Of a stretch of DNA of 64,000 nt, positions 1 to 64,000 are shown piece by piece; the stretch's first letter is position 1; each line of letters opens with the position of its first letter. The notes under the pieces are model-generated. The model searched no databases. It had not been told where the DNA came from and worked only from the letters and a program-made list of their open reading frames with translations. The position numbers and the translations under genes are program-made. The DNA is taken from positions 21,279 to 85,278 of IMG/VR virus record IMGVR_UViG_3300021399_000134. One strand, written 5' to 3'. The stretch is from a virus (taxonomy: Duplodnaviria > Caudoviricetes).

Positions 1-3000
1 TTCTTGAACTAAATCCTTTAAATTATCAACTGTATTTGCATATTCTTCAGTATATGAGTTTACTGCTTGTGTCAATTCAGCAATCTTACTTAAAGTTTCT
101 TCTAGATTACCAACTTCATCTCCACTATCTAATATTTCTTTGTATCGAAGTAATTCCGTATAAGCATTTTGTCGCTCTGAATCAACATAATTAAGTTTGT
201 CTGCGTAAGCATCAAGTGTAGCCAAACCATCATCTGTTAAACCGAATATATCTTTATCTGTTAGAGTCTTGTGACTTAACATTGTGATGATATGTTCTGT
301 ATAGGTAACTGCATCTTCAAGATATTGTTTCATAATTTCAAATGGTCTAAGTTTAATTTCATTCAATGCCTTACGATTCTCTATGAGTTTATTTTCATCC
401 GAAAGAATGTTTTGCTCAAGTTCACTCTGTGCGGTTAACCCTTTCACATATTGTTCGGAACTAATTTCGCCAGCCTCATACTTAGCCTTTAATGCCTGAC
501 TATATGCCTCAAGCATTTTTGTGTTATTGTCAATATTAGTCTGCGTCAATTGGTTGCTTATATTATAATAATCTTCTGTCAAATATCTACCTACAGTTTC
601 AAGATACTCGCCCCTTGCCTCTAAACTCGAAATACTTGCTTTGGTAATACTTTCATACAAATCATATTCTGCTTGAAGATTTTCAAGTTCCTTAAAATGA
701 GAATCTTGTATTTTCTCCCTGTATTCTAATATATGTTGTTGCCTTGAAAGTATATCTTCATTCGCATCATCAATAGCAAGAAGATAACCATATTGCTCGG
801 TTAAATATTCTCGGCTTTGCGACTCGTAAGAATTTTTGTCGGACGCATATCCTACTTGTTCCTCCATAGCCTGAGCAATGTCATAATTAGTGCTTGCCTC
901 ATCTGCGTGACCTTGATATGCACTAATTAGAGTTTCACGAATATTCTTTTCATTTTCTTCTCGTGCAGTATCTCTTTCTAACTCTAAAGCCTCAATCTCA
1001 GCCTTAATTTCCTTGCTTAAAGAAGTGTTATATGTAGCAAGTATACCTTGTAAATTAGCAGGTAATTTCTTTAATAAACTATCAGGAATTTCCTTGCCAC
1101 TCTTGATTAAGGTTTTAACTTTGTTCTTAATCTTCTTGGCAACTTTACTTTTCCTTAACGCATTCTTAACATTGTTAGGAACTTTCTGACCACCACCTAA
1201 AGTACCTGTACTCAAAGTGTGCAAACGTTTAGCATAATAATCCTCATTTGCTGAATTGTCTTTTCGATATGTGGCAATATCGCTAGCATACAAATCATCT
1301 TGTTCAGCCAAAGTAGTCGCATTTTCTCTAGCAATAGAATTATACGAACGCATAGCCTCGTTCTCATCTAAAATATTTTGCAAAATATTATGATGAATGT
1401 CTAGGATTTCTTTATCTCTCTGTGCCCTCAATTCAGCCACTTTTGCTTGGTCTTTCTCCAACTGTGCTTGCTTAATCTGATACTTGTAAGATTGATTAAT
1501 CCATTTTATCTTTTGGCGTTCATATTTATTCTTTTCCTTTGCACTCTTAACTAATTCCTCATTAGCCTCAATAGATGCTTTTTCTTGGTCAGCCTGATCC
1601 ACATATTCTTGATACCACGCATTATATGTTTCTCGCCAACTGGTATGTGCTTCTTCAGCAGCCTTTTCAGCATTTTTAGCATTATCCCAATAACCTTGAT
1701 AAGTAGTAATTATGTTAGCAGCCTTTTCGCCATATTTTTTTATCAATTCATCTGGACTGCCTTTAATAGCACCAGTACGCAATTTTTCTAAACTAACACC
1801 AGCACCATATAAAATATTAAGTCTACCATTCTTGCGAAGATAACTCTCTGCTTTACCATAATACTTTTTAGCCGCAATCTCTTGTGATTTCCAAAGGTTT
1901 TCGTATTGCTTAATCTGAGATTTATAATTAGCATCTTTCGCACGCATATTAAATAAATTCTCTAATTTAGCCTTTGTATAATCAATTACATTCTGCAAAT
2001 GCTGAAGCCTACGAGCAATCCAATCAATTTCTTGCGATGTATCAGTTTCTGAAGAATTAGAACCTGACTTGCTACCATCATCTCCTTTATTACCTCTTTC
2101 AGTTTCAGTTTTGCTCTCAGTTTCTGTGGCTATTTTTGCAAATTTAGTTTGGATTGACTTACCTACTTCTTCGGCTTTTTGTTCTGCTTTTGCTAATTGG
2201 TCGTCTAGATTTTTTTCAGCCTCACTAGGTACACTACCTTTTCTGAACTTTAAAAACTTATAAGTTCTTAATGCTGCTAATTGAGCAGCTGTTGCTCCTG
2301 CTTTATTACCTAACTTGATAAGTGCATTAACATCATCTTCTGTATTTAAAGCAACTTTATTGAAACCACGCTTAGCAATTAGTGTTTGAGCCATAGCAAA
2401 TGTAGCGGATTTACTTGCACCAGTTAACTTTGATAATTCCTCAATATCTGAAAGAGTAGCATTTTTCAGGTCATTAGACATTAAAGCAGTCACTTTTTTC
2501 TGGAATGCTAAATCTCTAAATGCTTGTGCTGAATTTTCAGCATAACCTTGCTCTATAATAAATGCGTCTATTTCTTGTTGAGTAGCGTCTATTAACCTTT
2601 TGCCTTTTTTGGTGGCAAATTCTTTTGAGTAAGCATTATCTTTGTTCTGTCTAATTAATTTGCTTAACACAATATCATGAGCATTAGTGACACCCATTTC
2701 TTTTAACTGTGTTTCGTAATAACCTTTGCTATCTTCATCTACTTTAGCCAAGAATTCATCCGTAGAAACATAGGCAGTAGCAAGTTTATCTTGTGCTACT
2801 TTTAAGTCATCAAGCGACTTTTCACTATCGCCTGCAACATTTTTATAATTTTCCCAAGCCTTAGCGGCTTTACCAGTCCATTGGTCTACACCTAATGTTG
2901 TTCTTAATCCTTCTAGTGTGTCTGTTCCTACAGCACCATAAGTACCAGTTTTATCTTCTTTCTTTTCAGAATAAGCAGAAGTAATAGCGGTTATGCCACC

Positions 3001-6000
3001 CTTCATGGCAGATAGTGCTTGTGTGGAATCAGGTATTTGATTAATATAATCAAGGACTTCTTTGACAGAAAAGCCTAAATCTTCAAAGTGTTCTTTAACT
3101 CCATTAATATTGGATAATGTTTTATAATTTAAAGTTCCACCAATAGCCAAGTCTAATAGTGATTTTCTCTGGTCTGACGATAATAATTTCCAAGCATCAT
3201 TCATTGCAATACGCTCTGCTTTTAATTGCTTTAAAGCATATTTTTTGGCTCGTTTAGTAAACTCTGCTGTACTTTCTTCTGTATAATCAAGTCCAACTTT
3301 TGGCTGAAATTCTTGAAAGTCCTCTAATTCTTGTATTTGATTGTCTAAATCGTATTGCCTTATAAAATCGTTCGCATTGGTAGCTTTTGCACGTTCTTTC
3401 TTTAACTGTGCTAGTCGACGTTGTAACCCTGTATCTTCTTGACGTTGTAACTCTGTATCTTTTTTTAAAATAGCCTTATTGCGATAATTTAAATAATTAA
3501 CATCATCTTTAGTTAATTTTAAAATAGCTTTCTTTTCTTTGTTAGATAAACTATCCCAATCAATTTTATCGCCAAACATATCATAGATAAGTTGTTCTTG
3601 TTCATCTCTTATATAGCCTAATTCATGTAAGTAATCTAATAGTGACTCTAAATTATCAAAACCATTTTCATCAGCAAAATTAGTTAGACGTAATTTAAGG
3701 TCGCTATCTTCAGGTAGATTTAATATTTTTTCAACTGTATTACTGGATATATCTTGCTGGATATCTTCTAATGCGAGTGTTGGTTCTAATTTAAGATTAG
3801 CTTTAAACTCCCATGTTGCGATTTCTTCTTGTAAGGCAGGATATTCCATATTAAACCAATCAACTACATCTACATTTGAACTATTCAATAATTCAACTAA
3901 CTTTTTCCTAGTAGATTCAATATCGTCTTGATTTCCTGACTTTAATGCTTCATCATAGGCTTCTTTTGCTTTATCGACTTTAGCATATTGTTCTGTGCTA
4001 GTTTCATTGTTCAGTATGCGTTGATAATAAATCATGGCTTTCATTAAATCCTTGTTGGATTCATAGAAAGAATTAGCTTCTGCTAATTTATTATTAAGCT
4101 TATCTAGGAATTTATTATTAATATCATTATAGTTAGCACTAATATCTCTTATTTCTTGTAAATCTTTGATTACATCTTCAACATTGCCAGTAATAATTCC
4201 GCCATTAAATCGCTCATTTAATATTTTATCAAATTTTTCACTACCTGACGAACCTAATTTAACATCTCTAGAAATCGTGCCAAACATACTTTGATAATTG
4301 CCCCAACGATTTTGTAAATCTTCGGTTGGAACAGAATAGTTATTTAACATACCTTTAAATGTACTTACAGGGTCGTCGCCACTAAGAACGCTTAAAAGAG
4401 GATTCATAGCTCCAATCCAATTACCAACAGTTTCTCTTGCTTTAGTAAATAATGATTTTTTGTTGAATTCAGTAATAGCATCATCATATGCTTTTTTATT
4501 TAAATTATTTAAAGCATCAGTTTGTCCGTCTATTGCATCATTAATATCTTGAATAGCATCTTTTTCTGTACCATAGTTACTAATCAATTCATTTTGAAGT
4601 TCTAGCAGTCGCTCTCTTGCATTTGAAACTTCGTCCAATGAAGAAGCGGAATCATTAATTGTTTGATGTAATGAATAAATTTCTGATTTATAATTATCAA
4701 TGGTTTCATTCTCAGATTTAAATGTTTCGCCAACTTTTTTAGCAGACTCATTTAATTCATTTTGAGTATTCATTAACTTCGCATAAAATGCAATCGCCGC
4801 TCCTACAGCAATACCTGCTGTTATCCATGAATTCATCATAGTTTTAAATGCAGAAGTAACTTTAGCTTTCACAACGGTTGCTAAATTGCTGAAACTAATA
4901 GCTTGTCGATCTGTTGCACTTGTAGACAATAGAGTAGCTAATACTTGGTCTCTTTGTGCCTCTGTTAATTGAGATGTTGCTAAAGCAGCCCTTAAATCAA
5001 TTTCGGTTATTTCTCTTGTGCCATTTATTAAATTACCTTGTGCATCAATCAGATTTAATTGACCTAAAATTGAATCTCGAACATCCTCAGAAACACCACC
5101 TATATTTAATTTAGAAATAATAGTTGCACTATTAAGGGTATTTGTGTTCTGTAATGATATATTCGCGGCACTTAAAATTTGTTCAATGGCTTCATCCGTA
5201 AATTCGGAATATTTCCCTTGAACATCTTTTAGTATTTTGCGTGCTTGTTCTTCGTCATATCCAACAATAGAATTAGCCAATGTTTTGGTAAAGTCGTCGC
5301 TTTTAATATAACCATCTTTAAATAAATCAGCATAATCAGCATCACTTAACGCCTCTTTGATATTGCCTATTACAGTAGTTATTTCTGTTCCAGTAGTGGT
5401 CATTGATTTCATTTGTTTCCAAATTTCCATAAATGACTTAATGGAAGTTATTAAGCCAAATCCAACGCCACCACCTGTAACTACTTTTGAAACTCCTAAT
5501 TGACCAATTACATTAGCAAGTGCATCTGATAAAGTGATTATATTATCTAATAAAGATTTAATATCTTCTTTATCAAGAATTTGCTGTAATGCACCAACCC
5601 ATGTTTGCTGTATTTCATTAATTTTGAAATCAATAGAATCACGAACAATACCCATTTCTTTGTCAGCACTACCAGCACTTGTTTCAACTGCCTCTATGGC
5701 TGCTCGCACTTGGTCGAAATTAGAAATAATACTAGAACCTACCTGTGCTTGCGTTTTAGCAAACAATTTCTGCAACAATGCATTTTTGTTTTTCTCAGAA
5801 ATTTCATCCCACGAATTTGATAATTCTCCAAGATATTGTACTAAAGATTTGTAATGTCTTTGCGTTTCATCAGTAAATAATGAAATACCTTCTGGATTAC
5901 TTGCTGTTTTTGTTAATTCAACAACATCGCCAGTAATAGTAGATAAATTATTATCTAATTCTTCAGTGCTTTCATTATAACCCCTAACACGCATACTAAT

Positions 6001-9000
6001 ACTTCTTAATGCAGTACCAACTTTTTCACTATTCTGAATAATTTCTTGAGCACCAGTAAACAAAGCAACTGAATCTTGGAAAGATGTACCGACAGCATGA
6101 AGAGCAGCAGATGAACGCTCTAAACCTTCAACAATATCTAAGTTAGATTCTGCAAAAGTATTTCCTAGTTTATTGATTGGGTCCATGATTTCTGTTTTAA
6201 CATCATCTGGTTCGATATTAAATGCTTTCATGATACTGACCAAACCACTTTGTGCAGTTTCTGTATCCATGCCAGGTGATATAGCCGCAAATTGTGAACT
6301 CAATGCCGCCATTTCGGTTGCCGCTTCTCTAGAAGAATAACCTAATCTCGACCATGCTGATGCTTGCGAAATAATTTCAGCAGTAGTTGTACCTAAATTA
6401 GCAGCTGTCTTGGATGATTCTGCATAAAACGCATTTAATTCACTTGTATTCATTGTAGTAGTTTTTCTTAAATCTACTAATTCTGTGTCAAGATTTCTAA
6501 TAACGTCAAATGCTTCTCGTGCATACCTAGATATATCATACAAACTAAGATACATCGAAATAAAGTTAATAGACATCTGCTTGATACGATTTGATAATGA
6601 TTGGAAAATACTTTTACCAGTCTCGCCAGCCCTTACAACATTACTTTCTAATTTAAGTAATTCAGTTGATAATTCTGCAAGTTTTTCTTTGCTATCGGCT
6701 GTTTCTATTTGTATTCTTAAATTAGCAAATTGGTCTTTAAACTCTTTACTCATTGCTGAGTTTTTTGCTACAAACTTATCAAGTTTTAATAATTCACGCG
6801 TTGTATCTTCACGAGTAATTGGTGTATATATTGGTTGATTCATTGTATCAACCAATGTTTTATATTGCTTAGTAAAATCGGTGTATTGTTTAAAAATTTC
6901 TTTTATAGGTATATTTTCAGTTTTTATTTTTTTCGAATATGATTCAATTTGAGCAATAACATCATTAATATCTTTACCAAATTTTCCGTTTCTCGTGGCA
7001 TTTTTTAAATCGTTTAAAGAATTTATAATTGCTTGAAAATCAAATACCTCAACATTTTCAGTTACGTTAAAGGTTTGTAAAGCATTTTGCACCATTCTTA
7101 TGCTTTGAACGATACTGGTAAATTCACTTGAAGCATTATTGCCTAAACTCTTCAAGTATTCTTCAAAACTATCAAAGCCTGTAGTAGACTGTAGCTCTTT
7201 AGAAATTAATTCTAATTGCACTTGTAATTCTTTTAGGTTTTGGTCATAAGTCTGTAAATTCGTCGGGTCGAAAACTTTCTTTTTATTATTATCAAAAATA
7301 CTTGATTGTACTTTCAGATACTCTTTAGCATTCGATATAATCTTATTAAATGGGTCATTATCAATGTCACTCTTTAATCTTCTGAATTGTTCATCCCAAA
7401 TTGATAATTGAGTTTTGTCTTGTTCTGCACCAGCCAATTTATATACCATATCATTAAATGATGTTTGATATTTGCTATAAAAATTAGGGTCAGTCTTAGT
7501 TGCCTCAATTAAATTCTGTAACTTCTGTGAACGTGTTAAATTCTTTTCATCAATTTTAGCAGTATTGTTTTTCTCTTTTTGTACTAACTTTTCTAATTCA
7601 ATCTCTGCTTTAATGCCTTCAAAAGTTTTATCATATAAGGTTTGTTGAGTATCATCATTAACATTTGCTAATTGTGCTCGAAGTTGACCAACAACATCAT
7701 TACCAGAATTCTTTCCAAATTTAGTAGCAAGATTAGTGTCTGATTCTATCTTTTGACTTAAAATATCTAGTTGTTTTAAACCGTTATAAAATTCCGTTTG
7801 CTGAATGTCAATATTCAAGAATTTTTGTGCGTCAGCATTTAAGTCCTTAAATTGTGTTGCCCACATTCTTAGTAAGTTATTATCATTTGTATTTTGTAAT
7901 GAAGTTCTTAATTGTTCTATTCTATTTCGGAAATCATCTGTATAAGCACTATTATTTATTAATACTTGTTCAAGATTATTGAGTTCTTTTTCATACTCAT
8001 TATTTTTAGCAACACGCTCCATATTTTTATGAGTTTCGACTATTTCTTTTCTTAAACGAGAATAGTGTTCATCCCATTCTTTTTGTAGTATCTTGCTATA
8101 ACCTATATCTCCATATATATCTTTAAATTGCATCTTCGAAAGGTCATCATACAATGCTGCAATTTCATTGACATATTTTTGATAATTACTTTCATCTTTA
8201 GCAAGCATAGAAGCAAGCAATTTTAAAGAGTATTCTCTGGTTAATTGTTTTTGGTTATCAACTCTTGTGTTTTCTCCTAGACTTTCTTGGGAAAATAACC
8301 ACTCATCGTCACTATCAGGTGCAAAGATTGCATTTCTAAATTCACCCATAACTAAATAGGAAAGTTTGTTTTTATCTACTTGCCTTTGGATTTTGACAAC
8401 TTCACCTAAAATATCTTTATATTTTTCAGCTTGTGCTCGTACAAATGTTGCCTCTGCATAGAACTCGTCATTAGATGCCCGACTCAAAAATATACTTGGT
8501 CTATCTTTCTTGGTTTCGCTTTTTTGGGAATCTTTACCAAGTCCTTCTGCAACTTGTTTTTTGCTTAATTTATTAAAAATATCAGCAACAGACTTTAATT
8601 CTTCACTTCTAGCCGATAAATTATCAATAAACTTATTGAAATTATCTAAATCATCAAATTTTAAAGCTATAGATAAATTATTTATAGCTTCTGCTAAAGC
8701 CCTAACATTTTCAATACTGTCATTATCAATCGACTTGATCCAATCTAAATTAAAAGGATTTGAATTCTTATTTTGTCTTGGAATCATCTTCTTGAACAAA
8801 TCATTAATTTCAGATATATGTGGTTCAATTCGTGTTTTAAATTCCTTTAACTGTCTAGTTTTATTAGCATAGAAATTTGATATTTTTTTATTAATAGCAG
8901 TAAAGTCAATAGTGTTATAAATAGTATTGAGAATATTTTCAATTTCTGTTTTCATTTCTGTGGTAAGTTTATCATTATGTTCTATAGTCATAGAACTGAA

Positions 9001-12000
9001 AACAGTATTGATAATATTCTTAATCTCATTATTTTTAGTTTTAACAATGTTTACTTCTTCATCTAATATACCTTTTATTGCATTATTGTTCTTTTCAAAA
9101 AACTCTTTTTCAGAATCTAAAGCAGTTTTAAGTTCATTTAATGATGAAGTTAGTGTACTAAAGTTAGTTGTTATATTTTCATAAGACTGGATATTATCTA
9201 ATTCTACAAACTTTTGGTTTAACTTCTCAATATCCTGACTTACTAATATAAGATTTCCTGAAAGAGTGTCTAGTTGGTTTATTTCGCTTGTAATAACACC
9301 TTCTACAATTTGGCGTTCTTGTTCAAAGGCAGCGTTCTTTTCGTCAATGCTAAGTACAATTTCTCTAATCTTATTAACGACTTTATCTAATTTATTTGAT
9401 TCTTCTGTAGTAACTTTATCAACTACAGCCTCTTCATTTAAATAAGCCTTACTTGTATCACTTACATTTGAAGCCTCTGTTGTACTTTCTTTAAGTATTT
9501 TCTTTTCGGCTACCTTACTAAGATTTTTTCTGTTACCACTTAATAAAGAAGTCGATTTCGGAAATGCACTGATTTCTTTTAACTGTTCTTCGTAATTTTG
9601 AATATGTGCTTTTAAACTACCAATATTCAACTGATTAGAATTATCTCCAGCCATTTCTGTAGCAAGGTCTTGTTGTGCTTTCTGTAATAATCTTTCTACT
9701 TTTGGTTTTTCTTCTTTGTAATAAACAGCTAGTTTATTCATTATGTTAAAGAAATCTACAAGGCGATTAAGCCTATCTTTATCGCCTAAACCTCTAAGAA
9801 CTTTATCTCCATATAATTCATTTAATTCTTCAGAAGATATATCCATAATGCCTGCATTAGATAAATCGCCTGCAATACTAGCAAATAATTCATTATGATT
9901 GGACTTATTTAATTTCTTAGGCATTTTGGAATAAGCGTTATAATACTTTCGTAATTCATCATCTAATACCGACGATGTTTTTTCTGAAAGAGTAGTAGCA
10001 ACATTTCCTCCACCAAAAGATTTAATTTCTGATAAGCGATTTATAATTTTATCTAAAGCCACTACAACTTCATTGAAGATAGTTGCAATATTTTGAATAT
10101 TACCTTTATCATCTATTGAAACTAAAGCATCACTCACATCATATAATTCAAGACGAATATCATGCAACAAACCATCTATAGTTTTTAAACTAACTTCTTC
10201 CTCGGTATAATTAAATGCCTTTTCTTTAGTTTTTTCCCAAGTATCTGGAAAATACTTGTTCATTATATCATCTAAAGGTGTTTCAGGAATTTCATTCTTC
10301 ACGTCATCTATCGGTTCTTTAAATCCATTGAGTTTAGAAAGCATAACCTCTAAACGACCTAAAGTTTCTAAATACTCATTAGTAATATGTAATAAGTTTC
10401 TAGCAGAACTTTCATCTTGCACAAAACCCAAAGACTCAGATATATTGTTTAATGCCTTAGCAATATCATCTAACTTTGTAGTTAAATCTTCAGGTACATT
10501 CATTTTTTGAAAACTTTCAGAAGTTTGTTTTGATAGTTTTAAAATAGCAAGTAATGCATCTTTAAAATTCACAATGTAATCAGGAGACTTTGGAACAAGT
10601 TTTTTTTGCTTTTTGTTGGTATTGGCAAGGTTGTCTAATTCTTGCTTTTCTTTTTGTACTTCCTTTGTGACATCCTTTATTTCTTCTTTTTCTTGCTTTG
10701 TAGAAGATATTGCCTTGTCAAAAGCATTTTTAATTGGTTTTGATGCTTCTAAAATGCTATTTAATTCTGCATCAATTTCACCGATTGTATTACCACTGAT
10801 TTCTTCAATAACACCTTCTGTATCATATTTATCTAAATCATCTAAAGCCTTTCTTAATTTAACAAACGGTTCAATGATTTTTTGATTATCTACAGCATTC
10901 CCTTGTTGGTATAAACCTGCATAAATTGCCGAAACCTCATCATATGAGGTTTCTATATCTTGTACAATATCATCTAAAGTAGGTATTACTTCTGGTGGTT
11001 GTTCTACTTTTTTTTTCTTTTTTTGAGATTTTTCTCTTTGTCTTTTAGCAAATTTTTCTTGTGCTATTTTTTGATTTTCGCTTATTTCATCTGGTCTAAT
11101 TTTATCTCTTAAAACAACTTCCCCTCCAGCAATTTCTTTAACCAGATTTGATAAAGTTTCGTCATTTTTAATGCTTTTACCGTCAATAACAATTTCAGGT
11201 GTTACTTTTAATAGTATTGGAGATTCTTCCTCAATAGTTTTTTTGACACCACGAATAAAATCATTCGCTTCTGATTGAGCCTTTTCACCTTTAACATTGA
11301 TTGTAAAATCAATTTGTTGCTTAAAGTCTTTTTCCATTATTTCGGAAATCTTATTAATGCTCTGTCTTATTTCCCCTTCAAATTCAGGGTCCATTTTAAT
11401 TTTAGAAGATGCTAACTGTTGTTGCAAACTTTTCAGTATGTCATTATTCTTTCTTGTAGCGTAGCCTGAAACTAAAACTAATTTTACTTCTAACGGAGTG
11501 GCACTTAATCTTTGTTGAACAGAATTTACTATCTCATATACTGCATCATAAAATTCTTTTCTTGTAGTAGAAATTGATAATGGGATTTCTAATTCATTAG
11601 TACCCATTTCTGATAATAATTTTCTTTTTAATTCTTTTTGCTCTTGAGTTAGATTTTGTATGTTATAATACAGTTGAGTTTTTAATTCATCCACATTATC
11701 CAATTCAATGTTAGGTGAAATGTGTGTTAATTGTTGCACAACTTTGAGTAATTGATCGTAGGTTGACATAAACTTATCAAAGCTTAAATCAGGCATGTCA
11801 ACACTTAATTCAGAAAACTGATAATCTAGTCTAGCAAAATCTTTTAAAAATTGATTAAAGGCTTTTTCTCGTTCAACTAGAGGTTTTTTTGATAATTCTC
11901 CATGAGTTAAATTATTTATATTTCTAACCAGTGTAGCAAATTCTTTTTGTACATTTGCAGCAGCTTCTTCTGTATCGCCAACAAATCCTTGTGCCTCTTG

Positions 12001-12519
12001 TCTGCCTGCTTGCAGTAAACGATAATACCTATTTGCATCCTCCAATTGCTTTTTAATAGTTTTGTTGCTAGCAGTTTGAATCTTTACACCATTACCAGAT
12101 TTATTTATGTCACGAATAACCTTATTTACGGATGACATTTCTGTATGTAAAGCTGTAGCCTGTTTAGACATATTATTTAAAGTTTTTGAAAATACTTCTG
12201 CTTGTGCAGTAGACATATTCTTCGACATAGATTCAAAGCCTATTCGCATATCTTCAATAACTTTAGCAACATTTTTAAATCTTTGTGCAGTTTCAAAAGC
12301 AAATTCTTTAGAAATATTACCATTAAAAGTTGTGTCAAGGTCTTTCTTAATATCAGCAAGCATTTTCTTCAAGTCTTGAACTTCTTTGCTGAAGATATCA
12401 CTTAATCCAATAGTATCTGCAAAGTCCGCTTTGCGTAATTCATTGGTCATGTCTTGTACAAATTTTTTAATATCCGCCGAAAAGCCAATTTCAATAATTA
12501 CATCTTTGTTATGTGCCAT
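1..12519 (-). CDS. Giant tape measure protein (>4173 aa, truncated at the left window edge)
   Basis: ATG at 12519 with AAAGGA RBS (MAHNKDVIIEIGFSADIK). The frame is open at every spot I translated (11030, 6500, 1-30). The ORF track lists no completed minus-strand ORF here, consistent with no stop before the edge. A TP901-type TMP core lies at ~5500-6600 (RNLDTELVDLKKTT..SAWSRLGYS..SIMKAFNI..NKLGNTFA..GTALRSISMRVRG). Confidence 0.9.
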   Translation of the reverse strand, partial: MAHNKDVIIEIGFSADIKKFVQDMTNELRKADFADTIGLSDIFSKEVQDLKKMLADIKKDLDTTFNGNISKEFAFETAQRFKNVAKVIEDMRIGFESMSKNMSTAQAEVFSKTLNNMSKQATALHTEMSSVNKVIRDINKSGNGVKIQTASNKTIKKQLEDANRYYRLLQAGRQEAQGFVGDTEEAAANVQKEFATLVRNINNLTHGELSKKPLVEREKAFNQFLKDFARLDYQFSELSVDMPDLSFDKFMSTYDQLLKVVQQLTHISPNIELDNVDELKTQLYYNIQNLTQEQKELKRKLLSEMGTNELEIPLSISTTRKEFYDAVYEIVNSVQQRLSATPLEVKLVLVSGYATRKNNDILKSLQQQLASSKIKMDPEFEGEIRQSINKISEIMEKDFKQQIDFTINVKGEKAQSEANDFIRGVKKTIEEESPILLKVTPEIVIDGKSIKNDETLSNLVKEIAGGEVVLRDKIRPDEISENQKIAQEKFAKRQREKSQKKKKKVEQPPEVIPTLDDIVQDIETSYDEVSAIYAGLYQQGNAVDNQKIIEPFVKLRKALDDLDKYDTEGVIEEISGNTIGEIDAELNSILEASKPIKNAFDKAISSTKQEKEEIKDVTKEVQKEKQELDNLANTNKKQKKLVPKSPDYIVNFKDALLAILKLSKQTSESFQKMNVPEDLTTKLDDIAKALNNISESLGFVQDESSARNLLHITNEYLETLGRLEVMLSKLNGFKEPIDDVKNEIPETPLDDIMNKYFPDTWEKTKEKAFNYTEEEVSLKTIDGLLHDIRLELYDVSDALVSIDDKGNIQNIATIFNEVVVALDKIINRLSEIKSFGGGNVATTLSEKTSSVLDDELRKYYNAYSKMPKKLNKSNHNELFASIAGDLSNAGIMDISSEELNELYGDKVLRGLGDKDRLNRLVDFFNIMNKLAVYYKEEKPKVERLLQKAQQDLATEMAGDNSNQLNIGSLKAHIQNYEEQLKEISAFPKSTSLLSGNRKNLSKVAEKKILKESTTEASNVSDTSKAYLNEEAVVDKVTTEESNKLDKVVNKIREIVLSIDEKNAAFEQERQIVEGVITSEINQLDTLSGNLILVSQDIEKLNQKFVELDNIQSYENITTNFSTLTSSLNELKTALDSEKEFFEKNNNAIKGILDEEVNIVKTKNNEIKNIINTVFSSMTIEHNDKLTTEMKTEIENILNTIYNTIDFTAINKKISNFYANKTRQLKEFKTRIEPHISEINDLFKKMIPRQNKNSNPFNLDWIKSIDNDSIENVRALAEAINNLSIALKFDDLDNFNKFIDNLSARSEELKSVADIFNKLSKKQVAEGLGKDSQKSETKKDRPSIFLSRASNDEFYAEATFVRAQAEKYKDILGEVVKIQRQVDKNKLSYLVMGEFRNAIFAPDSDDEWLFSQESLGENTRVDNQKQLTREYSLKLLASMLAKDESNYQKYVNEIAALYDDLSKMQFKDIYGDIGYSKILQKEWDEHYSRLRKEIVETHKNMERVAKNNEYEKELNNLEQVLINNSAYTDDFRNRIEQLRTSLQNTNDNNLLRMWATQFKDLNADAQKFLNIDIQQTEFYNGLKQLDILSQKIESDTNLATKFGKNSGNDVVGQLRAQLANVNDDTQQTLYDKTFEGIKAEIELEKLVQKEKNNTAKIDEKNLTRSQKLQNLIEATKTDPNFYSKYQTSFNDMVYKLAGAEQDKTQLSIWDEQFRRLKSDIDNDPFNKIISNAKEYLKVQSSIFDNNKKKVFDPTNLQTYDQNLKELQVQLELISKELQSTTGFDSFEEYLKSLGNNASSEFTSIVQSIRMVQNALQTFNVTENVEVFDFQAIINSLNDLKNATRNGKFGKDINDVIAQIESYSKKIKTENIPIKEIFKQYTDFTKQYKTLVDTMNQPIYTPITREDTTRELLKLDKFVAKNSAMSKEFKDQFANLRIQIETADSKEKLAELSTELLKLESNVVRAGETGKSIFQSLSNRIKQMSINFISMYLSLYDISRYAREAFDVIRNLDTELVDLRKTTTMNTSELNAFYAESSKTAANLGTTTAEIISQASAWSRLGYSSREAATEMAALSSQFAAISPGMDTETAQSGLVSIMKAFNIEPDDVKTEIMDPINKLGNTFAESNLDIVEGLERSSAALHAVGTSFQDSVALFTGAQEIIQNSEKVGTALRSISMRVRGYNESTEELDNNLSTITGDVVELTKTASNPEGISLFTDETQRHYKSLVQYLGELSNSWDEISEKNKNALLQKLFAKTQAQVGSSIISNFDQVRAAIEAVETSAGSADKEMGIVRDSIDFKINEIQQTWVGALQQILDKEDIKSLLDNIITLSDALANVIGQLGVSKVVTGGGVGFGLITSIKSFMEIWKQMKSMTTTGTEITTVIGNIKEALSDADYADLFKDGYIKSDDFTKTLANSIVGYDEEQARKILKDVQGKYSEFTDEAIEQILSAANISLQNTNTLNSATIISKLNIGGVSEDVRDSILGQLNLIDAQGNLINGTREITEIDLRAALATSQLTEAQRDQVLATLLSTSATDRQAISFSNLATVVKAKVTSAFKTMMNSWITAGIAVGAAIAFYAKLMNTQNELNESAKKVGETFKSENETIDNYKSEIYSLHQTINDSASSLDEVSNARERLLELQNELISNYGTEKDAIQDINDAIDGQTDALNNLNKKAYDDAITEFNKKSLFTKARETVGNWIGAMNPLLSVLSGDDPVSTFKGMLNNYSVPTEDLQNRWGNYQSMFGTISRDVKLGSSGSEKFDKILNERFNGGIITGNVEDVIKDLQEIRDISANYNDINNKFLDKLNNKLAEANSFYESNKDLMKAMIYYQRILNNETSTEQYAKVDKAKEAYDEALKSGNQDDIESTRKKLVELLNSSNVDVVDWFNMEYPALQEEIATWEFKANLKLEPTLALEDIQQDISSNTVEKILNLPEDSDLKLRLTNFADENGFDNLESLLDYLHELGYIRDEQEQLIYDMFGDKIDWDSLSNKEKKAILKLTKDDVNYLNYRNKAILKKDTELQRQEDTGLQRRLAQLKKERAKATNANDFIRQYDLDNQIQELEDFQEFQPKVGLDYTEESTAEFTKRAKKYALKQLKAERIAMNDAWKLLSSDQRKSLLDLAIGGTLNYKTLSNINGVKEHFEDLGFSVKEVLDYINQIPDSTQALSAMKGGITAITSAYSEKKEDKTGTYGAVGTDTLEGLRTTLGVDQWTGKAAKAWENYKNVAGDSEKSLDDLKVAQDKLATAYVSTDEFLAKVDEDSKGYYETQLKEMGVTNAHDIVLSKLIRQNKDNAYSKEFATKKGKRLIDATQQEIDAFIIEQGYAENSAQAFRDLAFQKKVTALMSNDLKNATLSDIEELSKLTGASKSATFAMAQTLIAKRGFNKVALNTEDDVNALIKLGNKAGATAAQLAALRTYKFLKFRKGSVPSEAEKNLDDQLAKAEQKAEEVGKSIQTKFAKIATETESKTETERGNKGDDGSKSGSNSSETDTSQEIDWIARRLQHLQNVIDYTKAKLENLFNMRAKDANYKSQIKQYENLWKSQEIAAKKYYGKAESYLRKNGRLNILYGAGVSLEKLRTGAIKGSPDELIKKYGEKAANIITTYQGYWDNAKNAEKAAEEAHTSWRETYNAWYQEYVDQADQEKASIEANEELVKSAKEKNKYERQKIKWINQSYKYQIKQAQLEKDQAKVAELRAQRDKEILDIHHNILQNILDENEAMRSYNSIARENATTLAEQDDLYASDIATYRKDNSANEDYYAKRLHTLSTGTLGGGQKVPNNVKNALRKSKVAKKIKNKVKTLIKSGKEIPDSLLKKLPANLQGILATYNTSLSKEIKAEIEALELERDTAREENEKNIRETLISAYQGHADEASTNYDIAQAMEEQVGYASDKNSYESQSREYLTEQYGYLLAIDDANEDILSRQQHILEYREKIQDSHFKELENLQAEYDLYESITKASISSLEARGEYLETVGRYLTEDYYNISNQLTQTNIDNNTKMLEAYSQALKAKYEAGEISSEQYVKGLTAQSELEQNILSDENKLIENRKALNEIKLRPFEIMKQYLEDAVTYTEHIITMLSHKTLTDKDIFGLTDDGLATLDAYADKLNYVDSERQNAYTELLRYKEILDSGDEVGNLEETLSKIAELTQAVNSYTEEYANTVDNLKDLVQE

Positions 12520-12575
12520 TTTTCTATTCCTTTCTTATCGCGAATCTCTACAAGATACTATGAGAGTAATCGCTA

Positions 12576-13019
12576 TTATTTATATCGTTTTATAAGTTTT
12601 TGTTGTTCTTCGTATATAATATCTAAAGGAGTTGGTATCATACGTTCAGGATAACCCCATATAGCACTCGCCACTCCATGAAAACCTTGATAAACAAAGT
12701 CAAATACTTCTTGTTTTGGGTCTTGGTATATGTCAGACATGTTACTGGCTGATAATCTTACACCACCTCTAATAATACTGTTATGTGGGTTTTTGTAGTA
12801 TTTAGAGAAACTATTTTTCTCAAAGTTCCAGTAATGCCTTCTATAATATATAGGTTTATAATGAGCATAAAACATATCAATAGCGTAAGTAGCAGCATTA
12901 TACAATTCATCACTAACTTCATGTGCTAATAATTTTTTACGCTCTAAAGCAACATCATTTATTTTTTTTATTCCTTCTGGTGTAAATTTAACTCTATTTA
13001 AATGTTTTAATCTCCCCAT
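12576..13019 (-). CDS. Phage tail-region protein (possibly HK97 gp10-like)
   Basis: 147 aa ORF directly upstream of the TMP; YKPIYYRR motif; TAATG overlap with the upstream gene. Confidence 0.55.
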   Translation of the reverse strand: MGRLKHLNRVKFTPEGIKKINDVALERKKLLAHEVSDELYNAATYAIDMFYAHYKPIYYRRHYWNFEKNSFSKYYKNPHNSIIRGGVRLSASNMSDIYQDPKQEVFDFVYQGFHGVASAIWGYPERMIPTPLDIIYEEQQKLIKRYK

Positions 13020-13531
13020 TAATTATTCTCACTTTCTATATCCTTGTTAATCAACTCTACAATTCGATTATTTAAGGTTTCTTCAACAACCGTACTAATG
13101 TCTTTTATTCTATCAAAAATACCATTAATACTTCTGTCATTTTCATAAGCATCATTAGATTTCATTTCTAAGATAGTTGATATTTCCTTAACTTCTCTTT
13201 CTGGAATACAACTTAATAAATCGTCTAGAAAACCATACTCGCAAAGCAAATCATATACTTCCATCATGTTTGATTCTTCACCACCATATATGATGTCAAT
13301 ATCTGTATATAAATTAATGAGAGTAGTAACATAAAGAATATATTTATTAGCAGAATTTAGATGATAGTGCTTTTCGCTATCATAACTAGATGCTTCAACA
13401 ATGCGTTCGCACCAAAAACATTTTTCACTAAACGGAATATATTTTTTCTGTAATCTCTTTGCGATATAGTCTTTCTTCTGTGAATCTAATTTCATTAGTT
13501 TATAAGTATCAATAAATTTAGTTATTTTCAT
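13019..13531 (-). CDS. Hypothetical tail-region protein (candidate assembly chaperone)
   Basis: 170 aa acidic ORF between the major tail gene and the TMP; RBS present. Function from position only. Confidence 0.55.
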   Translation of the reverse strand: MKITKFIDTYKLMKLDSQKKDYIAKRLQKKYIPFSEKCFWCERIVEASSYDSEKHYHLNSANKYILYVTTLINLYTDIDIIYGGEESNMMEVYDLLCEYGFLDDLLSCIPEREVKEISTILEMKSNDAYENDRSINGIFDRIKDISTVVEETLNNRIVELINKDIESENN

Positions 13532-13559
13532 AATGTATTTTTCCTTTCATTCATAATGT

Positions 13560-13922
13560 TTAGTTTTCTTCACCGTTTAATGCAGGTAATATATATATCA
13601 GACTTTCGGTAGGAATATTTAGATTAATTATATCTTTGTATGGAATAGTAGTTATTTCTACTTTAACTTCCTCTTGTAATAATTTATCTAATTCACAATT
13701 GATTTTCTGAATATCCTCTGCGTTATCAATGGTTGTTTGGTTTGTATCTTTGCGATACGATAACACTAAACTTTCTCTCGCCTGAAAATACGCATCTACG
13801 CTAGGTTGTAATTGTGACAAAACCATTAATAATTTATACTTTATGTTGATTGGTAAATCTTCTGTGTTGTCAATAGTCTTTTTGATATGCTCGTAGCACA
13901 ATATTATTGTTTTTAATTTCAT
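13560..13922 (-). CDS. Hypothetical protein
   Basis: 120 aa ORF with AAGGA RBS, co-oriented in the operon. Confidence 0.7.
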   Translation of the reverse strand: MKLKTIILCYEHIKKTIDNTEDLPINIKYKLLMVLSQLQPSVDAYFQARESLVLSYRKDTNQTTIDNAEDIQKINCELDKLLQEEVKVEITTIPYKDIINLNIPTESLIYILPALNGEEN

Positions 13923-13932
13923 TTTAATCCTT

Positions 13933-14394
13933 TTAATCCTCCATTATTGACAGTCCTATCATAATAGCGTCAGCCTCATCCTCTATAGGGTTAAAGCCAT
14001 ATTTATTTCGTATGTAATCCATTGCACATTGTTTCAACGTTGCTCTATCTTTAATTCCTTCAAAACAAGCAAATGCACTTCTCCATGTGCCTGGCATTAC
14101 ACTTTGAAAATATATTTCATTCTGAATACAATAACCCCATATACCACCAATTATCATTGTTAACATTTTTAATGTTTTGACATTATTCTTTTTAAAATCA
14201 TCCTCTATAATCACATAATTAGGATGCCAAGAATCTAATTGTTTTATAATAAAGCCTATCATCATATCCATTCGCACATCTGTTCTTTTCTCTTTTTTTA
14301 AATCTATTACTAAATGTTCACATAATTTTCCGTTTTTAAAAAGAGCCATTCCTGTGCAAGTTGATGAACTGTCTATACTTACTGTTTTATACAT
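13933..14394 (-). CDS. ruvC: RuvC-like Holliday junction resolvase
   Basis: SIDSSSTCTG N-terminal motif, VIIED, and C-terminal DEADAIMIG match the RuvC acidic residues. Confidence 0.85.
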   Translation of the reverse strand: MYKTVSIDSSSTCTGMALFKNGKLCEHLVIDLKKEKRTDVRMDMMIGFIIKQLDSWHPNYVIIEDDFKKNNVKTLKMLTMIIGGIWGYCIQNEIYFQSVMPGTWRSAFACFEGIKDRATLKQCAMDYIRNKYGFNPIEDEADAIMIGLSIMED

Positions 14395-14406
14395 AAGTTC
14401 CTCTCT

Positions 14407-14625
14407 TTACTTTAGTTTGTATTCTCTATACAATTTATATAATTCTCTTGTTTCATCTTTTAAAAAAATCATAATTAAATCTTCCATAGGCGATACATAC
14501 ATATCTACAGGTCTTGCACCATGCTTAATAAACAAGAATTGCTCATACCTATCTCGAATACGCACAACCTCTCTTGATTTATAAGGTCTTGTTTGAAATG
14601 TTGGTTTTATTAATCTATCATCCAT
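14407..14625 (-). CDS. Small hypothetical protein
   Basis: Probable start MDDRLIKP at 14625 after AAAGGA; the track ORF extends to 14697. Confidence 0.6.
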   Translation of the reverse strand: MDDRLIKPTFQTRPYKSREVVRIRDRYEQFLFIKHGARPVDMYVSPMEDLIMIFLKDETRELYKLYREYKLK

Positions 14626-14677
14626 ATTTTTAATCCTTTCAATCATCAAAAATCCTAAAAAAGCAGACAACCAAAAA

Positions 14678-15016
14678 TTATTCGGATGTCTGCCCATTCT
14701 CTAAATCAACATCCACTTTTTTCTTTCTTCTTCTACCACGCTTTGGTGCGTCAGTAGTAGTCATTATATTTTTTAATACTTCTTGTACAGATTCTGTATA
14801 TTTTGAATAATCTGTTATATTGTATTTTCTTAATACTGCTTTAACTTTACTTTCTTTAAAAATGCCCATGTTATATCCAGAAATCGCATTAAATAAATCT
14901 TTGCATTCTTCCGTATCATAATCGAACATCCAAGATGGTTTTCCTTTATGTTCACTACAACTTGTGCAAAATTCATATCGAGTTCCACAACATAAACATT
15001 GTCTATTATTTGCCAT
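14678..15016 (-). CDS. Cys-rich hypothetical protein
   Basis: 112 aa; CLCCG..CTSC motifs; basic C-terminus; AAAGGA RBS. Confidence 0.75.
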   Translation of the reverse strand: MANNRQCLCCGTRYEFCTSCSEHKGKPSWMFDYDTEECKDLFNAISGYNMGIFKESKVKAVLRKYNITDYSKYTESVQEVLKNIMTTTDAPKRGRRRKKKVDVDLENGQTSE

Positions 15017-15043
15017 ATTTATATCCTTTCATTAGATAAAACA

Positions 15044-15078
15044 AGACGGATACAAGAAATAAACACTTGCACCCGCCC
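15044..15078 (-). terminator. Intrinsic terminator-like hairpin after the major tail gene
   Basis: On the minus strand, GGCGGGTGCAAG..CTTGTATCCGTC followed by TTGTTTT. Confidence 0.55.
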
Positions 15079-15182
15079 CGTTAAACAAACTATGAATTTT
15101 TATGCAAACCTAATTCTGCAAGTTCACCATACTGATATGGTGTTAAATCTCCATACTTATACCTTTTAGTCGTCGGTGTGAT

Positions 15183-16025
15183 TCACTCATCAGAATTGTT
15201 GTATTTAGCAACATCATAAAGGTTTGAATCTTCTGCAATTGCAATATAGTAAAGCAACTGCTTTTTAGCACAATAATCCTTTAATGCCTGAGCACTGAAG
15301 TTCTGTGTTGATTCAGTATCAAGAGTCCAATCGAAATCAGGAGCCATCTGGAACTTAGGGAATACAATGTATAATGCACGAGTAACCTCACTATCACAAA
15401 TATCTGAGCAAAGAACTCTTGCTGTTGCCTTGCACTGCTTAGGGAAGATGTCAGAATAGTTATCAACTCTTGCTGCTGTCTTGTCCTCTGTTACCTGATA
15501 CTCATACTTGATTTCAACAATATCTGTTGCATCAGTTGGAAGTGTAATAGTTGTAACACCAGTAGTTTCATCTGTTGCAATTGCATAAACACCTGCACCT
15601 GCTGTTGTACCCTTTGTGTAACGCTTTGCAAGGTCAGGTACTCCGTTATCATGTGTACCATAAACAATAAGTGTTCCATCAATAGGTGTATCAGGAAGGT
15701 CATAAGGTGAATCTGTTGCATTAACAAGCATAATTCTAGGAAGAACTACATTCTCTCCTGTAATAATTTCACTACCTGTCTGAAGTCCATGAAGATTCAT
15801 TGAGAATACAGCATTCTCTCCACTTACCTCTACCTGTTTTGCTGTGTAGTATCTTTTAAGAAGAGCACCATTAGCGTCTTGCTTATCTCTTGTGTCAGCA
15901 CTTTCATTCAATGATAATGAAGATAACTGGTCTAATACTGCGAGAAGTTTACCATTTGAGTCCTCAAAGAACATATCCAAAGGACGGTCAATGATAAGCT
16001 GGTCAAAATTTAATGTGTCTGCCAT
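15183..16025 (-). CDS. Major tail protein
   Basis: 280 aa acidic, beta-rich ORF (IIDRPLDMFF, VEVSGENAVF, FQMAPDFDWTLD); strong AAAGGA RBS; lies between neck genes and the TMP. Confidence 0.7.
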   Translation of the reverse strand: MADTLNFDQLIIDRPLDMFFEDSNGKLLAVLDQLSSLSLNESADTRDKQDANGALLKRYYTAKQVEVSGENAVFSMNLHGLQTGSEIITGENVVLPRIMLVNATDSPYDLPDTPIDGTLIVYGTHDNGVPDLAKRYTKGTTAGAGVYAIATDETTGVTTITLPTDATDIVEIKYEYQVTEDKTAARVDNYSDIFPKQCKATARVLCSDICDSEVTRALYIVFPKFQMAPDFDWTLDTESTQNFSAQALKDYCAKKQLLYYIAIAEDSNLYDVAKYNNSDE

Positions 16026-16049
16026 TTTTTTAATTCCTTTCTTTGAAAA

Positions 16050-16853
16050 TTATTTATATGATTTATTAATCAACTTCTTGCCAGTAGGCTCGAAGTTAGA
16101 TTTATCGTATATCCACGAAAATGCCTTGCTAGGTATTTTACTTGTATCAACAAAGCCTGACATACTTCCTTGCGTTAATGAAACTGCATTTTTCTTTACT
16201 TGAATTTGAGCGAGTGATAATGTTAATTGATAAATCGTTAAATCAAAGGATTCCTTATAACCATAATAAAATTCTTCTGTATTTACTAACGATACTATTG
16301 TTGGATATAAAATACTTTCAAATGGTTTAGGATTTCTCATGTTTCGTTTTATCGTTTTACGATCATCTTCAATTAATATATTTGCAGTAGCACGATTGGC
16401 TGGTTTCTTGTTTTTATGTTTGAAACCTATCATCTGCGATATTAATTTAATAAACTTTTCGTAATCTTTTTTTGTTATAATTACATTGTCGTCATCATCA
16501 CATAAGACATATTGTTGTTCTTCCTTATATGTCAATACAGATGGTTTTAATTTACTTATATCGTAATTAAACATTATCTGTAAATCTGAATAATCATATC
16601 CTCTTATAATCCCTATAAAGAATTCCCAATCACTAACAGTTGTAAAATCAACATGTAGTTGGTCATGAAAATATGCTGGCATATCTCTAGCAGCAGAGCA
16701 TAGCGTGAAAAAAACAGAGAAAAATTTAGCCTCTCCAAACTCCCATATTTCTCTAGCAGTAGGTTGATGGATAGTGATATACTTATTGATTGGTATATCT
16801 TCTCCATACAACAAACTTAATTCATCAACTTCTAAGATTGAAGGTTGTGCCAT
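16050..16853 (-). CDS. Conserved tail/neck-region protein
   Basis: 267 aa ORF in the structural operon. Confidence 0.65.
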   Translation of the reverse strand: MAQPSILEVDELSLLYGEDIPINKYITIHQPTAREIWEFGEAKFFSVFFTLCSAARDMPAYFHDQLHVDFTTVSDWEFFIGIIRGYDYSDLQIMFNYDISKLKPSVLTYKEEQQYVLCDDDDNVIITKKDYEKFIKLISQMIGFKHKNKKPANRATANILIEDDRKTIKRNMRNPKPFESILYPTIVSLVNTEEFYYGYKESFDLTIYQLTLSLAQIQVKKNAVSLTQGSMSGFVDTSKIPSKAFSWIYDKSNFEPTGKKLINKSYK

Positions 16854-17382
16854 TTAATCTTTTAAGGGAGTTGTTGGTCTGTTGTTCGAATACTAATGTT
16901 CGTGTCGCATAATCTGTATCTACAACACTAGGTTCATTACTTACTAACACTATTTGATTACCAAATATATTTGTTCCATGAAACATATCAATTAAAACTG
17001 CCGCAATTAAATCATGCCTTGCAATTCCAGTCTTTTGTTCCACAATATTCTTTTGTTCGCACAATATATGAAATACAATTTCTGTATGTTTCATACCAGG
17101 GTTATTTCTTGGTATTTCATTAAACTGTATTTCATAACATATAAAGTTTTGAACATCAGTTTGTGTTGGTTTAATTAAATAGTATGGTAAGATATTTACA
17201 TTAAAATATTCGTCATTCTCAGCTTCGTTTTCCTCTAATTCCTTGTTATTCAGTAGATATATGATTTTGTTACTTTTAAGTAATTGATGTTTAATCAATT
17301 CTTTGTAGCGAACTATATCTTCGTTACTCTGTTGTTTATAACTCAGAAGTTCGCTTAACTCTTGTTCAGAAATTTTCATCAC
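16825..17382 (-). CDS. Putative tail completion/terminator protein
   Basis: 185 aa ORF; role inferred from position upstream of the tail genes. Confidence 0.55.
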   Translation of the reverse strand: MMKISEQELSELLSYKQQSNEDIVRYKELIKHQLLKSNKIIYLLNNKELEENEAENDEYFNVNILPYYLIKPTQTDVQNFICYEIQFNEIPRNNPGMKHTEIVFHILCEQKNIVEQKTGIARHDLIAAVLIDMFHGTNIFGNQIVLVSNEPSVVDTDYATRTLVFEQQTNNSLKRLNGTTFNLRS

Positions 17383-17394
17383 AAACTCCTTTCA

Positions 17395-18684
17395 TTATAA
17401 ACTTGTAATTTCAACTTTGATTTCAGTTTCCTCTCCAAATTCTGAAACAAATTTGATTGTTAATAATTCTCCTAAGTATTTATCATCACCAATGAACTTC
17501 ACTTTGATTTGATTTGATAGAAGAGTAGTATCATCAGTTGGATATATAACTTTAATTAATCCTTCGGTTGTTCCGTCATTCAGCATTTTCCCATATGTAT
17601 ATACTGTTAATTCTTCGTGTTCTTTATCTTCTAAATCTTCATACTTTGCAAGAAATTCATCACTACCATCTATAGGCATACTAAACCACCATTCACCATT
17701 AGGCGAATCAATTGGTTCGTCATTACGCTTGAATAACGTTTCAAACTTTTTATAATTGCCATACACCTTTAACTGTGGTTTCTTTCCACCAATATATCTG
17801 ATGTCAGCACTAACGCCTGGTCGTGCCTCTTTCTTTTCTTCTACTGGTGGTAAGGCTGAATTATAATAATCAGCCCACATTCCAATTATGTTACCTAAGT
17901 CGTCTCTTTCTACATAATCTTTATGTTGGTCAAATTTATCTTGTGCTAGTGTGAATATTGCAATTCCAAGTGTAGAAGTTCGTACAACCTTAGATACTCG
18001 CCACGCTTTTGGTTCTGTCGATACCTTAGCATCTATGATTAATCTTTGGTTGTAGAATAAATTCTCGGTGTATGTGTTAAGAGGGATTGCAAATTTCTGA
18101 ACATCATTTCCAGTTTCAGTTTTGTAATCTCTCCATACACCACTTGTATAACTTGACTGACTACGCAAGCAACCTAACATTTGAAATTTCTTGTTATCAT
18201 AAATCCATTGGAATAAATAATCACAAGGTAATACTTCAAATGTTCTAAACATAAGCACATTGTAATTCGCTTTAGCCACTATAAGCCATTTATTATATAT
18301 TCCGTTCGCATCAGGAATTAAGCAATATAAGCCTACAGGAAAATTTGCATTATACTTCTTACCCAGCACTTCATCATAATAATCTACATTACATTCTTGC
18401 TGTGGTCTAAATTGTATGTGACAAGTTACTTCATCCTTTGAATATGATTGCTTTTCATGCATGAAAAATTTAGCGTCTATTGCAACATAAGAATCTTTTA
18501 CGGCTTCAAGATTAATGTTATTTGCTTGCAACGGACTTGGATCGTGAAAATAATCGAATAAGTATACTTGTCTTGATGCAATATCTTCCCACCATGTGCT
18601 ATTCATTATATCCTCAGAATTACGCTTATGTTTTAGTCCATTATAAATATTGTTTCTTTGTTTAAATACTTCAAAAGAAGGCAT
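17395..18684 (-). CDS. Putative head closure/connector protein
   Basis: 429 aa ORF with GGAGG RBS; typical position among neck genes. Confidence 0.55.
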   Translation of the reverse strand: MPSFEVFKQRNNIYNGLKHKRNSEDIMNSTWWEDIASRQVYLFDYFHDPSPLQANNINLEAVKDSYVAIDAKFFMHEKQSYSKDEVTCHIQFRPQQECNVDYYDEVLGKKYNANFPVGLYCLIPDANGIYNKWLIVAKANYNVLMFRTFEVLPCDYLFQWIYDNKKFQMLGCLRSQSSYTSGVWRDYKTETGNDVQKFAIPLNTYTENLFYNQRLIIDAKVSTEPKAWRVSKVVRTSTLGIAIFTLAQDKFDQHKDYVERDDLGNIIGMWADYYNSALPPVEEKKEARPGVSADIRYIGGKKPQLKVYGNYKKFETLFKRNDEPIDSPNGEWWFSMPIDGSDEFLAKYEDLEDKEHEELTVYTYGKMLNDGTTEGLIKVIYPTDDTTLLSNQIKVKFIGDDKYLGELLTIKFVSEFGEETEIKVEITSL

Positions 18685-18689
18685 TGTTA

Positions 18690-19013
18690 TTACACCTCCT
18701 TTATCTTTAATACTTCAGCACCTGCATCTAGTATTAACTTTCTATATCTGCTGAAGTTATACTTAGGATTGTGGTACTCATTTTTTGCTGATTGCAATAA
18801 TGATAATACTGATATTATTTCAGTAGGATAGGAGAGTAGGCTATTTAAACCACTTATCCTACACATAGTATCATCAAATGTTTTGTCTACATCTATGTCG
18901 AGATATTCGTTTTTTGTACTAGGGTCTACTATCAATAGCAAGAAAAATATTTGGGTACGCATCTTCTTCTTTATGCCACTGAGTTGTTTTTCTGTAATCT
19001 CAATATTGAGCAT
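18690..19013 (-). CDS. Hypothetical neck-region protein
   Basis: 107 aa ORF tightly packed in the operon. Confidence 0.65.
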   Translation of the reverse strand: MLNIEITEKQLSGIKKKMRTQIFFLLLIVDPSTKNEYLDIDVDKTFDDTMCRISGLNSLLSYPTEIISVLSLLQSAKNEYHNPKYNFSRYRKLILDAGAEVLKIKEV

Positions 19014-19015
19014 TA

Positions 19016-19474
19016 CTATTTTCCTTTCATAACTGGAGCATAATAGCCATGCTGTGTTGCATATTTTTTCTCTAATATTTTATTAGAGTATTCATACAAA
19101 TTTTGTACAGCACTTAATTGATTAGACTGAGCATAGAATTTTTGCTCTGTTTCTCCAAAGAATTGATTAATTAAGTTCTCGGTTTCTAATTTTGGTCCAA
19201 GCCATTCCACTACCATTCCATGTGCAAACATACTTTCCACAAAATTTTTATCATATAAATCATCAATGCTTGATGCTAATGTGTAAGTAACTTCTTGCTT
19301 GTCATCATCAATCGCTATTTTAGAAAATAATTTTCGTATGATAGGTTTACCAAGTAATGCAGTAAACCATTCATACATAGATGCGTAAGCATCTTCTTCT
19401 GAAAGAGATGCTAAATCATACCCTGATATAATCGACAAAAAACGAGAATAAATTGATTCATAAGTAGAGGTCAT
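19016..19474 (-). CDS. Putative head-tail adaptor
   Basis: 152 aa helical ORF starting MTSTYESIYSRFL; GGAGG RBS; second gene after the capsid gene. Confidence 0.55.
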   Translation of the reverse strand: MTSTYESIYSRFLSIISGYDLASLSEEDAYASMYEWFTALLGKPIIRKLFSKIAIDDDKQEVTYTLASSIDDLYDKNFVESMFAHGMVVEWLGPKLETENLINQFFGETEQKFYAQSNQLSAVQNLYEYSNKILEKKYATQHGYYAPVMKGK

Positions 19475-19489
19475 ATAGCACCTCCTTTG

Positions 19490-20146
19490 CTAAATAAATT
19501 CTTTAATTGATGTTCCACAAATTTCGTCAATGGCTGCTATCTTATTAAGCGAAGGATAGTTTTCCTCGTGTATCATACTCATTACAGTATGCTTGATAAC
19601 ATCTCCAAAAACCTTTGGTGCTTTACTAAGGATTTCTTTAAATTTATCATCATCTAAATCAAAAAACTCTTCAGGTGAAGTTACATTTAAATACTTCTTG
19701 TAAGCACCACTAAGGTCTTTTTTCCACAACTCACAAAGTGTGTCATCTTCAATTAAGACCTGTCCTTCTTTAAATATGCTTCTTCTTCGAAGATACTGTA
19801 AATCTTTGTAAGTTATGTATTCAACATCTCCATATGCATTCCAACGATATAATGTAATCTGGTCAATTCCTGTTTCAACAATTTTCCACGGAACAACACT
19901 TCTGCATGGGATTACATCATTAGGGTTATAAGTCCTAACAATATCTTGTGGCATAACCTTTTTTGATGATGGCGTTTCCTCTTTTGGGGTAGGAATAGAA
20001 AAAGAATAGTTGCTTTCAGCAAACTGTATTTCATCATCCTTTAAACTCTGCATATGATTTGAGATGTCATAACCATTGTCTTTGAAAAATGCAATTAAAT
20101 CTTTATTTTTAGTGTTTAACTTTTTTGACAATTCGTAAACTTTCAT
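19490..20146 (-). CDS. Capsid-adjacent protein with an IF2 N-terminal-domain-like first ~45 aa
   Basis: MKVYELSKKLNTKNKDLIAFFKDNGYDISNHMQSL resembles the IF2_N pattern (RVYELAKELG..SKEL...L...G...KSHMS.L). Confidence 0.65.
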   Translation of the reverse strand: MKVYELSKKLNTKNKDLIAFFKDNGYDISNHMQSLKDDEIQFAESNYSFSIPTPKEETPSSKKVMPQDIVRTYNPNDVIPCRSVVPWKIVETGIDQITLYRWNAYGDVEYITYKDLQYLRRRSIFKEGQVLIEDDTLCELWKKDLSGAYKKYLNVTSPEEFFDLDDDKFKEILSKAPKVFGDVIKHTVMSMIHEENYPSLNKIAAIDEICGTSIKEFI

Positions 20147-20181
20147 TCTGTATTCTCCTTTTATTCATATATATATATTAT

Positions 20182-21294
20182 TTAATTTGTAGCAATAATT
20201 TCGCCAAAGAGTTCGTCAACAACAACGCCGATGCCTTCCCAGAAATTCAACTGTCCTTCAACAGTTCTATCCTGTAATTCGCCATCACGACCTCTTTCAA
20301 CATACTCAACATCACCTTCGTTTACACGCTTGATAGGCTTGAATGTTGCTGACTTAGGAAGTATCAAAATCTTCTTATCGTCATTAGCGTCAAATACACT
20401 CTGTCTTGTGCCAGGAATATTAACTCTTTCAAGTGCAAGACATTCATTACCCATCCAATGACCAATCTTGCCAGTCATGTTTAATTCTTCTTTCATAGAC
20501 TCTGAATAAATGTCATAAGGTACAGTTGCCTGCAACTTATTAATTGCTCCAGTTGTTCCAGTAAGAAGAACTTCTGATACACCAGCAACAGACTTAACTA
20601 AATCAATGTGTGCAATAATATCTGCTGTTGTTGCAGTAACAATTGCTGTTGTAAGAATCATGTCTGTAGGAAGTACAGTATCCATTCCTTTAAATGCCTC
20701 AAAAAGACTTGAATATCTGTACTGTTCCATTGACTGATACATTCTGTCAATAAGTGCTGCAAAATCAATCTTACCTGTCATAAAGAGAACATAATCTGTA
20801 TAAACTTTGATAGTGTATGTTGAAGTATCAACTCTGAACGATCTACCAGGTGTTACTTTCTGTCTAACAACATCATGATGATTTCCAGCCCACTTAGAAA
20901 CTGTAAGAAGTCCTTTGCTTTCAACAAAGAATTCGTTTTCATCACCAAGAGCAATATTCTTATCCTCTACAAGATTCATGAATGCAGCGTTGCTAGGATT
21001 CCAACCACTATTCATTCTGTCGATAAGAATATTTTCAACGATACTATTTACTTCAATACCATGTGCTCTCCACGCCTGTCTTCTCTCTGTCTGTGTAACA
21101 TTTTTATCAGCAAAGTCTACACCAAGAATTGATGTAAGCTGACATCTAATCATCTGATTGGTTTCCTCTGCTGAATACTTTGTATACTTTCTCTTTGATG
21201 CATCAAGTGCTAACTGCTCAAATGCAAGAATATTATCTGGGTTATTATCAAAAACAGCCTTTACTCTGTCGCTATAAAACATAATATTTTTCAT
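20182..21294 (-). CDS. Major capsid protein
   Basis: 370 aa; strong GGAGG RBS; downstream of protease and decoration genes; motifs such as VEDKNIALGDENEF and FWEGIGVV. Confidence 0.8.
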   Translation of the reverse strand: MKNIMFYSDRVKAVFDNNPDNILAFEQLALDASKRKYTKYSAEETNQMIRCQLTSILGVDFADKNVTQTERRQAWRAHGIEVNSIVENILIDRMNSGWNPSNAAFMNLVEDKNIALGDENEFFVESKGLLTVSKWAGNHHDVVRQKVTPGRSFRVDTSTYTIKVYTDYVLFMTGKIDFAALIDRMYQSMEQYRYSSLFEAFKGMDTVLPTDMILTTAIVTATTADIIAHIDLVKSVAGVSEVLLTGTTGAINKLQATVPYDIYSESMKEELNMTGKIGHWMGNECLALERVNIPGTRQSVFDANDDKKILILPKSATFKPIKRVNEGDVEYVERGRDGELQDRTVEGQLNFWEGIGVVVDELFGEIIATN

Positions 21295-21312
21295 TTGTTT
21301 TCGCCTCCTTCC

Positions 21313-21912
21313 TTATGCTACTGATTCATTCTTTAATACTTCAATACGAACCATGTTAAATGTTGCAAATTCACTTGTTGTTACAGAATGGATTCTACCA
21401 ATGAAACCATATGTATCTCCACTTGGCTTACTTGTAACTGCTTTCCAAAGTCCATCCTCATTAACTACAACATAGTTACCAACAGCAACATTATCTGTAT
21501 CTCCAGTTTTTACAAACTGATACTGTGCTACTGCAAAGATGTCGCCATCATGCTCATCACCACGAACCTGATATACTTTTGCAAGTGTACCTGCCTTATG
21601 ATAGAAGTTATAAGGCTGTGACTGTCCGAGTGTAAATGCATCTTTGATAACTTCTGGTGAACCTGTAACACCAATCTTATCTCCTTTAGAGGCGATTGCG
21701 ATATAACGCTCCTGTAATCCGTTTCCTGTATATGCACCAACTACAACTGGTACACCATTGTCAATTGCGATTTCTGTCTTTTCTTCAGCATCCAAATCCT
21801 CTACTGCAAGACCATCCCAAAGATGACCAGCGAGAGTGCTGACAAGTAAAGAAGATTCCCACATACCATGATAGTTTGTGTTTACTTCATCTAAATTAGT
21901 ATATATTGCCAT
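21313..21912 (-). CDS. Putative head decoration protein
   Basis: 199 aa ORF between the protease/scaffold and capsid genes (IDNGVPVVVG..DIFAV). Confidence 0.6.
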   Translation of the reverse strand: MAIYTNLDEVNTNYHGMWESSLLVSTLAGHLWDGLAVEDLDAEEKTEIAIDNGVPVVVGAYTGNGLQERYIAIASKGDKIGVTGSPEVIKDAFTLGQSQPYNFYHKAGTLAKVYQVRGDEHDGDIFAVAQYQFVKTGDTDNVAVGNYVVVNEDGLWKAVTSKPSGDTYGFIGRIHSVTTSEFATFNMVRIEVLKNESVA

Positions 21913-21936
21913 TTCTTTTAATTCCTTTCTTTTGAT

Positions 21937-23514
21937 TTAGTTTTTTTTGATTTTTGCATTTAATGTACTAAGAAAATCATCTTTTTCAGTTACATGCTTA
22001 CTAAATGCAAATGACTGTTTAGTTTTCTCAGGCTCAGGCTTAGACTCAATTTTATGTCTTTTAGCATATTCAAGTAATATACTATCTGCTTTGCTCTGAA
22101 CTTCTTCAACAGATAAATTAAAGTAAGTTTCTCTGTTCTTTAAATTCTTAAACTCGTCAGTATCAGAAATATTTTCGTAATCCTTTGATTCCAAAATCTT
22201 AATCTTCTCAGGTTCACTTTCATACTTCTCTAACTTTTCGAACATTGATGGGTATGTATCCATCATTCTCTGATACCTTGCTTTCTCATCTGCTGACATC
22301 CATACAGCCTCAATTGGAATTCTCTCTCCAACAAGTGAGAATACACCATTTCTTTCTCTGTATGACTGACGATAATTATTATTGTACCCATACATATAAA
22401 GTATATGATTATCTTCATCTGCATCTACTCTATAATATTCATCATCAACGCATGAGTAAGCATCGTGCACTAATCTTGAAAGTTCTTCGAGTTTTTCAGA
22501 AAGAGTAAGAGAGTAGGTATGCAGTACCTTATCGCCATTAAGCACACTATATGTAATTGTATAGTTTTCTGTTGTAGGCTCTGGCTCTGGTTCTGTCTCA
22601 GGCTCAGAGTTTTCAGGTTCGGTTGCGAATACTTCTTTAAACTTATTCTCTAACTCTTCATCTGATAAGCCTTCAACTTCAAATGTTAGGTCAGTCTCTG
22701 TCTTTCCATACTGATTTAAAAGTTCTTCAAGTTTGCTCACTGAATTTTCCTCCTTTCCTGAGTTTTCAATTTTAGACAGTCTTTTATCAAACTTTTCTAA
22801 AATCTCTTTAATATTTAAATCAGCAGAACTACGTGTCAATGAATTGTTCTCCTGACTAAAATCTAAAATACTTACACCTGCACCTTCCATACCAGGTAGT
22901 ACATCTTCTCCAAGCAATGTGTATCCCATTACTTCAAACTTATCTAAAAAGATACTATTGCTTTCTGCGTCAAATCGCATTTCATTCACTAGCAATTCAA
23001 CACTACCAGAACATCCACCTCTTCTTTCGATAATTTCTGATGCTTTTGTATAGTCTTTTGGAATAGCAGCAGTAGCATAAATATAATTTTTACCGTTTTC
23101 CTCGTTGTAAATCATTGTAGGTTCATCAGCGGTAAATGCACCTACTTGCTGTTCAATGTAAACAATAGAGTCATCATCTTCATCTTCCTCAATTTCATGA
23201 CCCATAAAATCTAAAACTTTGTTGCCATCTTCATCTTCAACTTCTTTAAATGCGGCAAGGATAGGTTTATATTTAATTCCTTCCATACATGCTTCAGCTG
23301 ATTCAAAAGTGACATTAGTTCCATTTAAGTTATCTTTGTCATGCAAAACTAATACTCCTAGAAATAGAAGTAAATCATTATCAATATCCTTTTTTTCGTA
23401 TGTTGTAGGAACTTGAACGCATAACTGATAACCTTGTTCATTCGCACTAAATCTTGTAAAATTGGATTTCTTACAAAATTTAATAAGCGATTCAATTGTT
23501 AAAAGTTTCTTCAC
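21937..23514 (-). CDS. Prohead protease fused to scaffold region
   Basis: 525 aa; N-terminal protease-like part (HDKDNLNGTNV, GSVELLVNE, GYTLLGEDVLPGMEGA) followed by an acidic coiled region with EP repeats. Confidence 0.7.
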   Translation of the reverse strand: MKKLLTIESLIKFCKKSNFTRFSANEQGYQLCVQVPTTYEKKDIDNDLLLFLGVLVLHDKDNLNGTNVTFESAEACMEGIKYKPILAAFKEVEDEDGNKVLDFMGHEIEEDEDDDSIVYIEQQVGAFTADEPTMIYNEENGKNYIYATAAIPKDYTKASEIIERRGGCSGSVELLVNEMRFDAESNSIFLDKFEVMGYTLLGEDVLPGMEGAGVSILDFSQENNSLTRSSADLNIKEILEKFDKRLSKIENSGKEENSVSKLEELLNQYGKTETDLTFEVEGLSDEELENKFKEVFATEPENSEPETEPEPEPTTENYTITYSVLNGDKVLHTYSLTLSEKLEELSRLVHDAYSCVDDEYYRVDADEDNHILYMYGYNNNYRQSYRERNGVFSLVGERIPIEAVWMSADEKARYQRMMDTYPSMFEKLEKYESEPEKIKILESKDYENISDTDEFKNLKNRETYFNLSVEEVQSKADSILLEYAKRHKIESKPEPEKTKQSFAFSKHVTEKDDFLSTLNAKIKKN

Positions 23515-23535
23515 TTGTCTAATTCCTTTCTCTAA

Positions 23536-24018
23536 TTAAACACGAGCATTAAGCATGTAAAAATTAGCCTGAATCTGTATTGATGTAGTACCAGTATTCG
23601 TAATAACAAAACCATTAGTATTTAATGCAATGCTGATAGTAACAGTATTATTAGCATTACTAATTTCAAGTGTTTCTCCAACTCTACCAATTAATGACAT
23701 AGTATCAGTAAAATCAGATGAGCCTTCACCACGTAAACTCATTAATTCAATAATCACACCTGTGTATTTAGGGTAGAAACTATCACTATAAATTTGTTCA
23801 TAATGACTTCGTGAAATAGTACCGCCTGCTGCTATTGTTTCAAAAATAGCAACACCATTTTCGAGTTTGATACAAGCACCAATATTTAAATTATTTATTT
23901 CGTCTTTAATCTCTTTGTATGCTGCATCAATCTTGTCTGAATTAGTATTCATATCATCCACATCGTAATAATCAGATGTGCTTGGTTTTCTTAATTCAAG
24001 ATTGGTTGTTGTTTCCAT
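23536..24018 (-). CDS. Fibre-like structural protein
   Basis: N-terminus TTNLELRKPSTSDYYDVDDMNTNSDKID is a common phage fibre anchoring motif. Confidence 0.6.
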   Translation of the reverse strand: METTTNLELRKPSTSDYYDVDDMNTNSDKIDAAYKEIKDEINNLNIGACIKLENGVAIFETIAAGGTISRSHYEQIYSDSFYPKYTGVIIELMSLRGEGSSDFTDTMSLIGRVGETLEISNANNTVTISIALNTNGFVITNTGTTSIQIQANFYMLNARV

Positions 24019-24044
24019 TTAGTTTCCTTTCTCCACATAAAAAT

Positions 24045-24066
24045 ATCCCCTACAAAAGTAGGGGAT
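24045..24066 (-). terminator. Intrinsic terminator
   Basis: ATCCCCTAC-AAAA-GTAGGGGAT perfect stem with a T-run downstream on the minus strand. Confidence 0.7.
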
Positions 24067-24103
24067 TATGTAGTATTTGTATTAACAATGTGTATTTAGT
24101 AAA

Positions 24104-25123
24104 TTAGTTCCCTTTTGTACCTACTGGCATCATTAAGATAGTATTCCTTTTGTTTCTATTTGATGCACTTAATATACCCATATATTCATTTTCAGTTAAA
24201 ACATCTAACCTTTCTGGACATATAGGCATATAATCTACATTATTTATTTTATAAGTATTTCCACAACTAATTCCTATACTACCATCTGTATAAATAGCTT
24301 TCAATTCACTGAATGTATACTGTTTATGCACATATCTGAAACCACTATAACTATCATTATATGTGTAAAATTCTGGTAATATAAATGGAAATGTAATATT
24401 AGATAAGTAATAATCTCCGCTATTAAATTCTGGTGTAACAGTGTCAATCAGTGCTTTTATATATGGTGAATTATATGAATCAGAACTATCTGAACTTTTA
24501 GGTTTATATAAATATATAGGACCTTGAAATTCTCTGTTGCTGTAACTTACTGGAATAGGTATAGATGTACTATTTGGGCTATAATAATATGTATAATCCA
24601 TAGACGAAAAAACTGGGAAATACTTACCATTAGTTTGAATAAATGTAATTAGATTGAATTTATTACCAGCATAATCATTAAATGTATAGACATTATTATT
24701 TCTGTCATTTATTTCATCAGTTGTGAACCAAGTAAATACTTTACCGTCATCTAAAGAATATACTCTTAGATATTTAAATGGTTCTATACCATTAGAATCA
24801 TGACCTATATAAGCAGGTTGTGCATAATAACTAGCAGCTGATTTGTTAATTTCTCCTTCTAATGATGTTATCATCTCTCTAAACCAATATGCAGTACCTT
24901 TAAAAGGACCTTTAATTATAACCTTACTTCCTATATTGATTAGGCAATGTCCAAAATATCCAGTAGTACCATTATAGTTAAACGGCAACAAACATCTCCA
25001 TTCATCAGCTAAATTAGGTGTGTCATCATAAGCAGATAATACTTCTTTCATGGCGTGGATAAAAGATAAAGCTCTTTCTGTAGACTGATACTCACCCTCT
25101 AAATCATAATCATAATATATCAT
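24104..25123 (-). CDS. Hypothetical Tyr-rich protein (candidate receptor/fibre tip)
   Basis: 339 aa ORF overlapping the upstream gene; GAGGAGG RBS. Confidence 0.65.
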   Translation of the reverse strand: MIYYDYDLEGEYQSTERALSFIHAMKEVLSAYDDTPNLADEWRCLLPFNYNGTTGYFGHCLINIGSKVIIKGPFKGTAYWFREMITSLEGEINKSAASYYAQPAYIGHDSNGIEPFKYLRVYSLDDGKVFTWFTTDEINDRNNNVYTFNDYAGNKFNLITFIQTNGKYFPVFSSMDYTYYYSPNSTSIPIPVSYSNREFQGPIYLYKPKSSDSSDSYNSPYIKALIDTVTPEFNSGDYYLSNITFPFILPEFYTYNDSYSGFRYVHKQYTFSELKAIYTDGSIGISCGNTYKINNVDYMPICPERLDVLTENEYMGILSASNRNKRNTILMMPVGTKGN

Positions 25124-25368
25124 TCTGTAACCTCCTCTATGGTAACTTTTGTAATAGTATTTCCAACATTAGTTGCACTTAATTCCCTAGTGTTTTGTAA
25201 TAAGGTTATTTCTGATGGACCACTACCACTTGAAATATCAGCAATCTTTGTTGCATAATCTCTAAATGTGTCTGAATCTGAAACTTCTACACCTTTTTCA
25301 ATAATAGCATTCTTGATGTTCGCCTTTGTGGTATTAAGATAGTTTAATTTATCTGCAATAGTACCCAT
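25120..25368 (-). CDS. Small fibre-associated protein (82 aa)
   Basis: Start MGTIADKLNYLNTTKANIKNAIIEKGV at 25368 (TAATG overlap, GGAGG RBS), a motif typical of fibre N-termini. Confidence 0.7.
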   Translation of the reverse strand: MGTIADKLNYLNTTKANIKNAIIEKGVEVSDSDTFRDYATKIADISSGSGPSEITLLQNTRELSATNVGNTITKVTIEEVTE

Positions 25369-27821
25369 TAAACCACCTCCCCATTGATTGTATCTAAGGT
25401 AGATGAAATATCGCCTATCATTGCGTCTATTTCGCTCTTGGTATAACATATATCTTTTACAGCTGTTATTATATCAGAAGCAGCATTTTTTACAAAATAC
25501 CTCACATCTCCTACATCCCCTGTATCAGCCCATATGTTGTTAGTGCCAAGAAGCGACTTAACAGCAGTAGGAGTAAGTTGGTAGGTTTGAGGTGTGGCTA
25601 ATTTGTAGACAAGTTGTACAGGATTTCCATTTGTTTTTTGAGAAACCAAATACGCATTAAAATCTGCCACAGAAGATATTGATAATAAAGCATCAACCTT
25701 GTTCTTATAGAACATAATATAATGTCCACTACTTGGTGTTGTTCCAACAATACATTCTCTTCTATCACCGTAATTAAAATGTGATAATATTCCATCTTCT
25801 GAAAATTGTGATTTTGCAAAAGGAATTGAATTATCCAAAAGCCTATAATAATTTCCACTTTCAGAGAATGTAATGTCTGAAATGTTATAGTATGCTCTAT
25901 CCACCGTCAACACCCCACTAACCACATCAAGACTACCACCATATACTGTGAGTGGGTTATCTCCGTCTTTGAATTGGATGTTGTAGGTTTGTCCGTTGTA
26001 GGGTTCGTAGGTGGTCGCGGTATCGTCCACCTCGATTTGAGCATTTGGATATGTTTCATACTCAGTGTGTATGTTATATACACCTAACACTACGTACTCT
26101 GCCCCACTTGGCACTTGTTTTGTTCCATTGTTATCAATTGATCGAAAAGTGCTAATTACATCATTAAAATCATCACTACCTAGCCACGCACTATAAACAC
26201 CACCTTGGTTCATAAATCCACTTATGGTTATTTTTGATAACCCTTTTACCTTAATCTTAACACTCTTCCACCCCCCTGCATTTTGTAAGGTTACAAAAGA
26301 ACCGTCTCCTGTTGGAGTATTAGAAGTATAATAAATATTATAAAAGCCATTATTGTAAGAAAACAGATTCTTCCCACATTTCGTCACATTCGCCTCTGTA
26401 TGTCCGCTTATATGTCTTACATTCTCTGGACTTGGGTCTCCACTTCCTTCTTGTATTGGCTCTATGCCGACTTTGAGGGAGAGCATAGGGAACGCTCCAC
26501 AGTTTGATAGGGTTTTTACGCTTTCGTAAGTGCTGTCTTCTGCAATACTCATATGTATATCATTATAAATACCATCAGAAGTTACTGGATTTTCTGATTT
26601 ATCCGTAGGAACAGTATCAAAAGTTAGGGCATCTTGTTTATCATTTAATAAATTATTGGTTTCACTCTTAGTGTAATAATTACCAATAATATCAAACATT
26701 GTTCCGCTTGTAATATAATTATTACTATTTTCTGTTAATTCTGTATCAACAACCCTTGCAATTTTACAATAGCTTGTTCCTTCAGGATATTCAACACCAG
26801 GTACTACAATTAAACCTGCATATTGCATTGAATTCTGTGGATAATCATATATGTCACTAGCGCCTGAAGTGCTAAAATCATGAGATAATTTAAGGTAATT
26901 ATCATATGGCTCATTGATTCCATGATTGATATATTCTGCATAAAAATTTCTTTCTTCCCAAGAGCTTTCGCCAGTTGACTTGATAATATCAACTGTAATA
27001 CTAAGATTATAATGAGCATTCAAAGAAGGTAACACATTGTTAATAAACTTAACAATGCTATCTGTGTATGTTACTTCTGTATCATAGCTATACGCTGTTT
27101 TATTAACTTTATATTTAGCATATTTAATTGTCTGCACATAATCTTCTACATTAGCAAACATTAAATTATTTAAGTCAATATCAGTAACTGGTACATCAGT
27201 AACATCAAGAACGATATGAACATTACAACCATAGGTATCTTCAACAATTCTATCCACTACATCTATGGTACTTTCTTTAAAAGTACATGTAATTTCATCT
27301 GTCTTAAATCTAATTGTACCTACTACATCAGAATTATAGACATTAAACATTGTAACAAAATTGGTAGAACTCATATAATTTCTTAATAATTCACGATGAT
27401 TATTAGGAGTATCAACAGATGAACTCTTTACTGAATAAAACTTTAAAATATTATTGGTATTATTTAAATTATCAACAAATGTTTTAAAGTTAGTAATCGT
27501 ATTTGTAATATCTTCGCCATTCTTATATACTGCATAACCTACTTGAGTATATTCTGTAGGAATCTTCAACTCATCCAGTGTAAAATCATAGAAAATATTT
27601 ACTTCGTATAAGTCAGGATTACTGATTGCATCATATACACCGCCAGATGTAACTGGGTTTGTTGAGTTTTCAGTAGGTGTATTATCAAAGTTTAATACAT
27701 CTTGTTTATCAACTAATAAATTATCTATTGCATTTCTATCGTAAGTTCTAGACTTAACAAAACCAGTTATTTTTTCAATCATATCAAGTCCTTGATTACG
27801 AGTTAAGAAACCATTTTCCAT
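25368..27821 (-). CDS. Large mosaic fibre-like structural protein
   Basis: 817 aa; two copies of KQD.L.FD..PT..S.NPVTS.G.Y; C-terminal module QEGSGDPSPENVR..GKNLF..YEPY..GVLT..VYKLATP. Confidence 0.7.
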   Translation of the reverse strand: MENGFLTRNQGLDMIEKITGFVKSRTYDRNAIDNLLVDKQDVLNFDNTPTENSTNPVTSGGVYDAISNPDLYEVNIFYDFTLDELKIPTEYTQVGYAVYKNGEDITNTITNFKTFVDNLNNTNNILKFYSVKSSSVDTPNNHRELLRNYMSSTNFVTMFNVYNSDVVGTIRFKTDEITCTFKESTIDVVDRIVEDTYGCNVHIVLDVTDVPVTDIDLNNLMFANVEDYVQTIKYAKYKVNKTAYSYDTEVTYTDSIVKFINNVLPSLNAHYNLSITVDIIKSTGESSWEERNFYAEYINHGINEPYDNYLKLSHDFSTSGASDIYDYPQNSMQYAGLIVVPGVEYPEGTSYCKIARVVDTELTENSNNYITSGTMFDIIGNYYTKSETNNLLNDKQDALTFDTVPTDKSENPVTSDGIYNDIHMSIAEDSTYESVKTLSNCGAFPMLSLKVGIEPIQEGSGDPSPENVRHISGHTEANVTKCGKNLFSYNNGFYNIYYTSNTPTGDGSFVTLQNAGGWKSVKIKVKGLSKITISGFMNQGGVYSAWLGSDDFNDVISTFRSIDNNGTKQVPSGAEYVVLGVYNIHTEYETYPNAQIEVDDTATTYEPYNGQTYNIQFKDGDNPLTVYGGSLDVVSGVLTVDRAYYNISDITFSESGNYYRLLDNSIPFAKSQFSEDGILSHFNYGDRRECIVGTTPSSGHYIMFYKNKVDALLSISSVADFNAYLVSQKTNGNPVQLVYKLATPQTYQLTPTAVKSLLGTNNIWADTGDVGDVRYFVKNAASDIITAVKDICYTKSEIDAMIGDISSTLDTINGEVV

Positions 27822-27846
27822 TCAGTAAACCTCCTTTCTTTTATTG

Positions 27847-28716
27847 TTACTCTGTCATATCATCTGTAACATCTATACCTAAAGCACACCAACCTTCCAT
27901 TAAACTGCCTGTTGCATTACGTACAGTTTGTGTTTCAGGATATGGTAAGATAAAATAATATTTATTATCAATATGTAGTGTTTCAAAAGTTGAACCTGCT
28001 GGAAAACTTGTAAAGAAATACATACGACTTGTTTCTGTTCCATCTGTAAAAAGTTGTTTATAGAATACTGCATTTTCTGAATCAACAGTTCTCTTTGAAG
28101 TCATACTCCAACTTTGATGATAATAATCGGCATCACCATCCATCAATACAGTATTAGTATAAATAGGTTCAGCACCACCAAATTTTATTGCTGGTAATCC
28201 ACCGATGAATGTAGATGGATAATCAAAATTATAATAATAACCTAAGCCATCGCTCTTATAGTATGTATTCGAATTGGTAACAAATAATTCTGAATTTGTT
28301 TTATCAATCAAAACAATAGATGAACATGGAGTAACTCCTTTAAAATTAGCATTTTTATAATTAATAAAATCATTTCCAAAACAAATAACTATAAAAGAAC
28401 TAAAATTATAAATATAAACATATGCATCCGCAATACTTGTACCAGTTGCTTTTGCTGCTTTATCTCCGCCTAGTTTTACCATCATAGAGTCGTTCTTGCC
28501 TAATAAATTTATATCATTGTGTGACGCACCAGAACTAGTGACTTTAGTTCCGCTAAACACAGGTAAAGTTTTATAGTAAGCAATGTTTTCTATTATTGAC
28601 CAATCTGAATCACCAAAAATATTTACAAAACTTGTTGTATCATTATTTTGTAAATAAGTATATATATTTGCTACTGTACCACTTGATACAGCTGGAATTG
28701 AAAGTCTTGAACTCAT
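27847..28716 (-). CDS. Hypothetical beta-rich protein (candidate receptor/fibre tip)
   Basis: 289 aa ORF with GAGG RBS. Confidence 0.65.
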   Translation of the reverse strand: MSSRLSIPAVSSGTVANIYTYLQNNDTTSFVNIFGDSDWSIIENIAYYKTLPVFSGTKVTSSGASHNDINLLGKNDSMMVKLGGDKAAKATGTSIADAYVYIYNFSSFIVICFGNDFINYKNANFKGVTPCSSIVLIDKTNSELFVTNSNTYYKSDGLGYYYNFDYPSTFIGGLPAIKFGGAEPIYTNTVLMDGDADYYHQSWSMTSKRTVDSENAVFYKQLFTDGTETSRMYFFTSFPAGSTFETLHIDNKYYFILPYPETQTVRNATGSLMEGWCALGIDVTDDMTE

Positions 28717-28720
28717 TTTA

Positions 28721-28945
28721 TCATTCCTCCTCTGTTATTATGCCTGTTAAAACTGGTATATTATATAAAGTATTTGTGCCATCAAAGAAATGTCTTATTC
28801 CCGATTTAGCCCCTCCAGTATTTATCTCAATATCATCTATTGCGTCATCCATATCTTCAACCTTAATTAAACCAGTAGTTCCTGCTTTATTTCTTATAGA
28901 ATTTGCAATATCAGTAAGGGTATCTCCAACTACGTACCATATCAT
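28721..28945 (-). CDS. Small fibre-associated protein (74 aa)
   Basis: GDTLTDIANSIRNKAGTTGLIKVEDMDDAIDDI motif, typical of fibre N-termini. Confidence 0.7.
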   Translation of the reverse strand: MIWYVVGDTLTDIANSIRNKAGTTGLIKVEDMDDAIDDIEINTGGAKSGIRHFFDGTNTLYNIPVLTGIITEEE

Positions 28946-29397
28946 TAGAATCCCTCCTCATTCGCACCATCAAGAGGTGGCGTATTGTTAAAAATATCAA
29001 CATATTCTTGCTCAGTAATGTCATCTGCGGCGGATGCTAAAATTTTGTTATCAACTTCAGTTTTTGTGTAATAATCATCAAGGCTAAATGATTGAGTACC
29101 TAATAATTCCCATTTATTATTATAGTAAATATATTCACTGTATAAATTACCTTCTTCTGAATCTTCTGCCAATACCAAATAAATAGTAGTGGAAGATATG
29201 TCCGTTGTCGGTAATTCGTCTACAAGTTCAATGTCAAATTTTGGAAGTACATCTACTAAATCTTTTAAAGCAACAACAGCACCTGTAAGAGTACCATCTC
29301 CAATCTCTGATATATCGGTTGTGCCTATCTTATTAATAACATCATCAATTGCAGTTGACGCTTTGATTATCTTTGCTAATAAAAATTTAATATTCAT
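28945..29397 (-). CDS. Fibre adaptor-like structural protein
   Basis: Probable start MNIKFLLAK at 29397 (TAATG overlap); IGTTDISEIGDGTLTGAV and ELVDELPTTDISSTTIYLV..YSEYIYYNNKWELLG motifs. Confidence 0.7.
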   Translation of the reverse strand: MNIKFLLAKIIKASTAIDDVINKIGTTDISEIGDGTLTGAVVALKDLVDVLPKFDIELVDELPTTDISSTTIYLVLAEDSEEGNLYSEYIYYNNKWELLGTQSFSLDDYYTKTEVDNKILASAADDITEQEYVDIFNNTPPLDGANEEGF

Positions 29398-29645
29398 TAC
29401 GCACCTCCTACTAATACCCATTCATCATTAGAATTCAGTACATAATAATTGGCACTTTTAATAGCCAAGCAATCTGACCCTTTAGCACATTTCTTACAAG
29501 AGGTTTCGTCATTCCCTTGTTTCGCACCCTCAGAAGAGGATGTTGGAAGATTTGCAACATCTTCATCTGTATCGCATAAAAATGGAATTACTCTACTTCC
29601 ACCTGCACTTATTGATAAAGCACTCTGATCAATCCAATATGCCAT
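29397..29645 (-). CDS. Small structural-region protein
   Basis: 82 aa; FLCDTDEDVANLPT..GSDCL..YYVLNSNDEW. Confidence 0.7.
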   Translation of the reverse strand: MAYWIDQSALSISAGGSRVIPFLCDTDEDVANLPTSSSEGAKQGNDETSCKKCAKGSDCLAIKSANYYVLNSNDEWVLVGGA

Positions 29646-29649
29646 TTTC

Positions 29650-29886
29650 TCAACCCCCTTCTTCTAAGTCTGTATCAATTTCATAATCTACAGGCATTAT
29701 GCATATGAAATCCGACTTTGCGTAGTCGCCATCATTCAACATACTTTCAACCTGTGTTTTTAATTCGGCTATTGTTTCTGCTTCAAAAATATTTATATTA
29801 CCCTCTGCATCGGTAATCTTTAAATATTTATATGTAGAATTGTTGTCTGCTTTCGATTCTACCTTAGTCATGATTTTATATGACAT
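29650..29886 (-). CDS. Small hypothetical protein
   Basis: 78 aa acidic ORF; CAGGTG RBS. Confidence 0.7.
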   Translation of the reverse strand: MSYKIMTKVESKADNNSTYKYLKITDAEGNINIFEAETIAELKTQVESMLNDGDYAKSDFICIMPVDYEIDTDLEEGG

Positions 29887-29904
29887 TTCAACACCTGCTT
29901 TCTT

Positions 29905-30069
29905 TTAAAGGAATAATGAATTCGTTTCCATTACCCCTTCTAATTCGTATTTTAAGTCTGATGAATTAATGAAAACTATTATGCCAGCATTTTCCGTTAG
30001 GAATTGATAGCCTAGTTTCTTTAATTCCTCAGCTATATCTTTTCGTTTCGTTATTAAAAATTTCTTCAT
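29905..30069 (-). CDS. Small hypothetical protein (54 aa), not in the ORF track
   Basis: Hand translation: MKKFLITKRKDIAEELKKLGYQFLTENAGIIVFINSSDLKYELEGVMETNSLFL*. Confidence 0.65.
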   Translation of the reverse strand: MKKFLITKRKDIAEELKKLGYQFLTENAGIIVFINSSDLKYELEGVMETNSLFL

Positions 30070-30082
30070 ATAAATACCTAAT

Positions 30083-30475
30083 GGCGGAAACCCACTTGCT
30101 TTAGCGGGTGGGAGAAGCCACTTCTCCTTTCCAAAAGTAAGATTTTGTGTTATAATATTACCATAGAGAAAACCGTTGGGTAACCATTGTTACTGAAGGC
30201 ACTCTTTGAACATTGACAAGTTAAGATATGAGGTTTTTCCAACTAATCACTTGGAATGTAAAATCTTAAGTGTTGAAATAACCATCTTAGCTGCAAGCAT
30301 GGGAATTAAGTACCGTTGCAGTTGCATCGGAGCACATCTCCTTTGCAAGGGGCGTTGTCAACCGTCCCGTGATGTAACATCAGCAAGCTCGCTTGTAACA
30401 AAAGTAGGAGACCGCAGGTCGTTCAGACTACTGGATAGTTACAAGCCCACTCACTTTAGTGGGTGGGTAGTTGAC
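30083..30475 (+). mobile_element. Non-autonomous IS200/IS605 (TnpB-type) derivative, 393 bp
   Basis: Left end GGCGGAAACCCACTTGCTTTAGCGGGTGGG and right end ACAAGCCCACTCACTTTAGTGGGTGGGTAGTTGAC are related subterminal hairpins with a CTTTAG loop. GTCAACCGTCC..GTTGAC and TTGTAAC..GTTACAAG pairings resemble the TnpB right-end RNA. GC is higher than in the flanks; no intact transposase. Confidence 0.8.
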
Positions 30476-31995
30476 TCTGAAATACCGTTCTTTTCTTTAT
30501 CTCTTTGTTCAACGCCTTCTTCACTTAAATCGCTTTCATCTTTTTCAGGAGCACCACCTTTTTGTACCCCCATCTGATAACTTGATTGCAAAGGTATCAT
30601 TATATCTTTAATGCCTATAGCATTCTCAAAGAGTATCTTTTGGTATGCTAAATATGGTGTATCGCCAGTTGATGTTAAATAGTCTAACGCTGAGCCACCT
30701 AATGTAGCAGCATCCTTTTTCTCGTTTATATACTCTGTTCTGTTATACCATGTAATCTTATGGATAACTAATTCAACATCAGGGGATATATTTTCGTGTA
30801 TAAAGAAATTTAGCCATGATTGTATTCTCTCTACCCATATCCAACAAGTAGATTCATCATTCTGTATGGCATATTTTAAGCCAGCACTAGAAGTATTACT
30901 TCCACCTGCTACAACTAACTGAGCCGCACCTGCATTATCAAATAAATTTGACATCGACTTTGCTAGTGCGTCTGTATCTTTTGAAGAATTAGAGTTTTCA
31001 AAATTAACAACTTCAACTTCCATTGGCGACCTAGTTACACCAATTAAGTCAGGTACAACTGCCTCCATATAGGATGTATATAATGCCGCTAATTCCTCAG
31101 ATATACCAAAATCATCTACATTATCCCCACCTAATAATGGAATTTTATTGACAATCAACTTGTAATTCTCTAACTCTGTCTTTGATAAAATTATTTGCTC
31201 TAAATCTAACAAGTCAAGTAATGAAATAAAAAGTGGCAAAAAATAAGGCAGAGGACAATCATACTCATCCTCTGCACAAGTTAGTAGCGTAAAGGTTTTT
31301 TCTGGTGGCAATTTAAACCATCTGTATTCCAAACCACCATCTTCTTCAAATTCTTCTAACGCTTTATATTTTTTATAGCCATCTATAAATACTTTATCCC
31401 ATGCTCCATGTCCTTTGCCATCACTACCATAAATATAATTAGTGTTATCGCCTTTATCAAAAAAGGTTGCATCAAAATATACAATCCATTCGCCTGCGGC
31501 ATTCTTTCCATATATTCTGCAATACTGACAATCAAGGGGCATACAAAAGATTCCATCTTCCTCTGAATCATATGTATAACCTACATACATTCCATCTCTA
31601 ATTGCCAAGTATAATGCATTATAGCCTTCCTTTTTTAATTTAAACTTTTCAAAGCGTTTCAAGATAGCAAAGTAATTATTTAGCATAACATCTTTTGCAC
31701 CTTCAACTTTACTCGTCTGTGTAATATTATAATAGAAGAGTGGCATGGCTGCATAATAAGATATTAATTTCTGATATACCATTGAATTTCTACATATAAA
31801 TCTTGATACATCTCGTAATCTATTCTGATTAGCAAAAGGAGAACGCACATACAATTTAATCAAATCCTTAGTGTACTGCATATACTGCCTTCTACTTGAA
31901 TTTGATTCAATTTTTCTTTCAAGTAATTCTCTGATTTCTCGTGCAAAATTAATCATTTCTTCACGAGTCATATATTTTTTTCTCTTTTCTTCCAA
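30451..31995 (-). CDS. Portal protein
   Basis: 514 aa immediately downstream of TerL; the last residues (STTHPLK*) are encoded by the IS end. Confidence 0.8.
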   Translation of the reverse strand: MEEKRKKYMTREEMINFAREIRELLERKIESNSSRRQYMQYTKDLIKLYVRSPFANQNRLRDVSRFICRNSMVYQKLISYYAAMPLFYYNITQTSKVEGAKDVMLNNYFAILKRFEKFKLKKEGYNALYLAIRDGMYVGYTYDSEEDGIFCMPLDCQYCRIYGKNAAGEWIVYFDATFFDKGDNTNYIYGSDGKGHGAWDKVFIDGYKKYKALEEFEEDGGLEYRWFKLPPEKTFTLLTCAEDEYDCPLPYFLPLFISLLDLLDLEQIILSKTELENYKLIVNKIPLLGGDNVDDFGISEELAALYTSYMEAVVPDLIGVTRSPMEVEVVNFENSNSSKDTDALAKSMSNLFDNAGAAQLVVAGGSNTSSAGLKYAIQNDESTCWIWVERIQSWLNFFIHENISPDVELVIHKITWYNRTEYINEKKDAATLGGSALDYLTSTGDTPYLAYQKILFENAIGIKDIMIPLQSSYQMGVQKGGAPEKDESDLSEEGVEQRDKEKNGISESTTHPLK

Positions 31996-32013
31996 GTTTG
32001 CTTCTCCTTTCCT

Positions 32014-33753
32014 TTAAAATCTTTTTACACTTCTAGGTGCTCTGAAAGAAAATAATTTCTTTTTATCTTTATTTTTTTCTTTTTGTGGTTTTAGTTGTGT
32101 TTCTAATTGGTCAACTACCCAGTTATTATAAGCAAGAGAAGAGTATCTATCTTTTCGCATTCCATCTACTTGCTTTACTTTAATGTAATTATTTTTATAT
32201 TCATGATCTAACTTTGCTAATTCGTATACACCAAAAGTAGTGTTTAAGTATGGTTTCTTCACTAAGGCTTGTTTCATTGGTTCTAGTTTGCTATAATTCT
32301 TTACCATTTCCTCAATGTATGTTTCAGATTTTAATAAACTAATTCGCTTGTTTTGTAATGCATTCCTTAACATAACACATATTCTATTATTGAATGCCTC
32401 ACTCGCCTTTACTGACCATACTACTTTATTAGCATCAGGTACTTTACATCTACATGCCATATCATCACTATTAATGAAGGTTAAGGCTTTATATGTTTTA
32501 CCAGTTACTTTATCATATTGGTCTTTAACGATAAAGTCAGCAACACCAATTCCTAAACCTTGTGTATCTAATACAAAGTCTGTACAACCATATTCATAAA
32601 AATATCTCATGGCTATTATGCCTAATTCATCTGTAGTTAGTCCTTCAAAACTTTCACAATATCTATAATTACTGTGGTAACTTGTGTTATCTACTCGCTC
32701 TAAATCATTTATCCAAAAGGCTGATGCGTCATTCTTTCTTCTAGATGTGCTTCTCATTAACGCTACATCGAGTGATAATATTCGCTTGTTACCTAACTTA
32801 ACAGGTGGTATCTTGCCCTCACCTAATGTTGGAAAAGCAGAGGATAGAACTCTACATGAATCAACAATATCAAATTTAAATAGGCTATCTCCCGATTCGC
32901 CTATCCACATACAACCCATTTCCATTTCAAAGGCTATTTCATTAAAGTCCATATCAGACATTTCATCTTCAACTTGCTCTCGCATTAATAAACCTTCTTT
33001 AATACTTAATTGATATGGTAAACCACATACAAAGTATTTTTTCTTGTCATTAAAGAAATTAACGACATACGCCTTTAATTTATCCCATGCCCATGATGAT
33101 TTAAAATAGGCTGATGTTAAATATATTTCTTTGTTTCTTTCCAATAAATGAGCGTATTTTGGATTATCTAAATATTTTGGTTGTCTTGGATTTGATAAAA
33201 ATTTTCTGAATATTAAATCTACCATTGGTTTAGGTATTAATCTAAACTCGTCTAGTATCAATATATTCGCTCTTTTACCTCTAGCTGTCTCGGTGGCTGT
33301 GACCGCTTGTATCCATGAACCACCTTTTGAACCACCTTTAAATGTTATAATATTTTCATTTAATGTGATTTTTACATCTTCAATTTCATTTCGTAGCATA
33401 GGACTCATGGGCATTAATTCTTCTCGTATTTTTAATAATACTTCTTTCGCTTGCTTTAATGTTCCTGAACATACTACGATTTTCGTGCCAGGGAAAAGTA
33501 TACATCTTACACAACAAAATAATGCAGTTAAAAATGTTTTACCCATTCCTCTTGCTGCTATCATCATAAAATAATGATTATGCATCATGGCATATATTAA
33601 TATTGATTGGAATGTTCGTAATTTAATTTGTAAAAAATCAGCAACAAATCTTTGTGGATTACATCTATAAAAACCAGCTCTCCATGCAACTGTTTCTTTT
33701 ATTTTCTTTTCTTTAGCAGCCTCTAATTCTACAACACTTTTTTTATCAGACAT
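32014..33753 (-). CDS. terL: Terminase large subunit
   Basis: AARGMGKT Walker A, ARGKRANILILDEFR Walker B, nuclease LSLDVA..KDRYSSLAY. ATG at 33753 overlaps the TerS stop (track start 33780). Confidence 0.9.
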   Translation of the reverse strand: MSDKKSVVELEAAKEKKIKETVAWRAGFYRCNPQRFVADFLQIKLRTFQSILIYAMMHNHYFMMIAARGMGKTFLTALFCCVRCILFPGTKIVVCSGTLKQAKEVLLKIREELMPMSPMLRNEIEDVKITLNENIITFKGGSKGGSWIQAVTATETARGKRANILILDEFRLIPKPMVDLIFRKFLSNPRQPKYLDNPKYAHLLERNKEIYLTSAYFKSSWAWDKLKAYVVNFFNDKKKYFVCGLPYQLSIKEGLLMREQVEDEMSDMDFNEIAFEMEMGCMWIGESGDSLFKFDIVDSCRVLSSAFPTLGEGKIPPVKLGNKRILSLDVALMRSTSRRKNDASAFWINDLERVDNTSYHSNYRYCESFEGLTTDELGIIAMRYFYEYGCTDFVLDTQGLGIGVADFIVKDQYDKVTGKTYKALTFINSDDMACRCKVPDANKVVWSVKASEAFNNRICVMLRNALQNKRISLLKSETYIEEMVKNYSKLEPMKQALVKKPYLNTTFGVYELAKLDHEYKNNYIKVKQVDGMRKDRYSSLAYNNWVVDQLETQLKPQKEKNKDKKKLFSFRAPRSVKRF

Positions 33754-34825
33754 CTGTTTGATCTCCAAATAATTTATCAAAGATTTCTTCTGAATCAGAA
33801 TCTTCTGTATATTCTGGTTTATTAACCGTTAATTTCTTCATAAATGTGTCATATAATCTGCTAAAGCCATTTTTGAAATTCATCATCTTTGATAAGTGAC
33901 CTTTAAAGAATACATCTATATATAAACCTATTTTATCAACATCTTTAAATTCTTCTGATGGTTCAGGAATAGGTTGAGTTGATTCCCAGTCATCTATCAT
34001 TTCGCCAAATGATTTCGCGTCTGTTAATGAATTACTGTTATTTTGAGATGGTTTTATTTGTAAGGATGCCATTAAGTCTTGTAAAGTTTTTAATAATTCC
34101 TTAGTATCTTTTCCTGTTCGCTGACTTTTATTTATATTTAATTGTGTAAAGCATATACTTTCAAATAGTATTTCTTGTGATTTATTTTCACATGGATACC
34201 TGCTTATCCAATCTTCATATTCTTTTTCTAAAAATATTAAGTCGTTAACGGGATAATCTATTCCAAAATGTTCCCTTGCTTTATTTAATAATTCATTTTC
34301 ATTTTCAAATTGCTCGTCTATGTGAGATGTGTCTTGCTCTATAATACTGTCTTTGAAGGTCATGCCCCTATAATATGGCATGGCTTGTATAGTTGTTATT
34401 GCTTGTTGATAAGCTGTACTTCTATTTTTTTCGCCTGAGGCTTCAGTAACAATTTTAACAGAGTTTTGGTATACACTCTCTAAAAATGGTTTATCAAGCA
34501 TACGAAAAACGTTTATTGTTTTCTCTTTGTTATCTATATACTTTTTGTTTTTTTCGTCATAGTCACACGCCATGTTTAATAGACATTCTTTGCAAATGGG
34601 ATATAAACCACTTACGCACCATCTACAGTTATAAAAATGTATCTTATTTTTCCATGTTCCACAAGTATGACAAAAAACTAATTCATTATCTAGTATCTTA
34701 TTATACGTTGGTGCAAATTCCTTAAATCGTGCTTTAACACCAGCGGCACTCATTCTACCAATAGAATTGTTTTCTGGTGCTCTTTCTAATTTACCCATTA
34801 TCCTATCAATCCTTTCAATTTCCAA
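33746..34825 (-). CDS. Putative terminase small subunit with N-terminal zinc finger
   Basis: CHTC..CRWC..CKEC motifs; overlaps the TerL start; position as in SPbeta-like phages. Confidence 0.6.
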   Translation of the reverse strand: MEIERIDRIMGKLERAPENNSIGRMSAAGVKARFKEFAPTYNKILDNELVFCHTCGTWKNKIHFYNCRWCVSGLYPICKECLLNMACDYDEKNKKYIDNKEKTINVFRMLDKPFLESVYQNSVKIVTEASGEKNRSTAYQQAITTIQAMPYYRGMTFKDSIIEQDTSHIDEQFENENELLNKAREHFGIDYPVNDLIFLEKEYEDWISRYPCENKSQEILFESICFTQLNINKSQRTGKDTKELLKTLQDLMASLQIKPSQNNSNSLTDAKSFGEMIDDWESTQPIPEPSEEFKDVDKIGLYIDVFFKGHLSKMMNFKNGFSRLYDTFMKKLTVNKPEYTEDSDSEEIFDKLFGDQTDV

Positions 34826-34834
34826 AATGTTAAA

Positions 34835-34864
34835 AAAGGGATTACCAAAACTGGTAATCCCTTT
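34835..34864 (-). terminator. Intrinsic terminator-like hairpin after the HU gene
   Basis: AAAGGGATTACCA-AAAC-TGGTAATCCCTTT perfect stem with a T-run on the minus strand. Confidence 0.65.
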
Positions 34865-34893
34865 GCATTATAGGAGGTACATGAAAAAAGTCT

Positions 34894-35187
34894 TTAATCT
34901 TTTTTCGCTTTTAGTTGTTTATCGAATGTTGGAAGTGGTTTAATTTTTAATATGTATGTCGGTCCTGCGTCATATCGTTCGCCATTATAAGGGTTGTACC
35001 TTGTTCTAGGCTCTACTTTCTGTAAATAAATATAGAAATCTTCGAATCTAACTTTATGACCTTCTAACAATAAATCATGTATACTGCTATTAATACACTT
35101 TAAATATTTAGCAGTTTCTTTGATTGTTAAACCATGTTTATTTGCTGTTAACTTAGCAAGTTTCTTTTGTGTTACTCCATAATCCAT
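34894..35187 (-). CDS. HU/IHF-family DNA-binding protein
   Basis: 97 aa basic protein; helices followed by KVRFEDF..EPRTRYNPYNGERY arm motif. Confidence 0.8.
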   Translation of the reverse strand: MDYGVTQKKLAKLTANKHGLTIKETAKYLKCINSSIHDLLLEGHKVRFEDFYIYLQKVEPRTRYNPYNGERYDAGPTYILKIKPLPTFDKQLKAKKD

Positions 35188-35244
35188 ATAATCCTTTTAT
35201 CCTTTCTGAATAGTATCTACTATATTTCTCCTCATGTACTTGTG

Positions 35245-35301
35245 TAATAAACTATATCTATAGTTTATTAGAATTTTCTATAAACTACATTTATAGTTTA
35301 T
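35245..35301. promoter_or_regulatory. Two tandem palindromes ATAAACTA-N6-TAGTTTAT
   Basis: Sites at 35247-35268 and 35280-35301 with identical arms and spacer length, 33 bp apart. Confidence 0.6.
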
Positions 35302-37903
35302 TGGATTTTCTAGTGTAGTTAGTAAAGCATTTAAGAAATTTTTCTTTATTGGATAGGTACAATATATTCATTAATTTATTACCTAATGTTAAAAATTCCT
35401 TACTACGAATTTCGGTTGTGCCTGGTTTACTTTTGCGTTTAGTCCTATACTTTGGTTCGAGAGTAGCTCTTATTACATAATGCATAGTGTGAAGAGAAAT
35501 TTTATACTTTTTTAATGCATCTATTATTTCTTGTATTTCCATTAACATAACCTCTTCATCATAACCATCCATAGCAACTAATTGACAAGTCTTATAATAT
35601 TTTTCAGCAATAGTTTTTATCTTATGACCTTGCCTACGATTTACTTTTGGTAATTCATCAATATCAGTAATGTAATACCCTATATAATCAGCAGATGTAC
35701 GTGGAGTTTTAGCAATACAGTTTAACCAATCCTGAACATAATTCATAGGGCATTGAATGTCGTAATTAATTTTCTCTTTTATTTTATTACGCTCTTTCTT
35801 AACCTCGTTGTATGGTAGCGATCTGCCATTCTTGGAAGTCTTTACGGTTTTTGTATACTTCATAAAGTATGGTAGGGCATGACCTGATTGCATACATTCC
35901 ATATTGCGTATGCGTTTTATTTCTTTGGCAGTATCAATGTTATATGAACGCTTTATGCCATCTATAGCCACTTGAGCAATAACAGCTAAAATAACAAAGT
36001 TTTCATATAATTGCCTAGCAACTTGCATATCAGGCTTTTCTTTTGCTAATTCAGTCCAATATAAACTCACTGCAATTTGTGCAAGGTTTGATGATTCCCC
36101 TATATCCCTTTGTGCTTTAGCCATATTGGAATCCATCTTTGCAAAATCTTCTGGTGTGTTATTATAGGTTAAACCACTTTCAGCAATTTCGTTTACTACT
36201 GTAGGATATTCCTCGTAGCATTGTTTAGCACTCTTTACTAATACTTCTTGGTTAGTAACAAATAAAAAGTCTGAATCAAAATCTGAACCATTACTCCTAT
36301 CCTGAAAGTCTGTGCCTATATTATTTATGGCTATTATGTTTTGTGAAAATGCAAAGTATTTATCCATCTCAGGAGAGTAGTGGTTATGCAAGTAAATTAT
36401 ATTATTGCTACTATTATGTGGGGAACGATACCCTGCGAGATACTCGCCATCCTTAAATCTTCTAGTGTAACATTGAATTACACCAGTTTCTTGACATAGG
36501 GTAGGGTCTGCTTGCCAATTTTCGCCTACGCTATACAGCAATAAAGCATAAGGATTACCACAAGTAGTTAGGTTATCTCCTTCAACAATTATTTTACCTG
36601 AACGCAATTTAGTAACATAACTTTGAATGATACGCCATTTCTCTTCTCTAAAATAATCGCTATTAGCGATTGTAGGGTAGTGGTGGTACAAGTCTGCCAG
36701 CATTTCATAATGATTTACTAAAGTTGCATTTTTTCTTAAAAACTTTTCATATTCATCACTATCTTTTTTTAGTAATTCCACATATTTAACAGTAGTGCTT
36801 ACAACATCCCTTACTTCATCCTTAGTGCAAGGTATAGTATTAACCATCTGGTAACTCATTTGTTGCACATTACCTAGTTTAGAAGTGTGGTCAGTTTTAA
36901 CAATACCCCAGTATTCGCCATCTGCCTTTACTTTATCACACCAATATGCATAAGGGTTATCGCCCATTATATCCATAAACTTTTTCCACTTAATTGCATT
37001 ATCAGTAGTAATAATCTTTATATCCTTTACTAGATGTGTATTACCAAACATATCTGTAATAGTAGCAGTATCATACTCAGCACCGTAATAATCCTTAAAA
37101 AACATTTGCATCCTAGTTTTAAAAGCACAAGCCTTAAAAAAATGATTACGCAATAAGCACATACCATTTATCCAATCAGGACAACTATCAATATCAATTA
37201 ATGCCATACCATCCCACACAGTATTGCATACATCTCGCTCTTCCGTTATAACATGACATTGTTCCCCATCGGAATATACAACCTCAGCCATAGTTTTATA
37301 TAAACTATCCTTATCATTTAAAATTACTACGTCATTGACTGGAATATGTACAACACCTTCTATAGTAGAAGTGGAGAGTGGGGCATAAGCTGATAATTCA
37401 ACTATTTTAGCTTTTTCTTGTGGTAAGCGTAAACCCATTGTTAACCACTGATGCGCCTTATCGTATAATTCTGCTCTAATAAACATGCATTGACCTGTCT
37501 TGGCTTTAGAGGGATTACGATACAACATCTTATAATGAATTACTTCATCATTATAATATTTAATATCTACGCCATTCTCATAAAACATTTTGCGTAATTC
37601 TTCCTTACTTATTTTGACATACTTATCAGAATTTTTAGTACATCTTTCTAGTAATTCATTCTTTCGCTCATCATCTAGTTTTAATGCTTTTATGTGTCGC
37701 ATTTCGTCAGCAAAATCCCTAGTACCAAAATTAAATTTGATACATACTATGTCTTTTGTGCTTTGTATCTCTGGCATATGTCTACTAAACAAACTGTCGC
37801 AAAACATAGCGTCTGTATAATCATATCGGTCTCTTAAACCTATATTATACAAGTACAATGTTGCAGCATGAAATGTGCGTATCTTTAAACTAATTACAAT
37901 CAC
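35291..37903 (-). CDS. yonO: YonO-like single-subunit (two-barrel) DNA-dependent RNA polymerase
   Basis: 870 aa; RSPHNS and NGSDFDSDF catalytic-loop motifs; also YRNPSKAKTG, RNHFFKAC and QAVAIDGIK-like segments; upstream of the structural operon as in SPbeta. Confidence 0.85.
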   Translation of the reverse strand: MIVISLKIRTFHAATLYLYNIGLRDRYDYTDAMFCDSLFSRHMPEIQSTKDIVCIKFNFGTRDFADEMRHIKALKLDDERKNELLERCTKNSDKYVKISKEELRKMFYENGVDIKYYNDEVIHYKMLYRNPSKAKTGQCMFIRAELYDKAHQWLTMGLRLPQEKAKIVELSAYAPLSTSTIEGVVHIPVNDVVILNDKDSLYKTMAEVVYSDGEQCHVITEERDVCNTVWDGMALIDIDSCPDWINGMCLLRNHFFKACAFKTRMQMFFKDYYGAEYDTATITDMFGNTHLVKDIKIITTDNAIKWKKFMDIMGDNPYAYWCDKVKADGEYWGIVKTDHTSKLGNVQQMSYQMVNTIPCTKDEVRDVVSTTVKYVELLKKDSDEYEKFLRKNATLVNHYEMLADLYHHYPTIANSDYFREEKWRIIQSYVTKLRSGKIIVEGDNLTTCGNPYALLLYSVGENWQADPTLCQETGVIQCYTRRFKDGEYLAGYRSPHNSSNNIIYLHNHYSPEMDKYFAFSQNIIAINNIGTDFQDRSNGSDFDSDFLFVTNQEVLVKSAKQCYEEYPTVVNEIAESGLTYNNTPEDFAKMDSNMAKAQRDIGESSNLAQIAVSLYWTELAKEKPDMQVARQLYENFVILAVIAQVAIDGIKRSYNIDTAKEIKRIRNMECMQSGHALPYFMKYTKTVKTSKNGRSLPYNEVKKERNKIKEKINYDIQCPMNYVQDWLNCIAKTPRTSADYIGYYITDIDELPKVNRRQGHKIKTIAEKYYKTCQLVAMDGYDEEVMLMEIQEIIDALKKYKISLHTMHYVIRATLEPKYRTKRKSKPGTTEIRSKEFLTLGNKLMNILYLSNKEKFLKCFTNYTRKSNKL

Positions 37904-37942
37904 CCACTTTCTAAAAATACTTCTTCTTCTAATAATAACCGA

Positions 37943-39166
37943 TTAACTATTAAAATTCAAGAGCCAAGTGTTAAATAATGTACGCATTCTGATACTAGGT
38001 ACATATATATTTACAGTTTCGCCCTTCCTGATTCTACTTCGCCATATAAATTGTAGCATTTCTGATAAGGCATATTCATCCTCGTCTATCTCTACATTAT
38101 AACTAGCAAAAAACTTTCTGTCATACGGATTAACATATCTATTTACTAAATATGCTATAGAACTCTTGTCTGAATATTTATTAGTGGCTAGCATATTTAA
38201 TGATACAAAACCTAGTTTGTACCCTCCACCACTTACCTGCTCTTGGTAGTCCATAAAAGTAGTCCACATGTTTTGCTTGCTCTTGCTCGTTACCACCTTA
38301 TTAAAATAATTTTGCGTGTTTCGCCTGAGCGTTTCTAGTTGATCTGGACTAGCTTTCTCATACCATAATTTACATAAAGACCTCGGTTTACTCCCTATAT
38401 CATTTATTTTGTGCTTATTGATTATGTTAAATAATTCTAGATTTAAATGCCTACTTTGACTCTCTAGGGTAAATTTGCTATTCTTAACCCACATCTTCTT
38501 ATACTTTACTTCATTTAATTTAAAGTACCAAGAGAGTGGCTGCCCTTCAAATTTATACGTTAATATATATACTTCCCTAAAAGCATAAAACATCCTGATA
38601 GGAAACATTGAGTAAAAATACTGCCCCTCATCATAATACAAATCTCGTATCTTCATCGCATTCCTTAAACTATTAAACGCTCCAAACGGATGCCCTACCC
38701 ATTGTATACCATGCCTACTCTCTACTATTAAACCTACTCGCTTTAACTCATTATAGTCTTTCTGGTTGAATTTTAAATCTGTCTTGTATTTACCTACTGG
38801 ATTGATACACTCATCCATTATTAAAGTGTATCCTCTGTCTTGTATCATCTTCCTACATTCATTGTCAAACTTATGGAATAACGCATGAGTACATACTATA
38901 TCTACTCCTTGATACAACAACCACTTTACATTCTCTATCTTACTATCACCCTTTGGACTTATCATTCGACACTCCCCACTATACCGACTTACTTCCGATA
39001 AGTATGGCGTTACTACTAAGAATTTCTTCCTCTTCTCTGTTTGTATCTTCTGAATTGCACTTTTCGTTTTTCCACTTCCCATTATATCATCTACTACATA
39101 TACCCTGATTTTGACCACCTCCTCAAATGTGCTAAATACTATACTACTTACTTGCTTATTTGTCAA
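37943..39166 (-). CDS. SF2 helicase-like P-loop protein (candidate origin-binding protein)
   Basis: DDIMGSGKT Walker A, LIMDE Walker B, and a C-terminal QFIWRSRIRKGE motif VI-like segment; start codon uncertain. Confidence 0.7.
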   Translation of the reverse strand: MTNKQVSSIVFSTFEEVVKIRVYVVDDIMGSGKTKSAIQKIQTEKRKKFLVVTPYLSEVSRYSGECRMISPKGDSKIENVKWLLYQGVDIVCTHALFHKFDNECRKMIQDRGYTLIMDECINPVGKYKTDLKFNQKDYNELKRVGLIVESRHGIQWVGHPFGAFNSLRNAMKIRDLYYDEGQYFYSMFPIRMFYAFREVYILTYKFEGQPLSWYFKLNEVKYKKMWVKNSKFTLESQSRHLNLELFNIINKHKINDIGSKPRSLCKLWYEKASPDQLETLRRNTQNYFNKVVTSKSKQNMWTTFMDYQEQVSGGGYKLGFVSLNMLATNKYSDKSSIAYLVNRYVNPYDRKFFASYNVEIDEDEYALSEMLQFIWRSRIRKGETVNIYVPSIRMRTLFNTWLLNFNS

Positions 39167-39169
39167 ATC

Positions 39170-40050
39170 TAAACTGTATTAAGTGTAATAATACAGTTAG
39201 TTGTGGATAAGTTGAAAATTTAAAGAAATCCCTCAACCACGGGCAAAACTCGGAATTTGACCTTCCTTTTTTCACAACCTAAACCCTAACCGAAGGACTA
39301 CACTCAGGAATGTATTCCTTCCCTTATTCTTTATCCATTATACAGTGACGCTCTGTAATACCTATAAATACGCTGGTTTTAAAACATTTTTCGAAAAAAG
39401 GTATCTAAATATTATCTTTTTGGTTAGTATTCTAGAAATCAAAAACCGCGTATTTACGCCATTCTTTGTAATTTTTCGAAAAAATTCTAATTCCTTTTTA
39501 AGATTTTTGGAAAAATCCTCTTAAACCCTTTATTTACGCTATTATTCTACATATTTATATTTATATACCATATTAATATTGATATACTTATATATTGTTA
39601 TTAATACTGGTATACTTATATATTGATTCTGGTATGTTTATATATTCTATATTCTATATTTATAGTTTATTATCTAGTTGTAATATGTTATATATTATTT
39701 CACATATATATCTATATTGAAAATATTATGCAATCTACGTACTTACTTTGCTTATATATTATTCTTATACTCTCTATTTCGTATGTTTGAAAAGAATTAT
39801 ATCGTATATGTGAAAAAGGTAGCTCCTCCCTGGAATAACACAAATGGCGTATTTTCGGTATTTTCTAGCCCCATATCTTGCCTCAAATTTTGATAAAACA
39901 AATGTGCGTTTGGAAAAACACTATTTGCAATAAATCGTAGTTCGCGTTATTCTGCAATTGCATCGTTGGAAAAACAATGCCATCCCGAAGGGATGAGAAC
40001 AAACAAAACAAAACAATATAAAATCCCGTTCACGCGTAAATATATATATG
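39170..40050. other. Non-coding divergence zone with repeats and an AT-rich tract (origin-like)
   Basis: No convincing ORF; TTTTTCGAAAAA palindromes, TATTTACGC repeats, very AT-rich 39545-39810; coding strand switches here. Confidence 0.55.
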
Positions 40051-40077
40051 CGCGGGCAGGTAGAAAGAAGGTTACTT

Positions 40078-40623
40078 ATGAAAAAAAAGAATATCGAAAA
40101 GTATCTAGTGCTTAAGTGTACTACAAGCGAGGAATTTTTAGAAATCCTTGCGAAGGTCATGGATTATAATCCAACTATATTAGATGATAATCCACTTGAA
40201 ATTGGCAGAAATGAACAAATTGAAAAACAGAAAATCGACAATTTAGCAAGTGCAAGGGAACGTCAAATTGCAAAATACCGCTATGTCAACAATAGCAACA
40301 AAGTTAACTATGATATAGTAAAAGTCGAAAATCCTAGAATTAATAAAAATGACGCTAGCACCTTACAAGGAACATTTTACATGATTAAAGTAAGCAATTA
40401 CACTCTAATTAGAACGGCGATTAATACTATAATCAAAGACACATTGCCTAAGGATAAGGTTATCACAGCTTTTTGGAATTATGGAAAAGGTGACAAATAT
40501 TATAATGTAACATTGTTTAAGGATAAAAAGGATATTGAAAAATATGTGAACACTTTACCGACTCATATTACTAAACACGATGTTATTTTGCGAAACGGCG
40601 ATAAAGTATTAATTGAGTGCTAG
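40078..40623 (+). CDS. Hypothetical protein, stand-alone transcription unit
   Basis: Likely ATG at 40078 after GAAGG (MKKKNIEKYL); followed by a terminator. Confidence 0.7.
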   Translation: MKKKNIEKYLVLKCTTSEEFLEILAKVMDYNPTILDDNPLEIGRNEQIEKQKIDNLASARERQIAKYRYVNNSNKVNYDIVKVENPRINKNDASTLQGTFYMIKVSNYTLIRTAINTIIKDTLPKDKVITAFWNYGKGDKYYNVTLFKDKKDIEKYVNTLPTHITKHDVILRNGDKVLIEC

Positions 40624-40646
40624 TTATTAATCAAATTTAGGTTTTG

Positions 40647-40680
40647 GGGCTTGTTATCATTATGATAACAAGTCCTTTTT
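40647..40680 (+). terminator. Intrinsic terminator
   Basis: GGGCTTGTTATCAT-T-ATGATAACAAGTCC followed by TTTTT. Confidence 0.8.
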
Positions 40681-40768
40681 AATTGCAATTTTTTTTGGTA
40701 GACACCCGATGTTAACTTTTGGTGTCGCAATTGAAAATTTTTTTGGGATAGATCTAGTTATCGCATGC

Positions 40769-40891
40769 GTAATAACTAAGGATTTTTTTAAAAACCCCCA
40801 GGAGTTACGTGTCGTGTAATAACTAGGGCTTTTTTAAAAAACCCAGAGTTGTTATGTATATGTGATAACTAAGGCTTTTTTAAAAAACCCC
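40769..40891. repeat. Three-copy ~46 bp degenerate tandem array
   Basis: GT(A/G)ATAACTA(A/G)GG(C/A)TTTTTT(T/A)AAAAACCC at 40769, 40816 and 40862. Confidence 0.85.
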
Positions 40892-40906
40892 GAAAGGAGA
40901 GAGAGT

Positions 40907-41038
40907 ATGTTAGAGAGAGATAAATATAGCTGGATTATTTACTCGAAAGAACGAGTAAACATTTTTGAAAATGGCACATTTTTGTGCCAGTGCAATTACG
41001 ATGAGCTTTTGGCATGGAAAAGCCAGTATATTGATTAG
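40907..41038 (+). CDS. Small hypothetical protein (43 aa)
   Basis: AAAGGAG RBS; MLERDKYSWIIY..SQYID* by hand translation. Confidence 0.55.
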   Translation: MLERDKYSWIIYSKERVNIFENGTFLCQCNYDELLAWKSQYID

Positions 41039-41052
41039 AGGAGGTAAAGAAT

Positions 41053-41379
41053 ATGATAATTAGTAATGAGGCTATGAAATTATTAAGAAAACTTGGGGAC
41101 TTTGTGAAAAGTCACCCTCTATATGATGAAGAGTGGATTCAAGATGAGATATGGTTTGGAAAGATGAAAAAGGTTTATGAAGCCTTAGAAGAAACATTAA
41201 AGGATGATAATGGTTATAATACGGAGTATATGCTCCATGTATATAACCACAAGTGGGAAAACCACAAAAAAGTATATTGTGAACCTTGGTTTGCAATATA
41301 CCAGAATAGTGAAGTTGAGGTCGAACCTGGGTTGTTTATGTGGGAACTCACGGATGCTCGTAACATCAAACTTAGTTAG
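41053..41379 (+). CDS. Hypothetical protein
   Basis: 108 aa; GGAGG RBS. Confidence 0.75.
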   Translation: MIISNEAMKLLRKLGDFVKSHPLYDEEWIQDEIWFGKMKKVYEALEETLKDDNGYNTEYMLHVYNHKWENHKKVYCEPWFAIYQNSEVEVEPGLFMWELTDARNIKLS

Positions 41380-41410
41380 TAGTAGGATTTATACAGTTAG
41401 GAGTAGGAAT

Positions 41411-41614
41411 ATGAAAGAGGTAATAGGAGAGTATATATATGCACACGCATATGCTTTTTTTGTAATCCCAACAATAATAGAGGTAGTGTTGGGAATATGT
41501 GTGTTAATTGTTCCATTTATTATTGGTATCGTTGTTTGGATTGGGTTGTTTTTGCTTTTTGAGTGGGCAGAAGCAGTACACGTACAGAATATATACAAGA
41601 AGAAAGGATGGTAG
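41411..41614 (+). CDS. Small membrane protein
   Basis: Start MKEVIG at 41411 after AGGAG; two hydrophobic stretches. Confidence 0.6.
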   Translation: MKEVIGEYIYAHAYAFFVIPTIIEVVLGICVLIVPFIIGIVVWIGLFLLFEWAEAVHVQNIYKKKGW

Positions 41615-41811
41615 CAATGTTAGTTTATTTGGGTGAAGTGTCGGAAGACACTAAAGATTTATTATTAAGAAAATTCCCTAGTCACATTTGCGTGACAGGA
41701 GAATACCCACATAGTAGACGATATGAAGTATCTGTTATATGGGTAAATGAGAGCAACAAAAAAGGTTTGGCATGGTTTGTAAAAACTGTGTCTAGGAAGT
41801 ATATCAGATAG
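41608..41811 (+). CDS. Small hypothetical protein
   Basis: ATG at 41608 after AAAGG, overlapping the upstream stop. Confidence 0.55.
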   Translation: MVAMLVYLGEVSEDTKDLLLRKFPSHICVTGEYPHSRRYEVSVIWVNESNKKGLAWFVKTVSRKYIR

Positions 41812-41824
41812 GAGGTAATTTAAC

Positions 41825-41977
41825 ATGGTAGAATTATTAAGTGAGATTTATGATGCCGTTAAGACGGCAGAAGAATTGCAGTATGAAGATGCTGTAATTA
41901 TCAAATTAATGAATGCTCAGTCAAGTGGCGAGATTGAGCATATCTTAATCGACGCTCGCCACAATTCAGGATATTAA
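41825..41977 (+). CDS. Small hypothetical protein (50 aa)
   Basis: GGAGG RBS; MVELLSEIYDAV..HNSGY*. Confidence 0.6.
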   Translation: MVELLSEIYDAVKTAEELQYEDAVIIKLMNAQSSGEIEHILIDARHNSGY

Positions 41978-42000
41978 TAATCACGATAGGAGGTAATGTA

Positions 42001-42174
42001 ATGAGTAAAAAGTTTTATGATGAAGTGTGTGCCTTAATGGCACGGTTGGAAGTAGAGGATGTAGATGTAGTAACTACCAAAGTGCGAGAAATCGCACAAT
42101 GGTTTGCGGACCAGAGATTTTTTGTGTTGTATAACGTGTCATCTGGCACTTATACAATATCGGTGGCATGTTAG
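42001..42174 (+). CDS. Small hypothetical protein (57 aa)
   Basis: GGAGG RBS; MSKKFYDEV..ISVAC*. Confidence 0.6.
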   Translation: MSKKFYDEVCALMARLEVEDVDVVTTKVREIAQWFADQRFFVLYNVSSGTYTISVAC

Positions 42175-42371
42175 TGCATATAATGGCTCGTAATAAATCC
42201 CACGATATAATGTGGGTAGAGCCTATCAGGTCAATATCTGTCCGCAAGGACGGACTGAGAGAGTGTACGGTTAGAAGTGGGGCAGTCAGAATATGTCCCA
42301 AGCATGATGTCAAGAAGATGGTGGACTTGTCGTTCAATGGCAAGTCCTTTTTGATTGTGCCATACACATGA
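42168..42371 (+). CDS. Small hypothetical protein
   Basis: 67 aa ORF overlapping the upstream stop. Confidence 0.5.
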   Translation: MLVHIMARNKSHDIMWVEPIRSISVRKDGLRECTVRSGAVRICPKHDVKKMVDLSFNGKSFLIVPYT

Positions 42372-42386
42372 AAGGAGAGAGTAAGT

Positions 42387-42599
42387 ATGTTATTAAGAAT
42401 TATTTGTGATAATAATACACGCTCGATATATGAGCGTATTGAAGGGTTCAAGCCCGTAAAGGGCAAGAACCAATATGCCTTTTATCAAAAAAATGGCAAA
42501 TGGTACGGTTGTCGTTCCTATGAAATTACTAATAAGTTACCGTTAAACAAGAGTAATTATTGGCAATTAGGTAACTTATATGTCAAGAAAGTGAGGTGA
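42387..42599 (+). CDS. Small hypothetical protein
   Basis: 70 aa; AAAGGAG RBS. Confidence 0.65.
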   Translation: MLLRIICDNNTRSIYERIEGFKPVKGKNQYAFYQKNGKWYGCRSYEITNKLPLNKSNYWQLGNLYVKKVR

Positions 42600-42960
42600 T
42601 GAAAATGACAGTAAGACATTTGAAGAAATTATTAAATAATTTTAACGATGATGAGACCGTATCATTATTGATAATGGTGAGTATGAAGCAAATGAAGCTA
42701 ATGAAATCATTTTTGCGTATAAGGTTAATATACATGGAGAAAAAGAACCACGCCCAGTTATAATTTGTAAAACGAAAAATGATTTTGACGTGCCAAATGA
42801 ACTTGAGGCACAAATAGAACATTTTAAAGAAGAAAACTGGGACGAAGCTGATGCTCTTTCACAATTATTAGAATATGGATTCACCATTGAAGATTTTAAG
42901 TATGACGAATCTAGATACAATTGGGCTAAAACAGTAGGGAAAGAGCATGGACTGTTGTAG
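42599..42960 (+). pseudogene. Frameshifted hypothetical gene (or sequencing error)
   Basis: MTVRHLKKLLNNFNDDETV continues in another frame as IIIDNGEYEANEAN..KEHGLL*; one base is missing near 42660. Confidence 0.65.
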
Positions 42961-43083
42961 AACAAGGCAGATAACCCTAATCCCAGATAAAGGGAAAGGG
43001 AAATGAAATATTTGTACAAGTATACAAGGGAAATGAAACATTGGTATACAAGGGAAATTTATTTTTTATAGGAGGAAAACGAT

Positions 43084-43968
43084 ATGATAAAAGAAAAATT
43101 TTATAATGAGGTAAAAGAAAAACTCGAAAGGGAAATGCCAGAATATACAGTACATTTTAGCACTGTAACAAAGGAAAATGGCATTACTTATGAGGGTGTT
43201 ACAGTACGCCCAAAGTCAGGTAATGAAACTGTTGCTCCAGTTCTATATTTAAACAAAGCGTTAGAAAAAGTTAATAATGGAGAAAATATTGCAGAGGTTG
43301 TTGAAGAGATTGCAAACAATTATATCAATGAAATGTCAGCATCAAAGTATAGAAAATTTGATACTGAATCTCTTTTATCTTTTGAAGATGTAAAGGATAA
43401 GATTTTTTCAAAACTGATTAATACTGCTAAAAATGCGACTTTATTAGAAGATAGACCGCACATAAATGTTGCGGATTTGTCAAAGACATTCCATATTAGA
43501 ATAGGCGAAGATGCATCAGTGCCTATTACGAATAATCTAGCGACAAAATACGGAAAAACAGCAGAAGAACTTGATTTTTATGCAAGGGAAAATGCAAAAA
43601 ATACCGTTAAGTTTGGTTCAATGTTTTCATTCTTAATGGGGAATGGATTCGATTTAGACCAGGCAACTATCTCTGATGGAGAATACCCTCTTTATGTGGT
43701 AACAAACAAAGACCAAATGTTTGGAGCTTCGATGATAACCTATCCAGAAGTTTGTCAGAAAATATCTGATATTTTCGGAGGGGATTATGTCATTTTGCCA
43801 TCGTCTATCCATGAAGTTATTATTATTCCAGCAAATGCGATGGATAAGGAGGATATCTACGATATGGTAAGAAATGTAAATGAAACATGTGTAGCACAGG
43901 CGGATTTTCTTTCGGATAATGTATATTATTACAACTCAAAAGAAAAGAAGATAAATTTCTTTAAGTAA
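43084..43968 (+). CDS. DUF5688-like protein
   Basis: VTKENG..GVTVR..VAPVLY N-terminus and LYVVTN..FGAS..YVILPSSIHEVIIIP..VNETCV..LSDNVYYY C-terminus. Confidence 0.8.
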   Translation: MIKEKFYNEVKEKLEREMPEYTVHFSTVTKENGITYEGVTVRPKSGNETVAPVLYLNKALEKVNNGENIAEVVEEIANNYINEMSASKYRKFDTESLLSFEDVKDKIFSKLINTAKNATLLEDRPHINVADLSKTFHIRIGEDASVPITNNLATKYGKTAEELDFYARENAKNTVKFGSMFSFLMGNGFDLDQATISDGEYPLYVVTNKDQMFGASMITYPEVCQKISDIFGGDYVILPSSIHEVIIIPANAMDKEDIYDMVRNVNETCVAQADFLSDNVYYYNSKEKKINFFK

Positions 43969-44010
43969 TACAGAACTAAAAATATAAAAATAATAAGGAG
44001 GATTAATGTT

Positions 44011-44646
44011 ATGACAAACACAAAGGAGGAAAACAATATGAAAACTGTAGCAAAGAAGAAAGGCTTCGTATCATTCATGAAGCCAATGTGTGAGAACGCC
44101 ATTCATAATGGCGAGATTTTAGAAAATGATGGCGTTTACTATGCCATTGAAAAGAGAAATAGTGAGTGGTCAATCTATGAATTAACAACAGGCTTAGCGG
44201 TTCATATAGCGAAAACAAGAAAAGAGTGCATTGAAAAAGCCATAGAACTCACTGATAGAATCAAGAAGGCAATAAAGAATGAAAATCCTTTTATCAAAGT
44301 ATTAAGCAAGAAAGAAAACGCAGAATACAAGGCAATTTACGATGCACTCCTGAAGGAGTTAAACATCAAGCCAGAGCCAGAAAAGAAGGCAAATACAAAA
44401 CCAAAGGCAAAGGCAAATACAAGTACAAAACCAAAGACAAATGCAGAGGTCTTGGCAGCCAAGATAAAAGAATTGGGTATTAAGGAAGAAGTGAAAACTT
44501 ACCAGCAGTGGTTAAAAGCTGGCAAAAGAGTAAGAAAGGGAAGTAAAGCCTTATTCAAGTGCTTAATGTCAATGAAGTATCATGACTCATGGTGCAAGAG
44601 AAATGTTGCCTATTTTGGCGAAAGCCAGGTAGATGATGAAGTATAA
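44011..44646 (+). CDS. Hypothetical protein with a C-terminal ArdC-N-like motif
   Basis: VKTYQQWLKAGKRVRKGSKA resembles the ArdC ssDNA-binding motif (T..QW...G..V.KGEK). Confidence 0.6.
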   Translation: MTNTKEENNMKTVAKKKGFVSFMKPMCENAIHNGEILENDGVYYAIEKRNSEWSIYELTTGLAVHIAKTRKECIEKAIELTDRIKKAIKNENPFIKVLSKKENAEYKAIYDALLKELNIKPEPEKKANTKPKAKANTSTKPKTNAEVLAAKIKELGIKEEVKTYQQWLKAGKRVRKGSKALFKCLMSMKYHDSWCKRNVAYFGESQVDDEV

Positions 44647-44672
44647 TTTGTTAAGTATAATTTATTAAGCAA

Positions 44673-44706
44673 GGGATGCACTCTGTAAAAGGGGTGCGTC
44701 CTTTTT
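44673..44706 (+). terminator. Intrinsic terminator
   Basis: GGATGCACTC..GGGTGCGTCC followed by a T-run. Confidence 0.7.
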
Positions 44707-44724
44707 GCTAGAAAGGAAAATATT

Positions 44725-45108
44725 ATGGGAGGAATAGAGAAATTTAAACAAAAATTAGCTGATGAATCTTTCAACTCTGTTTTCCACTCAGAAGAATGGA
44801 TTAATCACTTCAAAAACAGATTTGCAGAAGATAAAGGGTTGGAAGAAGATTTTTTAAGTGAAAAGAAAACTTTAGAAGGCTTGTGTGAATACATTACGAA
44901 TCAAGCCAGAAAAAAGGCAACTGAAAACCACCACTCTAGCAACAACTTCTCTAGTAATTATTATTTATGCACAGATATAAACGAGTTTTACGAGTGGGCA
45001 GAAGATTATATAAGAGCAGAAGAGCCTGAATCATGGGCAAAACCAAAGGCAAATGCACCTAAACTCAAGTTAAAGGAAAATGACGATGGTCAACTGTCGT
45101 TTTTTTAG
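44725..45108 (+). CDS. PcfK-like protein (family overlapping AcrIIA9-like annotations)
   Basis: KTLEGLCEYITNQARK..EFYEWAEDY..QLSFF; directly upstream of PcfJ. Confidence 0.7.
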   Translation: MGGIEKFKQKLADESFNSVFHSEEWINHFKNRFAEDKGLEEDFLSEKKTLEGLCEYITNQARKKATENHHSSNNFSSNYYLCTDINEFYEWAEDYIRAEEPESWAKPKANAPKLKLKENDDGQLSFF

Positions 45109-45127
45109 TTAAGGAGGGCAAAATGAA

Positions 45128-47002
45128 ATGGATAAGAAAAAATTAAAAGCAATACATCGCACAGAAAACATTACAGCCACCAACGAAAACGAAAGGGAAA
45201 TGCCTGTAAAAGTTTTTGAAGTTGACGATATTGTAGTTATCGACATCTATTATAGTAATGGAAAACCATATATTAGATACTTCATAAACAAAGATGACAA
45301 AGAAATGCTGGCATTAAGGACAGATATAAAAAGGCTAAATTTTGTATTTGGCGACCCTTTTCATTATATAGGGTATTATAAAAAATTACGGCTTGTAGAT
45401 GCTACAAGCAAAAGAATAATAGAAAATTTAGGTTACAACGATGTAAGTACAGCTATCAAAGATATTTATTTTGTCAATAGCGAAAAACGGAAACTTGGCA
45501 AAACTCAGGCATTTTTAAAGCAAGCGAAAGAAGATGAAAAATTCTTTAATGAATTTAGAATGCCTAATAATTATAAAAAGTTTGTAGATGGTCTGTTTTA
45601 TTACAACAATAAAGACTATCTTTTTTATAATAAAAAGGCACATAGGAGTTTTGTGACATGTTGTCAGAGAAATATAGACAATATGGATTATAAATTACTA
45701 AAAAATAATAAAGAATATGAATGTCCTTTCTGTCATAAGAATCTAACTGCAAAGGCAGATGGTTATTATCATCAAAAGTGGTATGACAACTTAACGCAAC
45801 TAGAATGGACTAATTGCGTTGATGTTATAGGCGATAGGGTGATGGTGAAGTATTTTATACATCACCGAAAATTCAACAATAAAGAAGTGAAAATAGAAAC
45901 AACAGAAATGTTTCGGGATATGATAAGAAAAGCTAGATTAACAACATACGATACAAATATGCAGAAACATGTGGTTATTAAAGGCATATATGGATATGTT
46001 TCTGAAGAAAGAGAACCCTGGTTTTTGTATAATGCGTTTTCAGAAAAAGAGTTTCTTGAGAAGTTAAAAGGAACTCCTTATGAGTATTGTTGTTTTGATA
46101 AAATGAAAGACTATTTTCGAGACACACATATAATAGGCAATTGGTTGACTTTTTATTATAAACATACACAAATTGAAAAGTTGATCAAGGTAGGATGGAC
46201 TGACTTAGTGCGTGAGCAAACAAGGAAATTCATTATTCGCAAAGGAAATTCTTTGCATGAAATTCTAGGGTGCACGAAAGAGGAATTAAATTTCCTTATT
46301 CAAAGGACAGATAATTGCATTTGTTCACGCAATATAGAATTTTTGCGAAAAATCAAAAAAAAGGTTCCACACTTTGGAAAAGAGTTTGTAGCTGCATACG
46401 ACTTTTATCTGTCAAATTGTGTCGGAGATGAGGTAAAGGAGCATATACTGTCAAATTATTCATATGCAAAGATAAATAATTATTTAACAAAGCAAAAAAC
46501 TAACGCAACAATGTTAAATGATTACATTAGGCTTTTAAAACTGTTGAAGTACCCAGTCAATAAAGACACATTATTGCCAAATAATTTAATTAATATGCAC
46601 AACAAACTTACGGAAGAATATAACAAAAAGCAAGAGAACGAAAGAAAAGAAGCTCAAAAAGGCTTCAATAAGTTTTTAAAACAATTTCATGACAAACAAT
46701 GGGTAGATGATAAATTAGGTTTATTCATGCGTCTACCAAAAGAAATTGATGAATTAAATATTGAAGGTAGCACTTTACATCATTGTGTTGCGACATATAA
46801 GCAGTCTGTGATAGATAAGAAAACTACGATTTTCTTTATCAGGAAAATGTCAGAACCTGACAAGCCATATTATACATTAGAGTATAAAAATGGCAAGATT
46901 GTGCAGTGTCGTGGTTTAAGAAATGCTGCCATGACAGATGAAGTAAAAAAATTTACAGAAGAATTTACAGACAAAATACGCTTATTAGCAGCAACAGCAT
47001 AA
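45128..47002 (+). CDS. PcfJ-like domain protein
   Basis: C-terminal EGSTLHHCVATY..IFFIRK..PDKPYYTLEY..IVQCRGLRN. Confidence 0.85.
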   Translation: MDKKKLKAIHRTENITATNENEREMPVKVFEVDDIVVIDIYYSNGKPYIRYFINKDDKEMLALRTDIKRLNFVFGDPFHYIGYYKKLRLVDATSKRIIENLGYNDVSTAIKDIYFVNSEKRKLGKTQAFLKQAKEDEKFFNEFRMPNNYKKFVDGLFYYNNKDYLFYNKKAHRSFVTCCQRNIDNMDYKLLKNNKEYECPFCHKNLTAKADGYYHQKWYDNLTQLEWTNCVDVIGDRVMVKYFIHHRKFNNKEVKIETTEMFRDMIRKARLTTYDTNMQKHVVIKGIYGYVSEEREPWFLYNAFSEKEFLEKLKGTPYEYCCFDKMKDYFRDTHIIGNWLTFYYKHTQIEKLIKVGWTDLVREQTRKFIIRKGNSLHEILGCTKEELNFLIQRTDNCICSRNIEFLRKIKKKVPHFGKEFVAAYDFYLSNCVGDEVKEHILSNYSYAKINNYLTKQKTNATMLNDYIRLLKLLKYPVNKDTLLPNNLINMHNKLTEEYNKKQENERKEAQKGFNKFLKQFHDKQWVDDKLGLFMRLPKEIDELNIEGSTLHHCVATYKQSVIDKKTTIFFIRKMSEPDKPYYTLEYKNGKIVQCRGLRNAAMTDEVKKFTEEFTDKIRLLAATA

Positions 47003-47013
47003 AGGAGGTAATT

Positions 47014-47247
47014 ATGAAAGAAAAAATCAGAAAGGAAAACATTAAAAAGAATTTAACCAATAAACTATTTCGCAGTCTTTCTGTCTATGACGAAGTATAT
47101 GAAAATCTAGAATACATAGGCAAAAAAGACATTGAAACCAGCATGGGGAAAATAGAGTGCCACTGTTTGGAAGGTGGCACTTATGATTTTTATTTTGATA
47201 TAGAGAAATGCAATTTAATTCGTGTAGAAAGGAGAGTGTATGAGTAA
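47014..47247 (+). CDS. Hypothetical protein
   Basis: 77 aa; GGAGG RBS. Confidence 0.7.
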   Translation: MKEKIRKENIKKNLTNKLFRSLSVYDEVYENLEYIGKKDIETSMGKIECHCLEGGTYDFYFDIEKCNLIRVERRVYE

Positions 47248-47794
47248 GTACAAAAATTTTAAGGCAAACATCATCGAGGAAAATGATAGGATGTTTGTGT
47301 TAGAGTGGAAAAACAAAGATGGAAGTATTTTTTATAGTTCCACTTTTTACCTTGATAAAGTGAGTGGCACTTTAATGATTGTAAGCGATATGGGAACGTG
47401 TATTGCAAGATGGTACAACGAAGTAAGTGAAACTAACTTGTGTACCTTGTTGAAGGATATATATTATTTTGCTAGTAAAATAACATGCATTGATTGTCTA
47501 TATATAAAAACAGACGAGGCGGTTATAGAAGATATAGAAAAGGCAAAAGAAATATATATTTCAAAGTATGGTTCCGATGACAGAACGGAATCTGATTTTG
47601 AATATATAAAAAATGCTTTGTTATATAGTAAAATTGACGATTATCCAGAATTAACAGAATTATATACTATGTATAAATTAAATGAAATTATTGACGGAGA
47701 ACCTGGCGAAAGATTGAATCCAGCTGTCAAAGCCTTTAGTGATGGATATATAAGAGCTATGAAACAGTTAGGAAGATGGAAAATATCATTATAG
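47240..47794 (+). CDS. Hypothetical protein
   Basis: 184 aa; overlaps the upstream gene. Confidence 0.75.
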   Translation: MSKYKNFKANIIEENDRMFVLEWKNKDGSIFYSSTFYLDKVSGTLMIVSDMGTCIARWYNEVSETNLCTLLKDIYYFASKITCIDCLYIKTDEAVIEDIEKAKEIYISKYGSDDRTESDFEYIKNALLYSKIDDYPELTELYTMYKLNEIIDGEPGERLNPAVKAFSDGYIRAMKQLGRWKISL

Positions 47795-47814
47795 AAGATT
47801 AGGAGGGAAAATAT

Positions 47815-48213
47815 ATGTCAGCAAGAATGTTTATGAATCTTGAATATAAAAAAAGTAGTTCATTTGGAAGGTGTTTTGCAAATTGTACGGAAAATTTTAT
47901 ATATAATACAGATAAAAGTTATTTGTTTGAAATAGAAGATTTTAAGAAAACGCTGGAAAAAATCTTAAAAACAATGCAAGAGCAAGATAGAAACAACTAC
48001 AGTAGTATGTGGCTTATTATTGGTGAAGCTGATGAATGGGGGTCGGAAAAATTCAAGAGATTTGTTATATATCAGACAGTAGATAACAGAGATAACAAAG
48101 TATTTGAAGTAACAAAAAATGAAGCAATCAATAGTAAAGAAGAGGTAATAATAAATAAAAGAGAATTGAAAAATCTCATAATGGAATATTGGAATCAGTT
48201 AGCAGAAAAATAA
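47815..48213 (+). CDS. Hypothetical protein
   Basis: 132 aa; GGAGG RBS. Confidence 0.75.
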   Translation: MSARMFMNLEYKKSSSFGRCFANCTENFIYNTDKSYLFEIEDFKKTLEKILKTMQEQDRNNYSSMWLIIGEADEWGSEKFKRFVIYQTVDNRDNKVFEVTKNEAINSKEEVIINKRELKNLIMEYWNQLAEK

Positions 48214-48226
48214 AAGGGAAAATATA

Positions 48227-48529
48227 TTGGAGGAAAAAGTTATGATGAGGCAAAACATTGTAAACATTGTAAATGAGTTAGCAGCAGGACAAGGAATAAA
48301 TTTTGAGTTAAAAAAGTGTTATAACCTGATTTTGGAATATTGTAAAGGGAATAATACTCTTTATAATCCACGCAAAAATAAATATGAAATAGTAAATGGT
48401 GTATTATCAATCAATGGGAAATATATTGGGAGAGTAGAACCATTGATAAGACCTTTTAATATTTATGATGAGGTAGCTGATTATTATGAAAATAAAATTT
48501 TAGCAGCAGCAGAACATTATTCTTTGTGA
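48227..48529 (+). CDS. Hypothetical protein
   Basis: 100 aa ORF; start uncertain (TTG 48227 or ATG 48242). Confidence 0.7.
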   Translation: MEEKVMMRQNIVNIVNELAAGQGINFELKKCYNLILEYCKGNNTLYNPRKNKYEIVNGVLSINGKYIGRVEPLIRPFNIYDEVADYYENKILAAAEHYSL

Positions 48530-48547
48530 GATAGGGAGGAAAAAATT

Positions 48548-48943
48548 ATGAAGAAGATTTTATCATTAGTATTAGTAGTAGCAATTGTATTATCAACTGG
48601 AGTAAAAGTTAATGCAGCAAAATTAAAACTGACAAAGTATCGGAAACAAGCAGAAAGAATTGAGAAAAAGAATTATTTGAATGTAATTGATACATCAGAT
48701 TTAACCTACAAAATGATTACTCATAGAAAAGGAAAAGTTCTTGTTGAAAGAGTAATTGGTAAAGTGAAAAATAATAAAGGAGATGGTCAGGTTCTAAATA
48801 ATACAGAATATAATTATATCTGTTATAAAAATCACATTGATTGCAAAAAGGGAGATATTATTGTGACTTATGTATTATATGATCCTGAAAATAATATTGA
48901 AGATGACATTATAGCAAGATGGGATTATAAGTTGAAAAGGTAG
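48548..48943 (+). CDS. Secreted/exported protein
   Basis: Signal peptide MKKILSLVLVVAIVLSTGVKVNAA; GGAGG RBS. Confidence 0.75.
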   Translation: MKKILSLVLVVAIVLSTGVKVNAAKLKLTKYRKQAERIEKKNYLNVIDTSDLTYKMITHRKGKVLVERVIGKVKNNKGDGQVLNNTEYNYICYKNHIDCKKGDIIVTYVLYDPENNIEDDIIARWDYKLKR

Positions 48944-48950
48944 GTTGCTT

Positions 48951-49610
48951 ATGGAAAATATCATTGTCATTGAGAATAACAAAAAAATGTCGAAAGTAAT
49001 GGAGTGGTATTTTGAAAATAAAGAACCACTTACTAATGTACCTTTAACACAAGGCACAATAAATTTTCAAGAAGAGGAATTATACATCAAGTATGATGCC
49101 TCTTTTTTAAATGCTGTCGTTTTTGAAATTGGCAGTATGGAATTAAATAGAAAGATATGTTCTTTTAAATACGACGTATTTACAGAAAAATTAAATGAAT
49201 TTCAATTAACAGGAACTGACGAAATAACAAAAATGCAACTACTAATGATAATAACAAAAGACAGAACCGTTGAAAAAAATATTAATAAATGGCACGCTCT
49301 TATGCTATTTATGTTGCATCATAAGGAAGTCGTAGAGGAAAAGGAAAGCAAGATTGCAGTTACAGAAAAAAAGAAAAAAGGCAAAATCATTAAGAAACAC
49401 AGATGTATTCCTTTAACCAGAAAGGTATATGTTATTAAAGATGATTTCGAAACAACAAAAATGCCTATTAAAAGGAATAAGCCTAATCATGAATTTCGTG
49501 TAAGAGGACATTATAGGCATTATAAGAGTGGCAAAGTAGTGTGGATAAATGAATTTGAAAAGTGTAAAGGAAAAGGAAATAAAGCAACTAAGAAAACTTA
49601 TAAATTATAG
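48951..49610 (+). CDS. Hypothetical phage protein
   Basis: Basic C-terminus VRGHYRHYKSGKVVWINEFEK, recurrent in phage early genes. Confidence 0.75.
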   Translation: MENIIVIENNKKMSKVMEWYFENKEPLTNVPLTQGTINFQEEELYIKYDASFLNAVVFEIGSMELNRKICSFKYDVFTEKLNEFQLTGTDEITKMQLLMIITKDRTVEKNINKWHALMLFMLHHKEVVEEKESKIAVTEKKKKGKIIKKHRCIPLTRKVYVIKDDFETTKMPIKRNKPNHEFRVRGHYRHYKSGKVVWINEFEKCKGKGNKATKKTYKL

Positions 49611-49621
49611 GAGGTAGAATA

Positions 49622-50380
49622 ATGGTTCATTACAAAATTAGTTATGGAAATGGTTCGGCGTGGTTATCCGAAAAAATCATAACCGTTGATGAGGAAACAA
49701 CCGATTATGGTTCGTTGATTGATATTCTCATTGATAAACTCGAAAAAAACGGAGAAGAACACTTTTTTCTAAAACCTGAAGAAATTGATAAATATAGCGA
49801 AGATATGTATGTGGTTGGTGGTAATCATGGTAGGTATTTATATCATAATGGTTATTTGAATATTCAAAAAGCTGATAATAAAGAAGTATTTAGTGAGAAG
49901 GTAGAAAATGCAATTATGCATTTATTTGAAACATATACCAATCTATATAGTGTTAGAGACCCTATGGAATTAATTGATATATTCAACAATAATTTAGGTA
50001 AATACTTATTATTTGCCAACCTATATACTGGAGACCACCGTTATTTCAACTTAGAAAATTTAAATAAAAAATCTAATAAATTAATAGAGTGCGAAAAAAT
50101 GTTAAGCGAAAAAGAATGGGATGTTTATTATATAACTCCAACAAGGTTTAGTGTTATTAAGTACGGTATTCCAGTAGATTTAAGGAAAAGATATTTAATG
50201 GTTAGTCAGCAATATTGGTCAAATCACTTATACGATAATCTAGGTGGATATTTTATAAAGATACCAGAGAGTGTTGTAAATGAATTACATGGACTAACTA
50301 TGGAAGAGAAAAGAGAACAATTATATGAATTATTAACACCAGATGCTGAATGGTTGCACAAAGAAGAAATGGAAGAGTAG
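49622..50380 (+). CDS. Hypothetical protein
   Basis: 252 aa; GGAGG RBS. Confidence 0.75.
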   Translation: MVHYKISYGNGSAWLSEKIITVDEETTDYGSLIDILIDKLEKNGEEHFFLKPEEIDKYSEDMYVVGGNHGRYLYHNGYLNIQKADNKEVFSEKVENAIMHLFETYTNLYSVRDPMELIDIFNNNLGKYLLFANLYTGDHRYFNLENLNKKSNKLIECEKMLSEKEWDVYYITPTRFSVIKYGIPVDLRKRYLMVSQQYWSNHLYDNLGGYFIKIPESVVNELHGLTMEEKREQLYELLTPDAEWLHKEEMEE

Positions 50381-50401
50381 TTGAATATATAAGGAGGTAG
50401 T

Positions 50402-50572
50402 ATGGATAAAGTAAAAATTTATTTTTCAGAAAAAAATATTCATGGTGCATGGGTAATATACGGAAGTGAAGGTATAAAACAATATTATTATTATACTAAA
50501 AAAGAAGCAATCAGGAAATACAAAGAGGATTGCAAGACGCTTGTAAATAAAAAGGGGGAGGTGTTGACATGA
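50402..50572 (+). CDS. Small hypothetical protein (56 aa)
   Basis: GGAGG RBS; MDKVKIYFSEKNIHGAW.. Confidence 0.6.
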   Translation: MDKVKIYFSEKNIHGAWVIYGSEGIKQYYYYTKKEAIRKYKEDCKTLVNKKGEVLT

Positions 50573-50943
50573 TAGAAAAATATGATTATAGGGCAGAAAT
50601 GAAAAAGGATATTTATAATTTTTTAGAAGATAACGAATACTTGATAATCAATATCTCAGAAACAAAAGAAACAACAGACTTTGACGCACTTTACGATGAA
50701 GTTTATGAGGAAATTTTATTAAGTGACGAAGTAACAGGTGGATTTTCTGAAAAGTATTATTACAGCGATTCAGAGGCAAGAAAAGCCCTGGAAAATAACA
50801 ATGACCTAATTTTATTAGCGGAATTTAAAAATGCAATCGACCTAGACAATGAAAAACCGACATACATTGATTATATTATTAGAAAAACACTTGCAAGCGA
50901 AATTTTAACACAGGTTTTAGAAGAAATTAAAACAACAGATTAA
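50569..50943 (+). CDS. Hypothetical acidic protein
   Basis: 124 aa; ATGA overlap with the upstream gene. Confidence 0.75.
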   Translation: MIEKYDYRAEMKKDIYNFLEDNEYLIINISETKETTDFDALYDEVYEEILLSDEVTGGFSEKYYYSDSEARKALENNNDLILLAEFKNAIDLDNEKPTYIDYIIRKTLASEILTQVLEEIKTTD

Positions 50944-50974
50944 ATAATAATTTTAAAAATAGGAGGTAAAAATT

Positions 50975-51466
50975 ATGTATGATTTTGATTTATTAGAAAT
51001 GAATTTTGATGAGGCAATAATGATGTTAACACAATATGCACATGAATGCGAGCCGATAGACATTGACGCAGTAAAGCGGCTTTACAAAGATGAAGTTTTA
51101 ACAACAGAAATTGAAAACGACGTAGAAAAATATATATGTGATTATAATGAATTTTTATTAAGCATTAACTATTACGACGATGTATTATATCAGAGTTTAG
51201 ACGAACTCATGTCAGATGCTAAACCTGAAGAAGTAGCACGGGCTGTATTTTATGGGGACTATCACTACACTTACCCATATGTAAGGTTTGACGGTTACGG
51301 AAATATTAAAAGTTTAGAAAGTTACGAAGTAGAAAGAGAAATGATCGAAAACGATGAATTTTTGGACTATTTAATTGAAAATGATAGCAATTTTGATGAA
51401 GAAGAATATAGCGAGTTAATAGAAGCTACAAACAAGGAACTGAGAAGGGAGGCACTAACATGGTAA
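50975..51466 (+). CDS. Highly acidic protein (candidate DNA mimic / ArdA-like)
   Basis: 163 aa very rich in D/E; FYGDYHY..VRFDGYGNIKS motif. Confidence 0.6.
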   Translation: MYDFDLLEMNFDEAIMMLTQYAHECEPIDIDAVKRLYKDEVLTTEIENDVEKYICDYNEFLLSINYYDDVLYQSLDELMSDAKPEEVARAVFYGDYHYTYPYVRFDGYGNIKSLESYEVEREMIENDEFLDYLIENDSNFDEEEYSELIEATNKELRREALTW

Positions 51467-51666
51467 TTTATTGTAAATTAAATTCAATGGAAAATGAGGC
51501 ACATACACATAGGCAGGATGCTGTGCCTTGTAAAATTATAAAAGGGTCAGTTATGGACTCAGACGTTATCGTTGAAACACCTAATGGTATTAAGTGTTCA
51601 GCAATATTCAATCCATTCGCTGGATGGTTTGCAGATGATGTTTATGGAAGAAAGGAAGTAATATGA
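51460..51666 (+). CDS. Small hypothetical protein
   Basis: 68 aa; GGAGG RBS. Confidence 0.7.
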   Translation: MVIYCKLNSMENEAHTHRQDAVPCKIIKGSVMDSDVIVETPNGIKCSAIFNPFAGWFADDVYGRKEVI

Positions 51667-51730
51667 CAAGAGAAGAATCAACTTATCAGTATCTTGAAGA
51701 GGCACTAACAATCCTAGAGGGAGGGAGAAA

Positions 51731-51898
51731 ATGAAAACAAAAACATTTAATGATTATGAGAAAGCTTGTATTTTTTGTGATGAGGTAGACGGACAAGTAG
51801 AATGGTGTTCCTATAAAGGCAATCAATATTGGACAGTATGGTTTAGCACACCAACAATTATAGAAGCAGATAATGCAGAAAGTGAGGTAAAGAAATGA
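51731..51898 (+). CDS. Small hypothetical protein (55 aa)
   Basis: GGAGGG RBS; MKTKTFNDYEKAC.. Confidence 0.55.
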   Translation: MKTKTFNDYEKACIFCDEVDGQVEWCSYKGNQYWTVWFSTPTIIEADNAESEVKK

Positions 51899-52272
51899 AA
51901 TCATATAAAGATTTTGAAAAAAGATATATAGGAACAAGCGATATAGCAACATTGATTTTAGTTGGATGCGATGAAAATGGATTAAACCTTCAGGAATTGC
52001 ATTTTGGAGAAGATAACAGTTATCAAGCATATATTTGTAATGAAAATAATGTTGAAATTGGAGAACATTATGAAAAAGTATCAGAGTTTAGTCATTGGTT
52101 AAAGATATATGATGATGAAGAAAAAGTAATTGAATTTAAAGCAGATAAAATTACTGTATATAGAGCTGCTATGATGGGTTGTATTATTCATTTAATAAAT
52201 AATGAAAGATATAATTCAAATAGTCACAAGCTCGCCACGGAGGTTACGACGGCAGAAAGGAGAAGAGTATGA
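51895..52272 (+). CDS. Hypothetical protein
   Basis: 125 aa; ATGA overlap. Confidence 0.75.
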   Translation: MKSYKDFEKRYIGTSDIATLILVGCDENGLNLQELHFGEDNSYQAYICNENNVEIGEHYEKVSEFSHWLKIYDDEEKVIEFKADKITVYRAAMMGCIIHLINNERYNSNSHKLATEVTTAERRRV

Positions 52273-52470
52273 GCAATAAAGAGGCGTTCAAGCTGATAGG
52301 AGAGAGGGCAAGGGAACTTGCAAAAACCCAAGAAGTTCAACATAAAATGTTGCAAATTGCAAAAGAAAAGAGTAAGGAAGATGCCGAAAAATGGCTTTAT
52401 AGATTAGCTATTGCAACGTTAGCGGGAATTTAGCAGACGCTCGCCACGGAGGTCACGATGGCAGAAAGGA
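52230..52470 (+). repeat. 32 bp direct repeat pair flanking one small gene
   Basis: GCTCGCCACGGAGGT(T/C)ACGA(C/T)GGCAGAAAGGA at 52230-52261 and 52439-52470. Confidence 0.85.
52269..52433 (+). CDS. Small hypothetical protein (54 aa)
   Basis: MSNKEAFKLIGERAREL..LAGI*; RBS supplied by the repeat. Confidence 0.65.
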   Translation: MSNKEAFKLIGERARELAKTQEVQHKMLQIAKEKSKEDAEKWLYRLAIATLAGI

Positions 52471-52477
52471 TAAAAAC

Positions 52478-52633
52478 ATGAATAAATGCAAGACTTGTGA
52501 AGAACTTAACGAGGAAAAAGAACAGGTGAGAATCACCGAAGTTAAAATCTCGGGATTGTATTATCATTGGTACAAGGATATTCTGTATTGCCCAACGTGC
52601 GGGAAAAGGATAATTCATAGAAAGGAGGATTAG
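52478..52633 (+). CDS. Small zinc-ribbon protein (51 aa)
   Basis: CKTC..CPTCG; RBS supplied by the repeat. Confidence 0.65.
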   Translation: MNKCKTCEELNEEKEQVRITEVKISGLYYHWYKDILYCPTCGKRIIHRKED

Positions 52634-52635
52634 TT

Positions 52636-53100
52636 ATGGATATTCAATGGAGATGTTATAAATATGCTTCAGAAACCTTTGAGGCATGGGTAAATGGCAA
52701 CAAATTAGAATTAACATATAATGAAATTCACCAACTTGGTTATTTAGCTATATGTGGCAAAACTAAAGAAGTTAATGATGGAATCAAACGTATTGTACGC
52801 CGAAACCGAAAGCAAAGAAAAAAAGTAGGTTTTGGCTTTTTTAAAGTAAATAGTAATGACTATTTATTTACTAGAGATTTATGGGCATATGATGATGACC
52901 TACAAGATAAACTTAGAATTTATAAGTTATGGAAAGATTTTTGTAAAACCTATAACGGAAAATTAAATCCACATACAATTACTATTGGAGAAATTACACC
53001 GTATGGTAGTAAGAAAAAAGAGGAAAAAGTTATTTATGATGAGGTTGATTTAAAGCGACCAATGAAGTTTAGTTACAAATATGATTATCAAATTATTTAA
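52636..53100 (+). CDS. Hypothetical protein
   Basis: 154 aa; GGAGG RBS. Confidence 0.75.
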   Translation: MDIQWRCYKYASETFEAWVNGNKLELTYNEIHQLGYLAICGKTKEVNDGIKRIVRRNRKQRKKVGFGFFKVNSNDYLFTRDLWAYDDDLQDKLRIYKLWKDFCKTYNGKLNPHTITIGEITPYGSKKKEEKVIYDEVDLKRPMKFSYKYDYQII

Positions 53101-53113
53101 AGGGGTGTTCATT

Positions 53114-53344
53114 ATGGATTATGAATTTTTTTATGATTTAGCAGTGTATTCAAGCGAAAATTGGCGTGGTAAATTTACTTATAAAGAAATCGCTTGCTAT
53201 GCTCATGAATGGTGGTTGTCATGGCAGGAGTGTTGTAAAAATAAAAAATTAAATCATGACATACAAACATTAGTAGAAAACTTAGAAGAAGATCAAGAAA
53301 ATGTGTTTTTAAATACAATTAAATTAGAAATGAGGAGGTGGTAA
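53114..53344 (+). CDS. Hypothetical protein
   Basis: Start MDYEFFY after AGGGG. Confidence 0.7.
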   Translation: MDYEFFYDLAVYSSENWRGKFTYKEIACYAHEWWLSWQECCKNKKLNHDIQTLVENLEEDQENVFLNTIKLEMRRW

Positions 53345-53346
53345 TT

Positions 53347-53874
53347 ATGGATAAATTGATTCAGACTTCGGAAACGAATATTATATACGGAGAATTCAGA
53401 GGAGAAAACAATAAAGAATTAATCAGAAGTCCATTGATAAAAGATATAAAGAATTTTATTAATAAGGAACGACGTTTAGTCGTTCCTTTTAAAATGAATA
53501 ATCCTTTTGTTGACCAAGATATAACTGAATACATAGAAGATGACCCACATAAAAGGAAAGGATATATTTATAAGGGATATTTTCGTATGTATTGGAGATA
53601 TGGTTGGTATGGTAGATGGTTTGATAGTTCACCAGAAATAAGTCAATTAGATATTTTAGGAGTACAAAGAATTATAGACTGGTTTGTTAAAAATTTTCCC
53701 AAAGGTTGTAATTGGGAAATGGATTTATTCTTTTCGGAAAACTATAAAGAAGAAAATGAAAATGTTTATTATATTCAACCATATTTAAGCGACATTTACA
53801 GAATCACAGTTAACACATCTTATGGAAATGAGGATTATCCAGTTAGAATTTATGTATTTGAAAAGGAGGTATAA
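53347..53874 (+). CDS. Hypothetical protein
   Basis: Start MDKLIQ after GAGGAGG. Confidence 0.75.
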   Translation: MDKLIQTSETNIIYGEFRGENNKELIRSPLIKDIKNFINKERRLVVPFKMNNPFVDQDITEYIEDDPHKRKGYIYKGYFRMYWRYGWYGRWFDSSPEISQLDILGVQRIIDWFVKNFPKGCNWEMDLFFSENYKEENENVYYIQPYLSDIYRITVNTSYGNEDYPVRIYVFEKEV

Positions 53875-53876
53875 TT

Positions 53877-54113
53877 ATGAGAATGTACGAGTTATGTCCT
53901 ATAGGTAATAAGAAGAGTTTTTATGGCAAAGCAAAAGTAGTTATTGATGACGACAATACAGAAACTTTATTATCGTATGATACTCCAATCATTAAGAGAG
54001 ATGAAGATGGAAATTTGACTAGATTATACAACGGTTGGAGTGCTACTACAGGTAGACACATTAAAGCATTTTGTGGATTGACTAAGAAAGAATTTTTTGA
54101 AGTAAAAATGTAA
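53877..54113 (+). CDS. Hypothetical phage protein
   Basis: KSFYGKA..LLSYDT..WSATTGRHIKAF motif, recurrent in phages. Confidence 0.75.
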   Translation: MRMYELCPIGNKKSFYGKAKVVIDDDNTETLLSYDTPIIKRDEDGNLTRLYNGWSATTGRHIKAFCGLTKKEFFEVKM

Positions 54114-54140
54114 TTAAGTTTCGACAGGACGGGGAGAAAG

Positions 54141-54326
54141 ATGGACAATATGAAGATAAAAAATATAAACAATCAGGAATTGATTTTCAGATACACGAAA
54201 GCATGTTTCCTGATAACGAATTATCCTAACAATAAAAAATATAACAAAGAATGGAACACCTTATATACGGTGTTATGCGACCGTTTAAATGTAGACAAAG
54301 ATGAGATGGATAAAATGAAATTATAA
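54141..54326 (+). CDS. Small hypothetical protein
   Basis: 61 aa; follows the partial repeat. Confidence 0.65.
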   Translation: MDNMKIKNINNQELIFRYTKACFLITNYPNNKKYNKEWNTLYTVLCDRLNVDKDEMDKMKL

Positions 54327-54380
54327 TAATTTAATATAGCTGACCTAACAGGCTATACGAGGAGAAAGAGAGGAACAGAC

Positions 54381-54584
54381 ATGATAACAGAATTGAGAAC
54401 AGGGATGATAACAAATGATTCTCATAAAAAGGTTTGGTTTATCGGCAGCGGCTATGAAGCTGTTAAAACTATCATAGTTGAAGCAAAAACCGACAGAGAA
54501 GCAATAAATAAGGCAAGAGAAAGTTATAATTCTAATAAGTGGGATTTCCATTATTGTGAAATTGAAGTAGCAAAATGTTTATAA
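54381..54584 (+). CDS. Small hypothetical protein
   Basis: 67 aa; follows a repeat. Confidence 0.65.
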   Translation: MITELRTGMITNDSHKKVWFIGSGYEAVKTIIVEAKTDREAINKARESYNSNKWDFHYCEIEVAKCL

Positions 54585-54634
54585 AATTATTAGCTGACCT
54601 ATCGGCAACACGGGGAGAAGGAGAGGACAAAGAT

Positions 54635-54934
54635 ATGAAGAAGTACAGAGTAAACGCAAGTGAGCATTTTAATCTTATGTCTATGCATGACCATTTAAAA
54701 TGTGTTGAAATTGATATGATAGAGGGTGTTATTCCGTGGAACAATGATGTTATAGACAGAATAGATGAAGTTGAAAACTTGTTAGATAAAGCCTACTGTG
54801 TTGGTGCATTGGTTGACTGGTCAACATTAAAGAGAATTAGAGAAATTAAAGATGAGCGACAAATGATACGCTATAATAAATGCTTGCAAAATGGCATGAA
54901 AGAAAAAGACGCTGGTTTAGCGTTTCAGGTATAA
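54635..54934 (+). CDS. Hypothetical protein
   Basis: Start MKKYRV after a repeat; the track ORF reads through the repeat from 54575. Confidence 0.7.
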   Translation: MKKYRVNASEHFNLMSMHDHLKCVEIDMIEGVIPWNNDVIDRIDEVENLLDKAYCVGALVDWSTLKRIREIKDERQMIRYNKCLQNGMKEKDAGLAFQV

Positions 54935-54982
54935 GAAATAATGCTGTCCTATCGGCACGACGGGGAGAAAGAGGTAAAAGAT

Positions 54983-55342
54983 ATGAGTAAAATTAATAAG
55001 GATTTATTAGATGAGTTAAACGAGATGATTGATAAGATGGATAGAGCTTGCTACATTTATAGGCTTAATGTAAACCTTGCTAAAAAGTTAAATGTTGAGT
55101 TGCCACAAGAACTTAAAGAGAAAATCGGTAGACTTGCAATTATGAGTAGGACTTGCGAAAAAGTCGAGTATTATTACAGGTCAAAAGATGATATTCTTTT
55201 TGGCGATTGGGTGAGAACTAATGACCAACCTGAGCCTGAAGAAAGTGAGCTTGCGATTAACTTATTAAATCAGTATAGAGAGTTAAAGTATGAGGTAGGC
55301 AGCGTTGAATACTTTATACCAGATGAATTATGCAGAAAGTGA
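54983..55342 (+). CDS. Hypothetical protein
   Basis: Start MSKINKD after a repeat and GAGG RBS. Confidence 0.7.
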   Translation: MSKINKDLLDELNEMIDKMDRACYIYRLNVNLAKKLNVELPQELKEKIGRLAIMSRTCEKVEYYYRSKDDILFGDWVRTNDQPEPEESELAINLLNQYRELKYEVGSVEYFIPDELCRK

Positions 55343-55352
55343 GGAATAAGCT

Positions 55353-55586
55353 ATGACAATATATGAGTATATTACACAACCAAGTTTTCCTATAACCCTA
55401 GAAGGTGTTATAGAAAATATTAAAGACGGTTTAATTACCTTGAGAAGCATCGAATCAGGTAGAAAGATTATTATTATTCCAGATGATTCAGAAAATATTG
55501 AATATTACTTAAAACACGTTATATTTGCAGGTGAGGAATTGAGTGAAGATGAGCATACGTTATATGCGTGTAGGGATGAAGCATAA
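55353..55586 (+). CDS. Hypothetical protein
   Basis: 77 aa; GAGG RBS. Confidence 0.7.
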   Translation: MTIYEYITQPSFPITLEGVIENIKDGLITLRSIESGRKIIIIPDDSENIEYYLKHVIFAGEELSEDEHTLYACRDEA

Positions 55587-55741
55587 AGGGGGTTTTTCCT
55601 AAACTTTCTATATATATATATTTTATATATACTTTTTTATTTTATATATAAATAGTTAAAAATAAAAAAGAATAGTACATAATATTGATATATACGAATA
55701 GTAAAAAATAAAAAACGCCCTTAACAAGGTGTTTTGCGTAA

Positions 55742-56119
55742 ATGTATGATAGTTATGGTAATTTTGGTGGTTATGATATTTTTGAATTAGTATATGAATG
55801 GAATGAAGAGTATATAAGGCAGATTTACAAAGAGAAAAAGACTGACAAATATTTACAAATATATGTGCGTAAAGAAGGAGAGAGTTTTTTAACAAAACAT
55901 ACTCTAACTTCTTTGAAAGAAATTCAGGATTATATAGATTCAGACAGAGACCATAAGAGAGAATTAGGGATTTGTATTGCGTGTTACGACGAAGATAATG
56001 CTAGTTTAAAATATCCTATTAAAATTACTCACGATTCAAATGCGATTTATGAAGAATGTGATATATCATTAAGCGACCCTAATCAGGGATGGCATATTGA
56101 AGAAGATGATGAGTATTGA
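55742..56119 (+). CDS. Hypothetical protein, possibly 5'-truncated
   Basis: 125 aa ORF without a clear RBS, after an AT-rich tract. Confidence 0.55.
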   Translation: MYDSYGNFGGYDIFELVYEWNEEYIRQIYKEKKTDKYLQIYVRKEGESFLTKHTLTSLKEIQDYIDSDRDHKRELGICIACYDEDNASLKYPIKITHDSNAIYEECDISLSDPNQGWHIEEDDEY

Positions 56120-56143
56120 TATTAAAAGAAAGGAAGTGAATAT

Positions 56144-56317
56144 ATGTGTACTAGATTCAGAAATTTTCAAAAATTATTAAAGAAAAATGGTTTTGAATTA
56201 ATAAGAATTCGAGGCTCACATTACATATATAAAAAGGATGGCGATGAGTTGACAATTAATTTAAAACTTAATAAAATGGTAGCACAGAGATTAGTTAAAA
56301 CATACAACTTGATTTAA
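56144..56317 (+). CDS. hicA: HicA-family toxin-like protein (57 aa), not in the ORF track
   Basis: MCTRFRNFQKLLKKNGFELIRIRGSHYIYKKDGDELTINLKLNKMVAQRLVKTYNLI*; L..NGF...R.RGSH motif; AAAGGAAG RBS. Confidence 0.75.
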   Translation: MCTRFRNFQKLLKKNGFELIRIRGSHYIYKKDGDELTINLKLNKMVAQRLVKTYNLI

Positions 56318-56333
56318 TTGTGGAGGTAGAATT

Positions 56334-57209
56334 ATGATAGGTATTATTTTGGGTGGTGCTGCCATTGTGGGTAGTGCTGCAAGCGTAATCAGCAAGAAAT
56401 TTTATGATAATCAATCCAGAGCAAATAGCAAACAACAAGGTAGATTAACTTATGTAGATGGTTGGGGCATTGAAAGAAGTGTTACTTCAAACAAAAGGTG
56501 TACTATTAGTCAAGGTGCAAACGGACATCAGTATATGTATGATAAATACGGAAATATAATTGGAGATTTAACATTAAAAAAAGAATGGAATACTTTTAAT
56601 GAAGAACTTAGTTATGCATTGAAACATAATTTAGATTATATTTCTGGTGGTTCATTGTCAGCTTGGTATATTCCGAAAAATAATCTGTTGAGTCCTTGTC
56701 ATGCAGGTGGTTATATGCGTGTTAGGCTTTGTATTCATGATTTCAAATCTTATATTAGAGTTATTTATGTTTGGGATGTGAACCATTTAGAAGAAGTATT
56801 AAAATATCCAGGTTATCCTGAATTATATGATGTTGATGATATTACAAATTGCTGGATTCATCATTTAGAATCTCAAGATAGCAGTGTTAAATATAAATTA
56901 GCAGTATTTAATATCTCAGTTGAAACAGGTAAAATTCGCCCAGTGTTAGATGCACAACAGAAAGTATATTATGAACAAATCCCAGAAGGTGATCCAGACA
57001 TATTTTATTTTGAAAAGAAGGACAATCTGTTCGCCGACGAAAAAGAATATATGGATTTTGTCAAATGTTATAACGAAAGAATTGATAAAATTTGGGAAAA
57101 ATATACTACTCAATATGTAATTAAAAGTGGAGAATCGCCTTATGCAGAAAATCTAACTCGTGAATTATTGCCAAATTACGGTTACAGAAAACACAAAAAA
57201 TTTGCATAA
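56334..57209 (+). CDS. Membrane-anchored hypothetical protein
   Basis: N-terminal hydrophobic segment MIGIILGGAAIVGSAASVI; 291 aa. Confidence 0.7.
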   Translation: MIGIILGGAAIVGSAASVISKKFYDNQSRANSKQQGRLTYVDGWGIERSVTSNKRCTISQGANGHQYMYDKYGNIIGDLTLKKEWNTFNEELSYALKHNLDYISGGSLSAWYIPKNNLLSPCHAGGYMRVRLCIHDFKSYIRVIYVWDVNHLEEVLKYPGYPELYDVDDITNCWIHHLESQDSSVKYKLAVFNISVETGKIRPVLDAQQKVYYEQIPEGDPDIFYFEKKDNLFADEKEYMDFVKCYNERIDKIWEKYTTQYVIKSGESPYAENLTRELLPNYGYRKHKKFA

Positions 57210-57226
57210 AAAGGAGGTATATAAAA

Positions 57227-57769
57227 ATGGAAATAAAAGAATACGATTGTTATTTTAGTAATGATGAATACAATACCAAAGAAATAAAGATTATTAAATC
57301 TATTCCTTATGATAAAGAAGTAGATTTAGATTACACTATTTCTATCGCAGAAATGATGGAAGAATGTTATAACATGAGTCAAATGGCAGAGGAACATTCT
57401 TACAGTATATGTTTTGATGAAAACAAAAAATTAATTGGCGTTGTATTGAATAGTATCGGTTCTGAAGGAAATATACACTTAGATTTGAATACAATATCTA
57501 ATCGTTTAGTAGTATTAAACTGTAAGTATGTTGTATTTATTCATAATCATCCTTTGTATCCACCAGAACCAAGTAAACAAGATTTAACAAATTATGATTT
57601 TTTAAAAATGTATTATAAACAACATTTTGTTGATAGTTTAATAGTGGGATATGATAAGGAATTTTGTTCGATTAATATTTTTAAAGATTTTGATGGATTA
57701 TGGCGTTTTGATAATAAAGAAGAACAAGAAGTGGAATATATTTTAAAAAAAGGGAATGGAGGTAATTAA
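57227..57769 (+). CDS. JAB/RadC-like domain protein
   Basis: EEHSY..FIHNHP..PEPSKQD..DSLIVG JAB metal-binding motif. Confidence 0.8.
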   Translation: MEIKEYDCYFSNDEYNTKEIKIIKSIPYDKEVDLDYTISIAEMMEECYNMSQMAEEHSYSICFDENKKLIGVVLNSIGSEGNIHLDLNTISNRLVVLNCKYVVFIHNHPLYPPEPSKQDLTNYDFLKMYYKQHFVDSLIVGYDKEFCSINIFKDFDGLWRFDNKEEQEVEYILKKGNGGN

Positions 57770-57771
57770 TT

Positions 57772-58776
57772 ATGAAAGGTAGATTAGAACATGATTTAGC
57801 AACTAATAATAAGATTCAGAATTATTTAAAAGATAAACCTCAATTTTTGAAAGAATGGTATGTGTATTTAGATGCTAATAATAATACACCTCGTTCTTGT
57901 TATGAATACTTATATAGAGTAACTAATTTTTTGAGGTTTGTTAATGACAACGATGATATTATGGATTTTGATTTAAGTAAATTAAATGTAATGGTTGTTC
58001 AGAATTATATGCGTTTTATTAAAACAAGGACAAAGAAAAACCAAGTTGTAGAAACATCCGACTCTTTTAGAGAGTTAGTATGGTCAAGTTTAAATAACTT
58101 CTTTAAGTTTATGAAAAAGCATAATTATATTACTGAAAATTATATTGAAGATATTAAAAGACCTAAAAATAATGATTTAGAGAGAATTAATGCTAATCGT
58201 TTACAACTTACATCATATGATTTACGCAGATTATTGGAAGCTGTTCAGGAACGAATTGATGAGTCTAAAACTTCATTTAAAAAATACAATATTAGAGATA
58301 AGGCAATATTGTTACTTTTTATTAATACTGGCATGAGAGAAACAGCTTTAACGGAAATTAACTTGGAAGATATTGATTTAGAAGAATGTACTTTACAAGT
58401 ATTGGATAAGGGCAGGAAGAAACATTTGTACTATTTAAATGATGACGCTATTAATGCTATAAAAGAATGGTTAAATCTTAGAGGAGATGTGGAAAATGAT
58501 GCATTGTTCTTAACTTATAAAAATGAAAGATTAACAAGTCAGGCTATCAGGCATATGCTTGCTAAATATAGTAAAGACGCTTTTGATGTTGCTATTTCTC
58601 CACACAAGTTAAGGTCGGCGTTTTGTTCTATCTTATATGATGAAACTCATGATATTGAATTTGTGCGTAGAGCAGTTGGGCATAGTAATGTAGAAACTAC
58701 TCAAAGATATATTGTTACAGATGGTAAAGAGAAAAAGAAAGCAAGCCAGATTATGCAAGACTTAGTGGCTCTTTAA
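57772..58776 (+). CDS. Tyrosine recombinase/integrase
   Basis: RDKAILLLFINTGMRETAL, KG.K, HKLR and GHSNVETTQRY: full catalytic set. Confidence 0.92.
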   Translation: MKGRLEHDLATNNKIQNYLKDKPQFLKEWYVYLDANNNTPRSCYEYLYRVTNFLRFVNDNDDIMDFDLSKLNVMVVQNYMRFIKTRTKKNQVVETSDSFRELVWSSLNNFFKFMKKHNYITENYIEDIKRPKNNDLERINANRLQLTSYDLRRLLEAVQERIDESKTSFKKYNIRDKAILLLFINTGMRETALTEINLEDIDLEECTLQVLDKGRKKHLYYLNDDAINAIKEWLNLRGDVENDALFLTYKNERLTSQAIRHMLAKYSKDAFDVAISPHKLRSAFCSILYDETHDIEFVRRAVGHSNVETTQRYIVTDGKEKKKASQIMQDLVAL

Positions 58777-58789
58777 TAAGTAGAAAGGG

Positions 58790-59722
58790 GTGATAAAAAT
58801 GTTTAATGAAAAAATAAAACGTGAATATATTACAACATTTGAAAATGCCGAACAAATAGAAATAGTTTTTAAGAACTCTGCAAATTTTGAAAGTATTTTA
58901 AATAAAGATTTATTTGATTTTGATGTGGATGAAATTAAAGTCTATTACAAATCTATATCATCTTCTAGCATGTTTACACTAAATACTTTACAAAGTAAAT
59001 TAAGAAAGTATACACAATGGGCAATTGATAATAATTACACAAAAACTAAAACTAATCATTATAATATTATTACACAAGATATGCTGGCTGAATGCTTTGA
59101 TAAAGATACATTATCAACACAAATACTTACAGAAGAAGAATTAGACTCTAGAATAAGTAGAATTACAAATGATAGTGACAAATTCATTATCAGAGCATTG
59201 TTTGAAGGAATTCGTGGGGAGAGTTATAGTGAAATATTAGGATTGAAACTTTCAGATATAGACAGTTCTAATAATGTTCAAGTGCTTAATGATATTGAAA
59301 TTGAAAATTGCTATAGAACTATTAAGATTTCAGACAAACTCAAGAAGTTAGCGTATGAATCAGCAAGAGAAGAAATATATCAGTACGAGCGATCTAGTGT
59401 AAGGTTAGATAAGGAATATGATAGAGTATTGAATTTACAGTTGCCAAAGAAAGGAAAAGATTTAGAGGATTTTGATAAATCACAAAAATCTAGAAGAATT
59501 TACAAGAGAATTAGAAGAGCGACAAAAGAAATGGGAATGCCTAACTTATCAGCTAAGAGAATAATCAACTCAGGTATTTTAAATATGATTAAGGTAAATG
59601 CTAAAGCAGCAGGTGTTAGCAATATTAAATGGATTAACGCTCATTCAAAGGAAATTGAAAATCAATATGAGGTTTTTGTACCATCTTTATTTATTAGAGA
59701 ATATCATGATTATTTAATTTAA
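58790..59722 (+). CDS. MrpR (YopR)-like repressor, recombinase-fold and probably inactive
   Basis: MFNEKIKREYI..FE..LNKDLFDF N-terminus; FEGIRG..YSEI present but no HxxR or GH..Y motifs; ends INSGILNM. Confidence 0.7.
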   Translation: MIKMFNEKIKREYITTFENAEQIEIVFKNSANFESILNKDLFDFDVDEIKVYYKSISSSSMFTLNTLQSKLRKYTQWAIDNNYTKTKTNHYNIITQDMLAECFDKDTLSTQILTEEELDSRISRITNDSDKFIIRALFEGIRGESYSEILGLKLSDIDSSNNVQVLNDIEIENCYRTIKISDKLKKLAYESAREEIYQYERSSVRLDKEYDRVLNLQLPKKGKDLEDFDKSQKSRRIYKRIRRATKEMGMPNLSAKRIINSGILNMIKVNAKAAGVSNIKWINAHSKEIENQYEVFVPSLFIREYHDYLI

Positions 59723-59739
59723 AGGAGGAAGATTTTAAT

Positions 59740-60012
59740 ATGAAAAATCAAATCATTAATTACTTTATTAAAACAATCGGTAAAGAAGTTATGTTAACTA
59801 TTGATAGCACAAATTATGTTTGCAGAGGTAAATTTGTTGGAAATGTAAGCGATGTGCATGTTGGAAATTCAAATAATATCATTATAGAATTAGAAGATTC
59901 AAGTTTAACTATTTTTATGAACAATGTAGCAAAAGTATCACTATATGAAGAAATAGATGAATTAGTAATTAAAACAGCAGATGACTGTTATATTGGATGT
60001 ATTATTGTCTAA
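59740..60012 (+). CDS. Hypothetical protein
   Basis: 90 aa; AAGGAGG RBS. Confidence 0.75.
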   Translation: MKNQIINYFIKTIGKEVMLTIDSTNYVCRGKFVGNVSDVHVGNSNNIIIELEDSSLTIFMNNVAKVSLYEEIDELVIKTADDCYIGCIIV

Positions 60013-60053
60013 AAAGGTTATTATTAGAAGAAAAGTAAAAAACAAAAATACTA

Positions 60054-60082
60054 TTGACAAGTTATAGTACCTAGTCTATAAT
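60054..60082 (+). promoter_or_regulatory. Consensus sigma-A/70 promoter
   Basis: TTGACA (60054-60059), 17 bp spacer, TATAAT (60077-60082). Confidence 0.85.
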
Positions 60083-60115
60083 TTGAGTATATTTTACTAG
60101 CAAAGGGGTATAAAG

Positions 60116-60289
60116 ATGAAAGAATTACAAGTTAGATGTACTAATTGTAAGGCAGTCTTTTCATCTAAAAAAGAATGTATTGAGGATAATAATATACAAC
60201 CTGCATTTCTAAGGTATAGGTGTCCCATATGTAAGCATAATGTAGTAAGTGATGTTCCTATCATTTATTACACAAAAAAAAGAAAATAA
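60116..60289 (+). CDS. Small zinc-ribbon protein (57 aa), not in the ORF track
   Basis: MKELQVRCTNCK..RCPICK..KKRK*; AAAGGGG RBS; first gene after the promoter. Confidence 0.7.
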   Translation: MKELQVRCTNCKAVFSSKKECIEDNNIQPAFLRYRCPICKHNVVSDVPIIYYTKKRK

Positions 60290-60366
60290 GTTTTATTTTT
60301 TTATTCTTTATGTTCGTTTTTAGACGAAAGGTCATTATTAGAACAATTTATCAGGAGGTAAAGATT

Positions 60367-60756
60367 ATGAATCTAATTATGTTGAGTGGTAGATTAACTG
60401 CCACACCAGAAGTAAGACAAGCAAATAGTGGAACTAGCGTAGCACACTTTAGTATTGCTGTAGATGGCTACGATAATTCTAAGAAAGAGAAAGCAACTGA
60501 TTTTTTTAATTGTGTAACATTTGGTAAGCGAGCTGAATTTTGCGATAAATATTTAGATAAAGGCTCTAAAGTAATATTAACAGGACAGTTGAAAAATAAT
60601 AATTACACAGACAAAGATGGTGTTAAGCAGTATCGAACACAGATTATTGTAAATGAAATTGAATTTGGAGAATCAAAAAAGGCTGCTAACGTTAGTAATA
60701 ATAATGAAGAAGAGTTTGTAGAAATTCCTGATACCGAAGAACTTCCTTTCAATTAA
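60367..60756 (+). CDS. ssb: Single-stranded DNA-binding protein
   Basis: MNLIMLSGRLTATPEVR..DFFNCVTFGKRAE..acidic tail ending EELPFN; ATG at 60367 after GGAGG. Confidence 0.92.
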   Translation: MNLIMLSGRLTATPEVRQANSGTSVAHFSIAVDGYDNSKKEKATDFFNCVTFGKRAEFCDKYLDKGSKVILTGQLKNNNYTDKDGVKQYRTQIIVNEIEFGESKKAANVSNNNEEEFVEIPDTEELPFN

Positions 60757-60787
60757 TTTATTATAAAAAAGGGAGGGCAAAGGTGTA

Positions 60788-62647
60788 ATGGAATATGAAT
60801 TTAAAGAAGAGGATGCCTTTCGTTTTGCAAAAGAGAGAGGCATCCAATGCAGAAGGAATGGTAATGAACTGACTTTTAATAGATGTCCGTATTGTCATGG
60901 TAATCATAAGGATAAAGATACATTTTCGATCAATTTAAGTACAGGTTTGTTCCATTGTCTTAGAGCGTCGTGTGGAGTGAGTGGCAACATGATAACTCTA
61001 GCAAAAGATTTTGATTTTTCTTTAGGTAGAGATATTGATGTTTATTATCAGATACGACCAACTACATTTAGAAAATTTAAAAAGCCAGATAAACCTATTC
61101 AACCAAAAGATAACATAATTGAATACTTTAAAAAGCGTAGCATTCCAAAGGAAGTATTAGAGAAATATGAAATTACTTCTTTGAAAGATAAGAATATAAT
61201 TGTGTTTCCATTTTTTGATGAAGATGGCAAGATACAATTTATCAAATATAGGAAAACAGATTTTCGCAAAGAAGTAGATAAAAACAAAGAATGGTGCGAA
61301 AAGAATTGCAAACCTATATTATTTGGAATGAAACAATGTAATTTAGACAATAATACTTTAATTATAACGGAAGGACAAATTGATTCATTAAGCGTAGCAA
61401 CTGCTGGCTTTGATAATGCTTTAAGCGTACCGAACGGAGCAAGAGGTTTTACATGGATACCACATTGTTGGGATTGGATTACACAAAACTTCAAAACAAT
61501 CATTGTATTTGGCGATTTAGAAAATGGGCAGATGTCTTTATTAGAAGAAATATCTCATAGATTTAAGTCTATGCTCATTAAGTATGTAATTGCTGAAAAC
61601 TATCAAGGCTGTAAGGATGCAAATGAAATTTTATGTAAATATGGTAAGCAACAAATAGTTAAATGTATTAAAGAAGCACAAGATATTCCTTTAGAAAATA
61701 TCAAGGATTTAAGTGATATTAGAGAACCTGATATTTTTTCTTGGGAAAAACTCAAAACTGGCTTACCAAGTTTAGATAGGCGACTGTATGGCGGAATACC
61801 ATTTGCAGGTGTAACTATTATTACTTCACAAGCTGGTATGGGTAAGTCTACTTTTGTTAGTCAATTGATTTTAATGGCTAGAGAGCAAGGGTATAAATCT
61901 TTCATTTATACTGGTGAACTTGCTCCTGGTATTTTTAAAGCATGGCTTACTATTCAGGCAGCAGGTACAAGAAATTTTGAGGCTGAATATACAGGTAGTA
62001 AGGAAAAGAGATATATAATTTCTAGCACTAATAAAAAGATTATATCTGATTGGTATAGAGATTATATATACATTTATTCACAGTCTGTATTAGCAGATTT
62101 AAATAGTGAAGAAGAAAGTTTAATTGATGTTATAGAGAAAAGTATTAATAAGTTAGGCATAAGAGTTATTTTGGTAGACAATTTGATGACAGCATTAGAT
62201 ATGGATAATTCAAAGGGTGATACTTTTGAAAGACAAAGTAAATTTGTGAAGAAACTTACTAGGTTAGCAGTTACATATAATGTGTTGGTTTTATTAGTCG
62301 CACATAAAAGAAAAGCAACAGGTTTCGGTGATATAGAAAATGATAGTATCGCTGGTAGTTCTAACATAGTAAATCTTGGTCAAACTATCTTGTCTTACGA
62401 TAGAGTACCTAAAGATGAAGGTGGTGCAGATTGCCCTGATCGAATCCTAAAAATTACTAAAGAAAGATTGTTTGGTCATACTTATACAAAAGGTTGGCTA
62501 TTACACTTCAACGAACGCTCTAAGTATATTTATGAAGATGGCTGTAGTGATATTAAGGACTACAGTTGTTTTCCAAAAGATGATGTTGCAACACAAACTA
62601 CTTCTTTTAGAGAAATTACAGAAGATGACGATAATCCATTTAATTAA
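60788..62647 (+). CDS. Primase-helicase (T7 gp4/Twinkle type)
   Basis: Zn finger CPYC..C..ASC, TOPRIM ITEGQIDSL..KDANE, helicase AGMGKST, VDNLM, LVAH.RK. Confidence 0.9.
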   Translation: MEYEFKEEDAFRFAKERGIQCRRNGNELTFNRCPYCHGNHKDKDTFSINLSTGLFHCLRASCGVSGNMITLAKDFDFSLGRDIDVYYQIRPTTFRKFKKPDKPIQPKDNIIEYFKKRSIPKEVLEKYEITSLKDKNIIVFPFFDEDGKIQFIKYRKTDFRKEVDKNKEWCEKNCKPILFGMKQCNLDNNTLIITEGQIDSLSVATAGFDNALSVPNGARGFTWIPHCWDWITQNFKTIIVFGDLENGQMSLLEEISHRFKSMLIKYVIAENYQGCKDANEILCKYGKQQIVKCIKEAQDIPLENIKDLSDIREPDIFSWEKLKTGLPSLDRRLYGGIPFAGVTIITSQAGMGKSTFVSQLILMAREQGYKSFIYTGELAPGIFKAWLTIQAAGTRNFEAEYTGSKEKRYIISSTNKKIISDWYRDYIYIYSQSVLADLNSEEESLIDVIEKSINKLGIRVILVDNLMTALDMDNSKGDTFERQSKFVKKLTRLAVTYNVLVLLVAHKRKATGFGDIENDSIAGSSNIVNLGQTILSYDRVPKDEGGADCPDRILKITKERLFGHTYTKGWLLHFNERSKYIYEDGCSDIKDYSCFPKDDVATQTTSFREITEDDDNPFN

Positions 62648-62667
62648 GAAAGGATAGGTAACTCTCA

Positions 62668-63807
62668 ATGATTTATTTAGACAACGCTGCTACTACATGC
62701 TTATCAGATGGTGTAGTTAGAGAAATTATTTCGAATATTGACAAGTATGAAAATCCTAGTGCTTTATATTCAAGCACATCATATTTAATTGAAAAAGCAA
62801 GAAAACAAGTTGCATCTTTGATTGGTGCAGAACCAAGACAAATCTTTTTTACTTCTGGAGCAACTGAAAGTAATAATTGGATATTACAGAAATCTGAAAG
62901 AGATGTTGTGACAAGTAATATAGAACATCCTTCAGTGCTTAATAATCAGATAGTATTGCATGAGCAGGGAAGATTAATGCATAAACTTGCTGTCGATACA
63001 GATGGTTTAATAAAGCCTGCTGATTTAAATAAGTGCATTGAGGATGCTGATGGAAGTATAGGGTTATCAAGTTTTATATGGGTAAACAACGAAACAGGTG
63101 TTGTGCAACCTATTAAGAAACTTTGTAAAGTCGCACATAAAAATCACATACCTATACATACAGATGCTACACAAGCAGTAGGTCATATATATATTGATGT
63201 AAATAAGATACCAGTAGATTACTTAACTGCTAGTGGTCATAAATTACATGCACCTAAAGGAATTGGTTTTTTATATGCTAGAAAGCCTGAAACATTACCT
63301 CCATTTATTTATGGTGGTGGTCAAGAAGAAGGTTATAGAAGTGGAACAGAAAATCTTTTAGGCATTATTGCATTAGGCAAAGCTTGCGAAGAGGCTAAAT
63401 TACAACTCAATAATGATATGAAACATTACTATAACTTAACTAATGTATTAACTAGCAATTTATATCAAAGAAATATTTCTACTTTATATAACAATTTCGA
63501 ACACATTTACAACGAATTAGATACAAATTATTTAACTAATGTAGGTCATATACATAGTTTTGCTCCAAAGATGGGTGTTGATTCGATTAGTCTTGTTGAG
63601 TGGATGTCGCAAATGGATATATCAATATCTAACGGTAGTGCTTGTTCCAACAATACTAAAAAACCATCTTATGTATTAAAGGCATTACATTTAGAAGATG
63701 ATGTTATTGAACGAGTGATTAGAGTTTCTTTTAGTCGCTACACAACTACATCAGAAGTTATGAATTTTGTATCAGCGTTGTCAACATTTCTAAAATTAGT
63801 CAATTAA
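62668..63807 (+). CDS. Cysteine desulfurase (IscS/NifS/DndA family)
   Basis: IYLDNAATT, FTSGATESNN, HTDATQAVG, SGHKLHAPKG (PLP lysine), SGTEN, SNGSACS (catalytic Cys). Confidence 0.92.
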   Translation: MIYLDNAATTCLSDGVVREIISNIDKYENPSALYSSTSYLIEKARKQVASLIGAEPRQIFFTSGATESNNWILQKSERDVVTSNIEHPSVLNNQIVLHEQGRLMHKLAVDTDGLIKPADLNKCIEDADGSIGLSSFIWVNNETGVVQPIKKLCKVAHKNHIPIHTDATQAVGHIYIDVNKIPVDYLTASGHKLHAPKGIGFLYARKPETLPPFIYGGGQEEGYRSGTENLLGIIALGKACEEAKLQLNNDMKHYYNLTNVLTSNLYQRNISTLYNNFEHIYNELDTNYLTNVGHIHSFAPKMGVDSISLVEWMSQMDISISNGSACSNNTKKPSYVLKALHLEDDVIERVIRVSFSRYTTTSEVMNFVSALSTFLKLVN

Positions 63808-63848
63808 AAAGGACTAACTGTTAAGTTACCAAAAACATAGAAATATGT

Positions 63849-64000
63849 AGTCAAACATACTCAAAAGTGGACACAATTAAGCCTTTTGAGTGTGGACTTA
63901 ACAGTAGGTTTCGAGCCTAAGTGAGTGCTGATAGTGAAAACTTCTCTGCACGATGAACTACGATAGAAAGATAAGGTAAAGACACACCTATGGATGTACC
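63849..64000 (+). ncRNA. 5' part of an IscB-associated omega/HEARO-like RNA (truncated by the window edge)
   Basis: Long hairpin AGTC..ACTCAAAAG..CTTTTGAGT..GACT, then GGTTTCGAGCCTAAGTGAGTGC..GAACTACGATAG..AAAGACACACCTATGGATGT. This pattern recalls scaffolds upstream of Firmicute IscB (RRXRR) genes; recognised from memory. Confidence 0.7.

Follow-up and report, generated by a model that had tools for sequence, protein, structure and literature searches.

In the RNA phage Q-beta, a structural gene ends with UGA, and the occasional insertion of Trp at this codon gives A1, a C-terminally extended minor virion protein whose extension of about 200 residues is folded, conserved and essential. Phage SPP1 (gp17.1*) and the Listeria phages A118, A500 and PSA (Tsh-L) make long tail isoforms by frameshifting; the isoforms have a common N-terminus, and in a minority of subunits a C-terminal addition lies on the tube surface (PMC5009743). 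In E. coli, no stop codon leaks more than TGA, at which Trp is the residue mostly inserted; readthrough reached up to ~6% at hotspots in reporters, and TGA is followed by a back-up stop more often (PMC11126739). In the solved tail tube of phage SPR, the C-terminal residues 242–264 are disordered (PMC11850899).

The locus described here is the 3' end of a tail tube gene. It lies in an IMG/VR record of 85 kb, of which the last 64 kb were analysed (this whole stretch of DNA is called the window). The completeness of the record is estimated at 48%, and about half of the phage genome is absent from it. The tube gene ends with TGA, behind which the same frame continues, and the original prediction regarded this continuation as a candidate for readthrough. 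The closest described system is the SPR/SPbeta tube (YomU; 8ygm, 8xkn), which is alike in fold, in its PF27173 assignment and in its neighbourhood of YomW, YomO and PhageMin_Tail genes. The extension here is predicted to be disordered, like the C-terminus of the SPR tube. The two tubes differ in sequence, with ~16% identity, and in host, which is Bacillus for SPR and SPbeta and probably a rumen Lachnospiraceae here. In the literature searched, no in-frame extension behind the SPR or SPbeta tube stop is reported.

In contrast to Q-beta A1, the extension has 30 residues, is unconserved and predicted disordered, belongs to a dsDNA siphovirus and is known from sequence alone. The long forms of SPP1 and the Listeria phages arise by a +1 or -1 frameshift and add an Ig-like domain, whereas the 30 codons here are in frame and have neither a slippery site nor an Ig-like or any other domain, so they do not belong to the frameshift-extended tail proteins. 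Both groups of long proteins serve as functional analogies only.

The tail tube gene and the tail module

The gene is identified as a tail tube protein gene of the YomU/SPR type (PF27173) from its family match, its predicted fold and its position in the tail module, all of which fit, and the label of major tail protein given in the original prediction agrees with this. The 280-aa protein matches the virion structural protein family phrog_2729 (E 1e-16), and PF27173 (YomU_Tube) is recorded, in the precomputed annotation of the identical 280-aa protein, for this protein and for nearly all of the 120 listed homologues. The AlphaFold model, which has a mean pLDDT of 80.5, finds the SPR tail tube as its top Foldseek matches (8xkn_B and 8ygm_A, E 1e-12, TM 0.57/0.71), followed by tail tube or major tail proteins of phages JBD30, Chi and YSD1.

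Members of this family normally have 270–290 residues, with a core that ends in ...AEDSxxYD and is followed by a variable tail of 3–22 residues, and the 280-aa product conforms to both. In about one-tenth of the members the tube protein continues, in frame, into an additional C-terminal domain. This addition is either an unnamed domain of 130–145 aa, as in P0018, P0022, P0047, P0054 and similar proteins of ~410 aa, or Listeria-Bacteroides repeats (PF09479), as in P0033 and P0051, of ~357 aa. Because of these in-frame domains, the tube C-terminus is a natural site for tube decoration.

The tube gene has a YomW-like gene upstream and a YomO-like gene and a PhageMin_Tail tape measure gene downstream, and the phage is an SPbeta-like siphovirus. 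Relatives of the tube protein at 60% identity (loci L095 and L096) are found both in Butyrivibrio sp. INlla21, where the 272-kb contig is probably a prophage, and in a Lachnospiraceae MAG from yak rumen, which suggests that the hosts of this phage group are rumen Lachnospiraceae.

The giant tape measure gene (window 1–12519, minus strand) is open at the window edge and encodes at least 4173 aa in the window; in an identical strain (L061, from 6507 onward) the protein has 4631 aa and contains PhageMin_Tail (PF10145). Tail length follows a rule of ~1.5 angstrom per tape measure residue, which implies a tail of ~0.6–0.7 micrometre with on the order of a thousand tube subunits. A gene for a RuvC-like Holliday junction resolvase (13933–14394, minus strand; phrog_159, E 5e-14) is placed between the tube gene and the tape measure gene, inside the tail module, where the usual occupant is a chaperone pair with a frameshift. 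The Cys-rich protein encoded next to the tube gene, which has the N-terminus M..RxCxxCG..Y.FC..C, is kept directly 3' of that gene in each relative that was examined, including loci L003 (from 1502 onward) and L001 (from 3885 onward), and gave no match in Pfam or PHROG.

The open frame behind the TGA

The tube ORF ends with ...AAT TCT GAT GAG TGA, and the 30 codons that follow are translated as ITPTTKRYKYGDLTPYQYGELAELGLHKNS. The coordinates and sequence originally given for the TGA, the 30 codons and the TAG are all correct by direct reading (Table 1). The extension ends, as had also been noticed, just before a terminator hairpin, which begins 3–8 nt past the TAG and 96 nt past the TGA; a simple terminator scan missed this hairpin owing to its 9-nt loop, and it was detected by folding.

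Table 1. Features around the 3' end of the tail tube gene (window coordinates)
Feature	Position	Strand	Remark
Tail tube (major tail) protein gene	15183..16025	minus	280 codons + TGA; SPbeta YomU / SPR tail tube type
TGA stop, context GAG-TGA-A	15183..15185	minus	next in-frame stop only after 30 codons
30 in-frame sense codons (ITPTT...LHKNS)	15093..15182	minus	reachable only via readthrough; probably former C-terminal tail, now 3' UTR
Two 24-nt units encoding YKYGDLTP / YQYGELAE	15114..15161	minus	internal repeat of the extension
TAG, second in-frame stop	15090..15092	minus	where tube genes of relatives terminate
Intrinsic-terminator-like hairpin	15040..15082	minus	17-bp stem, 9-nt loop, then U-run; whole-region z-score -3.06
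Next gene, 112-aa Cys-rich (CxxC...CxxC) protein	14678..15016	minus	directly downstream of the tube gene

The extension lacks a start codon of its own, as first stated, apart from a TTG four codons before its end, and it is not a separate ORF because this late TTG is its sole in-frame start-type codon. The UGA-A context is weak and no back-up stop follows for 30 codons. A readthrough product would have 311 aa (280, the residue at the stop position and 30 more) and would be marked by the predicted junction peptide YNNSDEWITPTTK, with Cys or Arg as the alternative at the stop position, and by a second predicted peptide, YGDLTPYQYGELAELGLHK. The extension is predicted to be disordered (pLDDT <50 in the AlphaFold model), a value that is expected for a segment without aligned homologues.

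The probability of 30 open codons ranges from 0.07 with independent bases to 0.095 with a second-order Markov model, and the open frame by itself is unremarkable after ~80 genes have been scanned. At least 30 open codons are found past the stop in 18 of the 83 ORFs of the record, mostly by running into the next gene. The other reading frames of the extension are interrupted by stops. Its codon usage has a log-odds of 7.55, which places it at the 39th percentile among true coding windows and within the top 10% of open non-coding frames.

The 8-residue repeat that had been pointed out in the extension holds at the protein level. YKYGDLTP and YQYGELAE give a BLOSUM62 self-score of 26, a value that neither the 1500 random open sequences nor the 3000 residue shuffles attained (P < 0.001). 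At the DNA level the two units are identical at 16 of 24 positions (P = 0.085), the self-scores of the reverse-strand frames of the region are also raised (19–21), and the end of unit 1 and the start of unit 2 form a 7-bp hairpin, CACCATA-TCAG-TATGGTG.

In the record, 13 of the 83 ORFs terminate with TGA, and the others of these genes reach a second in-frame stop within 0–7 codons, except one that runs into the next gene. Reassignment of TGA (genetic codes 4 or 25) is ruled out by dense coding under table 11 and by these 13 TGA-terminated ORFs. No tRNA gene, hence no suppressor tRNA, was found in the 85-kb record, which holds about half of the genome, and four related phage genomes have only Gln, Ile, Pro and Met tRNAs, none of them a suppressor. 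The stop region has no match in Rfam and no recognisable stimulatory element. For a SECIS element there is likewise no Rfam match, and in a general fold the only clean hairpin starts ~45 nt past the UGA.

Relatives, strains and database searches

About twenty related loci, with tube proteins of at most 70% identity, were compared, the nearest outside the lineage having 70%. Their tube genes mostly end with TAA, often with an immediate second stop, and behind the stop the frame stays open for 0–23 unrelated codons of the spacer or extends into the gene that follows; the extension peptide is present in none of these loci. Programmed readthrough is recognised by an in-frame ORF behind a leaky stop, which is present here as TGA-A and 30 sense codons, and by the conservation of the stop and of the downstream frame in relatives, which is absent from these ~twenty loci; the original prediction had counted a lack of such conservation of the downstream frame among the findings that would speak against it. 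MAFFT aligns ITPTTKR of the extension with VNPSTGD in the tail of the nearest relative (P0002), and this stretch is too short to be evaluated as homology.

Equivalent hairpins follow the tube genes of relatives, and in 19 of 20 the terminator starts 0–36 nt past the tube stop. The next gene starts +54 to +118 nt past this stop, with ~60 being typical, and in the window these values are +166 counted from the TGA and +73 counted from the TAG. The canonical position of the tube stop is held by the TAG and not by the TGA, because the distances to the terminator and to the next gene match those of the relatives only when measured from the TAG. The extra DNA compared with the relatives is 93 nt, i.e. 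31 codons including the TGA, which is a multiple of three and is open in the tube frame.

Nine further assemblies, which come from several sequencing projects, encode a tube protein that is identical or at least 99% identical, with the same TGA and the same extension. A sequencing error at the TGA of a 311-aa gene, which had been offered as an alternative, is thus ruled out by the concordance of ten assemblies. The sole difference in the extension between strains is a CTT to CTA change in L060, synonymous in the tube frame. Over three strain pairs, with synonymous rates (pS) of 0.030, 0.006 and 0.001, the divergence of the extension is 1.1%, 0% and 0%; elsewhere it is 0.2–1.5% in coding DNA and 4–7%, with clustered differences, in other intergenic DNA. 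The extension has one synonymous and no non-synonymous change, compared with 3.3 expected at the synonymous rate (P ~0.15 from three near-identical pairs), and the strain data are too weak to separate a relic from a selected leaky stop.

Other sites of these strains show local differences. The intergenic patches 13542–13558 and 13923–13931 differ sharply between strains that are otherwise 99% identical, with ten changes within 17 nt common to L002 and L063 and a 6-nt deletion in L060, and they look like small recombination or replacement patches. In the terminator loop (15057–15062) and in the spacer before the RBS (15033–15035), two strains have different substitutions at the same positions, such as T to C or G at 15057 and C to T or A at 15035, and these two sites appear to be locally hypervariable.

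Homologues that lack the stop had been proposed as a check on the readthrough idea. A word-based search of 5.8 billion proteins with residues 272–311 of the readthrough product gave no candidate, and phmmer with the 30 residues against 1.84 billion representative proteins gave four matches and no true homologue. Three of these matches are translated tandem repeats, whose scores are raised by the sum of many weak copies; the fourth consists of 12 matched stretches. Back-translated DNA patterns found nothing beside any tube gene in viral and metagenome contigs; their matches are simple repeats and one unrelated protein family that fits the pattern by construction. This family, which is conserved and was brought up on metagenome contigs (L074–L090) by the pattern Y.YG[DE][LF], has the motif ...FDEYAYGDFADYYYGELAPSTGYLQVWD.... 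The 93 nt have no second copy in the rest of the genome and are not IS-like, and tblastn against the phages collection gave no match. In isolate genomes, the single-protein scan found nothing and the alignment scan found only the 60%-identical relatives. The best pairwise local alignment of the extension is to the extreme C-terminus of the ~410-aa long-form tails (ITATTQKFK...DLSELVL), with a score of 35, 12 of 26 residues identical and a shuffle P of ~0.03. With profile HMMs of the long-form domain, either of its full length or of its last 38 residues, the extension scores 0.2 bits and ranks 152nd of ~3000 six-frame segments.

Origin of the extension

The leading explanation, which is tentative and falls somewhat short of being probable, is that the tube protein once had a longer C-terminal tail, peculiar to this lineage, which an in-frame TGA has cut off and which is now translated only by background misreading of UGA. 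The 30 codons were probably once coding, in a tube frame of 311 codons of which the TGA is an internal stop, since the TAG is at the canonical position, the 93-nt frame is open, the codons are coding-like and the repeat is seen at the protein level. The tube frame of the lineage would formerly have run through 311 codons to the TAG just before the terminator, and the in-frame TGA would interrupt it at codon 281. Release factor 2 would terminate at this TGA to give the 280-aa tube protein as the main product, so the 30 downstream codons would at present be 3' untranslated RNA. The tRNA-Trp would misread UGA-A as ordinary background leakiness, probably at a few per cent or less, and the resulting 311-aa form would have a floppy, surface-exposed and apparently dispensable tail. 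Some 311-aa protein is likely to be made whether it is useful or not, because UGA leaks at background level in E. coli; the stop codon is the same as in these E. coli data, but the host here is presumed to be a Lachnospiraceae, in which the rates may differ.

The truncated tail accords with the C-terminal tails of the family, which are short, variable and evidently dispensable, with the normal family length of the 280-aa product, with a repeat that is stronger in protein than in DNA, with the absence of the peptide from relatives and from 1.8 billion representative proteins and with TGA being the leakiest stop, mostly read as Trp in E. coli (PMC11126739). A 31-residue addition at the tube C-terminus should be harmless, because the SPR C-terminus is disordered and the family tolerates whole domains there, which would remove the pressure to close the frame. 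Against the truncated tail, the longer ancestral form is a reconstruction, no relative without the stop having been found, and the open frame by itself is within chance for ~80 genes. A relic should also decay, yet the lone strain substitution is synonymous, a direction that fits selection and is not significant. The weak UGA-A is slightly odd as well, as relatives of this highly expressed gene favour TAA and back-up stops.

The 93 nt may instead never have been coding, being a lineage-specific 3' UTR that arose by insertion or local duplication and is open by chance, with any role exerted at the RNA level, e.g. by small hairpins that affect mRNA stability. With P = 0.07–0.095 for 30 open codons, one case is expected among the few genes with long spacers, and long open frames past the stop are seen in 18 of 83 ORFs; a perfect 7-bp hairpin lies across the repeat, as does another small one, and the reverse-strand self-scores of 19–21 indicate that its signal is partly at the DNA level. 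This origin, which also agrees with the lack of any homologue for both peptide and DNA, is possible, if on the unlikely side: chance does not readily account for a segment that is a multiple of three and stops at the canonical position, for codon usage in the top 10% of open non-coding frames or for a repeat far more significant as protein than as DNA, and the DNA is neither repeated elsewhere in the genome nor IS-like and matches no Rfam family. It is highly improbable that the segment is left over, still in frame, from another coding sequence, for instance from the final strands of the 130–145-aa decoration domain of the long forms after an internal deletion, as the pairwise alignment to their extreme C-terminus (12 of 26 identical, shuffle P ~0.03) is weakly refuted by the profile HMMs (0.2 bits, rank 152 of ~3000) and is not counted as homology.

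The stop position, the coding-like codons and the protein-level repeat would also fit a selected leaky readthrough, in which UGA-A is kept so that a fixed minority of subunits bears a flexible tail of 31 residues (Trp + 30) that might bind the host surface or another virion protein; this second tube isoform would resemble in function the long forms that other siphoviruses make by frameshifting. The stop is of the leakiest type and has no back-up for 30 codons, unlike those of the other TGA genes of the phage and of most relatives, the sole strain substitution is synonymous, with a density of 1.1% that is like coding DNA as compared with 4–7% in intergenic DNA, and the family accepts C-terminal additions (the ~410-aa forms and the PF09479 repeats). 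Such selection is nevertheless unlikely, given that the extension is conserved in no relative, that its peptide has no homologue in protein or metagenome searches, that the selection test is not significant (P ~0.15) and that the tail is predicted disordered (pLDDT <50). Neither the 85-kb record nor the four related phage genomes contain a suppressor tRNA, the search for stimulatory elements gave no Rfam match and nothing recognisable, and no tailed-phage tail protein made by stop-codon readthrough appears in the literature searched. The original proposal of readthrough is partly supported, by the identity of the gene, by the real TGA in its weak UGA-A context and by the TAG at the canonical stop. 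Conservation in relatives, a homologue of the peptide, a suppressor tRNA and a stimulatory element were not found; the role that the proposal gave to the extension, as a docking site for a tail-decorating protein, has gained no support.

On present evidence the case is an ordinary one, in which a variable and dispensable tail is cut by an in-frame stop and background leakiness accounts for any longer product. Recoding should be read from an open frame behind a stop only when relatives conserve that frame; here no conservation is seen outside one near-clonal lineage, whose ten near-identical assemblies are uninformative on this point. It is decidedly unlikely that the siphovirus exploits UGA readthrough on purpose, inserting Trp at codon 281 so that a small fraction of its ~thousand tube subunits bears a 31-residue tail with a Tyr/Gly repeat, in parallel to the long isoforms that SPP1 and the Listeria phages obtain by frameshifting. 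If the readthrough were purposeful, this phage would be, within the literature searched, the first tailed phage with a tail tube isoform that arises by stop-codon readthrough and not by frameshifting, and it would offer an easy handle on tube decoration in a very long-tailed phage.
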